Shown here: in pieces, positions 1-64,000 of the stretch
How the letters are laid out: every line of letters starts with the position of its first letter
How positions within the stretch are numbered: position 1 is the first letter of the stretch
DNA from: Candidatus Thorarchaeota archaeon SMTZ1-45
GTDB lineage: Archaea > Asgardarchaeota > Thorarchaeia > Thorarchaeales > Thorarchaeaceae
Direction: 5' to 3'
Assembly (NCBI GenBank): GCA_001563335.1
Contig: LRSL01000095.1
Coordinates: 14,586 to 78,585 of the forward strand
DNA length: 64,000 nt
The notes under the pieces: generated by a model
What the model saw: the letters and a program-made list of their open reading frames with translations, nothing else
Database searches by the model: none
Told to the model about the DNA's origin: nothing
Position numbers and translations under genes: made by a program

Positions 1-398
1 TTCGCCCTTCCATTTGCTGAGATTGCTATATGATCAATCAGATGAACCGAACCAATAATGAGATCAAAATCAGTCGAATAAAACTTGTCTGGAAGAGCGT
101 CTTGCACACCTGGATAACAGTCTACTTCCACTCCAAGAATTACTTGAAGGCCTAGGTCTTTATAGTGGTCTCCTGCTGTTCGAATTGTAGACTCATAGTC
201 TTCAAACCAAAAGCTCGAACCAACATCAACCCTCTTGCCCCGCACATTCACATAGCAATCTTCCGCCACTCGATCTGTATCCATATGTGTTGTGAATGCA
301 ATCTCTTTCAAACCTATATCAAGCGCAACTTGGCAGAACTCATCTACTTCTCCTTCAGCATCAATCGAGTAGTTGGGATGGATGTGGTAGTCAAACAT
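1..398 (-). CDS. PHP-family phosphatase, histidinol-phosphatase HisJ-like (3' end runs off the window)
   Basis: Not in the ORF track. Manual translation from ATG 398 gives MFDYHIHPNYSIDAEGEVDEFCQVALDIGLKEIAFTTHMD...ILGVEVD...DFDLIIGSVH, matching PHP motifs DxHxH, FTxH, GxE and GSVH. Alternative in-frame ATG at 422. Confidence 0.85.
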   Translation of the reverse strand, partial: MFDYHIHPNYSIDAEGEVDEFCQVALDIGLKEIAFTTHMDTDRVAEDCYVNVRGKRVDVGSSFWFEDYESTIRTAGDHYKDLGLQVILGVEVDCYPGVQDALPDKFYSTDFDLIIGSVHLIDHIAISANGRA

Positions 399-453
399 TG
401 TCTTCTCTCCATGAATATTCATATTTCAGATTGTCTAGAGTTAGATCATTGAG

Positions 454-1695
454 CTACTCTGGTTGAACTGCAGGGTCCAAGTAAAGATACGATTCGCCTG
501 TTTGGTCTTTTGGTTTGATCTCTCTCAAAAACAATGCTACAATTGTGGCAAGAGTAGTTGTAACAACAAGGAACAGAATTGAAGCAGAAAGACCATAGGC
601 ATCACCAATCAATCCGAATATTATTGGTGAAATTGCTCCAGGAATTGCACCCACAGAGAATAACAAACCAAATGCGAGTCCCCTTGAGGCACGTGGGCTA
701 ACTTCAGTCAAAAATGCTGTGTTGGGAGGTACTCCAAGATAGAAGAAGAATCCTATCACGACCAGCATAAGTATCAATACTGTCTGACTAAGTGAATAAT
801 TAAGTAAAAGTAGTGCTGGTGTAGCCAGTCCTGTTGATACTACCAGAAATGGTACTCTCCTGTTCAATCTGTCTGAGAGTGGAGCAGACACGATTTCACC
901 AACCAATCCAGCACTAAGCATTATTGTTGTTAGGTATCCCGCCCATATCGGGTCTTCTGTGTAGGTTGCAACCAAATATACTGGCATGAGTAATGATGTA
1001 CATCTGAATGACATCCCCCGAAGGCCCATAAGAGTCAAGCCTAGCCAATAGTCACGTGTCCATCCATCTGTGCCCTTACATTCATCATCAACATCCATGA
1101 ATCCCTCTTTGTATCCATCTCTTGACGATCTCATCAAAATGATTACTGGTATGAAAATAGCAAACCCCATTAAGCTAAGAGCAACAAGTGATGGTCTCCA
1201 ACCCCCTAATGCTACCAGAAGTGTAACACCTAGGAATGGAATCACAGCCATTCCAACCAATCCCCCCATTGCTTGAATTCCTGTGGCTTTAGCCAAAGCC
1301 CTCTGTGGGAACTTCTCTGCCAATGCAGGAAAAACACTTGGATGATATCCTGATGCTCCAATCCCAAGAAATGCTTGAAAGACTGCAAGTATCAGAAAAT
1401 TGCTTGAATAGCTAATGAGGAGCATAGCGACAGCACTCATGAGAATGCTTGATGAAATGAAAGCATCACGCCAGCGCCACCCTCTATCTCCCAGATACCC
1501 TACAAGTAGATGGGATATTGTCATCGCCACTACAGCTGCACTAGTGATGATTCCAATCTCTGTATAGTTCAGTGAGAGTTCGATTTGAATCAGTGGTAGA
1601 AATGGAGAAAGGGCTCCTGTATACACATGATTCAAGAAATGTGTCATCGTGACGGCTGCAAGAGTAGCATAGGATGCTTTCGTTATTCTTGACAA
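454..1695 (-). CDS. MFS transporter (FSR-like)
   Basis: 413 aa, about 12 hydrophobic helices, GYLGDRG and LSDRLNRR MFS loop motifs. Confidence 0.9.
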   Translation of the reverse strand: MSRITKASYATLAAVTMTHFLNHVYTGALSPFLPLIQIELSLNYTEIGIITSAAVVAMTISHLLVGYLGDRGWRWRDAFISSSILMSAVAMLLISYSSNFLILAVFQAFLGIGASGYHPSVFPALAEKFPQRALAKATGIQAMGGLVGMAVIPFLGVTLLVALGGWRPSLVALSLMGFAIFIPVIILMRSSRDGYKEGFMDVDDECKGTDGWTRDYWLGLTLMGLRGMSFRCTSLLMPVYLVATYTEDPIWAGYLTTIMLSAGLVGEIVSAPLSDRLNRRVPFLVVSTGLATPALLLLNYSLSQTVLILMLVVIGFFFYLGVPPNTAFLTEVSPRASRGLAFGLLFSVGAIPGAISPIIFGLIGDAYGLSASILFLVVTTTLATIVALFLREIKPKDQTGESYLYLDPAVQPE

Positions 1696-1936
1696 ATCGT
1701 AATTTCACAACCAGACAATTGTTGCTCCTATATTTCACTATGTTAAGCGTGCTGGTATAGATACTTGTACAAAAATTGAAGAAAAAAAGTCGGTGAGCCG
1801 ATGACATGAAAATAGTCCATGTCACCAGCATATTCCGACTTCGACTCGGAAAGGTTGTTAGTGAAGAATTCAAGCTTCTTTTAATATTTAAAGACCTAAA
1901 TACCGGCAATCATAGTGTTCCCTAGTACACCTTGTA

Positions 1937-3919
1937 TTAGACAAGCAATCCAGCTGTCCATAGTACTATCCGTAATGCGATGAGTGCATCGTCACCAGCA
2001 CCATAATCTCCTAACAAGGCGTAATTATCTATGAAGAAATTAGTCCCAGTTACAACGATTCTCCCACCCCCAGCATCCTCCTTGCATCCAAGGACTGGTG
2101 CAGACGGGTGATACCTTGCTAATCGGCTTCCATCAACTGGTATATTCAGAGTCGCTCCAGAATAATGAAATCCACTCACTCCAGAAGTGATAATGTGAGA
2201 ATCGATCTCAGAAATCAAGGCAGGATCATTTCCAGAAGGAACCTCTGTATTTGTAAGTTCAAAGCCGGTGAAGCTCAAGAAATCGTTCACTTGCGATATG
2301 TTCGTGAAACTAGAACCAAGAGTCGCTAGAAATATTCCGCCTCCAGAATTGTAATAATCCTCGTAGGCTTGTTTTTCGGTGTCAGAGAATGGCAACGAGT
2401 AGGTGATAGGTGAGGTTGGTGTTGTTTCATTAGTACCATAGACACAAGGGTCAAGAATGATGACTGAATCAAACTGCTGCAAAAATAAAAGCGAGGTTGC
2501 TGTGCTGTTTCTTATCTCACTAACAGAGATATCATTCATTGTTAGCTCCTTATAGAACTCTCTAAACTGTCCATAATATGAGTCAATTGACCACGAACTA
2601 TGGCTTATGTCAAAAGCAACTCTTGCAATTGCAGATGATAACTCGAATGAAACCTCAAGGCTTGTTGTTCCAAAGTCAGCTGACATGAATTGAATTGTGT
2701 TGTTGAGTAGCGAAGGTCCTGATGATGGCATGTTTGCTACGAGTTTAATGAGACGGCTCTGATTCACTTCGATAGTCGAAGGAATGTCAAAAATCTCAGG
2801 GGAGTTACCTGATATTGAAACTATGAATGTTGTACTTCCGGATGCTAGTAATCTAACACTAAACTCATAGATATCATCATAGAACAACTTCTCATAATCA
2901 ATAGGAAGAGTCGCTGGAAAAACCAGACTAAGAGCTGGTAATTTACCCTCTTGAGAAGATGATTCAATCAATGCGACTGAGTTTTGGACATTCAATTTAC
3001 CAGTTCCTACAACATAACTTGGATAGAGTGGCATTGGTTCTGCTCCTTTCATAAGTGCAGTCATGATTGAACCTGGAGTGTATGTGATGTTATTGTCAGC
3101 AGAATATCCAATAAGCAACGCAGCTGCGCCTGCAACACGAGGTGCAGCAAAACTTGTGCCATAGTATCTTGATGATAAATAGGTGGCCCATCCGTACGCA
3201 CTTATGTCTGGCTTCATGTATCTGTCGAATGTTGGACCAGTAGATGAGAACTCGGTTGGTGTGTCATCTTCATATAAGGCTGCGACCGATATGCAGTTTT
3301 CAAAGACACTTGGTGATGAGATACTAGTACCAGCCAGACCACTATCACCTTCATTACCTGCTGAGGAAACAACCACAACTCCCATACCAAAGGCCCAATT
3401 TATTGCCTCCTCAATAGGATCTCCCAGCACTGGACTTGATCCAAGACTCATTGTGATTACACTGCAATTTTGCTCAACTGCCCAATAGATTGCTGCAGCG
3501 AGAGCAATCGAAGTAGCTGATCCAGATTCACTCAGCACCTTACCATTCACAATCTCTGCATTGGCTGTTTCCGCGACAAGAGTTGCAACTAAAGTACCAT
3601 GAGGTACATTTTCAGGATATGAATCAGCAGTTGTTTCATCCGTTTCATTGTAACCGTATTGAGTTTCGATGAAACTCCGCTGTTCCACAACACGCCCTTG
3701 TAGTGCTACACCAATATTGATTCCTGAGTCTAAAACAGCAACTCTTACTTTGGTGCTCGGACCATCTGCGAGAGGTCCCGTCTGAATAATGAAAACTAGA
3801 CCTGTTGATATAACAAGCATTAGGATAATGATGACAGCGATAATTCGAGTTCCGCTCGATTTCTCCTGTCTAGGTGGTCCATGCCAATAGTAGTCATCCA
3901 TCATCTGTACCATACTCAT
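1937..3919 (-). CDS. Membrane-anchored S8 subtilase with C-terminal extra domains (Site-1 protease-like architecture)
   Basis: N-terminal TM helix; catalytic triad VAVLDSG / HGT / GTSFAAP; oxyanion SAGN; C-terminal alpha/beta domain (VAFDISH...GGRIVVTG). Confidence 0.9.
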   Translation of the reverse strand: MSMVQMMDDYYWHGPPRQEKSSGTRIIAVIIILMLVISTGLVFIIQTGPLADGPSTKVRVAVLDSGINIGVALQGRVVEQRSFIETQYGYNETDETTADSYPENVPHGTLVATLVAETANAEIVNGKVLSESGSATSIALAAAIYWAVEQNCSVITMSLGSSPVLGDPIEEAINWAFGMGVVVVSSAGNEGDSGLAGTSISSPSVFENCISVAALYEDDTPTEFSSTGPTFDRYMKPDISAYGWATYLSSRYYGTSFAAPRVAGAAALLIGYSADNNITYTPGSIMTALMKGAEPMPLYPSYVVGTGKLNVQNSVALIESSSQEGKLPALSLVFPATLPIDYEKLFYDDIYEFSVRLLASGSTTFIVSISGNSPEIFDIPSTIEVNQSRLIKLVANMPSSGPSLLNNTIQFMSADFGTTSLEVSFELSSAIARVAFDISHSSWSIDSYYGQFREFYKELTMNDISVSEIRNSTATSLLFLQQFDSVIILDPCVYGTNETTPTSPITYSLPFSDTEKQAYEDYYNSGGGIFLATLGSSFTNISQVNDFLSFTGFELTNTEVPSGNDPALISEIDSHIITSGVSGFHYSGATLNIPVDGSRLARYHPSAPVLGCKEDAGGGRIVVTGTNFFIDNYALLGDYGAGDDALIALRIVLWTAGLLV

Positions 3920-4100
3920 TTAATTAACATGCGGCTTGTGAACCCTAACTTCAGAGCACATGAACCTATCGAATACTGAACCGGAAAGCTTCAAAAGGTA
4001 CAGAAAGGAAACTGCCTGTGTCGGACTTGAGGTAGGAACATTCGAGTTTGATTTATCTATGAAAGAAGCGAAGCATGATTACCCTTGAGAGGTAACAGCA

Positions 4101-7016
4101 TTGTTTAATGAAGACGCCATCACATCGGAGAGTAACATAACTAATGCATATCATGCAATGCCTCTTGAGGAAGTCCTAGCGAGTCTTCAGGTTGATCCTG
4201 AAGAGGGGTTGACCGCTGATGAGGTAAAATTAAGGACCCAGAAGTATGGTCAGAACGCGATACCAAAAATTCGTGGTCCGTTTTGGCAAGTCTATATTGC
4301 TCCTATTATGAACTGGTTGATTACTATCTATATACTCAGCTCCTTTGGACTTATCATAATCGCACAGTTACTTCCTCCAGGTCAGAATGAGATGGGGCAG
4401 GCTTTGGTCTGGTTGGGGATTGTAACAGTTAATGCTCTTGTGGCTATCTTTCAACAGTATCGGGCACAGAAGAAATTGGAGGCTCTTGAGAAACTCTCAG
4501 CAGGAGAAGCTCGTGTCATTCGTCAAGGATCAGAAACTGGCATTCCTCCATTTGAGATAGTCCCCGGTGATATCATAAAACTAGATTCAGGTGACAGAAT
4601 TCCATCTGATGCAAGAATAATCAGCTCATCAAATCTTACTACTAATGAGGCATCCCTGACAGGTGAGAGTGTGCCAGTGGCAAAGGAAGAGGTAGTTCTT
4701 GGTAAGCGTGAATTACCACTCACAGACATGAGGAATATGGTGTTCTTTGGAACTTATGTTTCAACAGGAATGGCAACTGTGGTGACTACTGCGACTGGAG
4801 GTTTTACAGAGATCGGGAAAATCCAGGGAACCCTTGAAGCATTGAATACTGGTGATATACCACTCAGAAGGAAAGTGAACCTTCTAGCCAAATATCTTGG
4901 AATCGCTGCATTAATTTTGATGAGTGTGTCGGTTCTGTGGCAAGTCTTTGTATATGATTGGCTCAACAGTCAACCCCTCGACTTGGGTTTTGAGAATATA
5001 CTGCGACAGACGCAAGAGGCAATCACTCGCGCCATGACCATCATGCCAATCAACATACCACTTCTAACGACAATTGTTTTGCTAACTGGTGTCTTGGCCA
5101 TGGCAAAGAAAGGTGTCATCATTAGAGACCTTTCCGCTGTGGAAAGTCTCGGTCGAGTAAGTGTCATATGCAGTGACAAGACTGGAACCATGACTCGCAA
5201 TCAGATGACTGTCAAGTATTGTTGGGACACACACAACATGTATTCAATCAAGGGAGATGGGTACGACCCTACAGGTGGCATCTATCTTTTGAAAGGCGCT
5301 GATGATGTTGTTACACTTGAGGTCAATGAAGAAAAAGTACAGGATGTCTTCAAATGGAAGGGTCTCTTCCGCCTTATTGTCTGCGGTGGTATCAATAATG
5401 ATTCTGAGATTGTCAAAGAAATAATACCAGGCCAGGGTGAAATCTGGAAACCATTAGGAGATCCCACAGATGCTGCTTTGCTTACATTGTTTCGCAAGAG
5501 CGGGATTGATGAGGAAGTTGTTACTAAGAAATATGAAATAGTTGAGGAGTTTCTATTTGAATCTGAGCTTAAACGAATGACCAAAATCTGTAAGGATGGC
5601 AAGAAGTTTGTTTCTTTTACCAAAGGCGCAACAGAAGTCCTCTTACCAAAATGCACAATGGTGGACGGAAAGGAGTCTCCTACAAAGATAACACCTGATA
5701 CTGTTAACAAGGTTCGGATGCTCACTACCGATTTTGCCTCGAAAGGATATCGTATCATCTCACTTGCATATCGGCAATTGGACAAGATACCTACTGGTAA
5801 AGATGCTCGAGATGAAACCGAGAATGATCTCATCTATCTTGGATTCGCTTGTATTGTTGACCCACCAAGGGAGGGCGTGAAAGAGGCGGTTGCAGCCTGT
5901 CATAGCGCAGGTATCAATGTTATAATGATCACTGGAGATGCAGCAGCTACTGCGAAAACCATCGCAGAAGACCTTGGTATCTTTGCCCCAAACTCATTGG
6001 TTGTTGAGGGCAATGAAATCGATGATGTATCAGATGAAGATTTTGCTAGAACCAATGTTTTTGCACGAGTAAATCCGGATCATAAACAAATCATTGTCGA
6101 ACGATATCAGGATCAACAGCGTGTTGTTGCTATGACTGGTGATGGAGTCAATGACGCACTCGCTCTTGCTATGAGTGATGCTGGTATAGCCATGGGCATC
6201 ACAGGGACAGATGTGGCGAAGGAAGCAGCTGACCTTGTAATAACGGATGATAGTTTTGCATCAATTGTTTCAGGTGTGCATCAAGGGAGAGGTCTCTTCA
6301 ACAAGATACGCATGATGATATATTTCTACATTGCAATCAACTTGTTTGAGAGCATGATTTTCTTCGGAGCCTTATTCTTCCTTCCAGACACAATTACCAT
6401 GTTATCAGTATGGCAAAGTATCTACTTGGTTGTGACAACTCACTCGTTCCCTGGACTAGCACTTGTTTTTGATAGAACATCGCCATACGCTATGGAAGAC
6501 AAACCGCGTGATAGTCAAGCGCTCATCACACGCAACCTGGGAAAGTTCATGGCATTGAATGTCATTCTCATGACACTTGGAGCAGCAGCAGTCTATATGC
6601 TCACCCTCACTGAGTGGGGTGGTATTGTCGAAGTCTATCCAGAAAACCTCACTGGTTACTACGGAGCCATTGTTGACTCTCCATACAAAGCTACTGTTAT
6701 GCTTCTCTCATTGATTCTACTTGTTGAGAGCACTATTGTCCTCAGTATACGTAGAATCAACATGCCTATACAGCGGGGCCTCAGAGAGCCTGGAACCTGG
6801 ATCTTTGTAATTCTACTAGGTCTAATTTATCTAGCTCACTATCTCCTCATGTATGTACCACTCGCACAAGAAATCTTGACAATATATAATCTAGATTTCT
6901 ATTTCGCACCACTCACCATGTATGATTGGTTCATTGTCCTTCTTGGGGCTTTGCCATCTATGGTTGGCGTTGAGCTGTACAAATGGCGTTTCAGGAAGCA
7001 GGACATTGACCTATAA
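4101..7016 (+). CDS. P-type ATPase, type IIA-like scaffold with non-canonical transport site
   Basis: LTGES, CSDKTGT, KGA, DPPR, MITGD and TGDGVNDA motifs; 10-TM pattern; TM4 reads IMPINIP instead of AIPEGLP. Confidence 0.95.
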   Translation: MFNEDAITSESNITNAYHAMPLEEVLASLQVDPEEGLTADEVKLRTQKYGQNAIPKIRGPFWQVYIAPIMNWLITIYILSSFGLIIIAQLLPPGQNEMGQALVWLGIVTVNALVAIFQQYRAQKKLEALEKLSAGEARVIRQGSETGIPPFEIVPGDIIKLDSGDRIPSDARIISSSNLTTNEASLTGESVPVAKEEVVLGKRELPLTDMRNMVFFGTYVSTGMATVVTTATGGFTEIGKIQGTLEALNTGDIPLRRKVNLLAKYLGIAALILMSVSVLWQVFVYDWLNSQPLDLGFENILRQTQEAITRAMTIMPINIPLLTTIVLLTGVLAMAKKGVIIRDLSAVESLGRVSVICSDKTGTMTRNQMTVKYCWDTHNMYSIKGDGYDPTGGIYLLKGADDVVTLEVNEEKVQDVFKWKGLFRLIVCGGINNDSEIVKEIIPGQGEIWKPLGDPTDAALLTLFRKSGIDEEVVTKKYEIVEEFLFESELKRMTKICKDGKKFVSFTKGATEVLLPKCTMVDGKESPTKITPDTVNKVRMLTTDFASKGYRIISLAYRQLDKIPTGKDARDETENDLIYLGFACIVDPPREGVKEAVAACHSAGINVIMITGDAAATAKTIAEDLGIFAPNSLVVEGNEIDDVSDEDFARTNVFARVNPDHKQIIVERYQDQQRVVAMTGDGVNDALALAMSDAGIAMGITGTDVAKEAADLVITDDSFASIVSGVHQGRGLFNKIRMMIYFYIAINLFESMIFFGALFFLPDTITMLSVWQSIYLVVTTHSFPGLALVFDRTSPYAMEDKPRDSQALITRNLGKFMALNVILMTLGAAAVYMLTLTEWGGIVEVYPENLTGYYGAIVDSPYKATVMLLSLILLVESTIVLSIRRINMPIQRGLREPGTWIFVILLGLIYLAHYLLMYVPLAQEILTIYNLDFYFAPLTMYDWFIVLLGALPSMVGVELYKWRFRKQDIDL

Positions 7017-7126
7017 GCACCGTCAGTTAGGAATTCTCAAAAAATCCAGATTGTATATACATTATATATTTTGAAATGGAACTCTATAAATGATGGATTT
7101 CACACAGTATTTATGGAGATATCAAT

Positions 7127-7984
7127 TTGGCTCGGAAGACAACTCATAGCATCCGTCTTATGAAGAAGAAACGCAAGAAGATCGTCATGCTTACGGCATA
7201 TGATGCACCAACTGCTGCAATCCTCAGTGAAGTTGGTGTTGATATGATTCTTGTAGGGGACTCCGTTGGAAACTCATTACTAGGTTATGAGAGTACAATT
7301 CCTGTCACTCTTGATGATGTTATTCATCATAGTGCAGCAGTTGCTCGAGCCCGACCAGACTGTCTTATTGTGGGTGATATGCCCTTCATGTCTTACAAGA
7401 TAAGCTCAGAACAGGCACTAGAAAACTGCAGTTTAATGCTTCAGCAGGGTGGAGCCGAAGCAGTGAAGATCGAAGGTGGTTCTGACTCTGTTGTTGAAAT
7501 TGTGAAGACCATTGTAGATGCAGGAATTCCTGTCATGGGTCATATTGGTCTCACACCCCAATCCATCTATCAGTTGGGCGGATATCGCATTCAGGGTCGT
7601 ACCGCAGAAATGGCTGAAGTCCTAGTGCAACAAGCTGTCAAATTAGAGGAAGCTGGCGCTTTCTCCATGGTCGTAGAACTAGTTCCCTCTGAAACCGCTA
7701 AAATCATCACCGAAACAGTAGGTATACCTACCATTGGAATTGGTGCTGGTCCGTATTGTGATGGACAAGTCCTTGTACTCTGGGACATGCTGGGTCTCTT
7801 CGAAGATTTCAAACCTAAATTCGTAAAGAAATATGCAAATGTTCGGGATTTAATCAAAAATGCTGTGTCTGAATATTCTAATGAAGTTCGAGCAGGCATG
7901 TTTCCTGATGAAAAACATAGTTTTGAGATGTCTGAAGAAGAAACCGGTCGACTCTATGGTCGCACAAAACCTAAAGATGATTAA
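7127..7984 (+). CDS. panB: 3-methyl-2-oxobutanoate hydroxymethyltransferase
   Basis: MLTAYD, ILVGDS, DMPFMSY, AVKIEGG, HIGLTPQ and IGIGAGPYCDGQVLV motifs. Confidence 0.97.
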   Translation: MARKTTHSIRLMKKKRKKIVMLTAYDAPTAAILSEVGVDMILVGDSVGNSLLGYESTIPVTLDDVIHHSAAVARARPDCLIVGDMPFMSYKISSEQALENCSLMLQQGGAEAVKIEGGSDSVVEIVKTIVDAGIPVMGHIGLTPQSIYQLGGYRIQGRTAEMAEVLVQQAVKLEEAGAFSMVVELVPSETAKIITETVGIPTIGIGAGPYCDGQVLVLWDMLGLFEDFKPKFVKKYANVRDLIKNAVSEYSNEVRAGMFPDEKHSFEMSEEETGRLYGRTKPKDD

Positions 7985-8006
7985 TTATTATTAAATCAGG
8001 AGGAAT

Positions 8007-8029
8007 CAAGCCCCCATTAAGAGGGCTTG
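8007..8029. terminator. Hairpin between convergent genes
   Basis: CAAGCCC-N9-GGGCTTG inverted repeat between the panB stop and the stop of the DUF1858-like gene. Confidence 0.45.
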
Positions 8030-8039
8030 CTTTCAGAGT

Positions 8040-8252
8040 CTATTTCTCTTTCTTTTCAATTGTTTCGTTTAGAGCTTTAACTAGCTGCTCTGCATTAATG
8101 CCATGTGCCTGAGCCCCTTGCTCAATGGTTTCAAATCTTGCAGCAGCGCAACCAAAACACATCAATCCGTGTTCTAGGAATGTTCCAGCTGTTTCAGGCC
8201 ACTTCATTACTACTTCGCCAATGCTCATGTCTTTCGTTACTGCTTCTGCCAT
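8040..8252 (-). CDS. DUF1858 / hybrid-cluster-associated redox disulfide domain protein
   Basis: TKDMSIGEVVMKWPET...GLMCFGC...ETIEQGAQAHGIN pattern with CxxC. Confidence 0.85.
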   Translation of the reverse strand: MAEAVTKDMSIGEVVMKWPETAGTFLEHGLMCFGCAAARFETIEQGAQAHGINAEQLVKALNETIEKKEK

Positions 8253-8334
8253 TGTATTCACCGTGTTAACAATAATTAATTGTCTTAGTATGTTGATGAC
8301 TTGAAATCTGCGAATATATACTTTGCTTTTGCTA

Positions 8335-8757
8335 CTAAAGCAACATATGATTGAGACCCATCTCTTTTAGAATTTCTGGATACACGTCATACAGGGGTTT
8401 AATCTTTGATAGCAATCCCAGTGCTTTTGCTACCGAGCCATCCAGCTTGACTTGACCTCTGGCCATTGCTACTGTTGTGTTGAGTTTTCCTTGCCAGAAC
8501 TTGTTTGTAGTTTCAGACTTTGACCAGACTGATATCTCTGGTTCAACATCGCTGTCAAAAGTCAAAGTTCCAATCTCACCACTTGGTCCGGGGTCTCTAA
8601 AGTTGATGGTCATATGAACCTCGGGATCTTCTATATCAAAGCGAACCACGACCTGCGATTTGGCAAGCTTCTCCATAATCTCTGTATGTTCCTTTGCCTT
8701 AGTCCAGAACTTGTTGAAGATTTCCTGAAACTGCTCTTTACTTTCAAAACCAGTCAT
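8335..8757 (-). CDS. Stand-alone SCP2 sterol/lipid-binding domain protein
   Basis: KFWQGKLNTTVAMARGQVKLDGSVAKALGL is the SCP2 C-terminal signature. Confidence 0.85.
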   Translation of the reverse strand: MTGFESKEQFQEIFNKFWTKAKEHTEIMEKLAKSQVVVRFDIEDPEVHMTINFRDPGPSGEIGTLTFDSDVEPEISVWSKSETTNKFWQGKLNTTVAMARGQVKLDGSVAKALGLLSKIKPLYDVYPEILKEMGLNHMLL

Positions 8758-8825
8758 TATTACTGATCTCCTGATTGAAAAATAATACTTCTGTTCGATA
8801 GAAATCTTTTGGATTCTCTGATAAA

Positions 8826-10130
8826 CTAGTTCACATGCATATATTTCTCTATTTCCCAGTCTGTTATTTCTGAGGCTCCAGGATCTCCTGTAGACTCAAC
8901 ATACTCATTCCACTCACGTTTCCTCATTGCAACCAAGGACTCGATAACAGAATCACCAAGCATCCTTTTCATAAGGGTGCTTCTTTCCAACTTCTCAAGC
9001 GCACCCTCCAAGGATCCAGGAAGGGACTCCAGAGCGACTCCCGATTCATATAGGTCCTTGTCTGTAGGCTCAGGTGGCTCTAATCCTCTTTCGATACCAT
9101 CCAGCCCTGCAGCAAGGATGCATGCAACAACTAGATGTGGTGAAGAAGTTGCATCAGGACAGCGAAGTTCAATTCTCGCAGCTTTTTCTGACCCATTGAA
9201 GAATGGAATACGAATCATAGTGCTTCTATTTCTATACCCCCATGCAACTCGTGTCGGAGCTTCAAAACCTGGGACCAATCTCTTGTATGAGTTCACTGTT
9301 GGTGCCAGAATCGCGGCCAAGTCAATTGCATGCTCAAGAAGACCTCCTACATAAGCCAACGCCAATTGAGAGAGAGAACAATACCCTGATGCAGCAAACA
9401 GATTTCGCGAGCTATCAAGTCCCCATATACTCTGATGAAGGTGCATACCAGACCCATTCATATCTGGAAACGGTTTTGGCATAAAGGTCGCAATCATCCC
9501 TCGTTTATGCGCCATCTCTGAGATGAGAATCCGAGACAGCATTATGTTATCTGCTGCAGTTTCGGCCTCAACAAATTGGAGTCCAATCTCTTGCTGTCCT
9601 TTTGCGACCTCGTGATGATGAGAGGTTGTTTCAATACCTATAGCTCTAAGGGCTCTTATGATATCTCGTCGAAAATCAAGAGAAAAATCATGAGGTTGGG
9701 ATGAGAAATAACCACCATGGTCAAGTGGTTCAAACCCATTCTCTGACTTTCTAGCAACTGTGAAGAATTCCAGCTCACATCCAACCATCAGCTTCAATCC
9801 CTTTTCCGCAGCCCTTGAAGTGATCTTTCTTAATATGTTTCTAGGATCTCTCGGATGGGGATTTCCAGAAACCTCATGAATCCTGCCTAGGAGATATGCC
9901 GCAGATGGGTCCCAAGGTTGGATGATTGGGGTGGCGCGAGATGGGAGGAGAAGAACATCACTTTCATTCACTAATGCATAACCGGGAACTGAGGATCCAT
10001 CAATCACAAGACCATGTTCGATAATTTCACCCAACCTATCATAGCCAACCTCTATACTTCTAGTATATCCGAGAAGGTCTGAAAAAATCAGTCTTAGAAA
10101 TTCAGGTTGTCTATGATCTTTATACATCAA
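8826..10130 (-). CDS. glnA: Glutamine synthetase family protein (GSI / gamma-glutamyl-amine ligase)
   Basis: IDGSS, GCELEF, HHEVAKGQQEI, ATFMPKP, NGSGMHLHQS, NSYKRLVPGFEAP, NRS and RIELR motifs. Confidence 0.9.
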   Translation of the reverse strand: MMYKDHRQPEFLRLIFSDLLGYTRSIEVGYDRLGEIIEHGLVIDGSSVPGYALVNESDVLLLPSRATPIIQPWDPSAAYLLGRIHEVSGNPHPRDPRNILRKITSRAAEKGLKLMVGCELEFFTVARKSENGFEPLDHGGYFSSQPHDFSLDFRRDIIRALRAIGIETTSHHHEVAKGQQEIGLQFVEAETAADNIMLSRILISEMAHKRGMIATFMPKPFPDMNGSGMHLHQSIWGLDSSRNLFAASGYCSLSQLALAYVGGLLEHAIDLAAILAPTVNSYKRLVPGFEAPTRVAWGYRNRSTMIRIPFFNGSEKAARIELRCPDATSSPHLVVACILAAGLDGIERGLEPPEPTDKDLYESGVALESLPGSLEGALEKLERSTLMKRMLGDSVIESLVAMRKREWNEYVESTGDPGASEITDWEIEKYMHVN

Positions 10131-10336
10131 GGGTGCCCTCGAACATTTGTGTCAGTATTGTTGGAGAGATTGCATTGCCTCCAGTGCGGCCCTGGTGGGG
10201 TGATGAAACTCAAGTGGTTTCCATAATTCTAGTTCTGAGGCAATGATCTCTCTCGAAAATTCAGTACTCGAAATGGCTATATTTTTTTCCTGTTGAATAC
10301 AGAAGATTTTTCATATTTTTCGTTACTATTTTAGTT

Positions 10337-10855
10337 ATGGCCGAAAAAATTTCGAAAAAGAAGAAGCTTGATGATAAGGATGAAAAACTACTTTATCTTC
10401 TCCAGAAAGACAGTAAGCAGAGTATATCAAACCTTTCGAAATCTCTTGGTATTGGGATTTCTTCAGTCCATGCCAGAATGAAGGCTTTGAAGGAAACTGG
10501 TGTCATCAAACAATATACAGCGATAATCAATCCTGATTCGGTCAATCGTGAAACCTTGGCTTTCATTCTTGTTACAGTCAGATACAGAGCCCCAGGGAAA
10601 AAAGGCGTTCTTTCGCAAAGGGAGTTCTGTGAGCAGATTGCGGTTCACCCTTTAGTCCAAGGCGTATATGTACTGAGTGGGGAATATGATGTATTGTTGA
10701 AAGTGCGCGCTGAGAATATAGGTGAGATGAACAAGTTCATAGTTGACTTTCTGAGAGAGCTACCAGAGGTCGATAGGACACTGACGATGTTTGCTATGGA
10801 CACCTATCTTGACACACTCGAACTTCGTGACCTTTCGAATAGTCACAGACTCTAG
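10337..10855 (+). CDS. Lrp/AsnC family transcriptional regulator
   Basis: LDDKDEKLL HTH and SGEYDVLLKV RAM domain; divergent from glnA. Confidence 0.93.
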   Translation: MAEKISKKKKLDDKDEKLLYLLQKDSKQSISNLSKSLGIGISSVHARMKALKETGVIKQYTAIINPDSVNRETLAFILVTVRYRAPGKKGVLSQREFCEQIAVHPLVQGVYVLSGEYDVLLKVRAENIGEMNKFIVDFLRELPEVDRTLTMFAMDTYLDTLELRDLSNSHRL

Positions 10856-11163
10856 ATTACTCTCATTTGGAGACCCGTCATTATTCGAAGTCGTTCGATC
10901 TCAGCTTCAACTTCTCGAATTCTCTCAATATTAGGATGATAGAGTGGTTTTCGCATATCCATCAAATTGGGTGTTTTGTTTAGAAGTCTCATCCTCACTA
11001 ACTTTTGGAGTGCAAATGTAACAGTCCTAAGAGGTATCTTTGCTTTCTTTGACAAATCTCTTGGAGCCATTGGCCCATGCTTTGTGAGATGATCAAGAAG
11101 AATGATGGCACTTCTTGGGACATCATGTTGAGTGAGCATTTTCCCATCACATTCCACTATCAA
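10852..11163 (-). CDS. Small winged-helix (MarR-like) DNA-binding protein
   Basis: GPMAPRDLSKKAKIPLRTVTFALQKL...DMRKPLY, an archaeal wHTH pattern. Confidence 0.8.
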   Translation of the reverse strand: MIVECDGKMLTQHDVPRSAIILLDHLTKHGPMAPRDLSKKAKIPLRTVTFALQKLVRMRLLNKTPNLMDMRKPLYHPNIERIREVEAEIERLRIMTGLQMRVI

Positions 11164-11283
11164 ATCGGCAATATATTTGTTATATTATTGCCAATCCTAC
11201 GGTAATGTAATATCGATGGCAATTTATAAAGGTTAGTTTCTCCGTAAATAAGGAACAAAGGGAAGATATCAACTGGAGAGAGC

Positions 11284-12390
11284 ATGATGGTCACCAAAAA
11301 GAAACGTAAACTTACCGATGCTTTGCTTCTTGATGCACTCACACGATTTGGTGGAAAAGTCACAGCCACAGAATTGGCTCAATTATTAGGCTTTCCAGAT
11401 AGAACGATCAGATACCGATTGAACCGTCTCAAAGAGAAAGGATACCTAGATCGAATATGGACCCAGACACTTGACACTAAACTTGGACTGGGCGAAGTTG
11501 GCATCTTTCTTGAGATGTCTAATGAATATCGATCACTACCCAGAGAGTTTCTCTTTTGTTTTCGTAACTTTTATGCCAGCTATGCTACCTATGGACGCTA
11601 TAATGGCTATTTTATTGCCGGAGGTTATCCAATAGCAACACCTCAAATCATTGAAAGGATACTTAGGGCTCTAACACAGATGAACATCATCAGGGACTTC
11701 TATAGATTCTATACCCTTGACTTCATTTCGCTGCCAGCAGACTTGTCAAAATATAGTCCTTCAGCTGGATGGAGATGGGATTGGAAAGAATGGGTCGAAC
11801 AGTCAGAGAAGACGATCAAAGATGGCGAGCCCTCTGGTTTAGAATTTAATATGAATCCAGGTACAATGGACTATGACCATAAAGACATCGCAATTATTGC
11901 TGAGTTGAAGGCGTACGATCGAATCACGCTCAAAGAAATTAGTAGGAATGTTGGCTTGTCAGAAACGCAGGTGGGTGTTCGGATTCGACGACTCAAAGAG
12001 GCAGATGTGATCAGAGGTTCGTTGTGGCTGATAAGACCCACTCCAGAATCTGTTGTTTTGTATACTTTTGTTGAACTCAATGAACCTGATGATCCTGCCT
12101 TGTCCTGCTTCAGGTATCTTCCTTTTCGAAAGGAGATATTCATCGAATCACCTGATAAGGTAGGTGTCAGAATTACAATGAACTCCAGTGATATTGTCGA
12201 TTATATGAGAGCGTTTGAATCTCTGAGGTCCTATTTCCGCTCATATTTCATTCAGACTGCTGTGAATCTCCAAGTTGCTCCAGGAGGGATGCATAGATTC
12301 TATCATCTTCACAAGGAGTCTACAGGTCGATGGGAAATGCCTGTTGAGGAGTATATCAGGAACCTAGAGGAGTTCATGAAGAAGCATTAA
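11284..12390 (+). CDS. Tandem-duplicated AsnC/Lrp-like winged-helix regulator
   Basis: Two HTH modules: ATELAQLLGFPDRTIRYRLNRL and LKEISRNVGLSETQVGVRIRRL. Confidence 0.82.
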   Translation: MMVTKKKRKLTDALLLDALTRFGGKVTATELAQLLGFPDRTIRYRLNRLKEKGYLDRIWTQTLDTKLGLGEVGIFLEMSNEYRSLPREFLFCFRNFYASYATYGRYNGYFIAGGYPIATPQIIERILRALTQMNIIRDFYRFYTLDFISLPADLSKYSPSAGWRWDWKEWVEQSEKTIKDGEPSGLEFNMNPGTMDYDHKDIAIIAELKAYDRITLKEISRNVGLSETQVGVRIRRLKEADVIRGSLWLIRPTPESVVLYTFVELNEPDDPALSCFRYLPFRKEIFIESPDKVGVRITMNSSDIVDYMRAFESLRSYFRSYFIQTAVNLQVAPGGMHRFYHLHKESTGRWEMPVEEYIRNLEEFMKKH

Positions 12391-12455
12391 GACTAGAACG
12401 CTTACATTTATGGCACAGGGTAACTCCTAAGTCATCATAGCGAGGTGAATTCCAG

Positions 12456-15400
12456 TTGGAGTCAAGAGATCATGAGAGACCGAATTATACAGTAGATGAA
12501 GCACACGATATTGTCAAATCACTCTATGGTTTCTCGAGTGAGATTGTAGAACTACCAAGCGAACGAGATCAGAATTTTCACGTTATTGCAGATACAGGTG
12601 AAGAGTATGTTCTGAAGATTGCAGCAGAATCAGAACGAAGAGAAACTCTTGAGATGCAGAACAGCGCCATGCACCATCTCTCAACTGCTCATGGTAAGAT
12701 CAATTCTCCAAAGATCAAAAAAAGCATCAGTGGTCTTGAGATTGAAACAAGCACTCGAGATCGAACAACTCATTTTGTCAGGCTCGTATCGTATCTTCCA
12801 GGTAGGGTTTTTGCTCAAGTCAATCCTCACACACCAGAACTACTTCTTGACCTCGGACGATTTGTGGGCTCAATCAGTAAATGTCTTGCTGATTTTGATC
12901 ACCCCGCCGCTCATCGTGAATTCTATTGGGACTTGAAAAACGCAAGTTCGGTAATTAGGAAAAATAAAGAAATCATCACTGAAGATAATAAAAGGGAGCT
13001 TGTTGATTACTTCTTGCATCTCTTTGAATCCCTAGTTTTTCCTAAGTTGAAGGAACTGAAGAAAAGTGTCATTCATAATGATGCAAACGACTATAATGTG
13101 ATCGTTAATCGTCCACATGACGAAGATTCACGCTCTTTTGGAATCTTAGACTTCGGAGATATGGTGTATTCCTATACTATTAATGAACTTGCTATAGCAA
13201 TCGCATATGCAATACTTGACAAACCTGATCCAATAAGAGTTGCTCAGAAGATTTTGTCTGGCTATCATGCTATATTTCCACTGTCAGTAGTTGATTTAGA
13301 ACTGTTGTATCCCCTTGTCTGTACACGATTATCTATGAGTGTGTCAATCGCTGCACATCAACAACAACTTGAACCTGACAATGAATATCTTAGCATTAGT
13401 CAAAAACCTGCATGGAAAACGCTGACAATACTCAAGGAGATACATCCTCGATTTGCATCATATTGCTTCAGAGCTACTGTTGGTCTTGAACCATGTCAGA
13501 ATTCTAAAGTTGTAGTGGATTGGATTAAAAATAATCAAAAGCAATTTGGTAGTCCTCTTGGGATGCCTATTGATGGAAAAAATAGTATTGTATTAGATCT
13601 AAGTGTAGGCAGCTTGGATGTAACTTCACCTCACCACCTCGCAGATCACAGAACCTTTGGAGATCTGATCAACAAGAAACTAAGGGCTGCTGGGGTCGAC
13701 ATAGGTGTCGGTAGATATGATGAGCCCCGTTTGATTTATACTGGTGACCAATATATTGCATTTAACGGAGAGAAACGCACGGTTCATCTTGCTATGGACC
13801 TCTTCGTTGATAGTGGCACTCCAGTATTTTCAGTCTATGATGGGACTATCCATAGCTTTCAGGACAACGCTCTACCATTAGATAATGGACCAACCATTGT
13901 TATTGAGCACACGACAACTCCAGATGTTCCACCCTTCTACATCCTCTATAGCCATCTGACTCGAGATTCACTTGAAGGACTGTCTATTGGAGAACATATC
14001 AAGAAAGGGCAGCAGATTGGACGTGTTGGTGAATATCCCGATAATGGTGGGTGGCCTCCCCATCTTCATTTCCAGCTAATTGTAGATATGATGGATGAGA
14101 AAGGAGATTTTTATGGTGTTGCTCCACCTAGCAAACGTGATGTCTGGTTAAGCATATGTCCGAATCCCAACTTGATTCTTCAGATTCCCGCAAATATGTT
14201 TCCAGAACCAGACCTATCCAAGAATGAAATCTTGGAGATTAGAAGTAAGTCAATTGGGCTTTCTCTAAGCGTTTCATACAGAAAACCTCTGAACATAGTT
14301 CGAGGATTCATGCAGTATCTCTATGATGAAACTGGTCGCGAGTATCTAGACATCCGCAACAATGTCCCTCAGGTTGGTCATAGTAATCCCCGAGTAGTGA
14401 AAGTGCTTAGTCAACAAGCGGCAGTCCTAAACACGAACACTCGATATCTGCATCAAAATCTCGCGCTGTACGCAAAGCGATTGACAGCGAAACTACCCAC
14501 AGACCTCAGTGTCTGTTTCTTTGTTAATAGTGGGAGTGAAGCAAATGAGCTTGCATTGAGATTGGCTCGAACCCATACCCGTCAAAAGGATGTTATTGCT
14601 ATCAGAGGAGCCTATCATGGAAACACAGCCGAGCTTATAGACATTAGTTCATACAAGCATGATGGTCCTGGCGGTGAAGGTTCACCTTCACATGTACATA
14701 TCGTGAGAATGCCAGACACGTATCGCGGAGAATACAAGGGTTCTGATGCAGGAAAGAAGTTCGCAGAAGACATTCTTAAGGCGACTAAGAGGATTAAAGA
14801 AGATGGTCGGGGTTTCGCTGCCTTTATCTGTGAGCCACTTATGGGCTGTGGTGGTCAGATTGTTTTCCCCAGAGACTATCTAAAAGAAGCATTCAGATAT
14901 GTCCGTGAAGCTGGTGGGGTTTGTATTGTGGATGAGGTGCAAGTGGGTTTTGGAAGAATGGGCGATTACTTCTGGGGGTTCGAAACTCAAGGAGTCGTTC
15001 CAGATATTGTAACGATGGGCAAACCAATTGGTAATGGTCATCCGATTGGAGCTGTGGTCACGACTCGCAAGATAGCAGATTCATTCACTACTGGTATGGA
15101 GTTCTTTAGTACAACAGGCGGTAACACTGTTTCGTGTGCAGTAGGAATGGCTGTCTTGGATGAGATAGACCAAGAAAATCTGCAAGGGAATGCCAAGGAC
15201 GTGGGGACATATTTACTCAAAGGCTTGAAGAGTTTAATGAAAGCTCATCCAATCATTGGAGATGTCCGTGGATTTGGTCTCTTTATTGGTGTTGAACTCG
15301 TTCGAAACCGTGAAACCCTAGAACCTGCGAGGGAGGAAACTAAGTATGTTGTGGAACGTTTTTGTGAACTTGGACTTCTCATCAGTGTTGATGGCCCTCT

Positions 15401-15521
15401 TCAAAATGTCCTCTTGATTAAGCCACCTTTGGTCTTCAATAAGGATAATGCCAATAGGTTAGTTGAAACACTAGACACAGTCCTTCGGGAAGATCCGATA
15501 ACTCACTGTCAAGAAGAGTGA
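12456..15521 (+). CDS. Fusion of an APH/hydroxylysine-kinase-like kinase, an M23-like domain and a class III aminotransferase/phospho-lyase
   Basis: Kinase IHNDANDYN and LDFGD; M23 HLAMD and PHLH; PLP-enzyme [16 protein letters not shown] and TMGKPIGNG; SD GAGGTGA upstream. Confidence 0.92.
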
Positions 15522-16672
15522 TGGACATCATGCAAACAAGACCTGACTATTCTAGAAGTATTGTTAATCTCATGAGTTCAATAGGTTCCGCCTCAGGAGT
15601 AAATAGCCCATATCCTCCTCTTGATTCACTAGACTCTCTGAAGGAGTCAAAGAACATAGTCCTCATCATCTTAGATGGGCTTGGATTCAATTACCTTCGA
15701 AAACATGGGAATGGAACTACACTTCAGAAGAATCTCAAAGGTTCTATCACTTCTGTCTTTCCTCCCTCCACAGGTTCTGCGATTACCTCTTTCCTCTCAG
15801 GGCTCCCTCCACAACAACATGGTGTTATTGGCTGGTATGTTCACCTGAAGGAGTACGGCCTTGTTTCTCGGATTCTCCCATATACTAATGCAATTGATGG
15901 AAATGTTATCGATGCTCCGATTTCAAGGGTGATTGATGTCAAGAGTATCCTCAGTGACATCAACCGAGAGTACTCGATGATTTATGACTATCAAATCGTG
16001 GACTCTGAATACACAAGGAATCTCGCAGGTAGTGCCCGAAGGATTGGTTACTCTGACATTGACTCATTCTTCAGTAGTATCCGTAGTGCCATAACAAAGT
16101 CGAAAAAACAAAGCTATGTTTACTCATATTGGCCCACCTTGGATAGCATTAGTCATTTTCTGGGTTGCGAAAGTCATGAGGCAAAGAAACACCTCATAGA
16201 GTTTGATGAAATGCTTTATTCGTTCATTGAAACCTTGACTGATTCAGACACGACATTGGTCATCACCGCGGATCATGGATTCAATGATGTTCCTCCAGAA
16301 AACATAGTGTACACAAGAGATCATCCAAAACTCGAAGAATGTCTACACCTCCCAGTGTGTGGTGACACCAGAACTGGATTCTGTTATGTGCGACCATCTA
16401 AAGTGTCGGAGTTTGAGAGATATATCAAGAATGATCTTGGTGATATTTGCAACCTTCATACAAGCAAAGAGTTGGTCCATGAGAACTGGTTTGGTTTTCA
16501 TGACCCCCATCCGCGACTGCTTGATAGAGTAGGTGATTACACTCTAACCTTCAATGAGGGTTTTGCGCTTTTGAACTGCTTCCCAGGATTTGAGCCTCCT
16601 GAGTTGAGTGGACACCATGGAGGAGTGAGTTCCGATGAGATGAACGTCCCACTTATCATCATTGATTGTTGA
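15518..16672 (+). CDS. Alkaline phosphatase superfamily, type I phosphodiesterase/nucleotide pyrophosphatase
   Basis: ILDGLG, SVFPPST, LDSISH, ITADHG and GHHGG motifs; 4-nt overlap with the upstream gene. Confidence 0.9.
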   Translation: MMDIMQTRPDYSRSIVNLMSSIGSASGVNSPYPPLDSLDSLKESKNIVLIILDGLGFNYLRKHGNGTTLQKNLKGSITSVFPPSTGSAITSFLSGLPPQQHGVIGWYVHLKEYGLVSRILPYTNAIDGNVIDAPISRVIDVKSILSDINREYSMIYDYQIVDSEYTRNLAGSARRIGYSDIDSFFSSIRSAITKSKKQSYVYSYWPTLDSISHFLGCESHEAKKHLIEFDEMLYSFIETLTDSDTTLVITADHGFNDVPPENIVYTRDHPKLEECLHLPVCGDTRTGFCYVRPSKVSEFERYIKNDLGDICNLHTSKELVHENWFGFHDPHPRLLDRVGDYTLTFNEGFALLNCFPGFEPPELSGHHGGVSSDEMNVPLIIIDC

Positions 16673-16716
16673 AAACAACGAAACTTACTGAATCTATGAA
16701 GAAGACCCGAATTCTG

Positions 16717-18597
16717 CTAAGTTCTTCTCCTCTGAATCAAGACAACCGCGATTATGACAACTCCTGCACCAACTAGGAGAGCTCCTACGATGATTTCTGT
16801 GTTATCTGGACCCAGCTGTGTAAGATTCTCTAGATTCATCATATAGAACCTGTAGTGTATCTTGTCCGGGATGTCAGTGGTGAAGGGATTATCAGTTAGC
16901 CACTCTTCAATGACATAACCATCGATAGCATATCCAGACTGATTTTGGAAAACTCTGTTTCGAGGTAGCGAATCCCATGCGTCCTCAGGAACCTCAGAAG
17001 CAGAAAATGAACTCGTGTTTGCCTCGACCATATTTCGTCCCCAAAACTGAAAGACTGCATTATCAAAGGACTCAGAAGTGGCATGAACATCAATGGTAAC
17101 ATTGTAAATTGGAGTTGGTAAAACAGTGCTCTCAAAAGGAATAATCATACGTGTTGTGTCAATGTCTGATTCAATCGATTCTGCTACGGATTCTGCATTG
17201 GGTATTCCCGGTCCAATTATCCAATCTATCTGGTAGTCAATAGCTGGCGCAAAGTCAGACCAATCAGATGATTGTCTAGGCACAGATAGCTCAATCGAAA
17301 TTTGATCACAAACAGAATCCGCTTCATACAATAGAAGACGTAGCTGAGCTATATCAGAGGAAATCAACAAATTCGGTACCGATGACAAGCTGTCCTCAAG
17401 AGCTTGTAGTTCAGTTTGTTGAGACGTGTTTAGAGAGAATCCTCTGAAGTAATCAATCTCATCTAGATAGCGTCCCCAGAGTTGCAACCCTTGCCCATTA
17501 TTTATGAGGTCCATGTCAAATCTATCAAAGCTTGTGGGTTGCTGATACGAACACATCACTGACATACTAGTGCTAGCAAAAACCCATCCAAACATTGTAT
17601 GTATGTCCGTTTGACCAATACAATGACCCAATTCATGAATAATCGTTGGAGTGATAGAAGCACGTGGGTGATTTGGATCGCCACCATAGAAGTATGAAAA
17701 TTCACTTCTACCGTTCAAACACCATGCATCAATCTCTGGAAAGGTCGAATTGATGCCGCCTAATCCGCCAATCGCCATCTGATAGAATACTGACCACAAT
17801 GGATTGTGCTGAAGCATGACCAATGCAGGAAGTACCAGATCAGAAGAAGTGTATCTTAGGTCTGAGCAGATAATGTCATGAAGAATATAGTCCGTCCGAT
17901 TCAGATAATCATCATCAATTATGATTCGACCATCTTGCGTCTTCTCCATCATAAAATCTGCAAACTCGGTATGGTTGTCATAGTCGAACCAAAATAACTC
18001 AATTTCCCAGGTAATGAGCGGGAATGCTTCATTCAGTGTATCTTCGATGATGTCTGGATGTATCACCCAGGTGTGCATCATAGTATCATCATATGTTTCG
18101 TTCAACCCGTACATCACGATTAATGGAATGAATGCCTCATATGGTGCATCGAAGTCCTTCACATAATCCACTACAGAATCCACTGCATAATACTCATCCA
18201 CATAGTATGGAGGCAGCTCAAGACGCTTCGTCGTTTTTTCGAAGAGATATTCAAGCTGACCCGTCAAGTTCTGAAGGTTCAGGTCCTTCTCGTGCTCATG
18301 AACTGGCCACTCATAGCCATACTCAATCCATTCAGAAAGCCAATCCACAGCTCCAAAGTCTAGAAAGTAGTTCCTGCTATCTGAAATAAAACCTCGAAGA
18401 GGAAGGGAGTAGGGGATATCACAAAGGGCGAAAAATGGAACCCACAAATCTTGATGATTGATATCGAAGTTGTTCCCAGTGTACCAGTATGTGGACCTCG
18501 TTTCATTATCTACCGCGCTTGTCTGTTGAATAATAGTTGTGCTAAGAAGAACGAACAGTGTGATTATCGTAATCACCTGAACTCTTGAATCCCTCAT
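16717..18597 (-). CDS. Secreted, membrane-anchored zincin metalloprotease-like protein
   Basis: Signal peptide, IIHELGHCIGQTDIH zinc motif, SVM Met-turn-like segment, C-terminal TM followed by RRR. Confidence 0.7.
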   Translation of the reverse strand: MRDSRVQVITIITLFVLLSTTIIQQTSAVDNETRSTYWYTGNNFDINHQDLWVPFFALCDIPYSLPLRGFISDSRNYFLDFGAVDWLSEWIEYGYEWPVHEHEKDLNLQNLTGQLEYLFEKTTKRLELPPYYVDEYYAVDSVVDYVKDFDAPYEAFIPLIVMYGLNETYDDTMMHTWVIHPDIIEDTLNEAFPLITWEIELFWFDYDNHTEFADFMMEKTQDGRIIIDDDYLNRTDYILHDIICSDLRYTSSDLVLPALVMLQHNPLWSVFYQMAIGGLGGINSTFPEIDAWCLNGRSEFSYFYGGDPNHPRASITPTIIHELGHCIGQTDIHTMFGWVFASTSMSVMCSYQQPTSFDRFDMDLINNGQGLQLWGRYLDEIDYFRGFSLNTSQQTELQALEDSLSSVPNLLISSDIAQLRLLLYEADSVCDQISIELSVPRQSSDWSDFAPAIDYQIDWIIGPGIPNAESVAESIESDIDTTRMIIPFESTVLPTPIYNVTIDVHATSESFDNAVFQFWGRNMVEANTSSFSASEVPEDAWDSLPRNRVFQNQSGYAIDGYVIEEWLTDNPFTTDIPDKIHYRFYMMNLENLTQLGPDNTEIIVGALLVGAGVVIIAVVLIQRRRT

Positions 18598-18716
18598 CGA
18601 AATCGCCGTTTATTTATGAAACAAATATATTATCTATCTCTTCGACGCACCTAGAAGACATTTTCGGTCATACACTTATAATTCCATGTGTTTAAAGCCA
18701 AAAGTCAGATGGTGAT

Positions 18717-19673
18717 TTGCTGATGGTTTCCTTCGAAGATATTGAACATGCGCGCAAATGCATCAAGGGTCATATCAAGACCACTCCATTGCATCATTCA
18801 CCGCACCTCAGTGAAATGATTCAGGGGTCAGTGTATTTGAAATTGGAAAATGAACAAATCACTGGATCGTTCAAGGTTCGAGGTGCTTTGAACAGGCTGA
18901 TGACTCTGACGAAAGAACAAGCCTCAAGAGGAGTAATTACTGCCTCAACGGGAAATCATGGATTAGGCACCGCATATGCTGCAAAGAAATTGGGTATTTC
19001 TGCAAAAGTTGTATTTCCCAAAGAAGCATCACGAGTCAAGATGGAGAAAATGCAGAAGGCTGGTGTTGAAGTCATCCAGGATGTGGGGTATGCTGATATT
19101 GAGTCCTATGCTCGTAGACTTGCGAAAGAGAGGAGTTTGACCTACGTAAGTCCTTACAATGACCCCATGATAGTTGCCGGTGCTGGTACGACCGGTCTTG
19201 AGATTGTTGAGCAACTAGGTAACATTGATGCTGTGATTGTACCAATTGGTGGGGGAGGTCTCATCTCGGGAATTGCTACTGTGGTGAAGGTCATGAGTCC
19301 ACATACTGAGATGATTGGAGTGCAATCTGAAGTTTCTCCAGAAGTCTACGAATCGTGGAAGGCAGGTCACTGGGTGGATGCTGAAGAATCTGATTCTGTT
19401 GCCCAAGGACTGATGGGCGGCGTTGAACCTGATTCAATCACTCTTGATATCATTCAGGAACTCTTGGATAGGATTGTTCTTGTAAAGGAATCCTCAATCA
19501 TTGAAGCTATGCGTGTTCTGTATGAAAATGAGAACCTCATCATCGAAGGCGCAGGCGCTGCTTCGACAGCAGTCATCTTAGAAAGAGCAGATGAGTTCCA
19601 AGGGAAGCGTCTAGTCGCAGTTGTCACTGGTGGCAATATTAGCGAAGACGAATTAGTTACTCTTCTCTATTGA
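18717..19673 (+). CDS. PLP-dependent serine/threonine dehydratase (catabolic-type, no regulatory domain)
   Basis: LKLENEQITGSFKVRG, STGNHG, PIGGGGL and TGGN motifs. Confidence 0.92.
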   Translation: MLMVSFEDIEHARKCIKGHIKTTPLHHSPHLSEMIQGSVYLKLENEQITGSFKVRGALNRLMTLTKEQASRGVITASTGNHGLGTAYAAKKLGISAKVVFPKEASRVKMEKMQKAGVEVIQDVGYADIESYARRLAKERSLTYVSPYNDPMIVAGAGTTGLEIVEQLGNIDAVIVPIGGGGLISGIATVVKVMSPHTEMIGVQSEVSPEVYESWKAGHWVDAEESDSVAQGLMGGVEPDSITLDIIQELLDRIVLVKESSIIEAMRVLYENENLIIEGAGAASTAVILERADEFQGKRLVAVVTGGNISEDELVTLLY

Positions 19674-19683
19674 ATTCCTATAT

Positions 19684-20175
19684 CTAACTCGTTGAACCTT
19701 CATCAACAATCCTGATTGTGGCTGCTATTCTTGTTAGAAATTGGCTCTCATTTGGAATCATTCCCACGAAGGAGAGTCTATTATTGATTGATATAATTGG
19801 TGCAGAAGCCCCTATGAATGCAGAGAATCCTTGTTCATCTAATACAGTTGAATCCCCACTCCCGCGCAGAGCTGCATTTAACCACTCCATAGCATCATCT
19901 ATTTTCTCAGGAGTTTCATAGCCTGCCCATCTTATACAGATATTCTCTCCAAACTTGACTTGAGCCTGCTCCAATAATTGACTGATTTTCTCCATCGGGT
20001 CACTGGATGCAAGCTTCACAACAACAGTGTCTGCTTGAGGAGTGACTACAGGAGCAGTAGTATCTCCACATGCATCTTCATCTTTCACAACCGGGTCTGC
20101 TTCAACAATCCCAATCCCTGACATTGGGGGGAAAACTGTAATTGTGACCTTCTCTATGCATTCATCATCCTTCAT
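19684..20175 (-). CDS. Thioredoxin-fold protein, ArsD-like
   Basis: ITVFPP at the N-terminus and APIISINNRLSFVGMIPNE at the C-terminus resemble ArsD. Start placed at MKDDEC; the ORF track starts at 20244. Confidence 0.45.
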   Translation of the reverse strand: MKDDECIEKVTITVFPPMSGIGIVEADPVVKDEDACGDTTAPVVTPQADTVVVKLASSDPMEKISQLLEQAQVKFGENICIRWAGYETPEKIDDAMEWLNAALRGSGDSTVLDEQGFSAFIGASAPIISINNRLSFVGMIPNESQFLTRIAATIRIVDEGSTS

Positions 20176-20224
20176 AGTCTTCTCGTTATGCCGTTTGGGT
20201 AATATCTGTATGGTTGTTACAATT

Positions 20225-20836
20225 TTAGACAGAAGCAACGGCATCTTTTGAAAATTCTTTATACACTACATCTGACTGTATGATTTTGAATGTTTGATCA
20301 AACCACTTGTACTCGCTCTCTGCAGGATTCAGACCTTGAACTACAGAGAACGGTTGTTTTACTTGCGTCTTCAAAGATCTTCGAACAAAATCACTATTCT
20401 CAAGAAGTCCCGCATACTTCCAAGACGGTAGCTTCAATTGTTTGCTCCCTTGAGTCAGGTTCTCGACAAGTGGTCGGAATAACTTGACCGGGAGAACTGG
20501 GTTGTTCTCTGGGTTGTCTAGGGCATATCCATAGAAAGCTGTCACTACTTGCGTTTTTGTCAACTTAATTTCTGGTTTCATTCCAGCTAGTATTTCGATT
20601 TCTGGAATGCCTATATCCATTAGGTAGCAGTGAATGTTATTTATCATTGTACCAATGAAATCACTAACATTCTTTTGATGGAATGTTGATTTTAGCTTGA
20701 ACACTACCGAAAAGGCTGTGAACTAAACCCAGTTCTTGGGGGAATCTTTCGGTGCTGAATCCTCCTTTCCAAAGCCCCTGAAGCCATCCAACCATAAGCT
20801 TGTTGTGTTCTCTCTCTCCTCATCACGCTCTTTCAT
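20225..20836 (-). pseudogene. Hypothetical protein interrupted by an in-frame TAG
   Basis: ATG 20836 opens 37 codons (MKERDEE...KNWV), then TAG at 20725-20723, then continues in frame into the 159-aa ORF. Confidence 0.5.
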
Positions 20837-20887
20837 AGTTTCACAATCCGTATGGGATTATTGTGCCTTTGTGAAGAATGTTGCTCT

Positions 20888-21820
20888 CTAGAACAACATC
20901 AAGTATATACCCAGAGCCGCTAAGACCAGAGCAACTAGGAGTATGGGAATGGACATTATATCTTTGTCAATCGCTGTTTCTTTGCCCAGGTCAACCTGAA
21001 GTGCAACTATCTGATTCTCAAGCTTCTTCTCATCAATCCGACCTGACATAACTGTGGCAAGCAACATGGCTACTGTGATTAATCCCACACTAGACGATAT
21101 TCTATCAGCTTCTGATTCTAGTTGTGACACCTCATTCAACATCACACTAATTTGACTCTGCAATGATTGAACTTGGCTGAGTAGGAAGGACTCGCAGAAG
21201 AACTCAATACCTACATTCTCAAAGATGAAGATTTCTTCATTAGTTTCTGGATCAACTGGACGGAGTCCCTCTCCACGTGCTTGAATCATGTCATAAGCGA
21301 AGAAATGTCCATAATATTGTTCAGGGGTCATGACTATCACAGGTGAACCAAACTCTGTTTCAAAAGATTGCCACATCTGCCACGTTATCGAGAAATTGTA
21401 CCCCTCATTATTTTCATGTGCAATGTAGTATGTGTTGGTACTTTGGTTGAAGTGTCTAAACAGGTGGAGTACCAAGAGATTGTTTTGATATCCTTGCATT
21501 TGGATTAACGTATCGATGGTTCTCCTGAGATATACTTCTCTCTCTTCGGGTGTAAAACTTGCATTGAGCATTTCAAATTCTACATCTAGAAGTGTGATTT
21601 CTGCTAGCAGATCAAGGTACTCCCTTACTCTGGTAACATCTCGACCCATTATGTAGTATGCATGGTCCTCCATTCTCTCTAAATCATCCTGTAGATCTTG
21701 CACCGTTTCCTTCTCATGAAGTGCTTGTGTAACATAGGTTTCTTGTAGACTCCCTGCTATGAACGCTATTCCTGAAATCATGAGAACAACAATTGTAGCT
21801 ACTATTTGCGATCTATCCAT
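20888..21820 (-). CDS. Hypothetical membrane protein with helical/coiled-coil extracellular region
   Basis: 310 aa; one N-terminal and two C-terminal TM helices; SD GAGGTGA. Confidence 0.75.
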   Translation of the reverse strand: MDRSQIVATIVVLMISGIAFIAGSLQETYVTQALHEKETVQDLQDDLERMEDHAYYIMGRDVTRVREYLDLLAEITLLDVEFEMLNASFTPEEREVYLRRTIDTLIQMQGYQNNLLVLHLFRHFNQSTNTYYIAHENNEGYNFSITWQMWQSFETEFGSPVIVMTPEQYYGHFFAYDMIQARGEGLRPVDPETNEEIFIFENVGIEFFCESFLLSQVQSLQSQISVMLNEVSQLESEADRISSSVGLITVAMLLATVMSGRIDEKKLENQIVALQVDLGKETAIDKDIMSIPILLVALVLAALGIYLMLF

Positions 21821-21941
21821 CTACTCTTCACCTCACAGTCACTCAGAGTCCACTAACTAAGTGACACTATGCAACTGACAAAACTAGAATATGTGGGGTG
21901 CGATTTCGTGTAAATGCAAAGAAAGGCAATGCTTTACTGAC

Positions 21942-22226
21942 TCAGTACTCCACATCCCAAATTTCGTGTTCCTGAGCATAATCACGAGCTTGTTGCATGT
22001 CATCGAAGCACTTCAATACATCATATGTGAAGTACTGTTGATCCTCCCGGTCAAGCTCGATAACCAGTCTAGGTTCTTCACTAGCTTTTTTGTAGATACG
22101 AATCAGACAGAGCTTGTTCTGAATTCCAGCATCAGCACATTTCTTGCATCCCTTGGGACCCTTGGCGCAATGGACCCCCTCGATGACCCGAATGATGTCT
22201 TCAAATTCCTCTGAATCACTGGTCAT
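21942..22226 (-). CDS. Small Cys-containing hypothetical protein
   Basis: 94 aa with HCAKGPKGCKKC and a further Cys; fits the run of minus-strand genes. Confidence 0.6.
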   Translation of the reverse strand: MTSDSEEFEDIIRVIEGVHCAKGPKGCKKCADAGIQNKLCLIRIYKKASEEPRLVIELDREDQQYFTYDVLKCFDDMQQARDYAQEHEIWDVEY

Positions 22227-22316
22227 AGCAAATATGTCACAATTTCATATCTAATAATGTTCGTTGGATGGTTTCTCTGCCAATTTTCGCTACTTGACAC
22301 ACTAAATAGTCAAACC

Positions 22317-22627
22317 TTATTCTGAAATATCCATGGTTTCTCTCAGTACAACCATAATTTCATCATGTCCTTCCCGCACAGCGTAGGATAAAGCTGTCAT
22401 CCCCTCTTCACCTTCAGCACCTTCGATTTGTATAGTGGGATCCACACCTGCATCTAATAACATTCTCACGATTTCTAAGTGCCCTCTACTTGAAGCAAGG
22501 TGAAGTGCAGAGTCCTTCATGTATTCATTTTGAGCGTCAATATTTGCCCCAAACAGAGAGCATCTTGGACACTATCAAGGTCACATTCTGCAGCTGCATC
22601 TAGAAGGTTCTCATTCGCATTTGTCAT
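22317..22627 (-). pseudogene. Ankyrin-repeat protein, frameshifted
   Basis: ATG 22627 gives MTNANENLLDAAAECDLDSVQDALCLG; adding one base in the C4 run (22547-22550) joins ANIDAQNEYMKDSALHLASSRGHLEIVRMLLDAG...TALSYAVREGH. Confidence 0.8.
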
Positions 22628-22728
22628 GTCTGCACTTTCCAGATGAGTTCTAATTAACGAGTACAATGTGGTCAAAAATGATGTTTGTGTCTATTTTTCC
22701 AAAACTGCATTGAAGGTTCTGATAATTA

Positions 22729-22795
22729 ATTCAAAAGATTCATGTGCAAGATATGCTGAATATTACCAATTTCGTTGATTGAAGGTATTTGAGAG
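22729..22795 (+). repeat. Conserved intergenic element of the TPR array, copy 1
   Basis: ATTCAAAAGATTCATGTGCAAGATATGCTGAATATTACCAATTTCGTTGATTGAAGGT matches the elements before the other three paralogs. Confidence 0.75.
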
Positions 22796-24285
22796 TGAAG
22801 CCACTTGGCACAATAACCATGTGTTTCCCACATATTGACAAAGAAACAAGATCTGTGCTTCAGTCGGTCATGGATGAGGCAGAGAATTTCGGAAACTTCA
22901 CAAAGAAACTGTGTTACAGAGTGTGTTCTGAGCCTTCATCACCGCTGCTAGAGTACTTCACCTTCTATTTCTCTTTTCATATTCATGACTATAATCTGAC
23001 TGACAGGTTAAAGACTTCAGGAAAGCTGTCCGATATTGCAAAACCTCTATACCTTATAACGCTGGTTCAGAGGGGTGAAATGATTAGTTGGGAGGAGATG
23101 AAAGGTTCCCTTGTTGAAGCACTAGCAGCGGCTCCAAATGACTGGGTTACGACTCACCTATATACTAAGTGGAGACAGCTTGCTGACCGTATTTATCCTG
23201 AGTGTGATATCGATATCAAACCCATTGAAGTCGTCACAAGAAGCATAAATGAGAAGAAGGAATTAGGCTTTTTTAAATCATATCTTCTCGTGATACAAGC
23301 TCAAAACCTTCTAAGAGAACAAAAGCTAAAAGAGATGATTGAGCTAGTGAAACAGGCAATCATCATAGCAAGAAAATACGATGACAAAATTATGCTTGCG
23401 TATCTCCTACATTATATGGCTAATAAGGTCAAACACACCGATGTAAAACGGGCAATGGATATTCTACTCACAACAAAAGAGTTGAGTGAGCAACTTGGTT
23501 ATCTCTTCAATATAGGTAATGTCAAATCCGAATTAGGTCATATCATGGGAATCAGAGGAGAGTATAACACTGCAGTCGAAAATAATCTTGAGGATGCAGA
23601 AATCGCGAGGTCGCTCTCATGTCCGGCGGCACTCGCATATGCAGTTGTTGCCTCCTATCTCAATCAAAGTGGAAATGGAGAAGAAGCCTTGGAACGAGCT
23701 AGGGTCTCAATTGACCTACTCGAGTCCTCTCCGCGTATTGCTCCTTATGCTCATACGCAGATGGCATATGCGTGGATCAATCTACAAAGATATGACGAGG
23801 CAAAAGCAGAACTGGCAATTGCTCAGAAATTGGTAACAAAGTCAGGAGACTCTTTGCAACTCCTGTGGCATCGGTTGGTTGAAGGCATTCTCGACAAAGC
23901 GGAGGGCAGGTTTGATAGTGCCATCGAATGCTTTAGCGAAGTGATGAAGCATCTAGAAGAAGACCCAGTTCCTCTCTATCAGAACATTTGTTTACTCAAT
24001 CTCACTGATATTGAAATCGCTAGACTCTCGAAGGACTCGTTAGACAAGGTAACTGTCTCTTCTGGACCGTGGATGAGGAAGCTGGAAGAACATGCAGAGA
24101 AGAATGACCTCCCAGGCATCGCAGCTCAATCTCTTCTTCTCAAGGCAAAACTCCTCCAAAAGCAAGGTCTGTTTGATGAGGTTCGAAAGATTATCAAAGA
24201 GGTTCACAAGACTGCTGAAACTCCAAGTATGAAGTATCTCAACGATATAGCAATCTCCATGTTTCCTGACATCATAGTTTCCTGA
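22789..24285 (+). CDS. TPR-repeat protein, tandem paralog 1
   Basis: Family N-terminus KPLGTITMCFPH, TPR-like helices, C-terminus PSMKYLNDIAISMFPDII. Confidence 0.88.
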   Translation: MRVKPLGTITMCFPHIDKETRSVLQSVMDEAENFGNFTKKLCYRVCSEPSSPLLEYFTFYFSFHIHDYNLTDRLKTSGKLSDIAKPLYLITLVQRGEMISWEEMKGSLVEALAAAPNDWVTTHLYTKWRQLADRIYPECDIDIKPIEVVTRSINEKKELGFFKSYLLVIQAQNLLREQKLKEMIELVKQAIIIARKYDDKIMLAYLLHYMANKVKHTDVKRAMDILLTTKELSEQLGYLFNIGNVKSELGHIMGIRGEYNTAVENNLEDAEIARSLSCPAALAYAVVASYLNQSGNGEEALERARVSIDLLESSPRIAPYAHTQMAYAWINLQRYDEAKAELAIAQKLVTKSGDSLQLLWHRLVEGILDKAEGRFDSAIECFSEVMKHLEEDPVPLYQNICLLNLTDIEIARLSKDSLDKVTVSSGPWMRKLEEHAEKNDLPGIAAQSLLLKAKLLQKQGLFDEVRKIIKEVHKTAETPSMKYLNDIAISMFPDIIVS

Positions 24286-24352
24286 CTTCCAAAATACTGA
24301 TGTAGAAGTTCTGCCATATAGTACCGATTTGGCCGGTTTGAGGTTTGAATGA
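24286..24352 (+). repeat. Conserved intergenic element of the TPR array, copy 2
   Basis: TTCCAAAATACTGATGTAGAAGTTCTGCCATATAGTACCGATTTGGCCGGTTTGAGGT. Confidence 0.8.
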
Positions 24353-25843
24353 TTGAAGCCACTTGGAACAATAACCATATGTTTTCCACATGTCGATGAG
24401 GAAACAAGATCTATGCTTCAGTCAGTCATGGATGAGGCAGAGAATTTCGGTGTCTTTACAGAAACACTCTGTGAAAAAGTATACTCAGAACACTCATCAC
24501 CGTTGTTAAAGTACTTCGCCTTCTTTTTCTCTTTTCATATTCAAAACTACAATCTGACTGACAGGTTAGAAACTGTGGGAAAGGTGTCCGATATTGCTAG
24601 ACCTCTATACCTTATATCAATGACTCATAAGGGTGATACAATTAGTTGGGAGAAGATGAAACACTCGCTTATTAAAGCAATAAGAGCCGCTCCTAATGAT
24701 TGGATTGCAAGTCACTTATACCTTACTTGGAGATTGAGAGGGGAACCATTCTTCCCAGAGGTTGATACTGATGTCAAGCCTATTGAATTAATCACCTCTA
24801 GTGTGCATATAAACAAGGAGTTGGAATTTTTCAAATCTTACCTCATGCAAATTAAGGCGCGGAGCTATTACCGTGAGGATAAGATCCAAGAAAGCATCGA
24901 GTTGGAGCAAGAAGCTCTCGCTATATTAAGAAAATATGATGAACAGATTCTTGTAGCTAATATTCTCTATTCTCTTGGAAATAAATGTAAACACACAGAT
25001 TTGAAACGAGCAATCGATATTCTACTCACGGCAAGAGAGTTAAGTGAAACCCTTGGTTACAAATATCTCCTTGCCTTGATTCAACACGAAATGGGTCATA
25101 TCACAGCACTACGAGGAGAATTCGATGCTGCGATTCAACATCAATCTGAATATATTAATTATCTAAACTCCTTGGGTCATAACAGCGTCTTTGTATACTC
25201 TATTATTGCTCATTATTACAATCAAATGAAACAGGGGCGTAAAGCTCTAGAAAATGCGATTGTTGGATCAAGAATTGGAAGAGGTGTAGCTCGGTTAAGT
25301 GCATATTTTCCTCTACAGATTGCTTGGGCATTGATAAACCTCCGCAGATTCGATGAAGCTAAAACTAAGCTTGCAGAAGCCCATCAGATAGCATTAAAGT
25401 CAGGAGACTCAAATGTAATCCTATGGTGTCGAGCAGTAGATTGTATTCTTGATAAAGCTGAGAATAATTTTGAGACTGCCATTGAGTGTTTTGAAGAAGT
25501 TCTGAAAGATTACAAAGAGAGTCCAACTCCTCTTTGGCAGAATCCCTGTTACCTCAATCTTACAGAAATGGAGATTGAAATGCTCTCAGAAGAATCTTTG
25601 AAGGAGAAAACCGAATCTTCTGGACCTTGGATGCAAGAGTTAGAACAATATGTGCAAAATTATGATTTGCCTGGCATTGCAGCTCAAACTCTTCTTCTTA
25701 AGGCAAAACTTTGTCACAGACAAGGACAATTTGATGAGGTTCGTAAGATACTCAAAGAGGTCAAGAAGAGAGCAGAGGCCCCAAGTATGAGGTATCTTAA
25801 CGACTTGGCTATTTCCATGTTTCCTGATATCATAGTGATCTAA
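24353..25843 (+). CDS. TPR-repeat protein, tandem paralog 2
   Basis: Same conserved N- and C-termini as paralog 1. Confidence 0.88.
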   Translation: MKPLGTITICFPHVDEETRSMLQSVMDEAENFGVFTETLCEKVYSEHSSPLLKYFAFFFSFHIQNYNLTDRLETVGKVSDIARPLYLISMTHKGDTISWEKMKHSLIKAIRAAPNDWIASHLYLTWRLRGEPFFPEVDTDVKPIELITSSVHINKELEFFKSYLMQIKARSYYREDKIQESIELEQEALAILRKYDEQILVANILYSLGNKCKHTDLKRAIDILLTARELSETLGYKYLLALIQHEMGHITALRGEFDAAIQHQSEYINYLNSLGHNSVFVYSIIAHYYNQMKQGRKALENAIVGSRIGRGVARLSAYFPLQIAWALINLRRFDEAKTKLAEAHQIALKSGDSNVILWCRAVDCILDKAENNFETAIECFEEVLKDYKESPTPLWQNPCYLNLTEMEIEMLSEESLKEKTESSGPWMQELEQYVQNYDLPGIAAQTLLLKAKLCHRQGQFDEVRKILKEVKKRAEAPSMRYLNDLAISMFPDIIVI

Positions 25844-25910
25844 ATTGCAAAACATTGATGTGGAAGGTCAGCTGAATAATACCGAATTCGCTGGTCTGAG
25901 GTGCGTGAGA
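25844..25910 (+). repeat. Conserved intergenic element of the TPR array, copy 3
   Basis: ATTGCAAAACATTGATGTGGAAGGTCAGCTGAATAATACCGAATTCGCTGGTCTGAGGT. Confidence 0.8.
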
Positions 25911-27407
25911 GTGGAGCCAATCGGGACCATAACCATGTGCTTCCCACATGTGGATGAAGAAACAAAATCTATACTCCAATCAGTGATGGATGAGGCAGAA
26001 AACTTTGGAGATTTCACGGAGAAGTTATGCGACAGAGTCTGTACTGAAGCGTCATCTCCCTTACTGGAGTATTTCGCTGTCTACTTTGCTTTTTATCTTG
26101 ATTGCTATACTTTGGTCAATAGATTAGCCTCTACTGGAAAGGTAACGGACTTAGGGTTGCCTCTGCTCCTACTAACGAGGGCTCGAAGAGGTGACGTAGT
26201 CAGCTGGGATGAAATGAAAGAATCAATGAAACGGGCATTAATGGTTGCTCCAAATGACTGGATAACAAGTCAACTCTATTTAAGTTGGAGACACGAGGCT
26301 ATGGCATTCTACCCGGAGTCTGATGTAGACATCAAACCAATTGAGGTAATTGCATCCAGTGTGGAAAAGAATACCGATCTTGCCTTTTTCAAAGCATTTC
26401 TTCTAAATATGAGGGCCTTTGGGTACGAAAGCGAGCACAAAGACAAAGAAGCAATAGATCAAAGAAAACAAGCTATTGCGATTGCGAGAAAGTTTGATGA
26501 GCCAATATTAATGGTAGGTACCATCTGTCACATGGCTGGTTCCATCAGGGCGACCGATGTAAAACAGGCAATTGATCTCTTTATTTCAGCTAGAGAACTC
26601 AGCGAAAGATTAGGTTATAAAAATGGAGTTGGTGCTGCTCTACAAAATTTGGGATTCATCATGGCAATTCGCGGAGAATTCGATGCGGCAATTGAATATT
26701 CCTTAGAATACAGAAGAATCAGAGAGTCACTCGGTCTACCTACACAATATAGCGACCAAATGATTGCATCGATGTACAACCAAATGGGAAACGGAGAGGA
26801 AGCCTATCAACTAGCTAAGACTGTAGTCGAATTTGCCACTAGTACATCTGTAATGCGGCATAATGCCAACCCTCATCGCGATCTGGCTTGGGCTCTAGTC
26901 AACCTTGGTAGATATGATGAGGCTGAAGCAGAGCTCGCAATTGCAAGCAAAATAGCAACAAAATCTGGGGATTCCAGACAAATGATAACGGTTCAATTAG
27001 TGGAAGGTATTCTTGATAAAGCAGAGGCTAACTATGATAGTGCCACCCTGGTCTTCAAAGAAGTGCTGGACTATCTAAAAAACAATCCAATTCTCCCGGT
27101 TCAGAATATATGCCTCCTCAACCTCACTGAAATCGAAATCGAAATGCTCACAGACGAATCCCTGAAAAAGAACTTAGATTCCTCTGGTCCTTGGATGGCA
27201 AAATTAGTGGAACATGTTGAGAAGAATGATCTGCCTGGTATTGCTGCTCGTGCGTTGCTACTAAAGGCTGAACTTCGCAGGAAACAAGGATGGAATGATG
27301 ACATGCGGAAGTTGCTCAAGCAGGTTCAAGGAATAGCCAAGGCTCCAAGCATGAAGTATCTCAATGATCTGGCAGTTTCCATGTTCCCTGATATCATATT
27401 TACCTGA
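25911..27407 (+). CDS. TPR-repeat protein, tandem paralog 3
   Basis: Start moved to GTG 25911 (EPIGTITMCFPH) by alignment with the paralogs; C-terminus APSMKYLNDLAVSMFPDII. Confidence 0.88.
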   Translation: MEPIGTITMCFPHVDEETKSILQSVMDEAENFGDFTEKLCDRVCTEASSPLLEYFAVYFAFYLDCYTLVNRLASTGKVTDLGLPLLLLTRARRGDVVSWDEMKESMKRALMVAPNDWITSQLYLSWRHEAMAFYPESDVDIKPIEVIASSVEKNTDLAFFKAFLLNMRAFGYESEHKDKEAIDQRKQAIAIARKFDEPILMVGTICHMAGSIRATDVKQAIDLFISARELSERLGYKNGVGAALQNLGFIMAIRGEFDAAIEYSLEYRRIRESLGLPTQYSDQMIASMYNQMGNGEEAYQLAKTVVEFATSTSVMRHNANPHRDLAWALVNLGRYDEAEAELAIASKIATKSGDSRQMITVQLVEGILDKAEANYDSATLVFKEVLDYLKNNPILPVQNICLLNLTEIEIEMLTDESLKKNLDSSGPWMAKLVEHVEKNDLPGIAARALLLKAELRRKQGWNDDMRKLLKQVQGIAKAPSMKYLNDLAVSMFPDIIFT

Positions 27408-27473
27408 ATTCCAAAACACTGATGTAGAAGGTCAGTGTAATACTACCAATTTCGTTGATTGAAAGTATTAAGC
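27408..27473 (+). repeat. Conserved intergenic element of the TPR array, copy 4
   Basis: ATTCCAAAACACTGATGTAGAAGGTCAGTGTAATACTACCAATTTCGTTGATTGAAAGT. Confidence 0.8.
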
Positions 27474-28943
27474 TTGGAGCCAATCGGGACCATAACCAAC
27501 TACTTTCCCTTCTTAAAAGAAGAAACAGTCGACGTTCTGAAGGAAGTTATGGACCAAGCAACAAATTACTATGACTTTGTGGTCCGACTGGGTAGCAAAG
27601 CCTGCGATGAGGATGTCTCCCTTGAACTTGCCTACATGGCCGCCTTACATGTGTGGCGTTCCGAAGAGAGGAGTCTTCAGGACAGACTGCGGGAAAAATT
27701 CAATGACACTCCTGAAATATTGGTATGGACATTTTCACTGATTGATATTCCATACACATTTGTTTATCGTGACAAGATATCAGGAGTTCTGAGTAGAGTG
27801 TAAGAAACAAATCCTCCAGATTGGATGCTCATGGATCTGTATTATGATATCGAGAGTTATCTGATTGGGAATACCCCATCAGAATTCGCTGAGTTGTCGA
27901 TAAAACTTGAAACCATTTTAGACAATAATCCGAATCTTGTATGTTTTGAGTCATATCTCTCAGTTATTCAATCTTTTATACACAGTTTGGAAGGAGATCA
28001 TGTTCTTTCCTTTCTTACAAAGCAAAGAGCTTTGGAGCAAGCACGAAAAGCAAATGATGTCCTTTCGGTGATATCAATAACAGGAAGCCTTGCATATATG
28101 CTCAAGGATCACAATGCTATGTATGCACTGGAATACGCTGAGGAGTTTTACAAACTCGGTGTCTTGTCTGGTCTACCAAGGAAAATAGAAGCTGCAAGAC
28201 ACTACATGGGATTGATACATGCAGTCAGGGGGGTGTATGATATGGCCGTTGAATGCCAAGTAGCCGCTGCTGAGGTGTACAATAATGACAAAGGACCTCC
28301 CAGTTCAAGATGTGCTATTGTTTCAATTTACTATTCTGACTTGGAGGATGCAAGACAGGCGTTGTACTGGGCAAATGAATCGTTTCGAATAACAGGCGGA
28401 AAAGGCGACGTTCAGATGCATTATGCAATGCTACGTGCATTGCATCTACTTCATAGAATAGATGCTGCAGATTATCACCTGAATGAATTGCACAAGCTGA
28501 GTCTGGAGAGCGCAGCTGATTTCGATCAAGCACTGTTCTTGGAAGGAAGAGGTATCCATGAGTTGAAGTCAGGGGATCCGCAAGCTGCAATTGCTAGTCT
28601 GGAGCAAGCACTTGCTGTAGTTGAACCGCTCAATCTTCATATTGGAATCAATCGGTGTCTTGTTGCTCTAACACAGGTCGAGATTCAACTGGCTGATGAA
28701 TCCAGTAAAGACGACTCATCAGGTCCATGGATGGTGCGGCTTGAGAGCCACGCACAGAAAAGAGACTACCCTGGAATCCAGATGCAAGCTGCACTTCTCA
28801 GGGCGGAGTTCCTTGTAAAGCAGGGCCGAAAGAGCGAGGCACGAGAGGTCTTGCAGGATGCTCTCGAAATCCTCGACTCGCCAACTGTGAAGACCCTCCG
28901 CACTAGGATTCAGAATATGCTTGGTGACCTCATTGTTGCTTGA
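27474..28943 (+). pseudogene. TPR-repeat protein, divergent paralog 4, split by an in-frame TAA
   Basis: ORFs 27459-27803 and 27825-28943 are in one frame; SRV*ETNPPDWML aligns with paralog RALMVAPNDWIT; SSGPWM and DYPGI motifs retained. Confidence 0.82.
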
Positions 28944-29069
28944 TTGATTTTGTTGGAGTTTCATCAGCTAAAGTTACCGGAAGCCTTTATAGGAGGCCCA
29001 AATCCATCCCGATTCCTCCGGGCTGAGGAGGTCATATCCCGGAGATTTTGATAGAAGGAAGTATTCCCC

Positions 29070-30221
29070 ATGACTGTTGCTGTTGTTGGTGTTGGATATA
29101 CTGATTTTCGAAGTGCAACTCCCGACGTTACATTCAAGGAACAGATGTTTGAAGCTGCTGTCAAGGCTTACACCGATGCTGGCGTAAGTCCTAGAAAAGA
29201 CATTGGTAGCTTCATCACAGGGGCTGAGGACTACTGGGAAGGCTACTCAATCTTCGACGAGTTTGTGCCTGACCAGCTTGGTGCCACTCTCCGTCCGGTC
29301 TGTACAATAAGTGGAGATGGACTGCAAGCTTTGATGACAGGAGTCATGCAGGTAGAAACTGGGATGTTCGATATTGTGGCAATCGAAGCACATAGCAAGG
29401 CATCTGACATGCTTTCATTCACAGGGATTGTAAGCCATGGACTTGATCCAGTTTATAATCGAAGCATGAATGTGAGCCCCTTCTTTGTTGCAGGGCTTGA
29501 GATGAGAAAGTATCTCTCTGAGACAAAGACAACTAGGGAGCAATGTGCACGAGTTGTAGTTAAGAACAAGAAGAATGCGTTGGACAATCCCTTGGCAGCA
29601 TATCCAGCTAGTATGTCTGTTGATGAAGTGATGAACTCTGAGATGGTTTCTGACCCATTGTCTCGACGAGACTTAAGTCCCTTAGCTGATGGAGCCATTG
29701 TTTTTGTACTTGCCTCTGAGAAGAGGGCAAAGGAGCTCTCGGATTATCCCATCTGGTTGAAGGGACTGAGCTGGATCTCAGAAACACCGTGGTTGGAGTC
29801 ACGAAACTGGAGTGAAGCCACTTACGCCAAGCTCGCATCGAAAAAGGCTTACAAGATGGCAGGTATCATAGATCCCAAGAAACAACTGGATCTTGTAGAG
29901 GTTGATGACTGGTTCTCATACAAAGAGCTTCAACATCTTGAAGCAATTGGAATATGTGAGAAAGGTCAGGCTGGGAAACTACTTGAACAAGGTAAATTTG
30001 ACAGAAACGGAGAAACTCCCGTCAATGTGTCAGGTGGGCGATTGGGAGCCGGCAACCTCCTAGAAGCCTCCTCACTGCAGTCAGTTCTTGAATGCGTGCT
30101 GCAGCTTCGAGGTCATGCAGGAAAGAGGCAGATTAAGAACGCCCGGACAGCAGCTGCTCAATCATGGCGCGGAATTCCAACAGCCACTGGTAGCATGCTG
30201 ATTCTTAGCAATGAGAAGTAG
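29070..30221 (+). CDS. Thiolase-fold protein, Ltp4-like (no canonical catalytic Cys/His)
   Basis: Thiolase fold (SPLADGA, PVNVSGG); GAEDYWEG and ISGDGLQAL lie where ACASG is expected. Confidence 0.85.
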   Translation: MTVAVVGVGYTDFRSATPDVTFKEQMFEAAVKAYTDAGVSPRKDIGSFITGAEDYWEGYSIFDEFVPDQLGATLRPVCTISGDGLQALMTGVMQVETGMFDIVAIEAHSKASDMLSFTGIVSHGLDPVYNRSMNVSPFFVAGLEMRKYLSETKTTREQCARVVVKNKKNALDNPLAAYPASMSVDEVMNSEMVSDPLSRRDLSPLADGAIVFVLASEKRAKELSDYPIWLKGLSWISETPWLESRNWSEATYAKLASKKAYKMAGIIDPKKQLDLVEVDDWFSYKELQHLEAIGICEKGQAGKLLEQGKFDRNGETPVNVSGGRLGAGNLLEASSLQSVLECVLQLRGHAGKRQIKNARTAAAQSWRGIPTATGSMLILSNEK

Positions 30222-30234
30222 GAGGAGATGAAAG

Positions 30235-31398
30235 ATGACAATAAAGAGAAGAGTTGCAGTCATTGGAGCTGGCATCACACTGTTCAGAAGAAGGTTGAAA
30301 GAAACTGGGAAAGAACTCTCCTACCATGCATCGAAGATGGCATTGGATTCTGCAGAGATGAACCTCAGTGAGATTGAGAGTGTTGTGATGGGAACCGCGC
30401 CCGACGCGTTCGATGGAATTCACATGAAATCGGAGAACCTGCTTGATGGAGCAGGAGGAACCGGACGACCCTATATGCGCCCCTTTGTGGGTGGTGGTAC
30501 TGGTGTGTTTGCACCCATTGCTGGATGGTGGCATGTAGCTTCAGGTCTTTATGATACATGCCTGGTCGTGGCTGAAGAGAAAATGAGTCCAGTACAACCA
30601 CATCCCCAGACCGCCTTTCGTACTATCTGGGACCCAATCATCACGAGACCGCTTCAACCTAATCTTGTCTGGATCTTCGCCCTCGAGATGAACCGATACA
30701 TGACGAAACACAACATCCCAAAGGAGCACATCGCTGAGGTTGCAGTTAAGAATAAGAGCAACGCCCTGGACCATCCCAGTGCTCAACTAGCAGCAAAGAT
30801 TACTGTTGAGGACGTAATGAACTCAGAAACAATGGTCTGGCCAGTGCAACGACTGGATATCAGTCCACCAAGCGATGGAGCTGCAGCATTGGTTCTGGCA
30901 TCTGAGGAGGTCGCCAAAAAATACACCGACTCGCCAGTCTGGATTGATGGTGTGGGTTGGTCACTCGATAGTTCGTACTGGACAAATCGAGACCTATACT
31001 ACCCTCAATACGTTGAGGAGGCTGCAAAAATGGCCTACAAGATGGCAAAAATTGATGACCCACCCAACCAGGTATCCTTCGCTGAACCATATGATCCGTT
31101 CACCTACAAAGAGCTTCATCACATGGAAGGGCTTCTCTTGGCAAAGAAGGGAGAGGCACCAAAACTCACCCACGAGGGAGTAACTCAACGTGATGGAAAA
31201 CTACCGATTTGTCCATCTGGTGGTCTACTTGGCGTTGGTAACCCAATAGCCGCTGCTGGATTGATGAAGTGCTGCGAGGCATTCTGGCAACTGCGAAATG
31301 AGGCTGGGAAACGACAGGTCGATGGAGCAGAGACCGGTGTGTGTCAAGCATGGGGAGATCTCATGCAGGTTGGTACAGTGACAGTGTTCAGGAGATGA
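30235..31398 (+). CDS. Thiolase-fold protein, Ltp3-like (no canonical catalytic Cys/His)
   Basis: GTAPDAFDG, FVGGGTG, EEKMS, SPPSDGA and PSGGLLGVGNPIAAAG motifs. Confidence 0.87.
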   Translation: MTIKRRVAVIGAGITLFRRRLKETGKELSYHASKMALDSAEMNLSEIESVVMGTAPDAFDGIHMKSENLLDGAGGTGRPYMRPFVGGGTGVFAPIAGWWHVASGLYDTCLVVAEEKMSPVQPHPQTAFRTIWDPIITRPLQPNLVWIFALEMNRYMTKHNIPKEHIAEVAVKNKSNALDHPSAQLAAKITVEDVMNSETMVWPVQRLDISPPSDGAAALVLASEEVAKKYTDSPVWIDGVGWSLDSSYWTNRDLYYPQYVEEAAKMAYKMAKIDDPPNQVSFAEPYDPFTYKELHHMEGLLLAKKGEAPKLTHEGVTQRDGKLPICPSGGLLGVGNPIAAAGLMKCCEAFWQLRNEAGKRQVDGAETGVCQAWGDLMQVGTVTVFRR

Positions 31399-31922
31399 TG
31401 ACAATGAGTGAGAAGATGAAAGAAGTTCCAGGAATATACCTCCGGGATGCTGAACTCAAGGCAAAAGACGCCATCACGTTCAAGTGGCGTCCAAATGCTA
31501 AATATGTCTGGGCTGGGGGAATTGCATATAGTCGATACTTGGAGGAACTCAAGAATGGTCGTATCATTGGCAGACATTGCAGTGAGTGCGAACGAATTCT
31601 TGTTCCACCAAGGATGTTCTGCGACAAGTGTTTCCGTGCCACAGATGAATGGGTGTATGTCAAGGACACAGGAACCATCAACACCTATTCAGTGTCATAT
31701 CTAGATGCTGATGCCAACCGGATTAAAGAGCCAATCCTCGTTGCAGTCATCGAACTGGATGGTGCGAGCGAGGGCATTGGCATACTCCACTATGTTGACC
31801 CGAAAGTAGATCCGAAAGACCTGCATGTTGGGATGAGACTCAAGGCTGTCTGGAAACCTGAGAAAGAGCGGACTGGATCAGTCACTGATATCGCTTATTT
31901 CGAACCAATAAAGGAGGGCTAG
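31395..31922 (+). CDS. DUF35 Zn-ribbon/OB-fold protein
   Basis: CSEC...PPRMFCDKC, GTINTYS and VGMRLKAVW; ATGA overlap with the thiolase stop. Confidence 0.9.
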   Translation: MMTMSEKMKEVPGIYLRDAELKAKDAITFKWRPNAKYVWAGGIAYSRYLEELKNGRIIGRHCSECERILVPPRMFCDKCFRATDEWVYVKDTGTINTYSVSYLDADANRIKEPILVAVIELDGASEGIGILHYVDPKVDPKDLHVGMRLKAVWKPEKERTGSVTDIAYFEPIKEG

Positions 31923-31926
31923 AGAA

Positions 31927-32397
31927 ATGTCTTTTGATAAGAATACTAATCCATTGAAACTTCATCACGTAATTGGAGATATGGAGGCTGACTATATCTA
32001 TACACCTGGAATTGCAGGTGACAAGTTCTTCAAAACACTACGAGACGAAGGGAAGTTTCTCGCAACTCATTGTGAATCATGCGACCACACCTACCTACCT
32101 CCTCGAATGTACTGCGAGAGGTGCTTCTTAAAGCTTGACAAATGGATCGAAGCAGAATCCACTGGCGTTGTCGACACATTCACCTTAGTGAGTGAAGACA
32201 GTAATGGCGATAAATTAACCGAACCTGTTCTTGTTGCCTTCATCAGGATTGACAAGACGAATGGTGGTGTGATTCATAAACTTGGTGGGATTGATGCTGA
32301 GTCAGCCAAGGTTGGTATGAAGGTCAAGGCGGTTCTGAAGGACAAATCAAAACGCACTGGTGGTCTGACAGATATAGCCCATTTTACACCTCAATGA
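31927..32397 (+). CDS. DUF35 Zn-ribbon/OB-fold protein
   Basis: CESC...PPRMYCERC, GVVDTFT and VGMKVKAV; SD GGAGG. Confidence 0.9.
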   Translation: MSFDKNTNPLKLHHVIGDMEADYIYTPGIAGDKFFKTLRDEGKFLATHCESCDHTYLPPRMYCERCFLKLDKWIEAESTGVVDTFTLVSEDSNGDKLTEPVLVAFIRIDKTNGGVIHKLGGIDAESAKVGMKVKAVLKDKSKRTGGLTDIAHFTPQ

Positions 32398-32414
32398 AAT
32401 AACCAAATATAGAC

Positions 32415-32450
32415 AGAGCTGGTGTGAACCAGCTCTCCTCTAATTTCACT
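32415..32450 (+). terminator. Hairpin plus pyrimidine tail after the thiolase operon
   Basis: AGAGCTGGT-GTGA-ACCAGCTCT perfect 9-bp stem followed by CCTCTAATTTC. Confidence 0.6.
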
Positions 32451-32714
32451 TACAAAACTACGTGTATAGATTGCGATGAGTCAACATGAAATCGTGAAGG
32501 AGATGTGCGCACCTGTCTAAGAATGGGTCAAGACCATTAAGTAGAGATTAATCACAATGAGCTTGTAATCACCAGCTCTCTCTTCTATTTCTCACCGAAT
32601 TTCCAGTTAGCATCCAGTTCAACTAGCATCTTATGCCCAAAAGAAGAAATTATGAATTAGAACGTTTGCTTTTACCGCAAACGTTTTTAATATCCGCAAA
32701 CGTCAGTCCGTTTC

Positions 32715-34520
32715 ATGTCATCAATCAGTCAGGATCGATCTGGAAAAAGAACGCAGATTGCGTTCGCTCTCGTGCTGATTATAACTCTTAGCAGTATCGG
32801 GGTCGCTGTTCATTTCATACCTGTCGCCACCAATAATTTTGACATACAGTGTATGGCTATTGGAGATGATGGAATGGGACCCAATTGTATTCGGGTTGTT
32901 GGACTCTTTGCTCCATTTGATGAAGATCTCACACTTCAAACACTTACATGTGAACCCTCCGTTACTGGACTCAATCCATTAGATACTAAAACGAATGAAT
33001 CATCTTATACTACTCCTTTTCATGGAATCTTATCAATCGATGTCTACGGTGATTTCGTAGCGGGAACTGAGTATCAGTTTACCTTTCAATTCCTCTATGA
33101 TAGCGACAAGGTGAGAACAGTATATTTCGCACCTGTGTTCACGCCAGGTATCCTGAGTACCTACGAAAATACTACTGAGTCCTTTGGTGAACAACGCGTG
33201 TTCTGGACACCTCTATCACAGCCAGAATCCACAGAGTTGAGTGAACTGAATGCTACTCTTCTCGCTGTTGGTGATTCCTGCTATGTCTACATGGCAAACG
33301 AATCGATAGATATCCTCGGAGAAAGCGCAGCAGTATCGAAATGCAGCCAGTTAGGGCAAATATTCGATGATGTAATTTACCCTAAGGCGGTTGAGCTTGC
33401 TGGAAGCCCTGACGGTCATCTCGGAGATATTGATGGCGATCCAAGAGTGACACTCTTCCTTGCACCATTAGTACGGTATATGGGAAATGCGTATTTGGGA
33501 TTTCATGTTCCATGGAATGAATGCCCGTTTCCATTTTCTAACCGGAGAGAAATGGTTTACATTGAAGCTGAAAGGGACTTTGATGAAACTGTATGCATTA
33601 CTATTCATGAATTCAATCACTTGATTTGGGATAATTATGAAACGGACGAAGCAGACTTCCTGATGGAGGGCTTAGCAAATCTTGCTATAGATTACACAGG
33701 GTACTGGTACTATATTACAGATGCAGTCACGACTACTTACACATATCATCCAGAAGTTTCTCTCCTCCATTTCAATAGGTTCTACGGTCGCCTTTGGGAT
33801 GCAAGCTACGGTCAAGCATATCTCTTTGTGACCTATCTTGCTGAACGGTTTGGCATGAGTGCAGTGAGGGATCTTGTGAGCATATGCGAGGATGGTCCAG
33901 CAGCAGTCGAGATTGCGCTTACCAATGCAGGGTATGATCTAACATTCAATGATGTCTACCTTGATTTCATTACTGCATGTGTTTTAGATAACATTGAGAT
34001 TGAGGATGGCATCTATGGATTCGAGTCATGGAACTATACAATCCAAAGTTACACAACCCTACCGAGCAATTACCCAATCATAAGGGAGAACGTCAAGCAT
34101 TATCATTATGGTTTCAATGTATACAGATTGTTCGCACTACCAGACAACTTCACAATTAATATTGAAAAACTACGTCCATACGCCATGGGAGTGGTTGTAG
34201 CTATGAGAAACTCCAGTGGGTGGTATGTGTTTCAATCTCAATTCCATTCAACATCTGGAGCAATCTCCAAGTATATTCAGAGCAACGGGGCTGAAGAAGC
34301 GTATGTGATAACCACTCTAATGTCAGATGAAACTCCGACTGATTTTGAGGATGTATTCGAGCTTGCTGAAATACCATCAGCGAGTCTGGACCTCTCAATC
34401 ACAGAGGGAGATACAGAAGATCAACCAAGACCTGACTTGATTATCATCCCCGTTTCAATTCTGGCAATCGCAGCACTTAGTAGCATCTTCATGGTCGCTA
34501 AAAGGAAAAGATGGAAGTGA
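32715..34520 (+). CDS. Membrane-anchored zinc metallopeptidase (M30/M6-like)
   Basis: N-terminal TM, DIDGDPRV, IHEFNHL...FLMEGLA, SYGQAYLFVTYL, C-terminal TM followed by KRKR. Confidence 0.8.
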   Translation: MSSISQDRSGKRTQIAFALVLIITLSSIGVAVHFIPVATNNFDIQCMAIGDDGMGPNCIRVVGLFAPFDEDLTLQTLTCEPSVTGLNPLDTKTNESSYTTPFHGILSIDVYGDFVAGTEYQFTFQFLYDSDKVRTVYFAPVFTPGILSTYENTTESFGEQRVFWTPLSQPESTELSELNATLLAVGDSCYVYMANESIDILGESAAVSKCSQLGQIFDDVIYPKAVELAGSPDGHLGDIDGDPRVTLFLAPLVRYMGNAYLGFHVPWNECPFPFSNRREMVYIEAERDFDETVCITIHEFNHLIWDNYETDEADFLMEGLANLAIDYTGYWYYITDAVTTTYTYHPEVSLLHFNRFYGRLWDASYGQAYLFVTYLAERFGMSAVRDLVSICEDGPAAVEIALTNAGYDLTFNDVYLDFITACVLDNIEIEDGIYGFESWNYTIQSYTTLPSNYPIIRENVKHYHYGFNVYRLFALPDNFTINIEKLRPYAMGVVVAMRNSSGWYVFQSQFHSTSGAISKYIQSNGAEEAYVITTLMSDETPTDFEDVFELAEIPSASLDLSITEGDTEDQPRPDLIIIPVSILAIAALSSIFMVAKRKRWK

Positions 34521-35425
34521 ATGGATTGGGCAATTGGAATCTGCGAGATTATATTGAAACAATCAAGCTTAGCGTTCGCTTCACAAAAACATACTATCTC
34601 TCTATCTTCTTAGCGATACTAGGTGTCTTCGTGATAACCATAAGCTTGTTTCTATTGATAGTATTCATTGGAACCATTCCCATTTCGATTGTCTATGGGC
34701 CTTTTGATGAGATATTCGATGCCTTCGACTATATAGGAGTTGCATTGTCTGGAGCGAACAGTGTCGAAGCAGTCGGAATTGTTCTGTTTGTGGGTTCCGC
34801 ACTTTTTGCACCGTTTTTAATTGCTCTGGGTGCACTGTTTGGGATTGGGCAGGAAATTTTTGAGAGTGGATCAACAACTGCTGAGGATGCGCTGCTCTGG
34901 TATCGGCAGAAATTCACTCGTCTGGCAGCTGGAGGAATTGTCCAGTTTCTCTATATAATTGGTCCAATCGGGATAGAGTACATCCTTACAGTATGGTATT
35001 TCGGAAACCAGGTGGTGGATAGTACCTCGCTAATGCTTCTGATCATCATAGCTATTGTCTGGTTTTTAATTAGTTCAGGAATGCTGTCAATGGTATTTCC
35101 CTTGATAGTTGATGGCATGTCTATTTCCGCATCCATCAAACACTCAATAAGGCTGACTTGGAACAACCTTAGTGCTGTATTCTCAATCTGGATTACATTC
35201 TCATCTTTGGGTTTGCTGATACTCGGACCCATCATTGCCCAAGAGCTTGCTGATTTTCCAATAATTGCAGAACAATGGTATGATTTGTATGTGCTTACAT
35301 CAGCTGTCCTGATTTTTCTGTTACTACTACCGGTCTATGTGCTCTCTACATCGAGAACTTACCTCATTATTTCAGACCCGAATATCAAAGAAGCACAGGA
35401 AGTTCACACTAAGGAGGTTCAGTAG
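34511..35425 (+). CDS. Multi-pass membrane protein
   Basis: About 6 TM helices; SISASIKHSIRL motif typical of DUF7847/GDPD-membrane-like proteins. Confidence 0.75.
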   Translation: MEVNGLGNWNLRDYIETIKLSVRFTKTYYLSIFLAILGVFVITISLFLLIVFIGTIPISIVYGPFDEIFDAFDYIGVALSGANSVEAVGIVLFVGSALFAPFLIALGALFGIGQEIFESGSTTAEDALLWYRQKFTRLAAGGIVQFLYIIGPIGIEYILTVWYFGNQVVDSTSLMLLIIIAIVWFLISSGMLSMVFPLIVDGMSISASIKHSIRLTWNNLSAVFSIWITFSSLGLLILGPIIAQELADFPIIAEQWYDLYVLTSAVLIFLLLLPVYVLSTSRTYLIISDPNIKEAQEVHTKEVQ

Positions 35426-35426
35426 G

Positions 35427-36059
35427 ATGAATCACGTGAATGAATCTCATCAGATGAAAGACCTTGAGATTATTTCCGATCCAAACACTATCAAAGTTCT
35501 CTTTGATAAGATACGTGCACTGATTGTTTTCAAATATCTTGTTAATCAGGAGATGACAGTCAAGCAGCTCGCAGATGCCATAGGGAAGAATCCAGGAAAT
35601 GTATTACGTCATATCGAACGGCTAAAGAGTGTTGGTCTGGTTCAGCAGGTTAGGACTGAAAAGACTACAACTGGAATTGTTCAGCGATACTATAGAGCTA
35701 CAGCACGAGAATACCGTTTAGGTATTGCAGATATGATAAAGGCAAATGGTGGAATTAAGACTTATGCGAAAGACCGACTCCGCAATATGATATTGGGGCT
35801 TGAAGCATATGGGGTTAGTATTCCTGAGTCAAGGATGAACGCTGCACTTAGTATACTTGAGGAGTTAATTGAACGAGAGAACCAAATCAGCTCTGAAATT
35901 GCAATCGTCAATGAAGAATTTTGGAACATCTTGCCAACACACCAACAGGAAGATGCATCCCGACTGATGAGAGATGTAATGCTGACACGAGATGATGAAT
36001 ATCTGAAACTAAAAGATGAATGGTGGTCTTTGGTAATGTCGTTTCACAAAACCAAATAA
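35427..36059 (+). CDS. ArsR-family winged-helix regulator
   Basis: EMTVKQLADAIGKNPGNVLRHIERL...QRYYRATA; start at ATG 35427 after AAGGAGG. Confidence 0.85.
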   Translation: MNHVNESHQMKDLEIISDPNTIKVLFDKIRALIVFKYLVNQEMTVKQLADAIGKNPGNVLRHIERLKSVGLVQQVRTEKTTTGIVQRYYRATAREYRLGIADMIKANGGIKTYAKDRLRNMILGLEAYGVSIPESRMNAALSILEELIERENQISSEIAIVNEEFWNILPTHQQEDASRLMRDVMLTRDDEYLKLKDEWWSLVMSFHKTK

Positions 36060-36180
36060 GAAGAAAATAATGAACCTCGAGAAAGAGTTCTCAAGCTCTA
36101 TTCTCATATTCTTCCTTAGCATCATAATTTCCGACAAACTTACAAGTGAAAAGCAGGTTGCGCTCTGGTAGGCGAAGCCT

Positions 36181-36570
36181 TTGACTTCTATTGAAAATCT
36201 CAATAAGACACTCGGAAATATCCTATTAATTTGGAGTATCTCTTGTATCATAGTTGGTATTGCACTCTATTTCTTCTCTTTTGATCCACTACTTCAAGGA
36301 ATAGGCTTCGAAGCAATGCTCTGGGGTTTGATTAACCTCGTAATCGCGTACAAACTACTAAAACGGAAAGAGCACGTTCTAGAGAAAATCAGACGAGAAC
36401 TATCCATAAGCCTTGGTCTAGATCTCATCTACCCGATCATCGGTCTACCACTTATCTTCTTGGGGCAAGATGCATATCTCGTAGGAAATGGATATGGAAT
36501 AATCATCCAAGGAGCGTTTCTATTAGTACTAGACCTATCCTATCACAGGAGATTCAAGCAACTTGCCTGA
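36181..36570 (+). CDS. Small 4-TM membrane protein (DUF6992-like), paralog A
   Basis: LQGIG...LWGLI...LGLDL...GNGYGIIIQGAFLLVLD; paralog of 48434-48844. Confidence 0.8.
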   Translation: MTSIENLNKTLGNILLIWSISCIIVGIALYFFSFDPLLQGIGFEAMLWGLINLVIAYKLLKRKEHVLEKIRRELSISLGLDLIYPIIGLPLIFLGQDAYLVGNGYGIIIQGAFLLVLDLSYHRRFKQLA

Positions 36571-36747
36571 AGAAGAAGTCGGTTTCTAATTGAAAATGTG
36601 GTCAGAAAAATGATTCTGTCTTTGAATAAATTAGGTGTTGCGGACAAAAGCTAGGATTAGATTCCGCCAACTCTCGTGATTTTACAAAGACATATCTAGA
36701 GTTTCTTACAAGCGGTTACAAGATTTCGCAATAATTGGGGGATTAAT

Positions 36748-38484
36748 ATGAAGCGAGCGAGTTTGGTTTCTTTAGGTATGCTAATCATTTCAACACTCTA
36801 TGTTACAAGTGGTTTCCAATTAGCCATATTCCCGGGATTCGAATATACAACTCCTTACAATTTAAAAGATGTTTTCGCGGAGTCGTACATTGGTCATGAT
36901 CCAATCAATATTCGTAATGACACAGATTTTAAGAGTCAAGCTGATAGCGAAGGCTGGGAGGGCAACGGTACCTTATCATTTCCATATGTCATCGAGTCAT
37001 ATACGATTATTTCAGGTGTTGAATACTCTATTCAAATCACCGATGTATCATCATACTTTGTGATACGCAATTGTATTTTTACAAACAGCTTCAGGGGTTC
37101 ATATGGGGTTAGATTAGAAAATGCAACCTACGGCCACTTATTCGATTGCGAAGTCAGCAAACAAGTTTATGGTGTCTATGTTTATGAATCGCCGGGACTT
37201 GCTATTGATAATGTGACCGTTTGGGACTGCAATGATACTGGTTTATACATCACATACTCTGCAGGTTGTAGCATAACTGCATGTAATGTGACTGATTCTG
37301 ACATAAATATAGCAATTGACAACTCTCCATCTTGCGAAGTCATTAATAATGTCATATATGGGAGTCTGAACGGTCCGGGTTTAGGTGTCACATATTCTGG
37401 CTTGACTATAGTGAGTCAGAACCAAATCTATGATAATTCTGAGAATGGTGTCTGGTTGACAAACTCAGACAATTGTATTCTTACAAATAATATGATTTAC
37501 AACAATACTATTCATGGTTTGTATAGTGAAACATCAGATTTTGTTGAAGTAAACGCGAATGAAATCTGGGGTAATGGATGGTATCCAACAGAATCACTGT
37601 CCAATGGTATCCATACAGAGTCTTGCGATTATTGGACCATTCTTGGTAATCAAATATGGAATAACACAGAGAGCGGAGTTTTTCTGATGTCCTCCGAATA
37701 TGGGAATATTGTTAGTAATGTTGTTTTTGATAACAATTTCACAGGTATTTTCTCTGATCATTCATTATCGCAATTCATCAGCGATAACATCGCATATCGA
37801 AATGAAATTGGAATCTATAGCACTGACATGAATGCTCGAATAATAGACAATATTGTTTTTGACAATGTATTCGGGATTGGCATGTTGGGTAGTTCGACTT
37901 GCTGGGTCCATAGTAATGATATTGGGTGGAATTTTGATGATAACGCCTATGATGTTGGTGGATTTGATAATAATTGGTATATGAATTGGTATTCAGATTT
38001 CTCTGGTCAGGGAAACTATACAATCACACAACCTGATGTTTTCGATATGTATCCATCCAAGAGTTTGGAAATCAATTCATCGACTCCTCAAGAATATAAT
38101 TATGGCACGAGTGGAAACAGAATCTTCTTCCCAGCTCAAGCTTTGAATCCGAAGGAGTATGAAGTATATGTAAACGATAATTTACTCTATCACAAAACCT
38201 GGGATGGTACTGATATTGAGATAGATGTTGATGGGTTTGATGTAGGTAACTATGAGATTACAGTTGCAGTTTATCATGTATCGGGTCATTCTACTAATGC
38301 AACTTCAGCGCTGTATGTACTGGCTCCTACTACAACTGCTCCTACTATCCCCACAACAACTTCTCCCATAACACAACCGCCTCCCGATGGTATCAATTTG
38401 ATAATTGTCGTTATTGGTGGAGGTGCTATCGCTGTTGTCATTATTATTGTAGTACTGATGCGAAGGCGCCTTAGTCAGGATTGA
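36748..38484 (+). CDS. Cell-surface right-handed parallel beta-helix (NosD-like) protein
   Basis: Signal peptide, HDPINI...GNGTLSFPYVIE, repeated N-x-I-x-x-N...GI-x-L units, Thr/Pro linker, C-terminal TM followed by RRR. Confidence 0.87.
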   Translation: MKRASLVSLGMLIISTLYVTSGFQLAIFPGFEYTTPYNLKDVFAESYIGHDPINIRNDTDFKSQADSEGWEGNGTLSFPYVIESYTIISGVEYSIQITDVSSYFVIRNCIFTNSFRGSYGVRLENATYGHLFDCEVSKQVYGVYVYESPGLAIDNVTVWDCNDTGLYITYSAGCSITACNVTDSDINIAIDNSPSCEVINNVIYGSLNGPGLGVTYSGLTIVSQNQIYDNSENGVWLTNSDNCILTNNMIYNNTIHGLYSETSDFVEVNANEIWGNGWYPTESLSNGIHTESCDYWTILGNQIWNNTESGVFLMSSEYGNIVSNVVFDNNFTGIFSDHSLSQFISDNIAYRNEIGIYSTDMNARIIDNIVFDNVFGIGMLGSSTCWVHSNDIGWNFDDNAYDVGGFDNNWYMNWYSDFSGQGNYTITQPDVFDMYPSKSLEINSSTPQEYNYGTSGNRIFFPAQALNPKEYEVYVNDNLLYHKTWDGTDIEIDVDGFDVGNYEITVAVYHVSGHSTNATSALYVLAPTTTAPTIPTTTSPITQPPPDGINLIIVVIGGGAIAVVIIIVVLMRRRLSQD

Positions 38485-38790
38485 GTGAAGATGAGGCTTT
38501 CTTGTGAAAATCTGACTTCTTGATTCATGGGACATAGTTTTCGGGATACCAGTGAAGGTTGTCTGGACGCCAAAGAACGAACGATAGGGAACCGTCACTT
38601 ACTTCTGGTTCGAACCAGCTGATGGTTAGAAACCAAGACCGATGAATCCAGAGAAGGAGCGTATGAAGGAACTCTGCTCTAGGCGACGAATTTATCAAGT
38701 CCATGTTATAGAACAACCGGAAAAGGAGCTTACACTCATTTTCTCTTAATTTGCAAATATACAATAGATACGACTTGTGTGTGAGTCAAT

Positions 38791-39470
38791 ATGCCAAGTG
38801 ATGAGTGGAACTACTTTGTCGAGAACTACTTTGGCGACCCCTATATGATGTGGCCTGATGGGATTGATGAGAAATCAGTCATCCCACTCAAGGATAAAGA
38901 GCGGGAAACTGCTGAAGACATGCTCATCAAGTCTCTTGAAGAAGGGAGCCACTATGGTGCTATAGGTCTCCGAGAGTTGAGATCCACAAAGGCAGTTCCA
39001 ATCCTCGAGGAACAATTAGGGATGAACAATGGGACTCTCGCGGTTGAGATTGCTGTAGCCCTTTGCATTATCAAAAATACTCTGGAGTACCTTCCTCACA
39101 TCCTTGTGGCTCTCAAGTTATCCCCTTTTGGTCGGATAGGATTTATGTAGCATGAGCACTGCGACGTTTTCCCACCGAAGAGATTGTAGAGGCTTTGTTT
39201 GAATCTGTTGCAAAGGACCATGAGTATTTAGTCCGGAATCACGCCTCGGAAACTATACTCTTCCTCCACGGTCTTCAACCCTCTATCACTATGCATGAAG
39301 AAATCTTCAAGCACATGATTGTCGAGTTTGACAAGGCTAATGATGCGTCGATTGATAATGCACTCGCTTACTACAAGATGTGTGCTGATATGTTGCGTGA
39401 TCTGATTGAGAAGAAAGGAATTCTAAGGACCGGTCCAATAATTGAGAATATCTGGAACTGGGAACAATAA
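38791..39470 (+). pseudogene. HEAT-repeat protein pseudogene (paralog of 50669-51349)
   Basis: Both fragments align with the intact paralog; 1-nt deletion in T4 (39126-39129) plus in-frame TGA 39153-39155 where the paralog has Arg (ARALRRFP). Confidence 0.87.
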
Positions 39471-39847
39471 TAGCTTAAGAAAGAGAGAAGAGGTGAATAC
39501 TCCCTGTGAACTCTCATAGAGAGATCTGTTCCTCACTCCTGATGCATGACAAAACCCCGCTATGGTAGTACTCAGAATTTCTTAGTGGGATAATACTCCT
39601 TGACATAATTCGGATATGAGTCTGAAAAACCAAGAATCTCATATCTTATGATAATGCGCAAACGTCCTAGCTAGAACTGCATGCAACTCGTGCTTCAGAT
39701 ATTCATCTTATAACTTTCATATTCTTCAGCACAATCTGATCAATCCTCTCGGTGATAATTACGAACTCATAATACAAGAACCTACATTATTAACAGCAGA
39801 TATGAAGAAAGCTAGAGTTTTTAGTATGATATTATCGCAAATGAGGT

Positions 39848-42652
39848 ATGGTTTTAGATGCTAAACACAAAAGAATGGCATTCACGCTTCTATGCCTGCT
39901 TGTGTCTAGCACAATTTTCTCGAGTTTCTTGATTTTCATCGACTCATATTCCTACAACATTTGGGACTACGAAACTGATGTGGGGCCGGCATCGATGGTG
40001 ATTCTTGGTTCAGAAGGACTAGACTTCATTGATGAGATTCTAGCACTACCAGAGATTAATAGAGTTTCATCGCTCAAAACATCAATGGCATCTGTTATTG
40101 CATATCCTCCTGAATACAATGCCTCATTCGCTTGTTCAGAAGCCATGATTGAAAATACAAATGGTTACACTATTCAAGGCCCCTTAGATGAGGTATCAAA
40201 TAGGACTATTAGAGTGGGATATATCGATGAAACATTTCAGGATAATTTCCCTTCAATCATAAATATAACAAGTGGAAAATTGCCTGAGAGTGACTCAGAA
40301 ATTGCATTTTCAGAATGGTTGGCTAGTATCTTCCAAGTGACAGCAGGAGATATTGTAAGTTATGAACATGGTGTGAATAATCCACACTATTCAACTCTCC
40401 GTCTTGTAGGAGTCTATTCACAAGATGAGGCGGATACAAGAAGCGGTCATTATTATAGACTTGCAGATGCTGTAGTTCCTCCAGCGCTCTTGACCAACGA
40501 TAGTCGAGAAGACTATCTTTTCTTGGATGTAGAACCCCGTCATCATCCATTAATCCCCTCTACTGGAGTTTCTTATCTAGCCGATATCGAAGAAAAAATC
40601 AGAGAGCTTGATCCCCAATACAGTTTATTTCATCATACATCGTTCTACATTGATGATATCTTAGCCAAAGGAATCATTAGGTATCAAGCTTGGCTCTTGT
40701 CTACAAGGTTTCAGCAATCTACTAGAATTATTGGTTTCATATTTTTTGCTCTAGTTTTCGCGGGATTTGGAATTAGATATAACATAAAAGACAAGAAGAC
40801 AGAGATTGAGATGCTTAGAGCAAGAGGGGGTTCGAGCGCTCAGATTACCTTGTTATATCTTCGAGAGTTACTATTTCTTGGAGTTTTATCAACTATTATT
40901 GCTGTGGGCCTTGGCTTTTCGATAAGCAGAATCGGTTTCGCGACTATAGGATTCTTTCATTTTGAGCAATTAGTTACTAGTCCATTTCTGCTTTCACTCG
41001 ATTCTATTATTATCTTGATCATATTGAGTATAGTAGTCCCTTTGAGCCTGTATTCGATTCTTCATAACAATTCGAATATTGTTACAAAAGGATCTATTGG
41101 TTTTGGAGGTCATGCAAAATTAGCAAGACTAGTGCGGTTGTTTCGTTGGGACATTTCATTATCACTAGTTTCACTTGTAATTCTCCTGAGTATCTGGGGA
41201 TCAAATAGTCTAATCACTCAGAGTTCTATCTTTTCTCTTCTCTCATATGTTACCCCATTTACATTTTTCATTGGACTTGCAGGTATGATATCCAGATCAT
41301 TAAAGATTAGCTCAAATTGGCTCTCTTCAAGACTCAGAAAACCAATTGGAAAACTTGCTTCTGGATTGGGAATAAGACGAATAAGCTCGAATGTGTCGAC
41401 TTCTGGTACAACAGTACTAATCCTTGCCTTAGCAATCAGCCTTGCTTGGAATGGTGCTGTTTTCGAGGTCACATTGCCCAATACAATACTCAATCAAACG
41501 AGATTTGCAATAGGCGGAGATTTAACACTCCGGTTAGAAGATGATAGTAGGGACCTCTGGGATGATTTATTCCAAAACGTAACTGAGAGTCCAATAGTGG
41601 AAGGACTTTCAATCGTCACAACCTATGGACTCTCACTGTCTTCAGAAATGCAAAATCTTGTTGAGTTTGTATCCATAGAACCAATGCTGTACGCTGATGT
41701 TGGTTATGACTCACTCGGTGCTCCATTAGCACAATCAAACTTAATGCCTTCACTTTCTATACTAGATAAGAATCCAACTGGAGTTATCATGACTTCTGAT
41801 ATAGCAAGGAGTTATGGGTTGTCTGAGGGTGACACACTTAGAGCCTTTCGTGCCAATGGGTCAGAAGTAGATACGCTAATCTTTAACATTCTCTCTATTG
41901 TTGAATCTCTACCGGACTCTATGGTTGGACCTGATGGCTACACACCGCCTCCATTGGGCTCTTCTGATAGAGTTGGTCGTGGTCAAATCTGGATGCATAT
42001 ACAACATGCTGAAACGGTATTTCTGCATAACTCCTCTATAGCAACGACTCTATGTGTTCGAACGCGTGAGGGTGCAAATGGACAAGAACTTGTGGATGCA
42101 GTTCTTGACTCCAATCTGGCAGATGCCATCTTGGGGTATGCAGTTGCGAGTGTAATAGCAGAACAGTCATCACTGCAAAATCTGTTTATCTTCGAGAGTT
42201 CTATCGATACAATTCTTATAATCATAGCATTGGGTTCAATACCAGTTGCATTTCTCATGCACTTCTATGAACAATTCGAAGACAAAAGAAAGGAATCAGC
42301 CCTTTTGAGGGCAATTGGAATGGAATCTATGCAATTACACAAGTACCAAATGATAGAAACACAGAGTGTTGCTCTATATGGCATACTTCTCATTACTTTA
42401 GGATCTCCCATTTTAATAACAACTTCATTGAACGTGTCAATGTATAATTCGCCAATCGCGTTTAAGGCATTCCCATATCCGATTCTTCTCTCAATCCCTT
42501 GGATTCCTCTAGTGATTCTAATAGCCTACTTAGTTCTATGCGCGGGTGCAATAGGATTCATCGTTTCTTTTCTTAACGTTAAGAAAACTATTGGTAAAGT
42601 AACTAGAGACATCTGGTTAGATAGCTTAAACAATAGGGGGCAAACCGAGTGA
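39848..42652 (+). CDS. Large FtsX/MacB-type ABC transporter permease
   Basis: EIEMLRARGGS and ESALLRAIGM FtsX motifs; IGGDL; two large extracellular domains. Confidence 0.87.
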   Translation: MVLDAKHKRMAFTLLCLLVSSTIFSSFLIFIDSYSYNIWDYETDVGPASMVILGSEGLDFIDEILALPEINRVSSLKTSMASVIAYPPEYNASFACSEAMIENTNGYTIQGPLDEVSNRTIRVGYIDETFQDNFPSIINITSGKLPESDSEIAFSEWLASIFQVTAGDIVSYEHGVNNPHYSTLRLVGVYSQDEADTRSGHYYRLADAVVPPALLTNDSREDYLFLDVEPRHHPLIPSTGVSYLADIEEKIRELDPQYSLFHHTSFYIDDILAKGIIRYQAWLLSTRFQQSTRIIGFIFFALVFAGFGIRYNIKDKKTEIEMLRARGGSSAQITLLYLRELLFLGVLSTIIAVGLGFSISRIGFATIGFFHFEQLVTSPFLLSLDSIIILIILSIVVPLSLYSILHNNSNIVTKGSIGFGGHAKLARLVRLFRWDISLSLVSLVILLSIWGSNSLITQSSIFSLLSYVTPFTFFIGLAGMISRSLKISSNWLSSRLRKPIGKLASGLGIRRISSNVSTSGTTVLILALAISLAWNGAVFEVTLPNTILNQTRFAIGGDLTLRLEDDSRDLWDDLFQNVTESPIVEGLSIVTTYGLSLSSEMQNLVEFVSIEPMLYADVGYDSLGAPLAQSNLMPSLSILDKNPTGVIMTSDIARSYGLSEGDTLRAFRANGSEVDTLIFNILSIVESLPDSMVGPDGYTPPPLGSSDRVGRGQIWMHIQHAETVFLHNSSIATTLCVRTREGANGQELVDAVLDSNLADAILGYAVASVIAEQSSLQNLFIFESSIDTILIIIALGSIPVAFLMHFYEQFEDKRKESALLRAIGMESMQLHKYQMIETQSVALYGILLITLGSPILITTSLNVSMYNSPIAFKAFPYPILLSIPWIPLVILIAYLVLCAGAIGFIVSFLNVKKTIGKVTRDIWLDSLNNRGQTE

Positions 42653-45456
42653 ATGTATTGAGTCGGCTTATATCAGATGCCCCACAGGTTCTTGCGACAC
42701 TTCTTATTTTCTCATTATCAGCAGGAGTTTTTGGTGGAGTTCTAATATACATGGATAGTGCTGGGCCTTATGTGTTGACTGAAATGGCTGATGATGCACC
42801 AATTCATATGGTGGTGGATTTCACAGATTATTTCTATGATCAGGATCAATTCACTTCAACTGATATTATTGAAATAATTGAGTCTCAGAATGGAATTCAT
42901 AACGCTGAACATCTTCTTATAATTGACGCATCATTTGGCAATCTTCTTTGGACATCTTATTTCAAGAGGTATGTATACCTAGGTGTTGGCGAGTCCTTCT
43001 TTGATGAATTCTCTGATGCTATACAATTACCTGAGGGGACACCTGCTCTAACTGATAATGCCTGCTACCTAGAGAGAAGCATCTTTGAAGGAGCGAATAT
43101 CAGTATTGGCGATTATTGTAACATATCAGTCGTTGTAGATATACCTTGGTGGAATGAGGTGGTTTTGGAAAGTCGTGAGTTCCTTGTGTTAGGCACATTT
43201 GAAACTGACCTGTGGGGCTCAATCGAGATTGAAGGTCACATCTATCCTAATTTGAGAGCAATTCTAACCAAAAATGCATTGCAATCTCAATTTGGTTTTG
43301 TTGGAATCGGAGAGAGGAATGGAATCATTGACAGTATTTGGGCAAAGTTTGATAATGCATTCCTTCAGTATTTCAATCCCTCTGAAGCCGAGGAGAATCT
43401 TCTGAATGCCAGGAGGAAAATAGAACAAAAAACAGCACCATTAGCGATTATTGGTGAGTATAAAGCTCTAGGTATTGTGCGTGGCTATTCAAGCTGGCAA
43501 AGTAGCATGACATCAATCGCAATTGCATTCTCAATACCCACATTAGTCATGGGGATCATACTTGTTCACTACTCTACCAAACTTCTTTCTGATAGGCTTC
43601 GCCGCGACGTAGGCATGTTGAGAGTCAGAGGCGCCAGTGGACGTCAATCACTCTGGTGGGTTCTAAGCACGACCACATTCACTGGTATAGTAGGAGGAAT
43701 AGGTGCGATTCTCATAAGTACATTAGCTGCAGTTCTATCCGGATCGGTTAGAGAGTTGTTCGTTTTTGATCCACTAGCAGAATTTGGCATCGTTCTACAC
43801 TCCGCTGCAGTAATTGCTGTTTTTCTCTTCTCATTTTTCATTGGTTTTGTAGCATCAACAGCATCAACAATCAGGGTATTGCTTATGATGCCAACCAAGA
43901 CACACGATGAGATGGAAACAGAAACATCAGAGAGTGAATACATGACCAACCCTTTTGTGGATGTTATTGCCCTCATTTTCTCTGGGATTGTATCTATGCA
44001 GTTACTTCTCCTTCTGGGTCAAGGAATGAATGCAAGCTGGCAGATTTTAGGACTTGTAATCTTGATGATTGGCGTGTTTGTGGTTTCCTTCACTAGATTC
44101 CTATCTCGTTTCGCAGGACCAATCAAATATCGATTAATGGAAAGGATTCATCGGCGGCAGCTACTTGTAGGCACAAGAGTTGTGGGCAGAACAGCTAAGA
44201 TGAAAATTAGTAGTGAAGCCCTTGGAGTGATGTTCATCGCATTGGTCTTTACTGCAGGTACATTTTCTGCAATTGCCTCAAGCACAGGATCTATGCAGAT
44301 ACGAAATCTAAGGTCATTTGAAATTGGTGCCGACATTGTTGCAGAAACGCATCCATTTCAAAATAATTTCACTTTAGATATTTTCGATATGATATCTACT
44401 ATTGAAGGAGTAAAAGAAGCCAGCGCTATGCTAGAGGTTCATGCAACAGTCCACTATTATACTGTAGGTCCTGTTATAACTATTCTTCATGACCGGGTGA
44501 TAACAGTATATGGCGTGCAACCTAGTAAATGGGCCCATACTGCTTTTCTTCTTCCTTATTTTACTGCTGAACATGAACCTAAAGTTGCATTGGAGATAAT
44601 CGAAGAGGAAGAGAGTAATGTCATATCATCATTCAAACCTGTATTAGGTTACAATATAGCTCCAGACGGTATGTACAGCAAGATCTATGGAGATCACATA
44701 GAGATTGACCTTCAAGATGGAATACCTGAAAACTACCTCAATTTGACTATAATAGATATTATGTCTGAAGACGAGGAGATAGATAGCGCAGCATATATGC
44801 CAGGATCTCCCGATAATAGTGATTTTATCATAATGAATCTAGAGCTGCTACATGACCAACTGAATTCAACAAAAGTGAGTAGAATTTATGTCGATATTGA
44901 GGAGGGGGCAAATTATACTCGAATAATGGATGACATTAAGAAAATAGCACCTTATAGCTTCTCCATAATCCGCTCCTCTTTACAGGCCATTGATGAGGTC
45001 TTTGATTCAAGAGGTGCAAGTACAATTCATGGAATCTACACATTGAATGTTCTTTTCTCTGTACTTTATTTGACAATAGGGATCTCAATTATAGCTGGTG
45101 ATAAGAACCGCCTGTACAGGAAACAATTTGCGATTCTACGAGCAATGGGGTCCGATTCCACCACAATTCAGTCAGCAATGCTATTTGATATTATAATCAA
45201 TATCGTTTTGTCATCTGTGATTGGGATGGTGACTGGTCTAGTATTGAGCGGCATGGTCCTAGGAACGCCTCTAATGTATATGGGTGTATCAGAAACCTTG
45301 CCCTGGAATCATCTGCCTATTTCACTATCAATTCCGTTCATCCAGTTGGGAGGAGTATATCTTATTGGTTATTCTTTTCCCCTGATTGCCACGCTTCTTG
45401 TTACGAGAAGAAATCTTCGTAATGACATCGCTGAAAGATTGCAAGATGCTGATTGA
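42649..45456 (+). CDS. Large FtsX/MacB-type ABC transporter permease
   Basis: DVGMLRVRGAS, IGADI and QFAILRAMGS; 4-nt overlap with the upstream permease. Confidence 0.87.
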   Translation: MNVLSRLISDAPQVLATLLIFSLSAGVFGGVLIYMDSAGPYVLTEMADDAPIHMVVDFTDYFYDQDQFTSTDIIEIIESQNGIHNAEHLLIIDASFGNLLWTSYFKRYVYLGVGESFFDEFSDAIQLPEGTPALTDNACYLERSIFEGANISIGDYCNISVVVDIPWWNEVVLESREFLVLGTFETDLWGSIEIEGHIYPNLRAILTKNALQSQFGFVGIGERNGIIDSIWAKFDNAFLQYFNPSEAEENLLNARRKIEQKTAPLAIIGEYKALGIVRGYSSWQSSMTSIAIAFSIPTLVMGIILVHYSTKLLSDRLRRDVGMLRVRGASGRQSLWWVLSTTTFTGIVGGIGAILISTLAAVLSGSVRELFVFDPLAEFGIVLHSAAVIAVFLFSFFIGFVASTASTIRVLLMMPTKTHDEMETETSESEYMTNPFVDVIALIFSGIVSMQLLLLLGQGMNASWQILGLVILMIGVFVVSFTRFLSRFAGPIKYRLMERIHRRQLLVGTRVVGRTAKMKISSEALGVMFIALVFTAGTFSAIASSTGSMQIRNLRSFEIGADIVAETHPFQNNFTLDIFDMISTIEGVKEASAMLEVHATVHYYTVGPVITILHDRVITVYGVQPSKWAHTAFLLPYFTAEHEPKVALEIIEEEESNVISSFKPVLGYNIAPDGMYSKIYGDHIEIDLQDGIPENYLNLTIIDIMSEDEEIDSAAYMPGSPDNSDFIIMNLELLHDQLNSTKVSRIYVDIEEGANYTRIMDDIKKIAPYSFSIIRSSLQAIDEVFDSRGASTIHGIYTLNVLFSVLYLTIGISIIAGDKNRLYRKQFAILRAMGSDSTTIQSAMLFDIIINIVLSSVIGMVTGLVLSGMVLGTPLMYMGVSETLPWNHLPISLSIPFIQLGGVYLIGYSFPLIATLLVTRRNLRNDIAERLQDAD

Positions 45457-45651
45457 TACGCATAAGATATGTGCGAAGTTACTCTTGAAAAATGTTGAAC
45501 TTTCTGACTTCTTACATAATTTTGATTCCCGAGTTGGTTTGTATTTTTAGCTCTTGATTCTTTCACAATATATCTAATGAAACCATGAGGTTGCAAGAAT
45601 AATCGATTATATTATGGTCGATGAAAATATTCCATCATCTCTATTGAGCCG

Positions 45652-46266
45652 GTGATTATTATGGCTGACGAACTGCTCTATAGAATACTCTTTGTTGCAC
45701 TCTATGCTTTATTTTTCAGTGTCAGAGGATACTATCGATTCGTAAAATCAAGACGCGAAGGACCAGAAATAGTCGATGAACGAAAGCCATTTGGAAAGGC
45801 TGAAGCAGTGATGAGCTTTGCAATCATTGGATACTTTGCTTCAATAATTCTGTACCTGCTCAATCAACCCTGGTTTGCATGGTCTCAGTTCCCAAATTAT
45901 CCAGAATTTGTGCGCTGGGTTGGTGTTTCTTTGGCTCTCATAAGCACACCTTTCCTATGGTGGATTCACAAAACATTGGATCGTCAATATTCTGCCTGTC
46001 TGCAGATCAAGGAGAGCCATATGCTAATCACCGAAGGCCCATATGCGCGAGTCCGGCATCCAATGTATACTGTCCTTAATATGTTCTCTTTTGGACTCGC
46101 TTTAGTAACTGCGAATTTCCTTGTTGTTGTCTTTGCAGCACTTGTCGTTATTCCATTTCCATTTGTAGCACGGAAAGAGGAACTGATGCTGTTAGAAACA
46201 TTCGGTGAGGAGTACTCCGAGTACATGAATCGGACTGGTCGATTTTTTCCCAAATTAAGCAAATGA
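45652..46266 (+). CDS. Isoprenylcysteine carboxyl methyltransferase (ICMT/PEMT) family protein
   Basis: LITEGPYARVRHPMY and EELMLLETFGEEYSEY motifs. Confidence 0.9.
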   Translation: MIIMADELLYRILFVALYALFFSVRGYYRFVKSRREGPEIVDERKPFGKAEAVMSFAIIGYFASIILYLLNQPWFAWSQFPNYPEFVRWVGVSLALISTPFLWWIHKTLDRQYSACLQIKESHMLITEGPYARVRHPMYTVLNMFSFGLALVTANFLVVVFAALVVIPFPFVARKEELMLLETFGEEYSEYMNRTGRFFPKLSK

Positions 46267-46302
46267 TATCGCGTGTCAAATCTAATGGACTAGCTGTCTA
46301 TC

Positions 46303-47031
46303 TTACATCGGTCGATAAATCTCAGTGGGCGGGTCAATCTCAACAATTGTTTGATTATCGGTGCTCCAAGATTCAATATTACCTGCCCAACTCGGTTGGA
46401 TCTCTCCTCTAGGCCGCAGGTAGACTTGCACCCAGTCATGAGGTGCAATCATGACGTGCCACGCAAGCTCCATCTCCCATTGAGCAGACTTGAAGAGATA
46501 GTGCCCCACTATCAAGATGCCTGCTCCATTATGGATTGGTGTCCATGAAGTGGTTTCATTGATACCAAACTCTGGGTGAGTCGATTTAAGATAATCAATG
46601 AACACATCTTGTTTTTCAAGGACCTCAGTTAGTCCTTCGAAGGTCCAGTTCAAAACATGGAGGAACGCAGAATCATGAGCAACCAACTCTCCCCATGTGA
46701 AAACAACCTCGACCTCAATGCACATGTCTATGTGACTTGAATTAGGATAGAGGAACACCTCCAGAAGTGGTGTCTGAAACCAATATCTGTAATCCGTATC
46801 TATGGATGCATTAGTCTGAATTACAACATCATAGTCAGTAATTACAGTTGGTGAATCAATCTCAACTAGAAACCATCCAATTTCACCAGGACTTGTGTTT
46901 ACGTTTTCTGGGATGAAGCTAACATCAAGCCGCACTGGATTTGAATCCAAGTAAAACAAAATTGCTACAAATGCACTAGATATTACAATCAATAATACAA
47001 CGCCTGCAAGCAAACGCTTGGTATCACTCAC
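46303..47031 (-). CDS. Hypothetical membrane-anchored extracellular protein
   Basis: 242 aa with a single N-terminal TM helix. Confidence 0.7.
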   Translation of the reverse strand: MSDTKRLLAGVVLLIVISSAFVAILFYLDSNPVRLDVSFIPENVNTSPGEIGWFLVEIDSPTVITDYDVVIQTNASIDTDYRYWFQTPLLEVFLYPNSSHIDMCIEVEVVFTWGELVAHDSAFLHVLNWTFEGLTEVLEKQDVFIDYLKSTHPEFGINETTSWTPIHNGAGILIVGHYLFKSAQWEMELAWHVMIAPHDWVQVYLRPRGEIQPSWAGNIESWSTDNQTIVEIDPPTEIYRPM

Positions 47032-47116
47032 TCTCTACACCTGATGCGAATAGGATTTTCGAACAAATAAAATGATACTGAATTCAGCATTCTACAATGG
47101 CTATCAAACGAGGTCT

Positions 47117-47746
47117 CTATAGAAATTCAGCAGGAATTCGAACTGCATGGGTACAACGTTCATCTCCTTGAAGGAGTGACTCTGTCAGTTTGACCTCAAT
47201 AGGTTGACCCAATACTCCTTCCCAAAGCTGTTTCACCCAACCTCCAGAGCAACAACAGAAGGTTGATGAAATCTCATCATTGCTTCTTTTCACCAGACCA
47301 CAATGACAATATGCTAGTCGTTTTTCCTCGTTGGTTGTTGCCTTCTTGTATGCCTTAGGATTATAGGGCACTTTAGTTATGTATATCCAATCATTTTTCC
47401 TGACCGGATAGTCATAGAACGAACCTCCACCCCACGATGTGTCCTCCCACATCAGTTTCAGAAGATCGTCTAAATTTCCAAGTCGCTCGAGTGCAGCTCT
47501 CATCTCCTTGATTCGAGTCTTGGGATATTTGTGAGGACATGTGTCAATCATCACTAGATTTCTAATTTTTTCATCACATAGACTATCGAGTTTTTCCATT
47601 GCTGACTTGATCCACCTGGTACGTTCTTCCTTTGCACGCTCACTCGAACCGGATGGTAGCTCATCCCACCCCTTAGCCACAATTTTCCTCACATCTTCTC
47701 CTGCTTGCTGTTCCAGGCTTTCAGCAAACTTTTGAAACCATTTCAT
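47117..47746 (-). CDS. Cys-rich DUF6144 / V4R-like protein
   Basis: Start reset to MKWFQK (SD GAGGTGA 5 nt upstream); YCHC, FCCCSGG and GDERC motifs. Confidence 0.78.
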   Translation of the reverse strand: MKWFQKFAESLEQQAGEDVRKIVAKGWDELPSGSSERAKEERTRWIKSAMEKLDSLCDEKIRNLVMIDTCPHKYPKTRIKEMRAALERLGNLDDLLKLMWEDTSWGGGSFYDYPVRKNDWIYITKVPYNPKAYKKATTNEEKRLAYCHCGLVKRSNDEISSTFCCCSGGWVKQLWEGVLGQPIEVKLTESLLQGDERCTHAVRIPAEFL

Positions 47747-47909
47747 TTTACTCACCTCATGGGGTTGTGACGGCTCAGAATTGCAATTGATGCATACTGA
47801 ATATTCATAACCTCCTTTTTGTCTATATAGCTCGCAAGTTCCGAGAATTAGTTCCTCATAAGTGATCACTACCCAAAGATATTTAACAATAGTTAATTAT
47901 TATCGGAAC

Positions 47910-48335
47910 ATGACTGTTTCGGAAAACATTGAATTGGTCAAGCAAGCAACTGGCGCCTATAACAGAGATGGTGCCGAAGGAATGGCAGAGTTCATGGATG
48001 ATGATGTTGTCGACCACTTTGCTAGTGGTCGAACGCCTCTAGAAGGTAAAATAGCATTTATTGAGGACAACATTGCATTCGCCAAGATCTTCGCGAATCT
48101 TCGGGCTGATATTACCAACAGCTTCGGTCAGGATGATTGGGTGTGTATTCAGGGTCATATAACAGGTACTCACCAAGGAACCTTTACACTCCAGAGTGGA
48201 AAACAACTCGCACCAACTGGAAAAACCATTCGAATTCCATTTTGCAATGTAATCAAGCTGAAGGATGGAAAGATAGCCGAAATTCACGAATATTTTGATC
48301 AGTTGAATTTCATGACTCAACTCGAAGCAGCATAA
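47910..48335 (+). CDS. SnoaL-like ester cyclase (NTF2 fold)
   Basis: GTHQG...PTGKTI...DGKIAEIHEYFD; start reset to MTVSENIE. Confidence 0.87.
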   Translation: MTVSENIELVKQATGAYNRDGAEGMAEFMDDDVVDHFASGRTPLEGKIAFIEDNIAFAKIFANLRADITNSFGQDDWVCIQGHITGTHQGTFTLQSGKQLAPTGKTIRIPFCNVIKLKDGKIAEIHEYFDQLNFMTQLEAA

Positions 48336-48433
48336 TTGGTTTCTTTCAAGGATCCAATATTACAGTTGTATTATTGAACAGTGTGCATACTGGCTCATTC
48401 TATGTAACTATCTTGCGTTATGGAGGGTAAAAA

Positions 48434-48844
48434 TTGGCATCTAACACGGGATTGACACAAGGTCTAGGTAGACGCCTTTTGACCTGGAGCATTCTGAACG
48501 TCATTATTGGTGGTCTGTTTTTCTTCATCTCTCCTTTTTCTTTTTTGAAAGGTATTGGCCTTCAGGGAATACTCTGGGGGTTAATTGATGCAGTAATTGC
48601 TTTGTTCACTTTATTCAAACAAAATACTCAACTAATAGAGAAAATTTCAAAGGTTCTACGTATTAACATCGTATTAGACATCGGTTATCAACTAGTTGGA
48701 ATAACATTACTGGTTTTTTTCTGGCAGGACGCTTTTCTCGCTGGGAATGGACTTGGAGTGATTATTCAAGGATTATTTCTATTTTTTTTGGATCTTTATT
48801 ATTACTTAAGATTCAACCAACTATCTCACAATGGAAAATCATAG
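48434..48844 (+). CDS. Small 4-TM membrane protein (DUF6992-like), paralog B
   Basis: LKGIG...LWGLIDA...INIVLD...GNGLGVIIQGLFLFFLD. Confidence 0.8.
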   Translation: MASNTGLTQGLGRRLLTWSILNVIIGGLFFFISPFSFLKGIGLQGILWGLIDAVIALFTLFKQNTQLIEKISKVLRINIVLDIGYQLVGITLLVFFWQDAFLAGNGLGVIIQGLFLFFLDLYYYLRFNQLSHNGKS

Positions 48845-48910
48845 TGTCATGTAAATGAATGCTCGGCACTATTTTAGTGCATAATTTATATTCCAGTAGA
48901 CTGATGTTTC

Positions 48911-49750
48911 TTGATTATTATGAGTTCTAATGAAACGTATGAAGTACGTTCCAGCGGTGAATCTCCAATTTCCTTTTCTTATTTGAAGAAGTTCAATCTT
49001 TACGCTGGCGTTCTTCATCTTTTAACAGGCGTGTTGATGCTCTTCCTAGGTCTTACCTTAGAGTGGTCACAGGATGTATACACTATCTACCTTGATTTTG
49101 AGATTATCAGCTTTGACCCATTTGAGTTTCTAGTGCAACCCACACCAGCAGTTCTCTTCACTTTGACTAACATAGGAGTTATACTTGCATCTTTTCCATT
49201 GATGTCTGCACTAGCTCATTTTCTCATTGCATTTCCGCTAAATGACAAATATGTGGAGAATCTAAAGAAAGGTATGAATCCCTACAGATGGTACGAGTAT
49301 TCTGTGTCGAGTTCCGTGATGATTTTCCTAATCACATTTCTCCTTGGAATATGGGACCTCTGGTCACTTGTGATGATTGTAGTGCTCAATGCCATGATGA
49401 TAATGTTTGGTTATCTAATGGAGGTAATCAATCAATACACCGAGAAAACCAAATGGAGCCCTTTCATTCTAGGATGTGTATCTGGTGGAACTCCTTGGGT
49501 AGTGCTATTCGGATATTTTGCTGCTGCAATCAGTGTTGCTGAAACACAGCCGCCAACATTCGTGTACATTATCATTTTCATGTACTTATTCCTCTTCAAC
49601 ATTTTTGCATTGAATATGCTTCTACAATACAAGAAAGTAAGTAAATGGAAGGACTATCTCTACGGGGAACGTATGTACATAGTACTGAGTTTGGTAGCAA
49701 AGACATTGCTAGCTTGGATAGTGTTCGCTGGGATCTTCGCACCATTCTGA
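48911..49750 (+). CDS. Heliorhodopsin
   Basis: 7 TM helices; NPYRWYEYSVSSSVM (counterion Glu), conserved His in LHLL and LAHF, YGERMYIVLSLVAK retinal-binding Lys. Confidence 0.93.
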   Translation: MIIMSSNETYEVRSSGESPISFSYLKKFNLYAGVLHLLTGVLMLFLGLTLEWSQDVYTIYLDFEIISFDPFEFLVQPTPAVLFTLTNIGVILASFPLMSALAHFLIAFPLNDKYVENLKKGMNPYRWYEYSVSSSVMIFLITFLLGIWDLWSLVMIVVLNAMMIMFGYLMEVINQYTEKTKWSPFILGCVSGGTPWVVLFGYFAAAISVAETQPPTFVYIIIFMYLFLFNIFALNMLLQYKKVSKWKDYLYGERMYIVLSLVAKTLLAWIVFAGIFAPF

Positions 49751-49856
49751 ATTTATTTTATATCTTTTGGCAGTCAATCGACTGCCAACTCTTTCCTTCT
49801 AATTTTACTAGAAATCCCTACACCAAATCATTAATATTCACAATAGTTAAAATATT

Positions 49857-50594
49857 TTGGGGAAGATTCAGATGGCTTTTGATCATGTTTACGAGAAGTA
49901 TCAACCAACATTCCTTGATCTTGTATTAGCAAGTATAGCTGCAATTGCGATGCCCATTATTGCAGGATACCTCTTTGACTTCATTGGTGCCTTTGTTCCT
50001 ATGGCAATATACTATGGCTTCTTTGCAATTCTGATAGTGAGATGGCGTAGGGGTAGTCTTGATTACCAGATCCACTGGGGGAATGTTAGAAAGCAATTCA
50101 GAAGTTACCTGACCCCTCTTTTCGTTGTGCTATTTCTACTACAGACAATATTGGTCATAACTTCATGGTTCACATTAATACGAGTAGAGATTTTGAATCC
50201 TATAGGTTGGATTCTGACTCTTGTGATATGGGCTCCCATCAATGCATTTTCTGAACAGTTGATTTGGCTCTACACTTTCGATTCATTTGCTGAATACTAC
50301 AAAGAGGGACGGAAACGCTCAATAATGGTCTTTATTGGGGGTGCCCTTTACATCGCTCTTATAGGCATGATTCACGTTTTATTCTGGGCTAAATTTCTGC
50401 TTGAGAGCAGCTATCTTTTCATATTTACACAGATATTCTTCATTATACAATTTATCATACCTATCGGATACATCTTCCTTTACAGACGGACTGGTAGTAT
50501 GTGGCCTCTCGGTATAATTCATGTTTTTCTCAATCTTACGGGTGTGCTTTTCAGCGGTTACTCGATTCTGCCCTATTTACTAATAATAGGGTAG
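49857..50594 (+). CDS. CPBP/Abi (CAAX protease)-like intramembrane protein
   Basis: SEQLIW, MIHV and RRTGSMWPLGIIHVFLN resemble CPBP motifs; the EE motif is degenerate (EQ). Confidence 0.6.
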   Translation: MGKIQMAFDHVYEKYQPTFLDLVLASIAAIAMPIIAGYLFDFIGAFVPMAIYYGFFAILIVRWRRGSLDYQIHWGNVRKQFRSYLTPLFVVLFLLQTILVITSWFTLIRVEILNPIGWILTLVIWAPINAFSEQLIWLYTFDSFAEYYKEGRKRSIMVFIGGALYIALIGMIHVLFWAKFLLESSYLFIFTQIFFIIQFIIPIGYIFLYRRTGSMWPLGIIHVFLNLTGVLFSGYSILPYLLIIG

Positions 50595-50668
50595 TAATAA
50601 GGTTAGACTGATGGTGTTGTGGAAAACTACAATAACCGCGCATAATTGCTTGAATTAGTGTGAATAAT

Positions 50669-51349
50669 ATGCCAAGCCCTGAGTGGAATCGCTTCTTGGA
50701 GAACTATTTTGGCGACCCCTACATGATGTGGCATGATGGTATTGATGAAAAATCAGTCACTTTTCTGAAGGGCAAGGAGCGAGAGAAGGCCGAGGACATG
50801 CTAATTGATTTGCTTGAAGAGGGTAGTCGCTATGGTGCAATAGGTCTCCGAGAATTACGATCAGACAAGGCAGTCCCAATTCTTGAAGTGCTTTTAAACG
50901 ACAGCCCTGGGACTTTGGCTATTGAAATAGCAGTTGCTCTAAGTCTAATAAAGAACAGCCTTGAGTATGTACCCAAAATAATCACTGCTCTCAAAGAGTC
51001 TAGATTCTGGTTTGTTCGGATTGATGCTGCAAGAGCATTAAGACGATTCCCATCTGAAAAGGTCCTTACATCGCTATTCGAAACTGTAGCGAAAGATCCT
51101 GACTATTTGGTCCGCAATCATGCTTCAGAAAGCATTCTATTTCTCCATGGTCTCCAACCAAACATTTCCATGCACAAGGAGATCTTTAGACTCATGATTA
51201 TTGAGTTCAATCCTAAGGATAAGTCCTCCATTAAAGATGCCCTTCGTCAATATCGGAGATGTGCTGATATGATACGCGAATTAGTCGAAAGAGATGGCCA
51301 ACTACGAAAAGGACCAATAATTGAAGATATATGGCACTGGAAAGATTGA
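50669..51349 (+). CDS. HEAT-repeat protein
   Basis: KAVPILEVLL, VRIDAARAL and DPDYLVRNHA HEAT_2-like repeats. Confidence 0.8.
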   Translation: MPSPEWNRFLENYFGDPYMMWHDGIDEKSVTFLKGKEREKAEDMLIDLLEEGSRYGAIGLRELRSDKAVPILEVLLNDSPGTLAIEIAVALSLIKNSLEYVPKIITALKESRFWFVRIDAARALRRFPSEKVLTSLFETVAKDPDYLVRNHASESILFLHGLQPNISMHKEIFRLMIIEFNPKDKSSIKDALRQYRRCADMIRELVERDGQLRKGPIIEDIWHWKD

Positions 51350-51438
51350 TTCAAAAAAGAAAGGATTCCTGTTTTCAAAGAACAGGATTAGATCCCCAAC
51401 TGTCAAGATATGTGGCGAATTAATATTTCTGAAAGAAT

Positions 51439-52164
51439 CTAAGTACTAAGATACGCTAACACCCTCATCGAATAGAATATTTCAATATCAAGTAGTGGAC
51501 CATCGACTGAGGGCGTACCCCACACATTGTCATATTTGAACGGCCATTGGTTGTTGAAGACTGTCGCATTAGGCGCAGACATTCGACCATTCAATCCATC
51601 TGGGAAATCAATGTCCAACAATACAAGTTCTGGCGACACTGGTCCCAAGACGCGATCGCCAATTTTCAGACTCATTCCTTTTGTTGTAAAATTGACATTC
51701 TCAGTCATTTTGAATTGAAAGATACCCGTACCGTAGAACCTACATCTACTACCTGAGATTTTCGCTCCATTATCAACTATGATTATTATATTCAGATTCT
51801 CACCAGAGATATATACACTATGAGCCACATCAGTTCCTAGTACGACGTTGATTGTCTTGACACATGTGACACTTCTGAGATGTACTCTAAGAGGCAAGAA
51901 GAAAGGATTTGAAACATTCTCGACAGCGTGATGTTTGACAGAAGTATAGTGAGTCACACCTATCCTATACCAAAGACCAGGATCATTAACAAAAGTAATT
52001 GTGATATTAGCATCTTCAATTCCAGCGATTGTAAACCGTGTGTTTCTTGCCTCAGATGTAGGTAGCCATGCTTCATAATGATAGGTTGTAGGTGAATTAC
52101 TTATGATATTCACAAAACCTCCAATTCCAATTATAATTACAACTGCGACAAAAAACACAATCAC
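51439..52164 (-). CDS. Hypothetical membrane-anchored beta-rich protein (5' end possibly frameshifted)
   Basis: N-terminal TM, beta-strand-rich; SD AGGTGA lies about 45 nt upstream, out of register with the GTG start. Confidence 0.6.
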   Translation of the reverse strand: MIVFFVAVVIIIGIGGFVNIISNSPTTYHYEAWLPTSEARNTRFTIAGIEDANITITFVNDPGLWYRIGVTHYTSVKHHAVENVSNPFFLPLRVHLRSVTCVKTINVVLGTDVAHSVYISGENLNIIIIVDNGAKISGSRCRFYGTGIFQFKMTENVNFTTKGMSLKIGDRVLGPVSPELVLLDIDFPDGLNGRMSAPNATVFNNQWPFKYDNVWGTPSVDGPLLDIEIFYSMRVLAYLST

Positions 52165-52336
52165 TTTTTGTTTTTTGCCGTCTTAGGCGTATTGCTAAGT
52201 ATTGTTAATCACCTTGGAATTTCTACATCTCCTCAAATACAACTATGATTATTCCTCTAAATACTATACGCTAAACGTATATCTAAGGATAATTCCATGA
52301 TTAGGATATTATTCTGCTATTCAGGAGAGGTTTGAA

Positions 52337-53365
52337 ATTAAGACATGTGCAAAATGCGGGAAAGCAAATGATGTGATGCGTAAATATTGTACTCGCTGTG
52401 GAGCCTCACTGCTAGTTAAGGAAGAGGTTTCAACGCCTGAACCTGTTGAAGAAGCTAGGGCGCCTCCAGTATCAGAAACCGGATTCAGTGCGTCCAAAGA
52501 ACAGCTTGTACGTCCTAGTGATATTGCATCTGAACAAGCTGCACCAGACACATTTGAAGAACCGGTCACTGAACCGATGAGCAGTAAACCTGAAGAAATA
52601 TCTAGCGCTCCAAAATCCGAACCAATGGATCACGAGAGAGGCCGAGCAGTTGTAAAGGACATTCTCGCTAAGGTAAAAGAAGCAGAGGCTCGTGCCAGGG
52701 CTAATGAGGCTGCAGTCCCCTCAGAACCTGATTTAGAACCTGAAGAGGCGATTATCTCAGAAGAGGTAGAGGAAATAGAAGAATATGAAGAAGTCTTGGA
52801 AGAAGAGGACGAAGAAGTAGAAGATGAAGAGATAGAAGAGGACGAAGAAGTAGAAGATGAAGAGATAGAAGAGGAAGAAGAAGAGTACTATGAAGAGCCA
52901 GAACCTACACCTTCGAAACCGCCAGTGATAGAAAAGCCCGCTCCAATCACTCCTCCCTCGGTTTCTATGGCTCTCGATGAAACTGCAAAAGATGAGAAAG
53001 TCAGGATATTAGAATCTGATATCACGACATTCAACATCGAACGTGACCAGCTCCAAACAGAGATGGATAAACTGCGTTCTCGTCTTGATGAAGAAGTGGA
53101 ACGTTATTTAGTAGTGGCTGAAACCAAGCGTACCCGCTTTGAAAGTCTGGAACGTGAATTGAGTCTTGCGAAGAAAGAGTACAACGACGCGAACAAGGAG
53201 TACAAGAATGCAGAAAATCGCAGGAAGAACGAACTCTCAAATGCTGAGAAGAGAATTCGCGACGTGGAAAAACGAATCAAGAAAGCAGAGGATGCCAAGG
53301 AAAAGCGTATTCGAGACCTTGAAAAAGAACGTCTGAAGCGCGAAGAAGAAGCACGGAAGACTTAG
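52337..53365 (+). CDS. Zn-ribbon + acidic low-complexity + coiled-coil protein
   Basis: Reading frame extends upstream of GTG 52373 to IKTCAKCGKANDVMRKYCTRC; Glu-rich tract; long C-terminal heptad region. Confidence 0.8.
   Translation: MKTCAKCGKANDVMRKYCTRCGASLLVKEEVSTPEPVEEARAPPVSETGFSASKEQLVRPSDIASEQAAPDTFEEPVTEPMSSKPEEISSAPKSEPMDHERGRAVVKDILAKVKEAEARARANEAAVPSEPDLEPEEAIISEEVEEIEEYEEVLEEEDEEVEDEEIEEDEEVEDEEIEEEEEEYYEEPEPTPSKPPVIEKPAPITPPSVSMALDETAKDEKVRILESDITTFNIERDQLQTEMDKLRSRLDEEVERYLVVAETKRTRFESLERELSLAKKEYNDANKEYKNAENRRKNELSNAEKRIRDVEKRIKKAEDAKEKRIRDLEKERLKREEEARKT
52801..52875 (+). repeat. 33-bp in-frame tandem repeat (2.3 copies)
   Basis: AGAAGAGGACGAAGAAGTAGAAGATGAAGAGAT exact twice, encoding EEDEEVEDEEI. 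Confidence 0.9.
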
Positions 53366-53396
53366 CCAAGAATCCTGTTATCAACTGCAAATCCAA

Positions 53397-54593
53397 TTAG
53401 ATTGGATGGTTTCTGAACTCCTTCGTAACTCGTTCCATCAATTCGGAGTCTAAATACAGATCAATGGCAGTCATAGCTAGTGCTTTTGCTGCAGTCAACA
53501 TGGCTGCGTGTCCTTTCTTGGATGCTGCAGCCACTGCAAACTCTTGAGAATGACCTGCAACACTATTATCACATATCGTGATGTAAGGATGAATTGCTGG
53601 AACAACATGACTTACATTTCCAATATCGCTGGACCCAGCTCCGCTACCATTTGGTAGTGGAATGATTGGTTCTCCTAGTGCTTCAAGATTCTTGACAAAT
53701 GCCTCTCCCATTGCATTATTCATAATCCTTGATTGATATGAAGGTTTGACAACCTCATACTTCAGATTTGCACCAGTCGCACTAGCTGCTCCTTGAGCAC
53801 AGTTCTCTAGTTTTTTCACCAGCTCAGCGCAATAGTCATCTTCAACTGCTCTTACATAAAACTCTGCAGCTGCGAACTCTGGTACTATATTCGGCTTGAC
53901 ACCTCCGTGGGTGATAATTCCATGAATTCTTGCTGTACTCTTTATATGTTGACGTAACGCATTGATTCCATTGAATGTCTGGATAACTGCGTCAAGTGCA
54001 TTGATACCCTTCTCAGGGCTTGCAGCTGCATGTGCTGGTTTTCCATGAAACTCAATTTTGACCTCGGTCAGAGCTAGGCCTTTCCGACCTACAATTGTAT
54101 AACCTGGGGCTGGATGAAACATCATGGCGGCATCTATATCCTTGAACAACCCTGCTTCAACCATTGCTATCTTGCCGCCAATATTCTCCTCGGCAGGTGT
54201 ACCCATGAAGACTAATGTGCCTGGAAGATCTTTTTTAATTGAACTGAGCGCAAGACAAGCACCAAGAGCAGCTGCGGCAATGAGATTGTGTCCGCATGCG
54301 TGACCAATCTCTGGGAGTGCATCGTATTCTCCAAGAATAGCAATTATTGGTCCTTTGGACCTTTCTGGATGAACAGCTACAATCGCAGTTTCCATTCCTG
54401 CGACACCATGTTCCACCTCAAAACCTGCTTTCCTTAGTTCATCAACAAGAAGTTGTGCTGCTCTAACCTCCTTAAAGGCAAGTTCTGGATTAGCATGAAT
54501 CTCATCACTGATGTTGATCAACTGGTTTTGGATGTCATCTACAAATGCGCTTATCTTGTCTTTCCACATAATCATCTCTTGAACTACAGGCAA
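53397..54593 (-). CDS. M20 family amidohydrolase (ACY1L2/AbgB-like)
   Basis: HANPELAF, EYDALPEIGHACGHN, GTPAEE and GSSDIGNVS motifs. Confidence 0.93.
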   Translation of the reverse strand: MPVVQEMIMWKDKISAFVDDIQNQLINISDEIHANPELAFKEVRAAQLLVDELRKAGFEVEHGVAGMETAIVAVHPERSKGPIIAILGEYDALPEIGHACGHNLIAAAALGACLALSSIKKDLPGTLVFMGTPAEENIGGKIAMVEAGLFKDIDAAMMFHPAPGYTIVGRKGLALTEVKIEFHGKPAHAAASPEKGINALDAVIQTFNGINALRQHIKSTARIHGIITHGGVKPNIVPEFAAAEFYVRAVEDDYCAELVKKLENCAQGAASATGANLKYEVVKPSYQSRIMNNAMGEAFVKNLEALGEPIIPLPNGSGAGSSDIGNVSHVVPAIHPYITICDNSVAGHSQEFAVAAASKKGHAAMLTAAKALAMTAIDLYLDSELMERVTKEFRNHPI

Positions 54594-54704
54594 TCCTCAT
54601 CTTGAAGCTTCCCTTAAGTATGATAGAAACCGCTGTAGTTATTTTCTAATAGAGGAATGTGAGTCCTGAAGTATTGATAACTTATACAAACGGGTGAAGA
54701 TGTT

Positions 54705-55511
54705 TTGGAGTTTAAAGACAAAGTTGCCATTGTGACTGGTGCCGCCAGAGGGATAGGTGCAGCTACTGCTTGGGCGTTTGCTCGGAGAGGTGCCATATCA
54801 GTAATCGTGGATATCAATGGTGAAGGCGCAAAGAAGGTTGCCGCTGATATTCAGGCCGCAGGCCTAGATGCGATTGCTTACACTGTCGATGTGTCAAACA
54901 AACAAGCTGTAGATGAAATGGTCAAAGATGTATTCGAAAAGTATGGTCATATCGACATTCTTGTCAACAATGCTTACATCTCTGGAGGATATGCGATAGT
55001 CACAGAAACTTCCCAGGAGACTTGGGACAAGGTAATTGCAGTCAATCTGACTGGATATTTCAATTGCGCAAAAGCTGTAGCAAAGAAAATGATACCTCAA
55101 AAATCTGGCAAGATTGTCAATATATCTAGCGGCGCTGGCATCAATGGAAGTCTTTCCTCAGGGGTACAATACCCTGCAAGTAAGGCTGGAATAATCGGTT
55201 TGACAAAAGGTTTGGCTGGGGATCTAGCTCCATTTGGGATCAATGTGAACTGTATCACACCTGGACTAATTCGGACATGGGCACCAGAAGAGATGGCTAA
55301 ACAGGCAACTGGCTGGACTTTGGAAAAAGTTGCACGGTATATAGAGGTAGAGGTCCCCCTAAAGCGAGTTGGGGAACCCGAGGATATAGCTGAAACTGTT
55401 GTATTTTTGTCATCAGAAGCTGCCAGTTACATAGTTGGTGAAGTCATCAATGTTGATGGTGGAGGCATGCTTGATTCAGTGGCCAAGAGAGAATCCCTCC
55501 TTGGATTTTAA
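54705..55511 (+). CDS. SDR family NAD(P)-dependent oxidoreductase (FabG-like)
   Basis: TGAARGIG, LVNNA, YPASK and VDGG motifs. Confidence 0.93.
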   Translation: MEFKDKVAIVTGAARGIGAATAWAFARRGAISVIVDINGEGAKKVAADIQAAGLDAIAYTVDVSNKQAVDEMVKDVFEKYGHIDILVNNAYISGGYAIVTETSQETWDKVIAVNLTGYFNCAKAVAKKMIPQKSGKIVNISSGAGINGSLSSGVQYPASKAGIIGLTKGLAGDLAPFGINVNCITPGLIRTWAPEEMAKQATGWTLEKVARYIEVEVPLKRVGEPEDIAETVVFLSSEAASYIVGEVINVDGGGMLDSVAKRESLLGF

Positions 55512-55626
55512 TCACTCATGGAATACCGAGTCATATCTGGAATAATTAAGCCTCACCAATTGTTGACTATAATACAAAAGATTTCACAGAAGGTCTTAAA
55601 TCTCACTTCCCCAAGAGTTACAAAGA

Positions 55627-58443
55627 ATGAAGTATCAACCACACGAGATCGAGTCTAAATGGCAAAAGAGATGGGATTCCTTCAAGGTTTTCGAGGTGAA
55701 GGAGGATTCTAGCAGGCCAAAGTACTATTGTTTAGAAATGTATCCATATCCAAGTTCCTCTATACACATGGGTCACCTACGCAACTATTCAATTGGAGAT
55801 GCATTTGCCCGCTTCAAGCGAATGAGGGGATACAATGTCCTCTACCCTATGGGGTATGATGCATTTGGACTTCCTGCAGAGAATGCAGCAATTGCTCACA
55901 ATATTCATCCTGAAAAATGGACTTGGGAGAATATTCACGCTATCAAAAAACAACAGCAGCGCCTCGGGCTGTCTTATGACTGGTCCCGTCAGATTCAGAG
56001 TATCGATGTTGATTATTATATCTGGAACCAGTGGATCTTCCTAAAGATGTTTGAACATGGCTTGGCATACAAAGAAGAGTCCTATGTGAATTGGTGTCCG
56101 AAATGCACAACTGTTCTTGCAAATGAACAGGTTTTGAGTGGAAAGTGCTGGCGATGTAGTTCAAGTGTTGAACAGAAATTCCTTCAACAATGGTTCCTAA
56201 AAATTCGCGATTATGCTGACGAGTTGCTTCAAGACCTAGGTATTCTCGAGTGGCCTGAAAATGTGAAAAATATGCAGCGGAACTGGATTGGGAGAAGCGA
56301 AGGGTCTACTATCAATTTTCAGATTAAAGACACAGAAGAAATCATTCCTATCTTTACTACTCGTCCAGACACACTCTATGGTGTTACCTTCTTTGTGTTT
56401 GCTCCTGAGCATCCACTTGTCGAGAGTTGGATAGTTGGTACTGAATATGACGAACCATTTCAGAGGTTTTTGAAGGATGTTCTCAATGAAGATCGTTTCA
56501 AACGAACAGCGGCTGATACTGAGAAACGAGGAATGTTTGTTGGCAAATATGCGATAAACCCGATTAATGGGAATGAAATTCCTGTTTATGTTGGCAACTT
56601 TGTGGTTTATGAGTATGGAGCAGGTGCTGTTATGGCTGTACCAGCCCATGACCAGCGTGATTTTGAATTTGCGAAAGAATTCGATATCCCAATTACTTTA
56701 GTCATCCAACCGTCAGGAGTAGAATTGAATGAGAAGCAGATGACGCAAGCCTACGAGGGGGATGGGGTAATGGTCAACTCGGGTCCATTTGATGGCTTAG
56801 AAAACCGAGAAGCAATGCATGCAATCACAGAACATCTCGAGAAGATGAATGCTGGTGAAGCTACGGTCAACTACAAACTCCGAAATTGGCTAATATCACG
56901 GCAAAGGTATTGGGGAACACCAATCCCTATCGTATACTGCGATAATTGTGGCATAGTTCCAGTTCCTTATGCAGAGCTCCCAGTCAAACTTCCTTTAGAT
57001 GTAACTTTCTCCGGACATGGAAATCCGCTTAAAACCTCGATCTCATTTGTGAATACAACTTGTTACAAATGTGGAGGTAATGCAAAGCGTGAAACTGATA
57101 CTATGGACACATTCGTTGATTCCTCTTGGTACTTCTTCAAGTATTGTGACCCGCATTCAACAGAACTCCCCTATCAAAAGGAACCCGTTATGTATTGGGG
57201 TCCTGTGGACCAATACATTGGCGGAATTGAACACGCAATCCTACATTTGCTCTATGCACGATTTTGGACAAAGTTCACACGAGATATTAGTCTGCATGAC
57301 TTTGATGAACCATTCATGAATTTACTAACTCAAGGTATGGTAAATAATGCTAGTCCTTTCTGTGAAACCTGTGCAAAATTCCTACAACTTGGCAACTATG
57401 ACCTCACATCTAAAACTTGTAACAACTGTGGTAATCAATATAGAATGAAGAGCGTTAAGATGTCAAAATCCTTGGGTAATACAGTAAGTCCGGAATCCAT
57501 CATCGAGAAATTTGGGGCTGATACTGCACGTTTCTTTATTTTGTCTGTAGCAAACCCTGAGAAAGAATTGGAATGGTCCGATCTGGGTGTTGAACACTCA
57601 TTCCGCGTCTTGCAAAGGACTTGGGAACTTCTTTCAAACCCGCCTAAGAAAGTAAGAACTGAATCTCATATTATTGATACATTAATTCAATACACACTTC
57701 ACACTACAATCAAAGATACTACCAACCATATTGAAAACTTAGCTCTCAGAGATGCTCTCAACGGAATCATCGGGCTAATAGATACAACCCGGAACTATGG
57801 TGACAATGAAGATTTAGGGGTTGACCCAGCTCTTTTTGAGCAATGTAGGAAGACACTTTTGCTTCTATTGACTCCGTTTGTTCCACATTTCACGGAAGAG
57901 CTGTGGGAGTTAATTATACAGAAGAAAGATTCAGATCTTTTTATTTCAACAGAGAGCTGGCCAGAGTTCGATGAGAGTTATATCAAGGATGAAGTTATTC
58001 AACGATGGACCTACTTTGACCAGCTCGTGGACGACATTAGGAATATTGCAAAAATTCTCAAGCGAGATGTTAGTGTAAAGCCATTTGATAGGATTCATCT
58101 GATTGTGTCTGAAAAATGGAAGACTACTGTGATTCAGAAAGCTCTTGATGCAATCAAAAACATGGAACCACCTCAAAAAATCATGCCTGAACTCATGACT
58201 GATGAGTCCATCAGACCCCATGGTAAGCAGGTTAATAATTTACTCTCAAAAATAGAGAAAGACCCTGGAAAATTTGAATTACCATTTGCTTCTCCTGATG
58301 AAGAGTACCAGTTCTTGAAGGATGTCAAGTTTCTTCTCGAACAACGATTTGGAGCTCATGTCAAATTGGAGTTTGAGAATATGAGCTCGAATACAAAAAA
58401 GTCCCAAGCTCTTCCTGGAAAACCTGCTATTGTTGTTGAATGA
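55627..58443 (+). CDS. leuS: Leucyl-tRNA synthetase (bacterial-type core)
   Basis: [49 protein letters not shown] and KMSKS motifs. Confidence 0.97.
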
Positions 58444-58515
58444 ATTGTTGAAGCGGTCAGTACCCAATTTTTCCGATGAACTAGGAAACCAAGAATGGAC
58501 TGTTCAACAACCATC

Positions 58516-58752
58516 TCAAGTCTTTTGATAGTACATGACTTCCGCAATCTTTTCAATTGGCACTATGATCTTGACCTCATCAGTAGCATATCGTGATTTC
58601 TCATCCTGATTTGTAGGTCTTAATACCTCAATGTAATTTCTGCCCACATTTTTGATAATTCCTTTTATCACATTATGCAGAGTATCATCAATGTCCACTA
58701 TTACTTGGACTGGCACTTGATCTGTCATTAGATCCTGTAACTTATTCATCAT
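58516..58752 (-). CDS. Small beta-barrel (Sm/YuzF-like) hypothetical protein
   Basis: VQVIV...IKGIIKNVGRNYIEV...IIVPIEKIAEV pattern; SD GAGG. Confidence 0.55.
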   Translation of the reverse strand: MMNKLQDLMTDQVPVQVIVDIDDTLHNVIKGIIKNVGRNYIEVLRPTNQDEKSRYATDEVKIIVPIEKIAEVMYYQKT

Positions 58753-58815
58753 GTCAGACTAACCTCGTGTATAGCAGTATCCACAAATTCTGACTTATAC
58801 TTTGAGCTGTAAGAG

Positions 58816-59604
58816 CTATGATACAGAATATCTAGCAACGTACGGTTTAGACAGGAACTTCCATTTGCCCTCAACTCCGTTGACTCTTGCACCTAATTCG
58901 ATGTGCAGCATGGCTATTCCACAATCCAGTCTCTTGGAAACCCATCTTCCATCACTTAGGTTATCTGTTCTAATTGTAATGGAATTTTTTTCAATGAGAA
59001 ATCTCCATGGTTGTCTATTTGCTGCAGATGGGGCTAGTCTTGCTGCTTCTAGAGCGCTGATTATCCAATAAGGATAGGTTTGTGGAGATTCAAGCAATAG
59101 GTCCTCAATTGGTTTTCTTTTATGTGATTGAACAATACGAGAAAATGTCTTCTCTGTACGTGACTTCTTTTCAAGACTATAGCCAATTGGTGTTATTGCA
59201 AGCACTTGTTCGTTAGGTCGTAACCCTGCAATGTTCGCCACTACTTCACGTCTGAAAAATCCTCCCACCCAACAGTTTTGAATATCCATAGATGTTGCTT
59301 CAAGAATAATCCCTTCACCAAGATAGCCTGTAACTTCTTGAACTTCAAGAACTGATGTATCTCCAATAAATGCTATGAAATGAGGAGCATCCTTCACTTT
59401 ACCATATGAACCAATTGCTCCTTTGAATACGTTCTCTGGTGGATCTTTGACAACAACAGCTCGAGCACCTCTAAATGGTTTGAATTCATTAGCTATAGTT
59501 TCTAAACGATGTAACTTGTCTTCAGGTAAAGACTCTCCAGTAAATGCTCTTCGAGAGTGTCTGACATTGATTGCATTTAACCATGAATTGACTGGAATTT
59601 CCAT
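58816..59604 (-). CDS. Nitroreductase family protein (TM1586-like double domain)
   Basis: RHSRRAF, ARLAPSAANRQPW and LDCGIAMLH motifs. Confidence 0.92.
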   Translation of the reverse strand: MEIPVNSWLNAINVRHSRRAFTGESLPEDKLHRLETIANEFKPFRGARAVVVKDPPENVFKGAIGSYGKVKDAPHFIAFIGDTSVLEVQEVTGYLGEGIILEATSMDIQNCWVGGFFRREVVANIAGLRPNEQVLAITPIGYSLEKKSRTEKTFSRIVQSHKRKPIEDLLLESPQTYPYWIISALEAARLAPSAANRQPWRFLIEKNSITIRTDNLSDGRWVSKRLDCGIAMLHIELGARVNGVEGKWKFLSKPYVARYSVS

Positions 59605-59842
59605 TATTATCTGGAGAAATAAAGTATGAAGTTCTTTTCTAATTTTGTTTATGTGTGAAAAATGAATCTGATAATTCTTTTATCTCAGGGAACCACCATT
59701 GGAGACCGGTGCTTGAAACTTGGTTATTCGTTTTCCGTCTAAAAGATCCTTTGGATTTCAGGGATTCAAAGTTATTCTAGCTTCTGCACACCATTGCGCC
59801 AAGCTCCAATCTTAATTAGTATAGGAAATATAAACTAAGAAT

Positions 59843-60601
59843 ATGCCATCCTCAACAAGACCCAAAGTTGTAGGATTAGTTGTAATTCTCATTGTAGTCA
59901 TTGCTGTGTCTGGATATATGTTAGCTCCTCTCTTGTTCCCTTCTCAATCTGAACAAGACACAGTTACTATACATCTTCTGTACACTGCAGGCGTAATGAT
60001 CGAATACAACAATACTCGAATCTACGTTGATCCTTGGTTTCTCTTGGATAATTACACTACTCTCCTTGCAGATGCTATTCTCATAACACATCCTCATTTC
60101 GACCATTACAATGAAACTTTCATCAACATACTCCAGAAAGATGATACCGTGAATGTCATTCCTGCAAGTATGTCTGCAGAGGTTGCACTACATGATGCTA
60201 TTGGTGTTGTTCCTGGCGATGTTGTGCAATTAGGAGATATCACTGTAACTGCATTCCATATGTACACTTTAACTGGATCTCATCCGCGTGAGGCAAACTG
60301 GACAAGTTACCTGATTGACATTAATGGTTTCAGAATTTTCCATGGGGGAGATGCATTAAACATGTTTGAGTATGAACAATTGACAGGTTTGATTGATGTC
60401 GCTCTCCTTCCAATATATGGTTATGGCATGACTGTGGTTTCTTCTATTGAGATGATACAACCTGGGTATTTTATCCCCACACACTTTGATGAGGGTTATG
60501 ATGATATGTTCTTCACTGTCTATGAAGATGATATTGCATCAGTGTCTGATTGTGAAATTATACGCTTGGAATACTGGTCTTCTTACGCTTTTGAAATCTG
60601 A
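59843..60601 (+). CDS. Membrane-anchored metallo-beta-lactamase-fold hydrolase
   Basis: N-terminal TM; IYVDP, ITHPHFDH, FHGGD and IPTH motifs. Confidence 0.88.
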   Translation: MPSSTRPKVVGLVVILIVVIAVSGYMLAPLLFPSQSEQDTVTIHLLYTAGVMIEYNNTRIYVDPWFLLDNYTTLLADAILITHPHFDHYNETFINILQKDDTVNVIPASMSAEVALHDAIGVVPGDVVQLGDITVTAFHMYTLTGSHPREANWTSYLIDINGFRIFHGGDALNMFEYEQLTGLIDVALLPIYGYGMTVVSSIEMIQPGYFIPTHFDEGYDDMFFTVYEDDIASVSDCEIIRLEYWSSYAFEI

Positions 60602-60646
60602 TATTTCCCATTTGGCATTTTCCCAATATTCAATGGCGAGCTCCTC

Positions 60647-60955
60647 TCATCCGATTTCTTTTTGAGAATTCACAATTTGTTTCTTCATTTTTTGAATGAA
60701 ATATGTCACGCTACCATGAAGGATAGATCCCGAAACCAGAACTATTAGTCCTGCTTGAGCTATACGAATTTCAACTGCAATAGCCGAGTTCAGAAGTACT
60801 ACCACCATAAATGTGAACATAATCGGCAAAACGAATAGGAAAATTACAGTGATGGTCACAAACTCGACGAAGCTGCTTTTACTCACTCCAAGCACCGAAT
60901 GGATCTATAACCAAGAGGTGGAATTATTCAATCGGTCAGAGCAAGAATTTGGCAA
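60647..60955 (-). CDS. Small 2-TM hypothetical protein, possibly interrupted by TAG
   Basis: 82-aa ORF with two TM helices; an in-frame TTG at 60955 follows SD GAGGTGA, but TAG lies at 60907-60905. Confidence 0.4.
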
Positions 60956-61032
60956 TCTCACCTCACTCTTGATTCCCGAGTAAAGATTCCTTATCCTAGA
61001 GAGTATCTCGAATCAATCCTCGAGGAATTAAG

Positions 61033-61884
61033 ATGAAGTATGGAATCAACATCCCTAACTTTGGATGGTTTGGTGATATTCACCTACTTGTCGATATTGC
61101 AATTGTTGTCGAAGATGCTGGGTGGGATGGATTTTTCCTTTGGGACCATCTGCTAGTTTTCAAGCAAGAAGATATGGTTACAAAATTTGTCGATCCTTGG
61201 ATTGCACTATCAGCAGTAGCATGTCAAACTAACAAGATACGACTTGGACCACTAATTACACCTCTACCACGTCGTAGACCTTGGAAAGTCGCTAGAGAGG
61301 CTGTATCTCTTGATTATCTCTCAAATGGTCGAATCCTTCTAGGGGTTGGAATTGGTGCACCACCAGATGCCGAGTTTGATTATTTTGGTGAAGCGAGCGA
61401 CACAAAGATACGTGCCCAGAAATTGGATGAGGGTCTAGATATCATAACTGGTCTTTGGTCTGGCAAACCTTTCTCCTACAAGGGACAGCACTATCAATTG
61501 GAAGAGATGACATTCTTGCCCAAACCAAAACAACAACCCAGAATCCCGATATGGGTTGGTGGAGGAGTACCAAATAAGGCACCATTCAGAAGAGCGGCTC
61601 ATTATGATGGTGTAGCTCCGGTCCATTCAAAATGGCCCGAACTAGTCACTCCTACACTTCTTGATGATGTCCTCGAAATCATCCTGTCTGAGAGAAAGGA
61701 TCTTGAAAACTACGATGTTGTAGTCTGTGGTGAAACAACTGGAAACGATTCTGCAATAGATCGGGAAAAGATCGAACAATGGACTCAAGCTGGTGCGACA
61801 TGGTTCCTTGAAGATATACATGGACTTCGTGCAGAAGTTGCCGAGCTTCGAGAAAGGATACAGGCAGGACCACCTGAAGTCTGA
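61033..61884 (+). CDS. LLM-class flavin/F420-dependent oxidoreductase
   Basis: GWDGFFLWDH, DPWIALSAVA, SLDYLSNGR and IPIWVGG motifs. Confidence 0.92.
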   Translation: MKYGINIPNFGWFGDIHLLVDIAIVVEDAGWDGFFLWDHLLVFKQEDMVTKFVDPWIALSAVACQTNKIRLGPLITPLPRRRPWKVAREAVSLDYLSNGRILLGVGIGAPPDAEFDYFGEASDTKIRAQKLDEGLDIITGLWSGKPFSYKGQHYQLEEMTFLPKPKQQPRIPIWVGGGVPNKAPFRRAAHYDGVAPVHSKWPELVTPTLLDDVLEIILSERKDLENYDVVVCGETTGNDSAIDREKIEQWTQAGATWFLEDIHGLRAEVAELRERIQAGPPEV

Positions 61885-61949
61885 TAGGTATTTTCTTTGC
61901 ATAATTCTTTTTAACAAGACAGGCTGGCAGTTGTTATTAGGTTAGGAAT

Positions 61950-63440
61950 ATGGGTCGGATCGCCTCATTCTATGGGTTCAGTGAAGACAATGAGCGTATT
62001 CTTCGAATTGCCAAGATAATCGTCGGATTTGTACCCATTGTTGTGGCATTTACAACAATGTCTAGCACTTTCTATATGATTTTCGTTGCTGATGCTCTTG
62101 GAGGTGGCGAAGGTAGGTTCTTGGAAGGTCTAGGCTTAATTGGCGTATTAGTAATTATTCAGCTTGGTTTCCAAACACTTCTTGATTATCCTACAGGCGC
62201 AGTTGGAGATTGGATTGGTCAGCGCTGGATTATATGTTCAGCTTTCGTATGCTATGCGGCTACATTCTTTCTGACCTCATTTCTCACTCCAACAACCCCA
62301 TTTACGATCTTTGTTCTGGTATATGTCTTCTGGGGCATTGCCGCTTCTCAGGAAAGTGGTGCGTGGATGGCTTGGTTTGATAACAACTATAGAGTTGCCA
62401 TGCCTACTGACTCTGATAGAAAGGAATACGGAGTATTTCTTGGACGAAGTGGTATGATTATTCAGATAGCTGCAACAGCAATTCTAATACCCGGTAGTAT
62501 CCTCGCAGTTGTTTTTGGTCGTCAATGGGTTTTCCAACTAGAAGGGATTGCATGCGTTTTCATAGCTTTTCTAACACTGAGATTTGTTCAAGACTTCCCT
62601 GAGGTTAGCGAAGCAAGAAAACGACCAACCATGAGTGAGTATACAGACCTTCTAAAGTCTGGAGTTGGTTTCCTATTTACTGATCCCTTTGTGAAGTGGT
62701 TTATAATTGGGGGCACTCTAGTAACAAGTGTAATTATTGTTTGGGGGAACCTGATACTATTTCCTTTCTATTTTCTATACCTTATCACTGATGTTGGTGT
62801 TGCGAGCTTCCGGACAATTCTATTCTTTCCAAGTGTCTTTACAGAGGAAAGATCCGGTATATGGTCTCGTAGATTTGACCCCCAGAAATGGATTCCTAGG
62901 TTCCGATTACTTCAGACCTGCGGATTTCTATTCTTCCTGATCTTAGCCATTGTGATGATAATCTATCCTCCTATTTCCGAGGGTGCGACTATAATTGAAA
63001 TCCTGCTTCCCTTCACTGACATTATAATCTTGGAGATACCACAGAGGTTCCTACTGCCTATTGTTTTTCTGCTTTGTACTTTCATATTTACTGGTCTTTT
63101 TGGAGGGTTCTCAAACATTCTGACACAGAGACTCTTGTTGGATGTGATTCCAAACCGAATTCGAAATAGTGTCTACTCATTGATGCCCACAGTTTCCATG
63201 ATACTGGCACTTCCTCAAATCGTTGTCATTGGATTTACTATACAGAACTTAGGATTTCCAGTTTCTCTGATGATTTGTGCCCTCCTCTCTCTAATTGGTG
63301 TGTTAATGATTCGTAAAGGCTTGTCATATCCGATTCCTGTTCCAGAAGAGGAAACTTGGGGTGCTCCAATGGTAGATGAAACAATTGGGTTTGAAGTAGT
63401 GCCCGAAACAGAGTTTGATGACGACTTAGATATGATTTGA
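61950..63440 (+). CDS. MFS transporter
   Basis: LDYPTGAVGDWIGQRW motif, ASQESGA, about 12 TM helices. Confidence 0.87.
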   Translation: MGRIASFYGFSEDNERILRIAKIIVGFVPIVVAFTTMSSTFYMIFVADALGGGEGRFLEGLGLIGVLVIIQLGFQTLLDYPTGAVGDWIGQRWIICSAFVCYAATFFLTSFLTPTTPFTIFVLVYVFWGIAASQESGAWMAWFDNNYRVAMPTDSDRKEYGVFLGRSGMIIQIAATAILIPGSILAVVFGRQWVFQLEGIACVFIAFLTLRFVQDFPEVSEARKRPTMSEYTDLLKSGVGFLFTDPFVKWFIIGGTLVTSVIIVWGNLILFPFYFLYLITDVGVASFRTILFFPSVFTEERSGIWSRRFDPQKWIPRFRLLQTCGFLFFLILAIVMIIYPPISEGATIIEILLPFTDIIILEIPQRFLLPIVFLLCTFIFTGLFGGFSNILTQRLLLDVIPNRIRNSVYSLMPTVSMILALPQIVVIGFTIQNLGFPVSLMICALLSLIGVLMIRKGLSYPIPVPEEETWGAPMVDETIGFEVVPETEFDDDLDMI

Positions 63441-63446
63441 TGCATC

Positions 63447-63932
63447 TTATGGACAATTATTGTAAACCAAATTATATTCGAACTCGACTGATACTGTTGA
63501 GTTCACAGAAGCCTTCACTATGTGGTAGGGTTGAGTGAACGCCATGGTTACACCACAACCCTCTCCTGGGTGTTGTTCCTTAATATGAACTGTAAGTCTG
63601 TTTCCTGATGTTGTAATGTGAGTGATCTCAGCGACATATCCACCAGTTACAAACTCACCAAGAAAGACAGCGAATACAACTTCGTATGTGAAATTCACAT
63701 AGGGCAGATCAGGAACACCTGTACTTATGTTATTCATGTCTGTCCAAAGTGTTTCCCATGATTCTAGGTCTTCAATTACATAGTTTATTCTACTTTTAAT
63801 TCCACAGTAAAACCCTTGTTCTATCTCTTCAAAAGGAATACTTGACGGAACAAAACCAAGCTGGAGAGCTATAACAGAGCCAACGATCAATGTACATAGG
63901 AAAATCGTTCCGGCTAGCACCCTCCGCTCCAT
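63447..63932 (-). CDS. PrcB C-terminal domain-like membrane-anchored protein
   Basis: PYVNF...AVFLGEFVTGGY...TMAFTQPYHIVK motif; N-terminal TM. Confidence 0.8.
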   Translation of the reverse strand: MERRVLAGTIFLCTLIVGSVIALQLGFVPSSIPFEEIEQGFYCGIKSRINYVIEDLESWETLWTDMNNISTGVPDLPYVNFTYEVVFAVFLGEFVTGGYVAEITHITTSGNRLTVHIKEQHPGEGCGVTMAFTQPYHIVKASVNSTVSVEFEYNLVYNNCP

Positions 63933-64000
63933 TATGATACAATCCTATTTATTCTCAAATAGTTGGAGAATGATTCTGATAAAATCCTATGCAAATTCGC

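What the first reader, a model, noticed from the sequence alone, without database searches (positions are those of the whole stretch)
4101..7016. SERCA-like P-type ATPase with ion site II replaced by hydrophobic residues: TM4 PINI resembles the P4 lipid-flippase PISL
Seen: the catalytic motifs are intact (TGES, DKTGT, TGDGVND), but TM4 reads IMPINIP (5046-5060) and TM6 reads QSIYLVVTTHSFP. TM5 INLFE and TM8 LVE keep their polar residues. Known: SERCA binds Ca2+ with E309 (PEGL), N768, E771, N796, T799, D800 and E908, while eukaryote-specific P4 flippases carry Ile at the E309 position (PISL) and use DGET. Hand alignment gives E309->I, N796->V and D800->H, so site II is gone and site I is altered. 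Inference: this is not an ordinary Ca2+ pump. It may move a hydrophobic or lipid substrate or a different ion, and in a probable Asgard genome it is a candidate P2-to-P4 intermediate or a convergent flippase.
Basis: partly seen in the sequence, partly recalled or inferred. Interest (0 to 1): 0.85.

Follow-up and report, generated by a model that had tools for sequence, protein, structure and literature searches.

The report
Asgard P-type pump, rebuilt ion site
This gene encodes an intact ATP-driven membrane pump from an undescribed Asgard-archaeal branch of the calcium-pump family; one calcium site is filled in and the other is rebuilt around a histidine, so it probably pumps a small ion other than calcium and is not a lipid flippase.

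Summary
Window 4101-7016 (+) encodes a 971-aa P-type ATPase with intact TGES, DKTGT and TGDGVND. HMMER alignments to LMCA1 and SERCA confirm E309->Ile, N796->Val and D800->His, with N768, E771 and E908 kept. It is not a private change: 163 of 163 evaluable homologues carry P-I-N-I-[PV], NxxE and the His.

The protein belongs to one well-supported clade inside the P2A-like radiation and outside P3A proton pumps. The clade was found in 201 of 301 Asgard genomes and 13 of 30 families. These genomes also carry ordinary PEGL-type pumps.

The flippase or P4-ancestor reading is not supported:
- TGES is present, not DGET.
- The Pfam domains are cation-ATPase N and C termini.
- The P4 model scores 98 bits, against 93 and 73 for the ordinary paralogues.
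- A hydrophobic residue at the E309 position also occurs in P3A pumps.

Best reading: a single-site pump for a small cation other than Ca2+. The ion is unknown; a transition metal or H+ are my guesses. The scan met this family before on other DNA, in eight earlier findings, with the same verdict. None of my six literature searches turned up a description of it.

The parts
4101..7016 (+). Whole gene: 971-aa P-type ATPase, TTG start, stop codon included
   Evidence: ORF list and translation. Pfam finds Cation_ATPase_N, E1-E2_ATPase, Cation_ATPase, Hydrolase and Cation_ATPase_C. AlphaFold2 model: mean pLDDT 81.6, pTM 0.70, ten long membrane helices.
4659..4670 (+). TGES (A-domain dephosphorylation motif), residues 187-190
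   Evidence: Most of the 30 His-type rows listed read LTGES, with a few variants. P4 flippases have DGET here (passage in PMC4937031).
5046..5060 (+). M4 motif P316-I317-N318-I319-P320, in place of PEGLP. Ile sits at the SERCA E309 position and Asn at G310.
   Evidence: HMMER alignment to LMCA1. Family statistics: residue 317 is hydrophobic in 30/30 His-type rows and residue 318 is Asn in 28/30. The model shows the M4 helix broken at residues 313-317.
5175..5189 (+). DKTGT phosphorylation site (D359)
   Evidence: D359, K360, G362 and T363 are invariant in alignment A1.
6135..6155 (+). TGDGVND hinge motif. It is followed by Leu687 where PEGL-type pumps have Pro.
6336..6350 (+). M5 I-N747-L-F-E750, equivalent to SERCA N768 and E771 (site I ligands, kept)
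   Evidence: HMMER alignment to SERCA2. E750 is present in 30/30 and N747 in 27/30.
6414..6452 (+). M6 QSIYLVVTTHSFP: V777 at N796, T780 at T799, H781 at D800
   Evidence: H781 is invariant: 30/30, 163/163 and 25/25. Position 777 is never Asn. Position 780 is variable.
6717..6731 (+). M8 LLV-E876-S, equivalent to SERCA E908 (site I ligand, kept)
   Evidence: E876 is Glu in 29/30 of the family. In the 95 Asp-type rows this position is Gln 56 and Glu 36.

Best explanation
The gene encodes a working P-type ATPase of a distinct, mostly Asgard-archaeal clade that branched from the P2A (Ca2+-pump-like) stock.

Shown:
- The ATP-hydrolysis machinery is intact.
- The canonical site II is filled with hydrophobic or aromatic side chains: I317 at the E309 position, and V/Y/F at the N796 position.
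- The shared Asp800 is replaced by an invariant His.
- The site-I ligands N747, E750 and E876 are kept, and a new Asn (N318) appears in the unwound part of M4.

Inferred: the pump binds one small cation other than Ca2+ in a pocket made of Glu-Glu-His-Asn-Asn and moves it by the usual E1/E2 cycle. [quoted passage not shown] The latter is what Palmgren's 2023 review reports for the His of P1B-4 pumps.

My odds within this reading: a divalent transition metal (Mn, Fe, Zn, Ni or Co) about 0.3; H+ about 0.2; Na+, K+ or NH4+ about 0.15. Neither the ion nor the direction of transport is shown. Because the residue at the E309 position is hydrophobic, import on the E2P-to-E2 half-cycle is also possible.
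For: Catalytic motifs are intact and the fold is that of P2 pumps. The Foldseek rows listed (ranks 1-50, with gaps) are all SPCA1, SERCA, LMCA1, Na,K- or H,K-ATPase, with query TM-scores of 0.59-0.76.

Residue mapping comes from HMMER.

The changes co-vary perfectly in a 131-row alignment:
- All 30 rows with His at 781 have a hydrophobic residue at 317, and none has Asn at 777. Asn318 is present in 28/30, E750 in 30/30, E876 in 29/30 and N747 in 27/30.
- Of the 95 rows with Asp, 93 have Glu at 317 and 93 have Asn at 777.
- E876 is more strongly kept than in ordinary prokaryotic P2A-like pumps, where this position is Gln 56 and Glu 36.

The family forms one clade, with support 100 in FastTree (31 rows of 96) and SH-aLRT 100 in IQ-TREE LG+C20 (19 rows of 52). 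It lies inside the P2A-like group.

This genome also has two PEGL/NL(A/V)TDG pumps, one MgtA-like pump and two CPC pumps, so the usual candidate genes for Ca2+, Mg2+ and heavy-metal pumping are also present.

The clade is widespread and under selection. It was found in 201 of 301 Asgard genomes, often as tandem pairs and with up to four copies.
Against: - No experiment exists, and I could not obtain model coordinates, so the clustering of the five residues is inferred from SERCA and not measured.
- No metal-binding N- or C-terminal domain is present.
- No neighbour family is shared across Asgard families. Metal-related neighbours (ZnuA, a DtxR-like repressor, Ni-SOD) are sporadic.
- The T799-equivalent position is not conserved (T 8, V 8, A 5, S 4 and others of 30).
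- True P3A H+-ATPases occur in some of the same genomes (45 of 301 over the cut-off). This weakens the H+ sub-reading only slightly.
- A Glu-Glu-Asn site could still bind Ca2+ or Mg2+.
Confidence: 0.62

Rival explanations
1. It is still a Ca2+ (or Ca2+/Mn2+) export pump that binds one ion at a modified site I.
For: The best profile and structure matches are Ca2+ pumps: PMR1-type 440 bits, SERCA-type 402 bits, LMCA1 E 1e-116. N768, E771 and E908 equivalents are kept. Databases and the Asgard transportome paper label such proteins as Ca2+-ATPases (passages of PMC7997004).
Against: Both residues that from recall are indispensable for Ca2+ transport in SERCA (E309, D800) are replaced, as is N796, and this holds family-wide. 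All Ca2+-pump equivalog cut-offs are missed by a wide margin. From recall, every characterised single-site Ca2+ pump uses site II, which is the site erased here. The genome has two PEGL-type paralogues.
Confidence: 0.1
2. It is a lipid flippase or a carrier of another hydrophobic substrate, either convergent with P4-ATPases or a P2-to-P4 intermediate.
For: Ile sits at the E309 position, as in the P4 motif PISL (passage in PMC4937031). Site II is lined with hydrophobic residues. The organism is an Asgard archaeon (names).
Against: - TGES is present, not DGET.
- No PhoLip_ATPase domains are found.
- The P4 model scores 98 bits against a cut-off of 431, the same range as the ordinary paralogues at 93 and 73 bits.
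- No listed Foldseek row is a P4 structure.
- The clade lies inside the P2A-like group.
- Invariant Glu and His remain in the ion pocket.
- Ile or Val at this position also occurs in P3A proton pumps.
- No match to the P4 model at E<=1e-40 in 0 of 301 Asgard genomes, and no CDC50 in this genome. Neither search had a positive control.
Confidence: 0.04
3. It carries an organic cation such as a polyamine, in the manner of P5B pumps. The two glutamates would bind amine groups in a widened, partly hydrophobic cavity.
For: M4 is hydrophobic and acidic residues are kept in M5 and M8. From recall, P5B pumps have PP(A/V)LP in M4.
Against: The P5 model scores 213 bits against a cut-off of 618, lower than the ordinary paralogues at 229 and 243 bits. 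No polyamine-related neighbours were seen. The pocket-lining pattern is that of SERCA site I.
Confidence: 0.07
4. It is a non-transporting or regulatory ATPase whose pocket residues are structural only.
For: No transported ion can be named. One clade member (P0141) has lost the His and Asn318.
Against: Buried, charged membrane residues are strongly conserved over a deep clade (H781 30/30, E750 30/30, E876 29/30), as are all catalytic motifs. The family also shows multiple retained paralogues.
Confidence: 0.03

Closest known systems
P2A Ca2+-ATPases (Listeria LMCA1, SERCA1/2, SPCA1/PMR1) and the prokaryotic PEGL-type P2A-like pumps
   Same: Same domain set (Cation_ATPase_N, E1-E2, N and P domains, Cation_ATPase_C). 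These are the best sequence and fold matches. TGES, DKTGT and TGDGVND are shared, as are the N768, E771 and E908 equivalents. The family lies in the same large clade in both trees.
   Different: E309->Ile, G310->Asn, N796->hydrophobic and D800->His. The equivalog cut-offs are missed (440 vs 798 bits; 402 vs 703 bits). There are further clade-specific residues in M1 (Y65, P68), Q119, R352 and L687.
P3A plasma-membrane H+-ATPases (TIGR01647; examples L154-L156 fetched here)
   Same: A hydrophobic residue at the E309 position within a P-x-x-x-P M4 motif (IPVAMP and IPVAQP). No site II.
   Different: P3A pumps keep the M6 Asp (LLNDG) and have an M5 Arg. This protein scores 309.5 bits against a cut-off of 615.5. 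P3A falls outside the PEGL+PINI clade. True P3A genes co-exist with this family in some Asgard genomes.
P4 lipid flippases (PISL, DGET, CDC50 subunit)
   Same: Ile at the position of SERCA E309 (passage in PMC4937031).
   Different: TGES is present, not DGET. The terminal domains are cation-type. The P4 model scores 98 bits against 431. Glu and His sit in the canonical pocket where, per the review passage, ATP8A2 has K873 and N905. No CDC50 gene was found (no positive control).
P6 ATPases (mycobacterial CtpE) and P1B-4 pumps, as described in Palmgren's 2023 review (passages read)
   Same: Both are precedents. One is a prokaryotic P2-like pump whose M6 Asp is replaced (CtpE: Asp->Ile, proposed Ca2+ uptake). 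The other is a pump in which a membrane His acts as an internal counter-ion (P1B-4).
   Different: CtpE keeps PEGL. P1B-4 pumps have the eight-helix heavy-metal architecture with an SPC motif (motif recalled). Neither has the P-I-N-I-P plus His combination.

Membership tests
P-type (HAD-IC) ATPase superfamily | DKTGT phosphorylation motif, TGES and TGDGVND, and the generic family model over its cut-off | tested here: met
   Motifs found at 5175-5189, 4659-4670 and 6135-6155. TIGR01494 scores 264.2 bits against a cut-off of 62.3.
P2A Ca2+-ATPase (SERCA / PMR1 type) | Equivalog profile score over the curated cut-off | tested here: not met
   TIGR01522 scores 440.2 against 798.3 and TIGR01116 scores 401.6 against 703.4.
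P2A Ca2+-ATPase (SERCA / PMR1 type) | Ca2+ ligands of site II: Glu of PEGL, and Asn and Asp of M6 (NxxTD) | tested here: not met
   These positions are Ile317, Val777 and His781. The same holds in 30/30 family rows.
P2A Ca2+-ATPase (SERCA / PMR1 type) | Domain architecture, and placement in the P2A-like clade of a tree | tested here: met
   Cation_ATPase_N and Cation_ATPase_C are present. The protein lies inside the 91-row and 47-row PEGL+PINI clades, each with support 100, as one branch of an unresolved basal polytomy.
P4 lipid flippase | Family profile (TIGR01652) over its cut-off, and PhoLip_ATPase_N/C domains | tested here: not met
   Scores 98.3 bits against 431.25. The ordinary paralogues score 92.8 and 72.6. 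No PhoLip domain is found at E<=0.001.
P4 lipid flippase | DGET in the A domain | tested here: not met
   The motif is LTGES.
P4 lipid flippase | Hydrophobic residue (Ile of PISL) at the E309 position | tested here: met
   Ile317. The feature is not specific, because P3A pumps have Val or Ile there (PMC4937031 passage).
P4 lipid flippase | CDC50 beta-subunit | tested here: inconclusive
   PF03381 was not found in G000, which is 87.7% complete. Nothing rang in the controls, so there is no positive control. No conserved neighbour gene was seen.
P4 lipid flippase | Lipid-stimulated dephosphorylation and lipid translocation | not testable with these tools
   This needs reconstitution assays.
P3A H+-ATPase | Equivalog profile over its cut-off, M6 Asp as proton acceptor, and clade membership | tested here: not met
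   TIGR01647 scores 309.5 against 615.5. His sits where P3A pumps have Asp. P3A rows fall outside the clade.
P5 ATPase | Family profile over its cut-off | tested here: not met
   TIGR01657 scores 213.4 against 618.25.

The most novel reading that the evidence does not exclude
These pumps found a new P-type ATPase subfamily that has given up the universal site II. It works with a His-Glu-Glu pocket at the old site I and carries a substrate or runs in a direction not known for P2 pumps. One possibility is high-affinity import of a scarce transition metal on the E2P-to-E2 half-cycle. Another is electrogenic H+ or Na+ export that energises the Asgard cell membrane in the way P-type pumps energise eukaryotic plasma membranes.
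Probability: 0.3. Interest if true: 0.8.

Novelty: new variant of a known kind. Interest (0 to 1): 0.55.

Why it matters
From recall, every characterised P2 or P3 pump uses the Asp800/Glu309 region (site II) to bind its ion and to couple binding to phosphorylation. This large clade is conserved in two thirds of the sampled Asgard genomes. It erases that site and keeps a histidine-centred version of site I, which would be a new solution to ion recognition in a very well studied enzyme family.

Asgard archaea are the closest known relatives of eukaryotes, and eukaryotes energise their plasma membrane with P-type pumps. The ion carried by this pump therefore bears on Asgard physiology and on how the eukaryotic pump repertoire arose. 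It also corrects a routine annotation: 'Ca2+-transporting ATPase' is probably wrong for hundreds of database entries.

Tried and rejected
- **Scan of genome contigs.** The search for related loci with alignment A1 used the generic patterns around DKTGT and GDGVND. It returned only 30-37% identical PEGL-type pumps of bacteria and other archaea, which was useless for this clade.
- **First phylum count.** The figure of 286 of 301 at E<=1e-100 was rejected as a clade count. Profile A1 scores ordinary PEGL pumps at up to 900 bits, as shown for ten genomes of ten families. The count was redone at E<=1e-299, after seeing a score gap in five genomes, >=1089 against <=897 bits.
- **Gene neighbourhood.** I examined 20 loci of 20 kb from 9 families plus the window. 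No neighbour family is shared across families.
- **Expression.** No RNA holder is listed. This is no evidence either way.
- **Model coordinates.** They were not available in the script box, so I measured no pocket geometry, groove or pKa.
- **P4 and P5 references.** No reference sequences could be obtained through the tools, so they are absent from the trees.
- **P4 and CDC50 searches.** Both found nothing, but neither had a positive control.
- **Literature.** Six searches and passages of PMC7997004, PMC10456885, PMC10654040, PMC4937031 and PMC7016017 gave no description of this clade. Supplements were closed, so a mention there cannot be excluded.
- **The 'Korarchaeota' label on P0127.** It stands alone. 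Every other organism name listed is Thorarchaeota, Lokiarchaeota or Promethearchaeota, so I do not claim a Korarchaeal branch.
Full report
**The gene.** Window 4101-7016 (+) is a single open frame of 971 codons starting at TTG, with a GAGGT word a few bases upstream. Pfam finds the full cation-pump set: Cation_ATPase_N, E1-E2_ATPase, Cation_ATPase, Hydrolase and Cation_ATPase_C. NCBIfam places it over the cut-off only for the generic P-type model TIGR01494 (264 bits against 62). It misses every subfamily equivalog:
- PMR1-type 440 against 798
- SERCA-type 402 against 703
- IID 397, IIB 381, IIC 324, IIIA-H+ 309.5 against 615.5, IIIB-Mg 308.5
- P5 213 against 618
- P4 98 against 431

The best solved relatives are Listeria LMCA1 (E 1e-116) and SERCA1/2 and SPCA1 (about 1e-104 to 1e-99).

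**The observation.**
- HMMER aligns P-I-N-I with P-E-A-L of LMCA1.
- Using the C-terminal 272 residues as query, HMMER aligns N747/E750 with SERCA2 N767/E770, V777 with N795, T780 with T798, H781 with D799 and E876 with E907.
- SERCA1a is offset by one in the same table, so these are N768, E771, N796, T799, D800 and E908.

The hand alignment is therefore right: site II has lost E309 and N796, the bridging D800 is His, and the site-I residues of M5 and M8 are kept.

**Not a private change.**
- The query and its 120 listed relatives at 66-92% identity all carry AMTIMPINIPLLTT and the M6 His, 121 of 121. Those relatives that carry an organism name are labelled Thorarchaeota or Promethearchaeota.
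- Adding the 44 new proteins from a second search gives 164 proteins, of which 163 could be evaluated (P0107 could not). They read PINIP 158, PINIV 5, NxxE 163 and His 163.
- Short contigs from two other DNA runs are identical over the PINIP codons. They do not reach the His codon.

**A family, not a single gene.** A full HMMER scan of 1.84 billion representative proteins found 86,052 relatives at E<=0.001. I aligned the 128 of the 151 sequences (the 150 listed plus the query) that are 840-1100 aa long, dropping 23 fragments or fusions, together with three paralogues from this genome. The 131 rows fall into two sharply separated classes.
- Thirty rows have His at position 781. All thirty have a hydrophobic residue at 317 (I 22, F 3, V 2, W 2, L 1) and none has Asn at 777. 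Asn318 is present in 28, E750 in 30, E876 in 29 and N747 in 27.
- Ninety-five rows have Asp. Of these, 93 have Glu at 317, 89 have Gly at 318, 93 have Asn at 777 and 92 have Thr at 780. At the E908 position they have Gln 56 and Glu 36.
- Six rows are other. One of them, P0141, groups with the His class in the tree but has lost both the His and N318.

Position 780 (T799) is variable in the His class. Further class-specific residues are Y65 and P68 in M1, Q119, L321/L322, R352, N432, L687 (which replaces the Pro of GDGVNDAP) and R885.

**Phylogeny.**
- *FastTree.* The set had 96 rows and 911 columns: all 31 His-class rows including P0141, every second PEGL-type representative, 9 Asgard PEGL pumps, the own-genome paralogues, 3 P3A pumps and 2 MgtA-like pumps as root. 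The class forms one clade (support 100). It sits inside a 91-row PEGL+PINI clade (100) that excludes P3A.
- *IQ-TREE.* A short search under LG+C20+F+G4 on 52 rows gives the same picture: 19 rows in one clade with SH-aLRT 100, a 47-row joint clade at 100, and P3A outside.
- The position of the clade among PEGL lineages is an unresolved polytomy. Two long PEGL rows sit beside it.
- P4 and P5 sequences could not be obtained, so they are not in the trees.

**Distribution.** With profile A1 (30 family representatives), ordinary PEGL pumps score up to about 900 bits. My first count of 286 of 301 was therefore not a clade count.
- Ten genomes from ten Asgard families whose best scores were 735-900 bits have only PEGL-like (PEGL/PESL/PEAL) pumps with a conserved M6 Asp.
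- All 30 loci at 1287 bits or more are PINI plus His.
- In five further genomes the two classes are separated by a gap, >=1089 against <=897 bits.
- At E<=1e-299 the clade is found in 201 of 301 genomes, 68 of 90 high-quality genomes and 13 of 30 families. Examples: f1 57/76, f9 63/68, f5 24/28, f22 15/21, f12 14/19, f14 10/11. It was not found in 17 families, for example f27 0/11, f20 0/7 and f19 0/6. Only the two best candidates per genome were scored.
- Tandem pairs are common in f9, and one genome has four copies.
- In 21 loci from 9 families, 25 of 25 copies have the His. Family f5 reads PITIP, and one f24 copy reads S for N747.
- Organism names on hits are Thor-, Loki-, Odin- or Promethearchaeota, with one lone 'Korarchaeota' label.

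**Context in this genome.** G000 is 3.54 Mb and 87.7% complete. It has six P-type ATPases: this one, two PEGL/NL(A/V)TDG pumps, one MgtA-like pump (PQLLP) and two CPC heavy-metal pumps. The neighbours here are a divergent S8 subtilase (1937-3919, -) and panB (7127-7984, +). That arrangement holds only within the Thor family. No neighbour family is shared across Asgard families, and metal-related neighbours are sporadic.

**The flippase idea.** Against it:
- TGES is present, not DGET.
- The termini are cation-type.
- The P4 profile scores 98 bits for this protein and 93 and 73 bits for its two ordinary paralogues. The P5 profile scores 213 against 229 and 243. There is no special affinity to either.
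- Every listed Foldseek row is a P2 pump.
- The canonical pocket keeps invariant charged residues.
- The one P4-like feature, Ile at the E309 position, is shared with P3A proton pumps. P3A genes fetched here read IPVAMP or IPVAQP and keep the M6 Asp, and a review says the same (passage in PMC4937031).
- No Asgard genome of the 301 searched matched the P4 model at E<=1e-40, and no CDC50 was found in G000. Neither search had a positive control.

**Structure.** The AlphaFold2 model built on A1 has mean pLDDT 81.6 and pTM 0.70. It shows ten long membrane helices, with M4 broken at residues 313-317, which is the usual unwinding at the Pro.

**Mechanism.**
- *Shown:* an intact catalytic core, a filled-in site II, and a conserved Glu-Glu-His-Asn-Asn set at the positions of SERCA site I plus G310.
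- *Inferred:* one small cation other than Ca2+ is bound there. The His is either a ligand, which would favour Mn, Fe, Zn, Ni or Co, or a protonatable built-in counter-ion. The second role is the one reported for the His of P1B-4 pumps in Palmgren's review (passage). The same review notes that CtpE-type P6 pumps have lost the M6 Asp and that more prokaryotic families are to be expected.
- True P3A pumps occur over the cut-off in 45 of 301 Asgard genomes. They often sit beside this clade but are absent from G000, so a proton-pump role is neither needed nor excluded.

**Known or new.**
- Six literature searches and the passages I read found no description of this clade.
- The Asgard transportome paper files Asgard P2-like pumps as putative Ca2+-ATPases (PMC7997004, passages).
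- The scan itself has met the family eight times on other DNA, with the same verdict from the follow-up agents. My results agree with theirs.
- What I add: a calibrated count by family, the direct P3A comparison, the paralogue control for the P4 and P5 scores, and the finding that E908 is specifically kept.

**Verdict.** The 'not a Ca2+ pump' reading is supported and the flippase or P4-ancestor reading is not. This is a new variant of a known kind.

Noticed in passing
L143:11425-13410, L144:6500-8500, L145:6483-8450 (Thor-family genomes G075, G239, G128): A 655-666-aa ORF directly downstream of the pump gene gives a weak whole-protein hit to E3_UFM1_ligase (PF09743, E 1.5e-10 for L143, with no single stretch passing). 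It is absent at this position in the window and in L146, where panB follows the pump directly.
   Followed up: no
Asgard genomes, e.g. G041:C7:257992-260217 and G174:C10:16817-19042 (L162-L165): Genes over the curated cut-off of the plasma-membrane H+-ATPase model (P3A, TIGR01647) occur in 45 of 301 sampled Asgard genomes. That includes 8 of 24 genomes in the window's own genus, but not G000.
   Followed up: partly
G177:C24:25720-31638, G147:C12:8345-14175, G213:C1 (four places): The pump is tandemly duplicated in many f9 genomes, with two subtypes: VxPINLPIL with ..G/AI(A/V)H, and xMPIN(I/L)PLL with ..SIT(L/I)H. It is present four times in one complete genome.
   Followed up: partly
P0141 (representative protein, 993 aa): This clade member reads PVSIP in M4 and has Phe in place of the otherwise invariant M6 His. 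It may be a degenerate or re-specialised copy.
   Followed up: no
L158 (G305:C13:136168-138495, a cyanobacterial genome reached through L021): An unrelated P-type ATPase has an odd M4 (ILPNEFP, with the Glu shifted by one) and an M6 reading HLIIDP.
   Followed up: no
L153:11733-13106 (G213): A presenilin-family protein (PF01080, E 1.2e-19) lies about 330 bases downstream of one pump copy.
   Followed up: no
window 8335-8757 (-) and window 28001-32000: A small SCP2 sterol-transfer-family ORF lies two genes downstream of the pump. The window's only G+C bump (0.476 against about 0.41-0.43) covers ordinary-looking ORFs. No Rfam family reaches its threshold anywhere in the window.
   Followed up: partly
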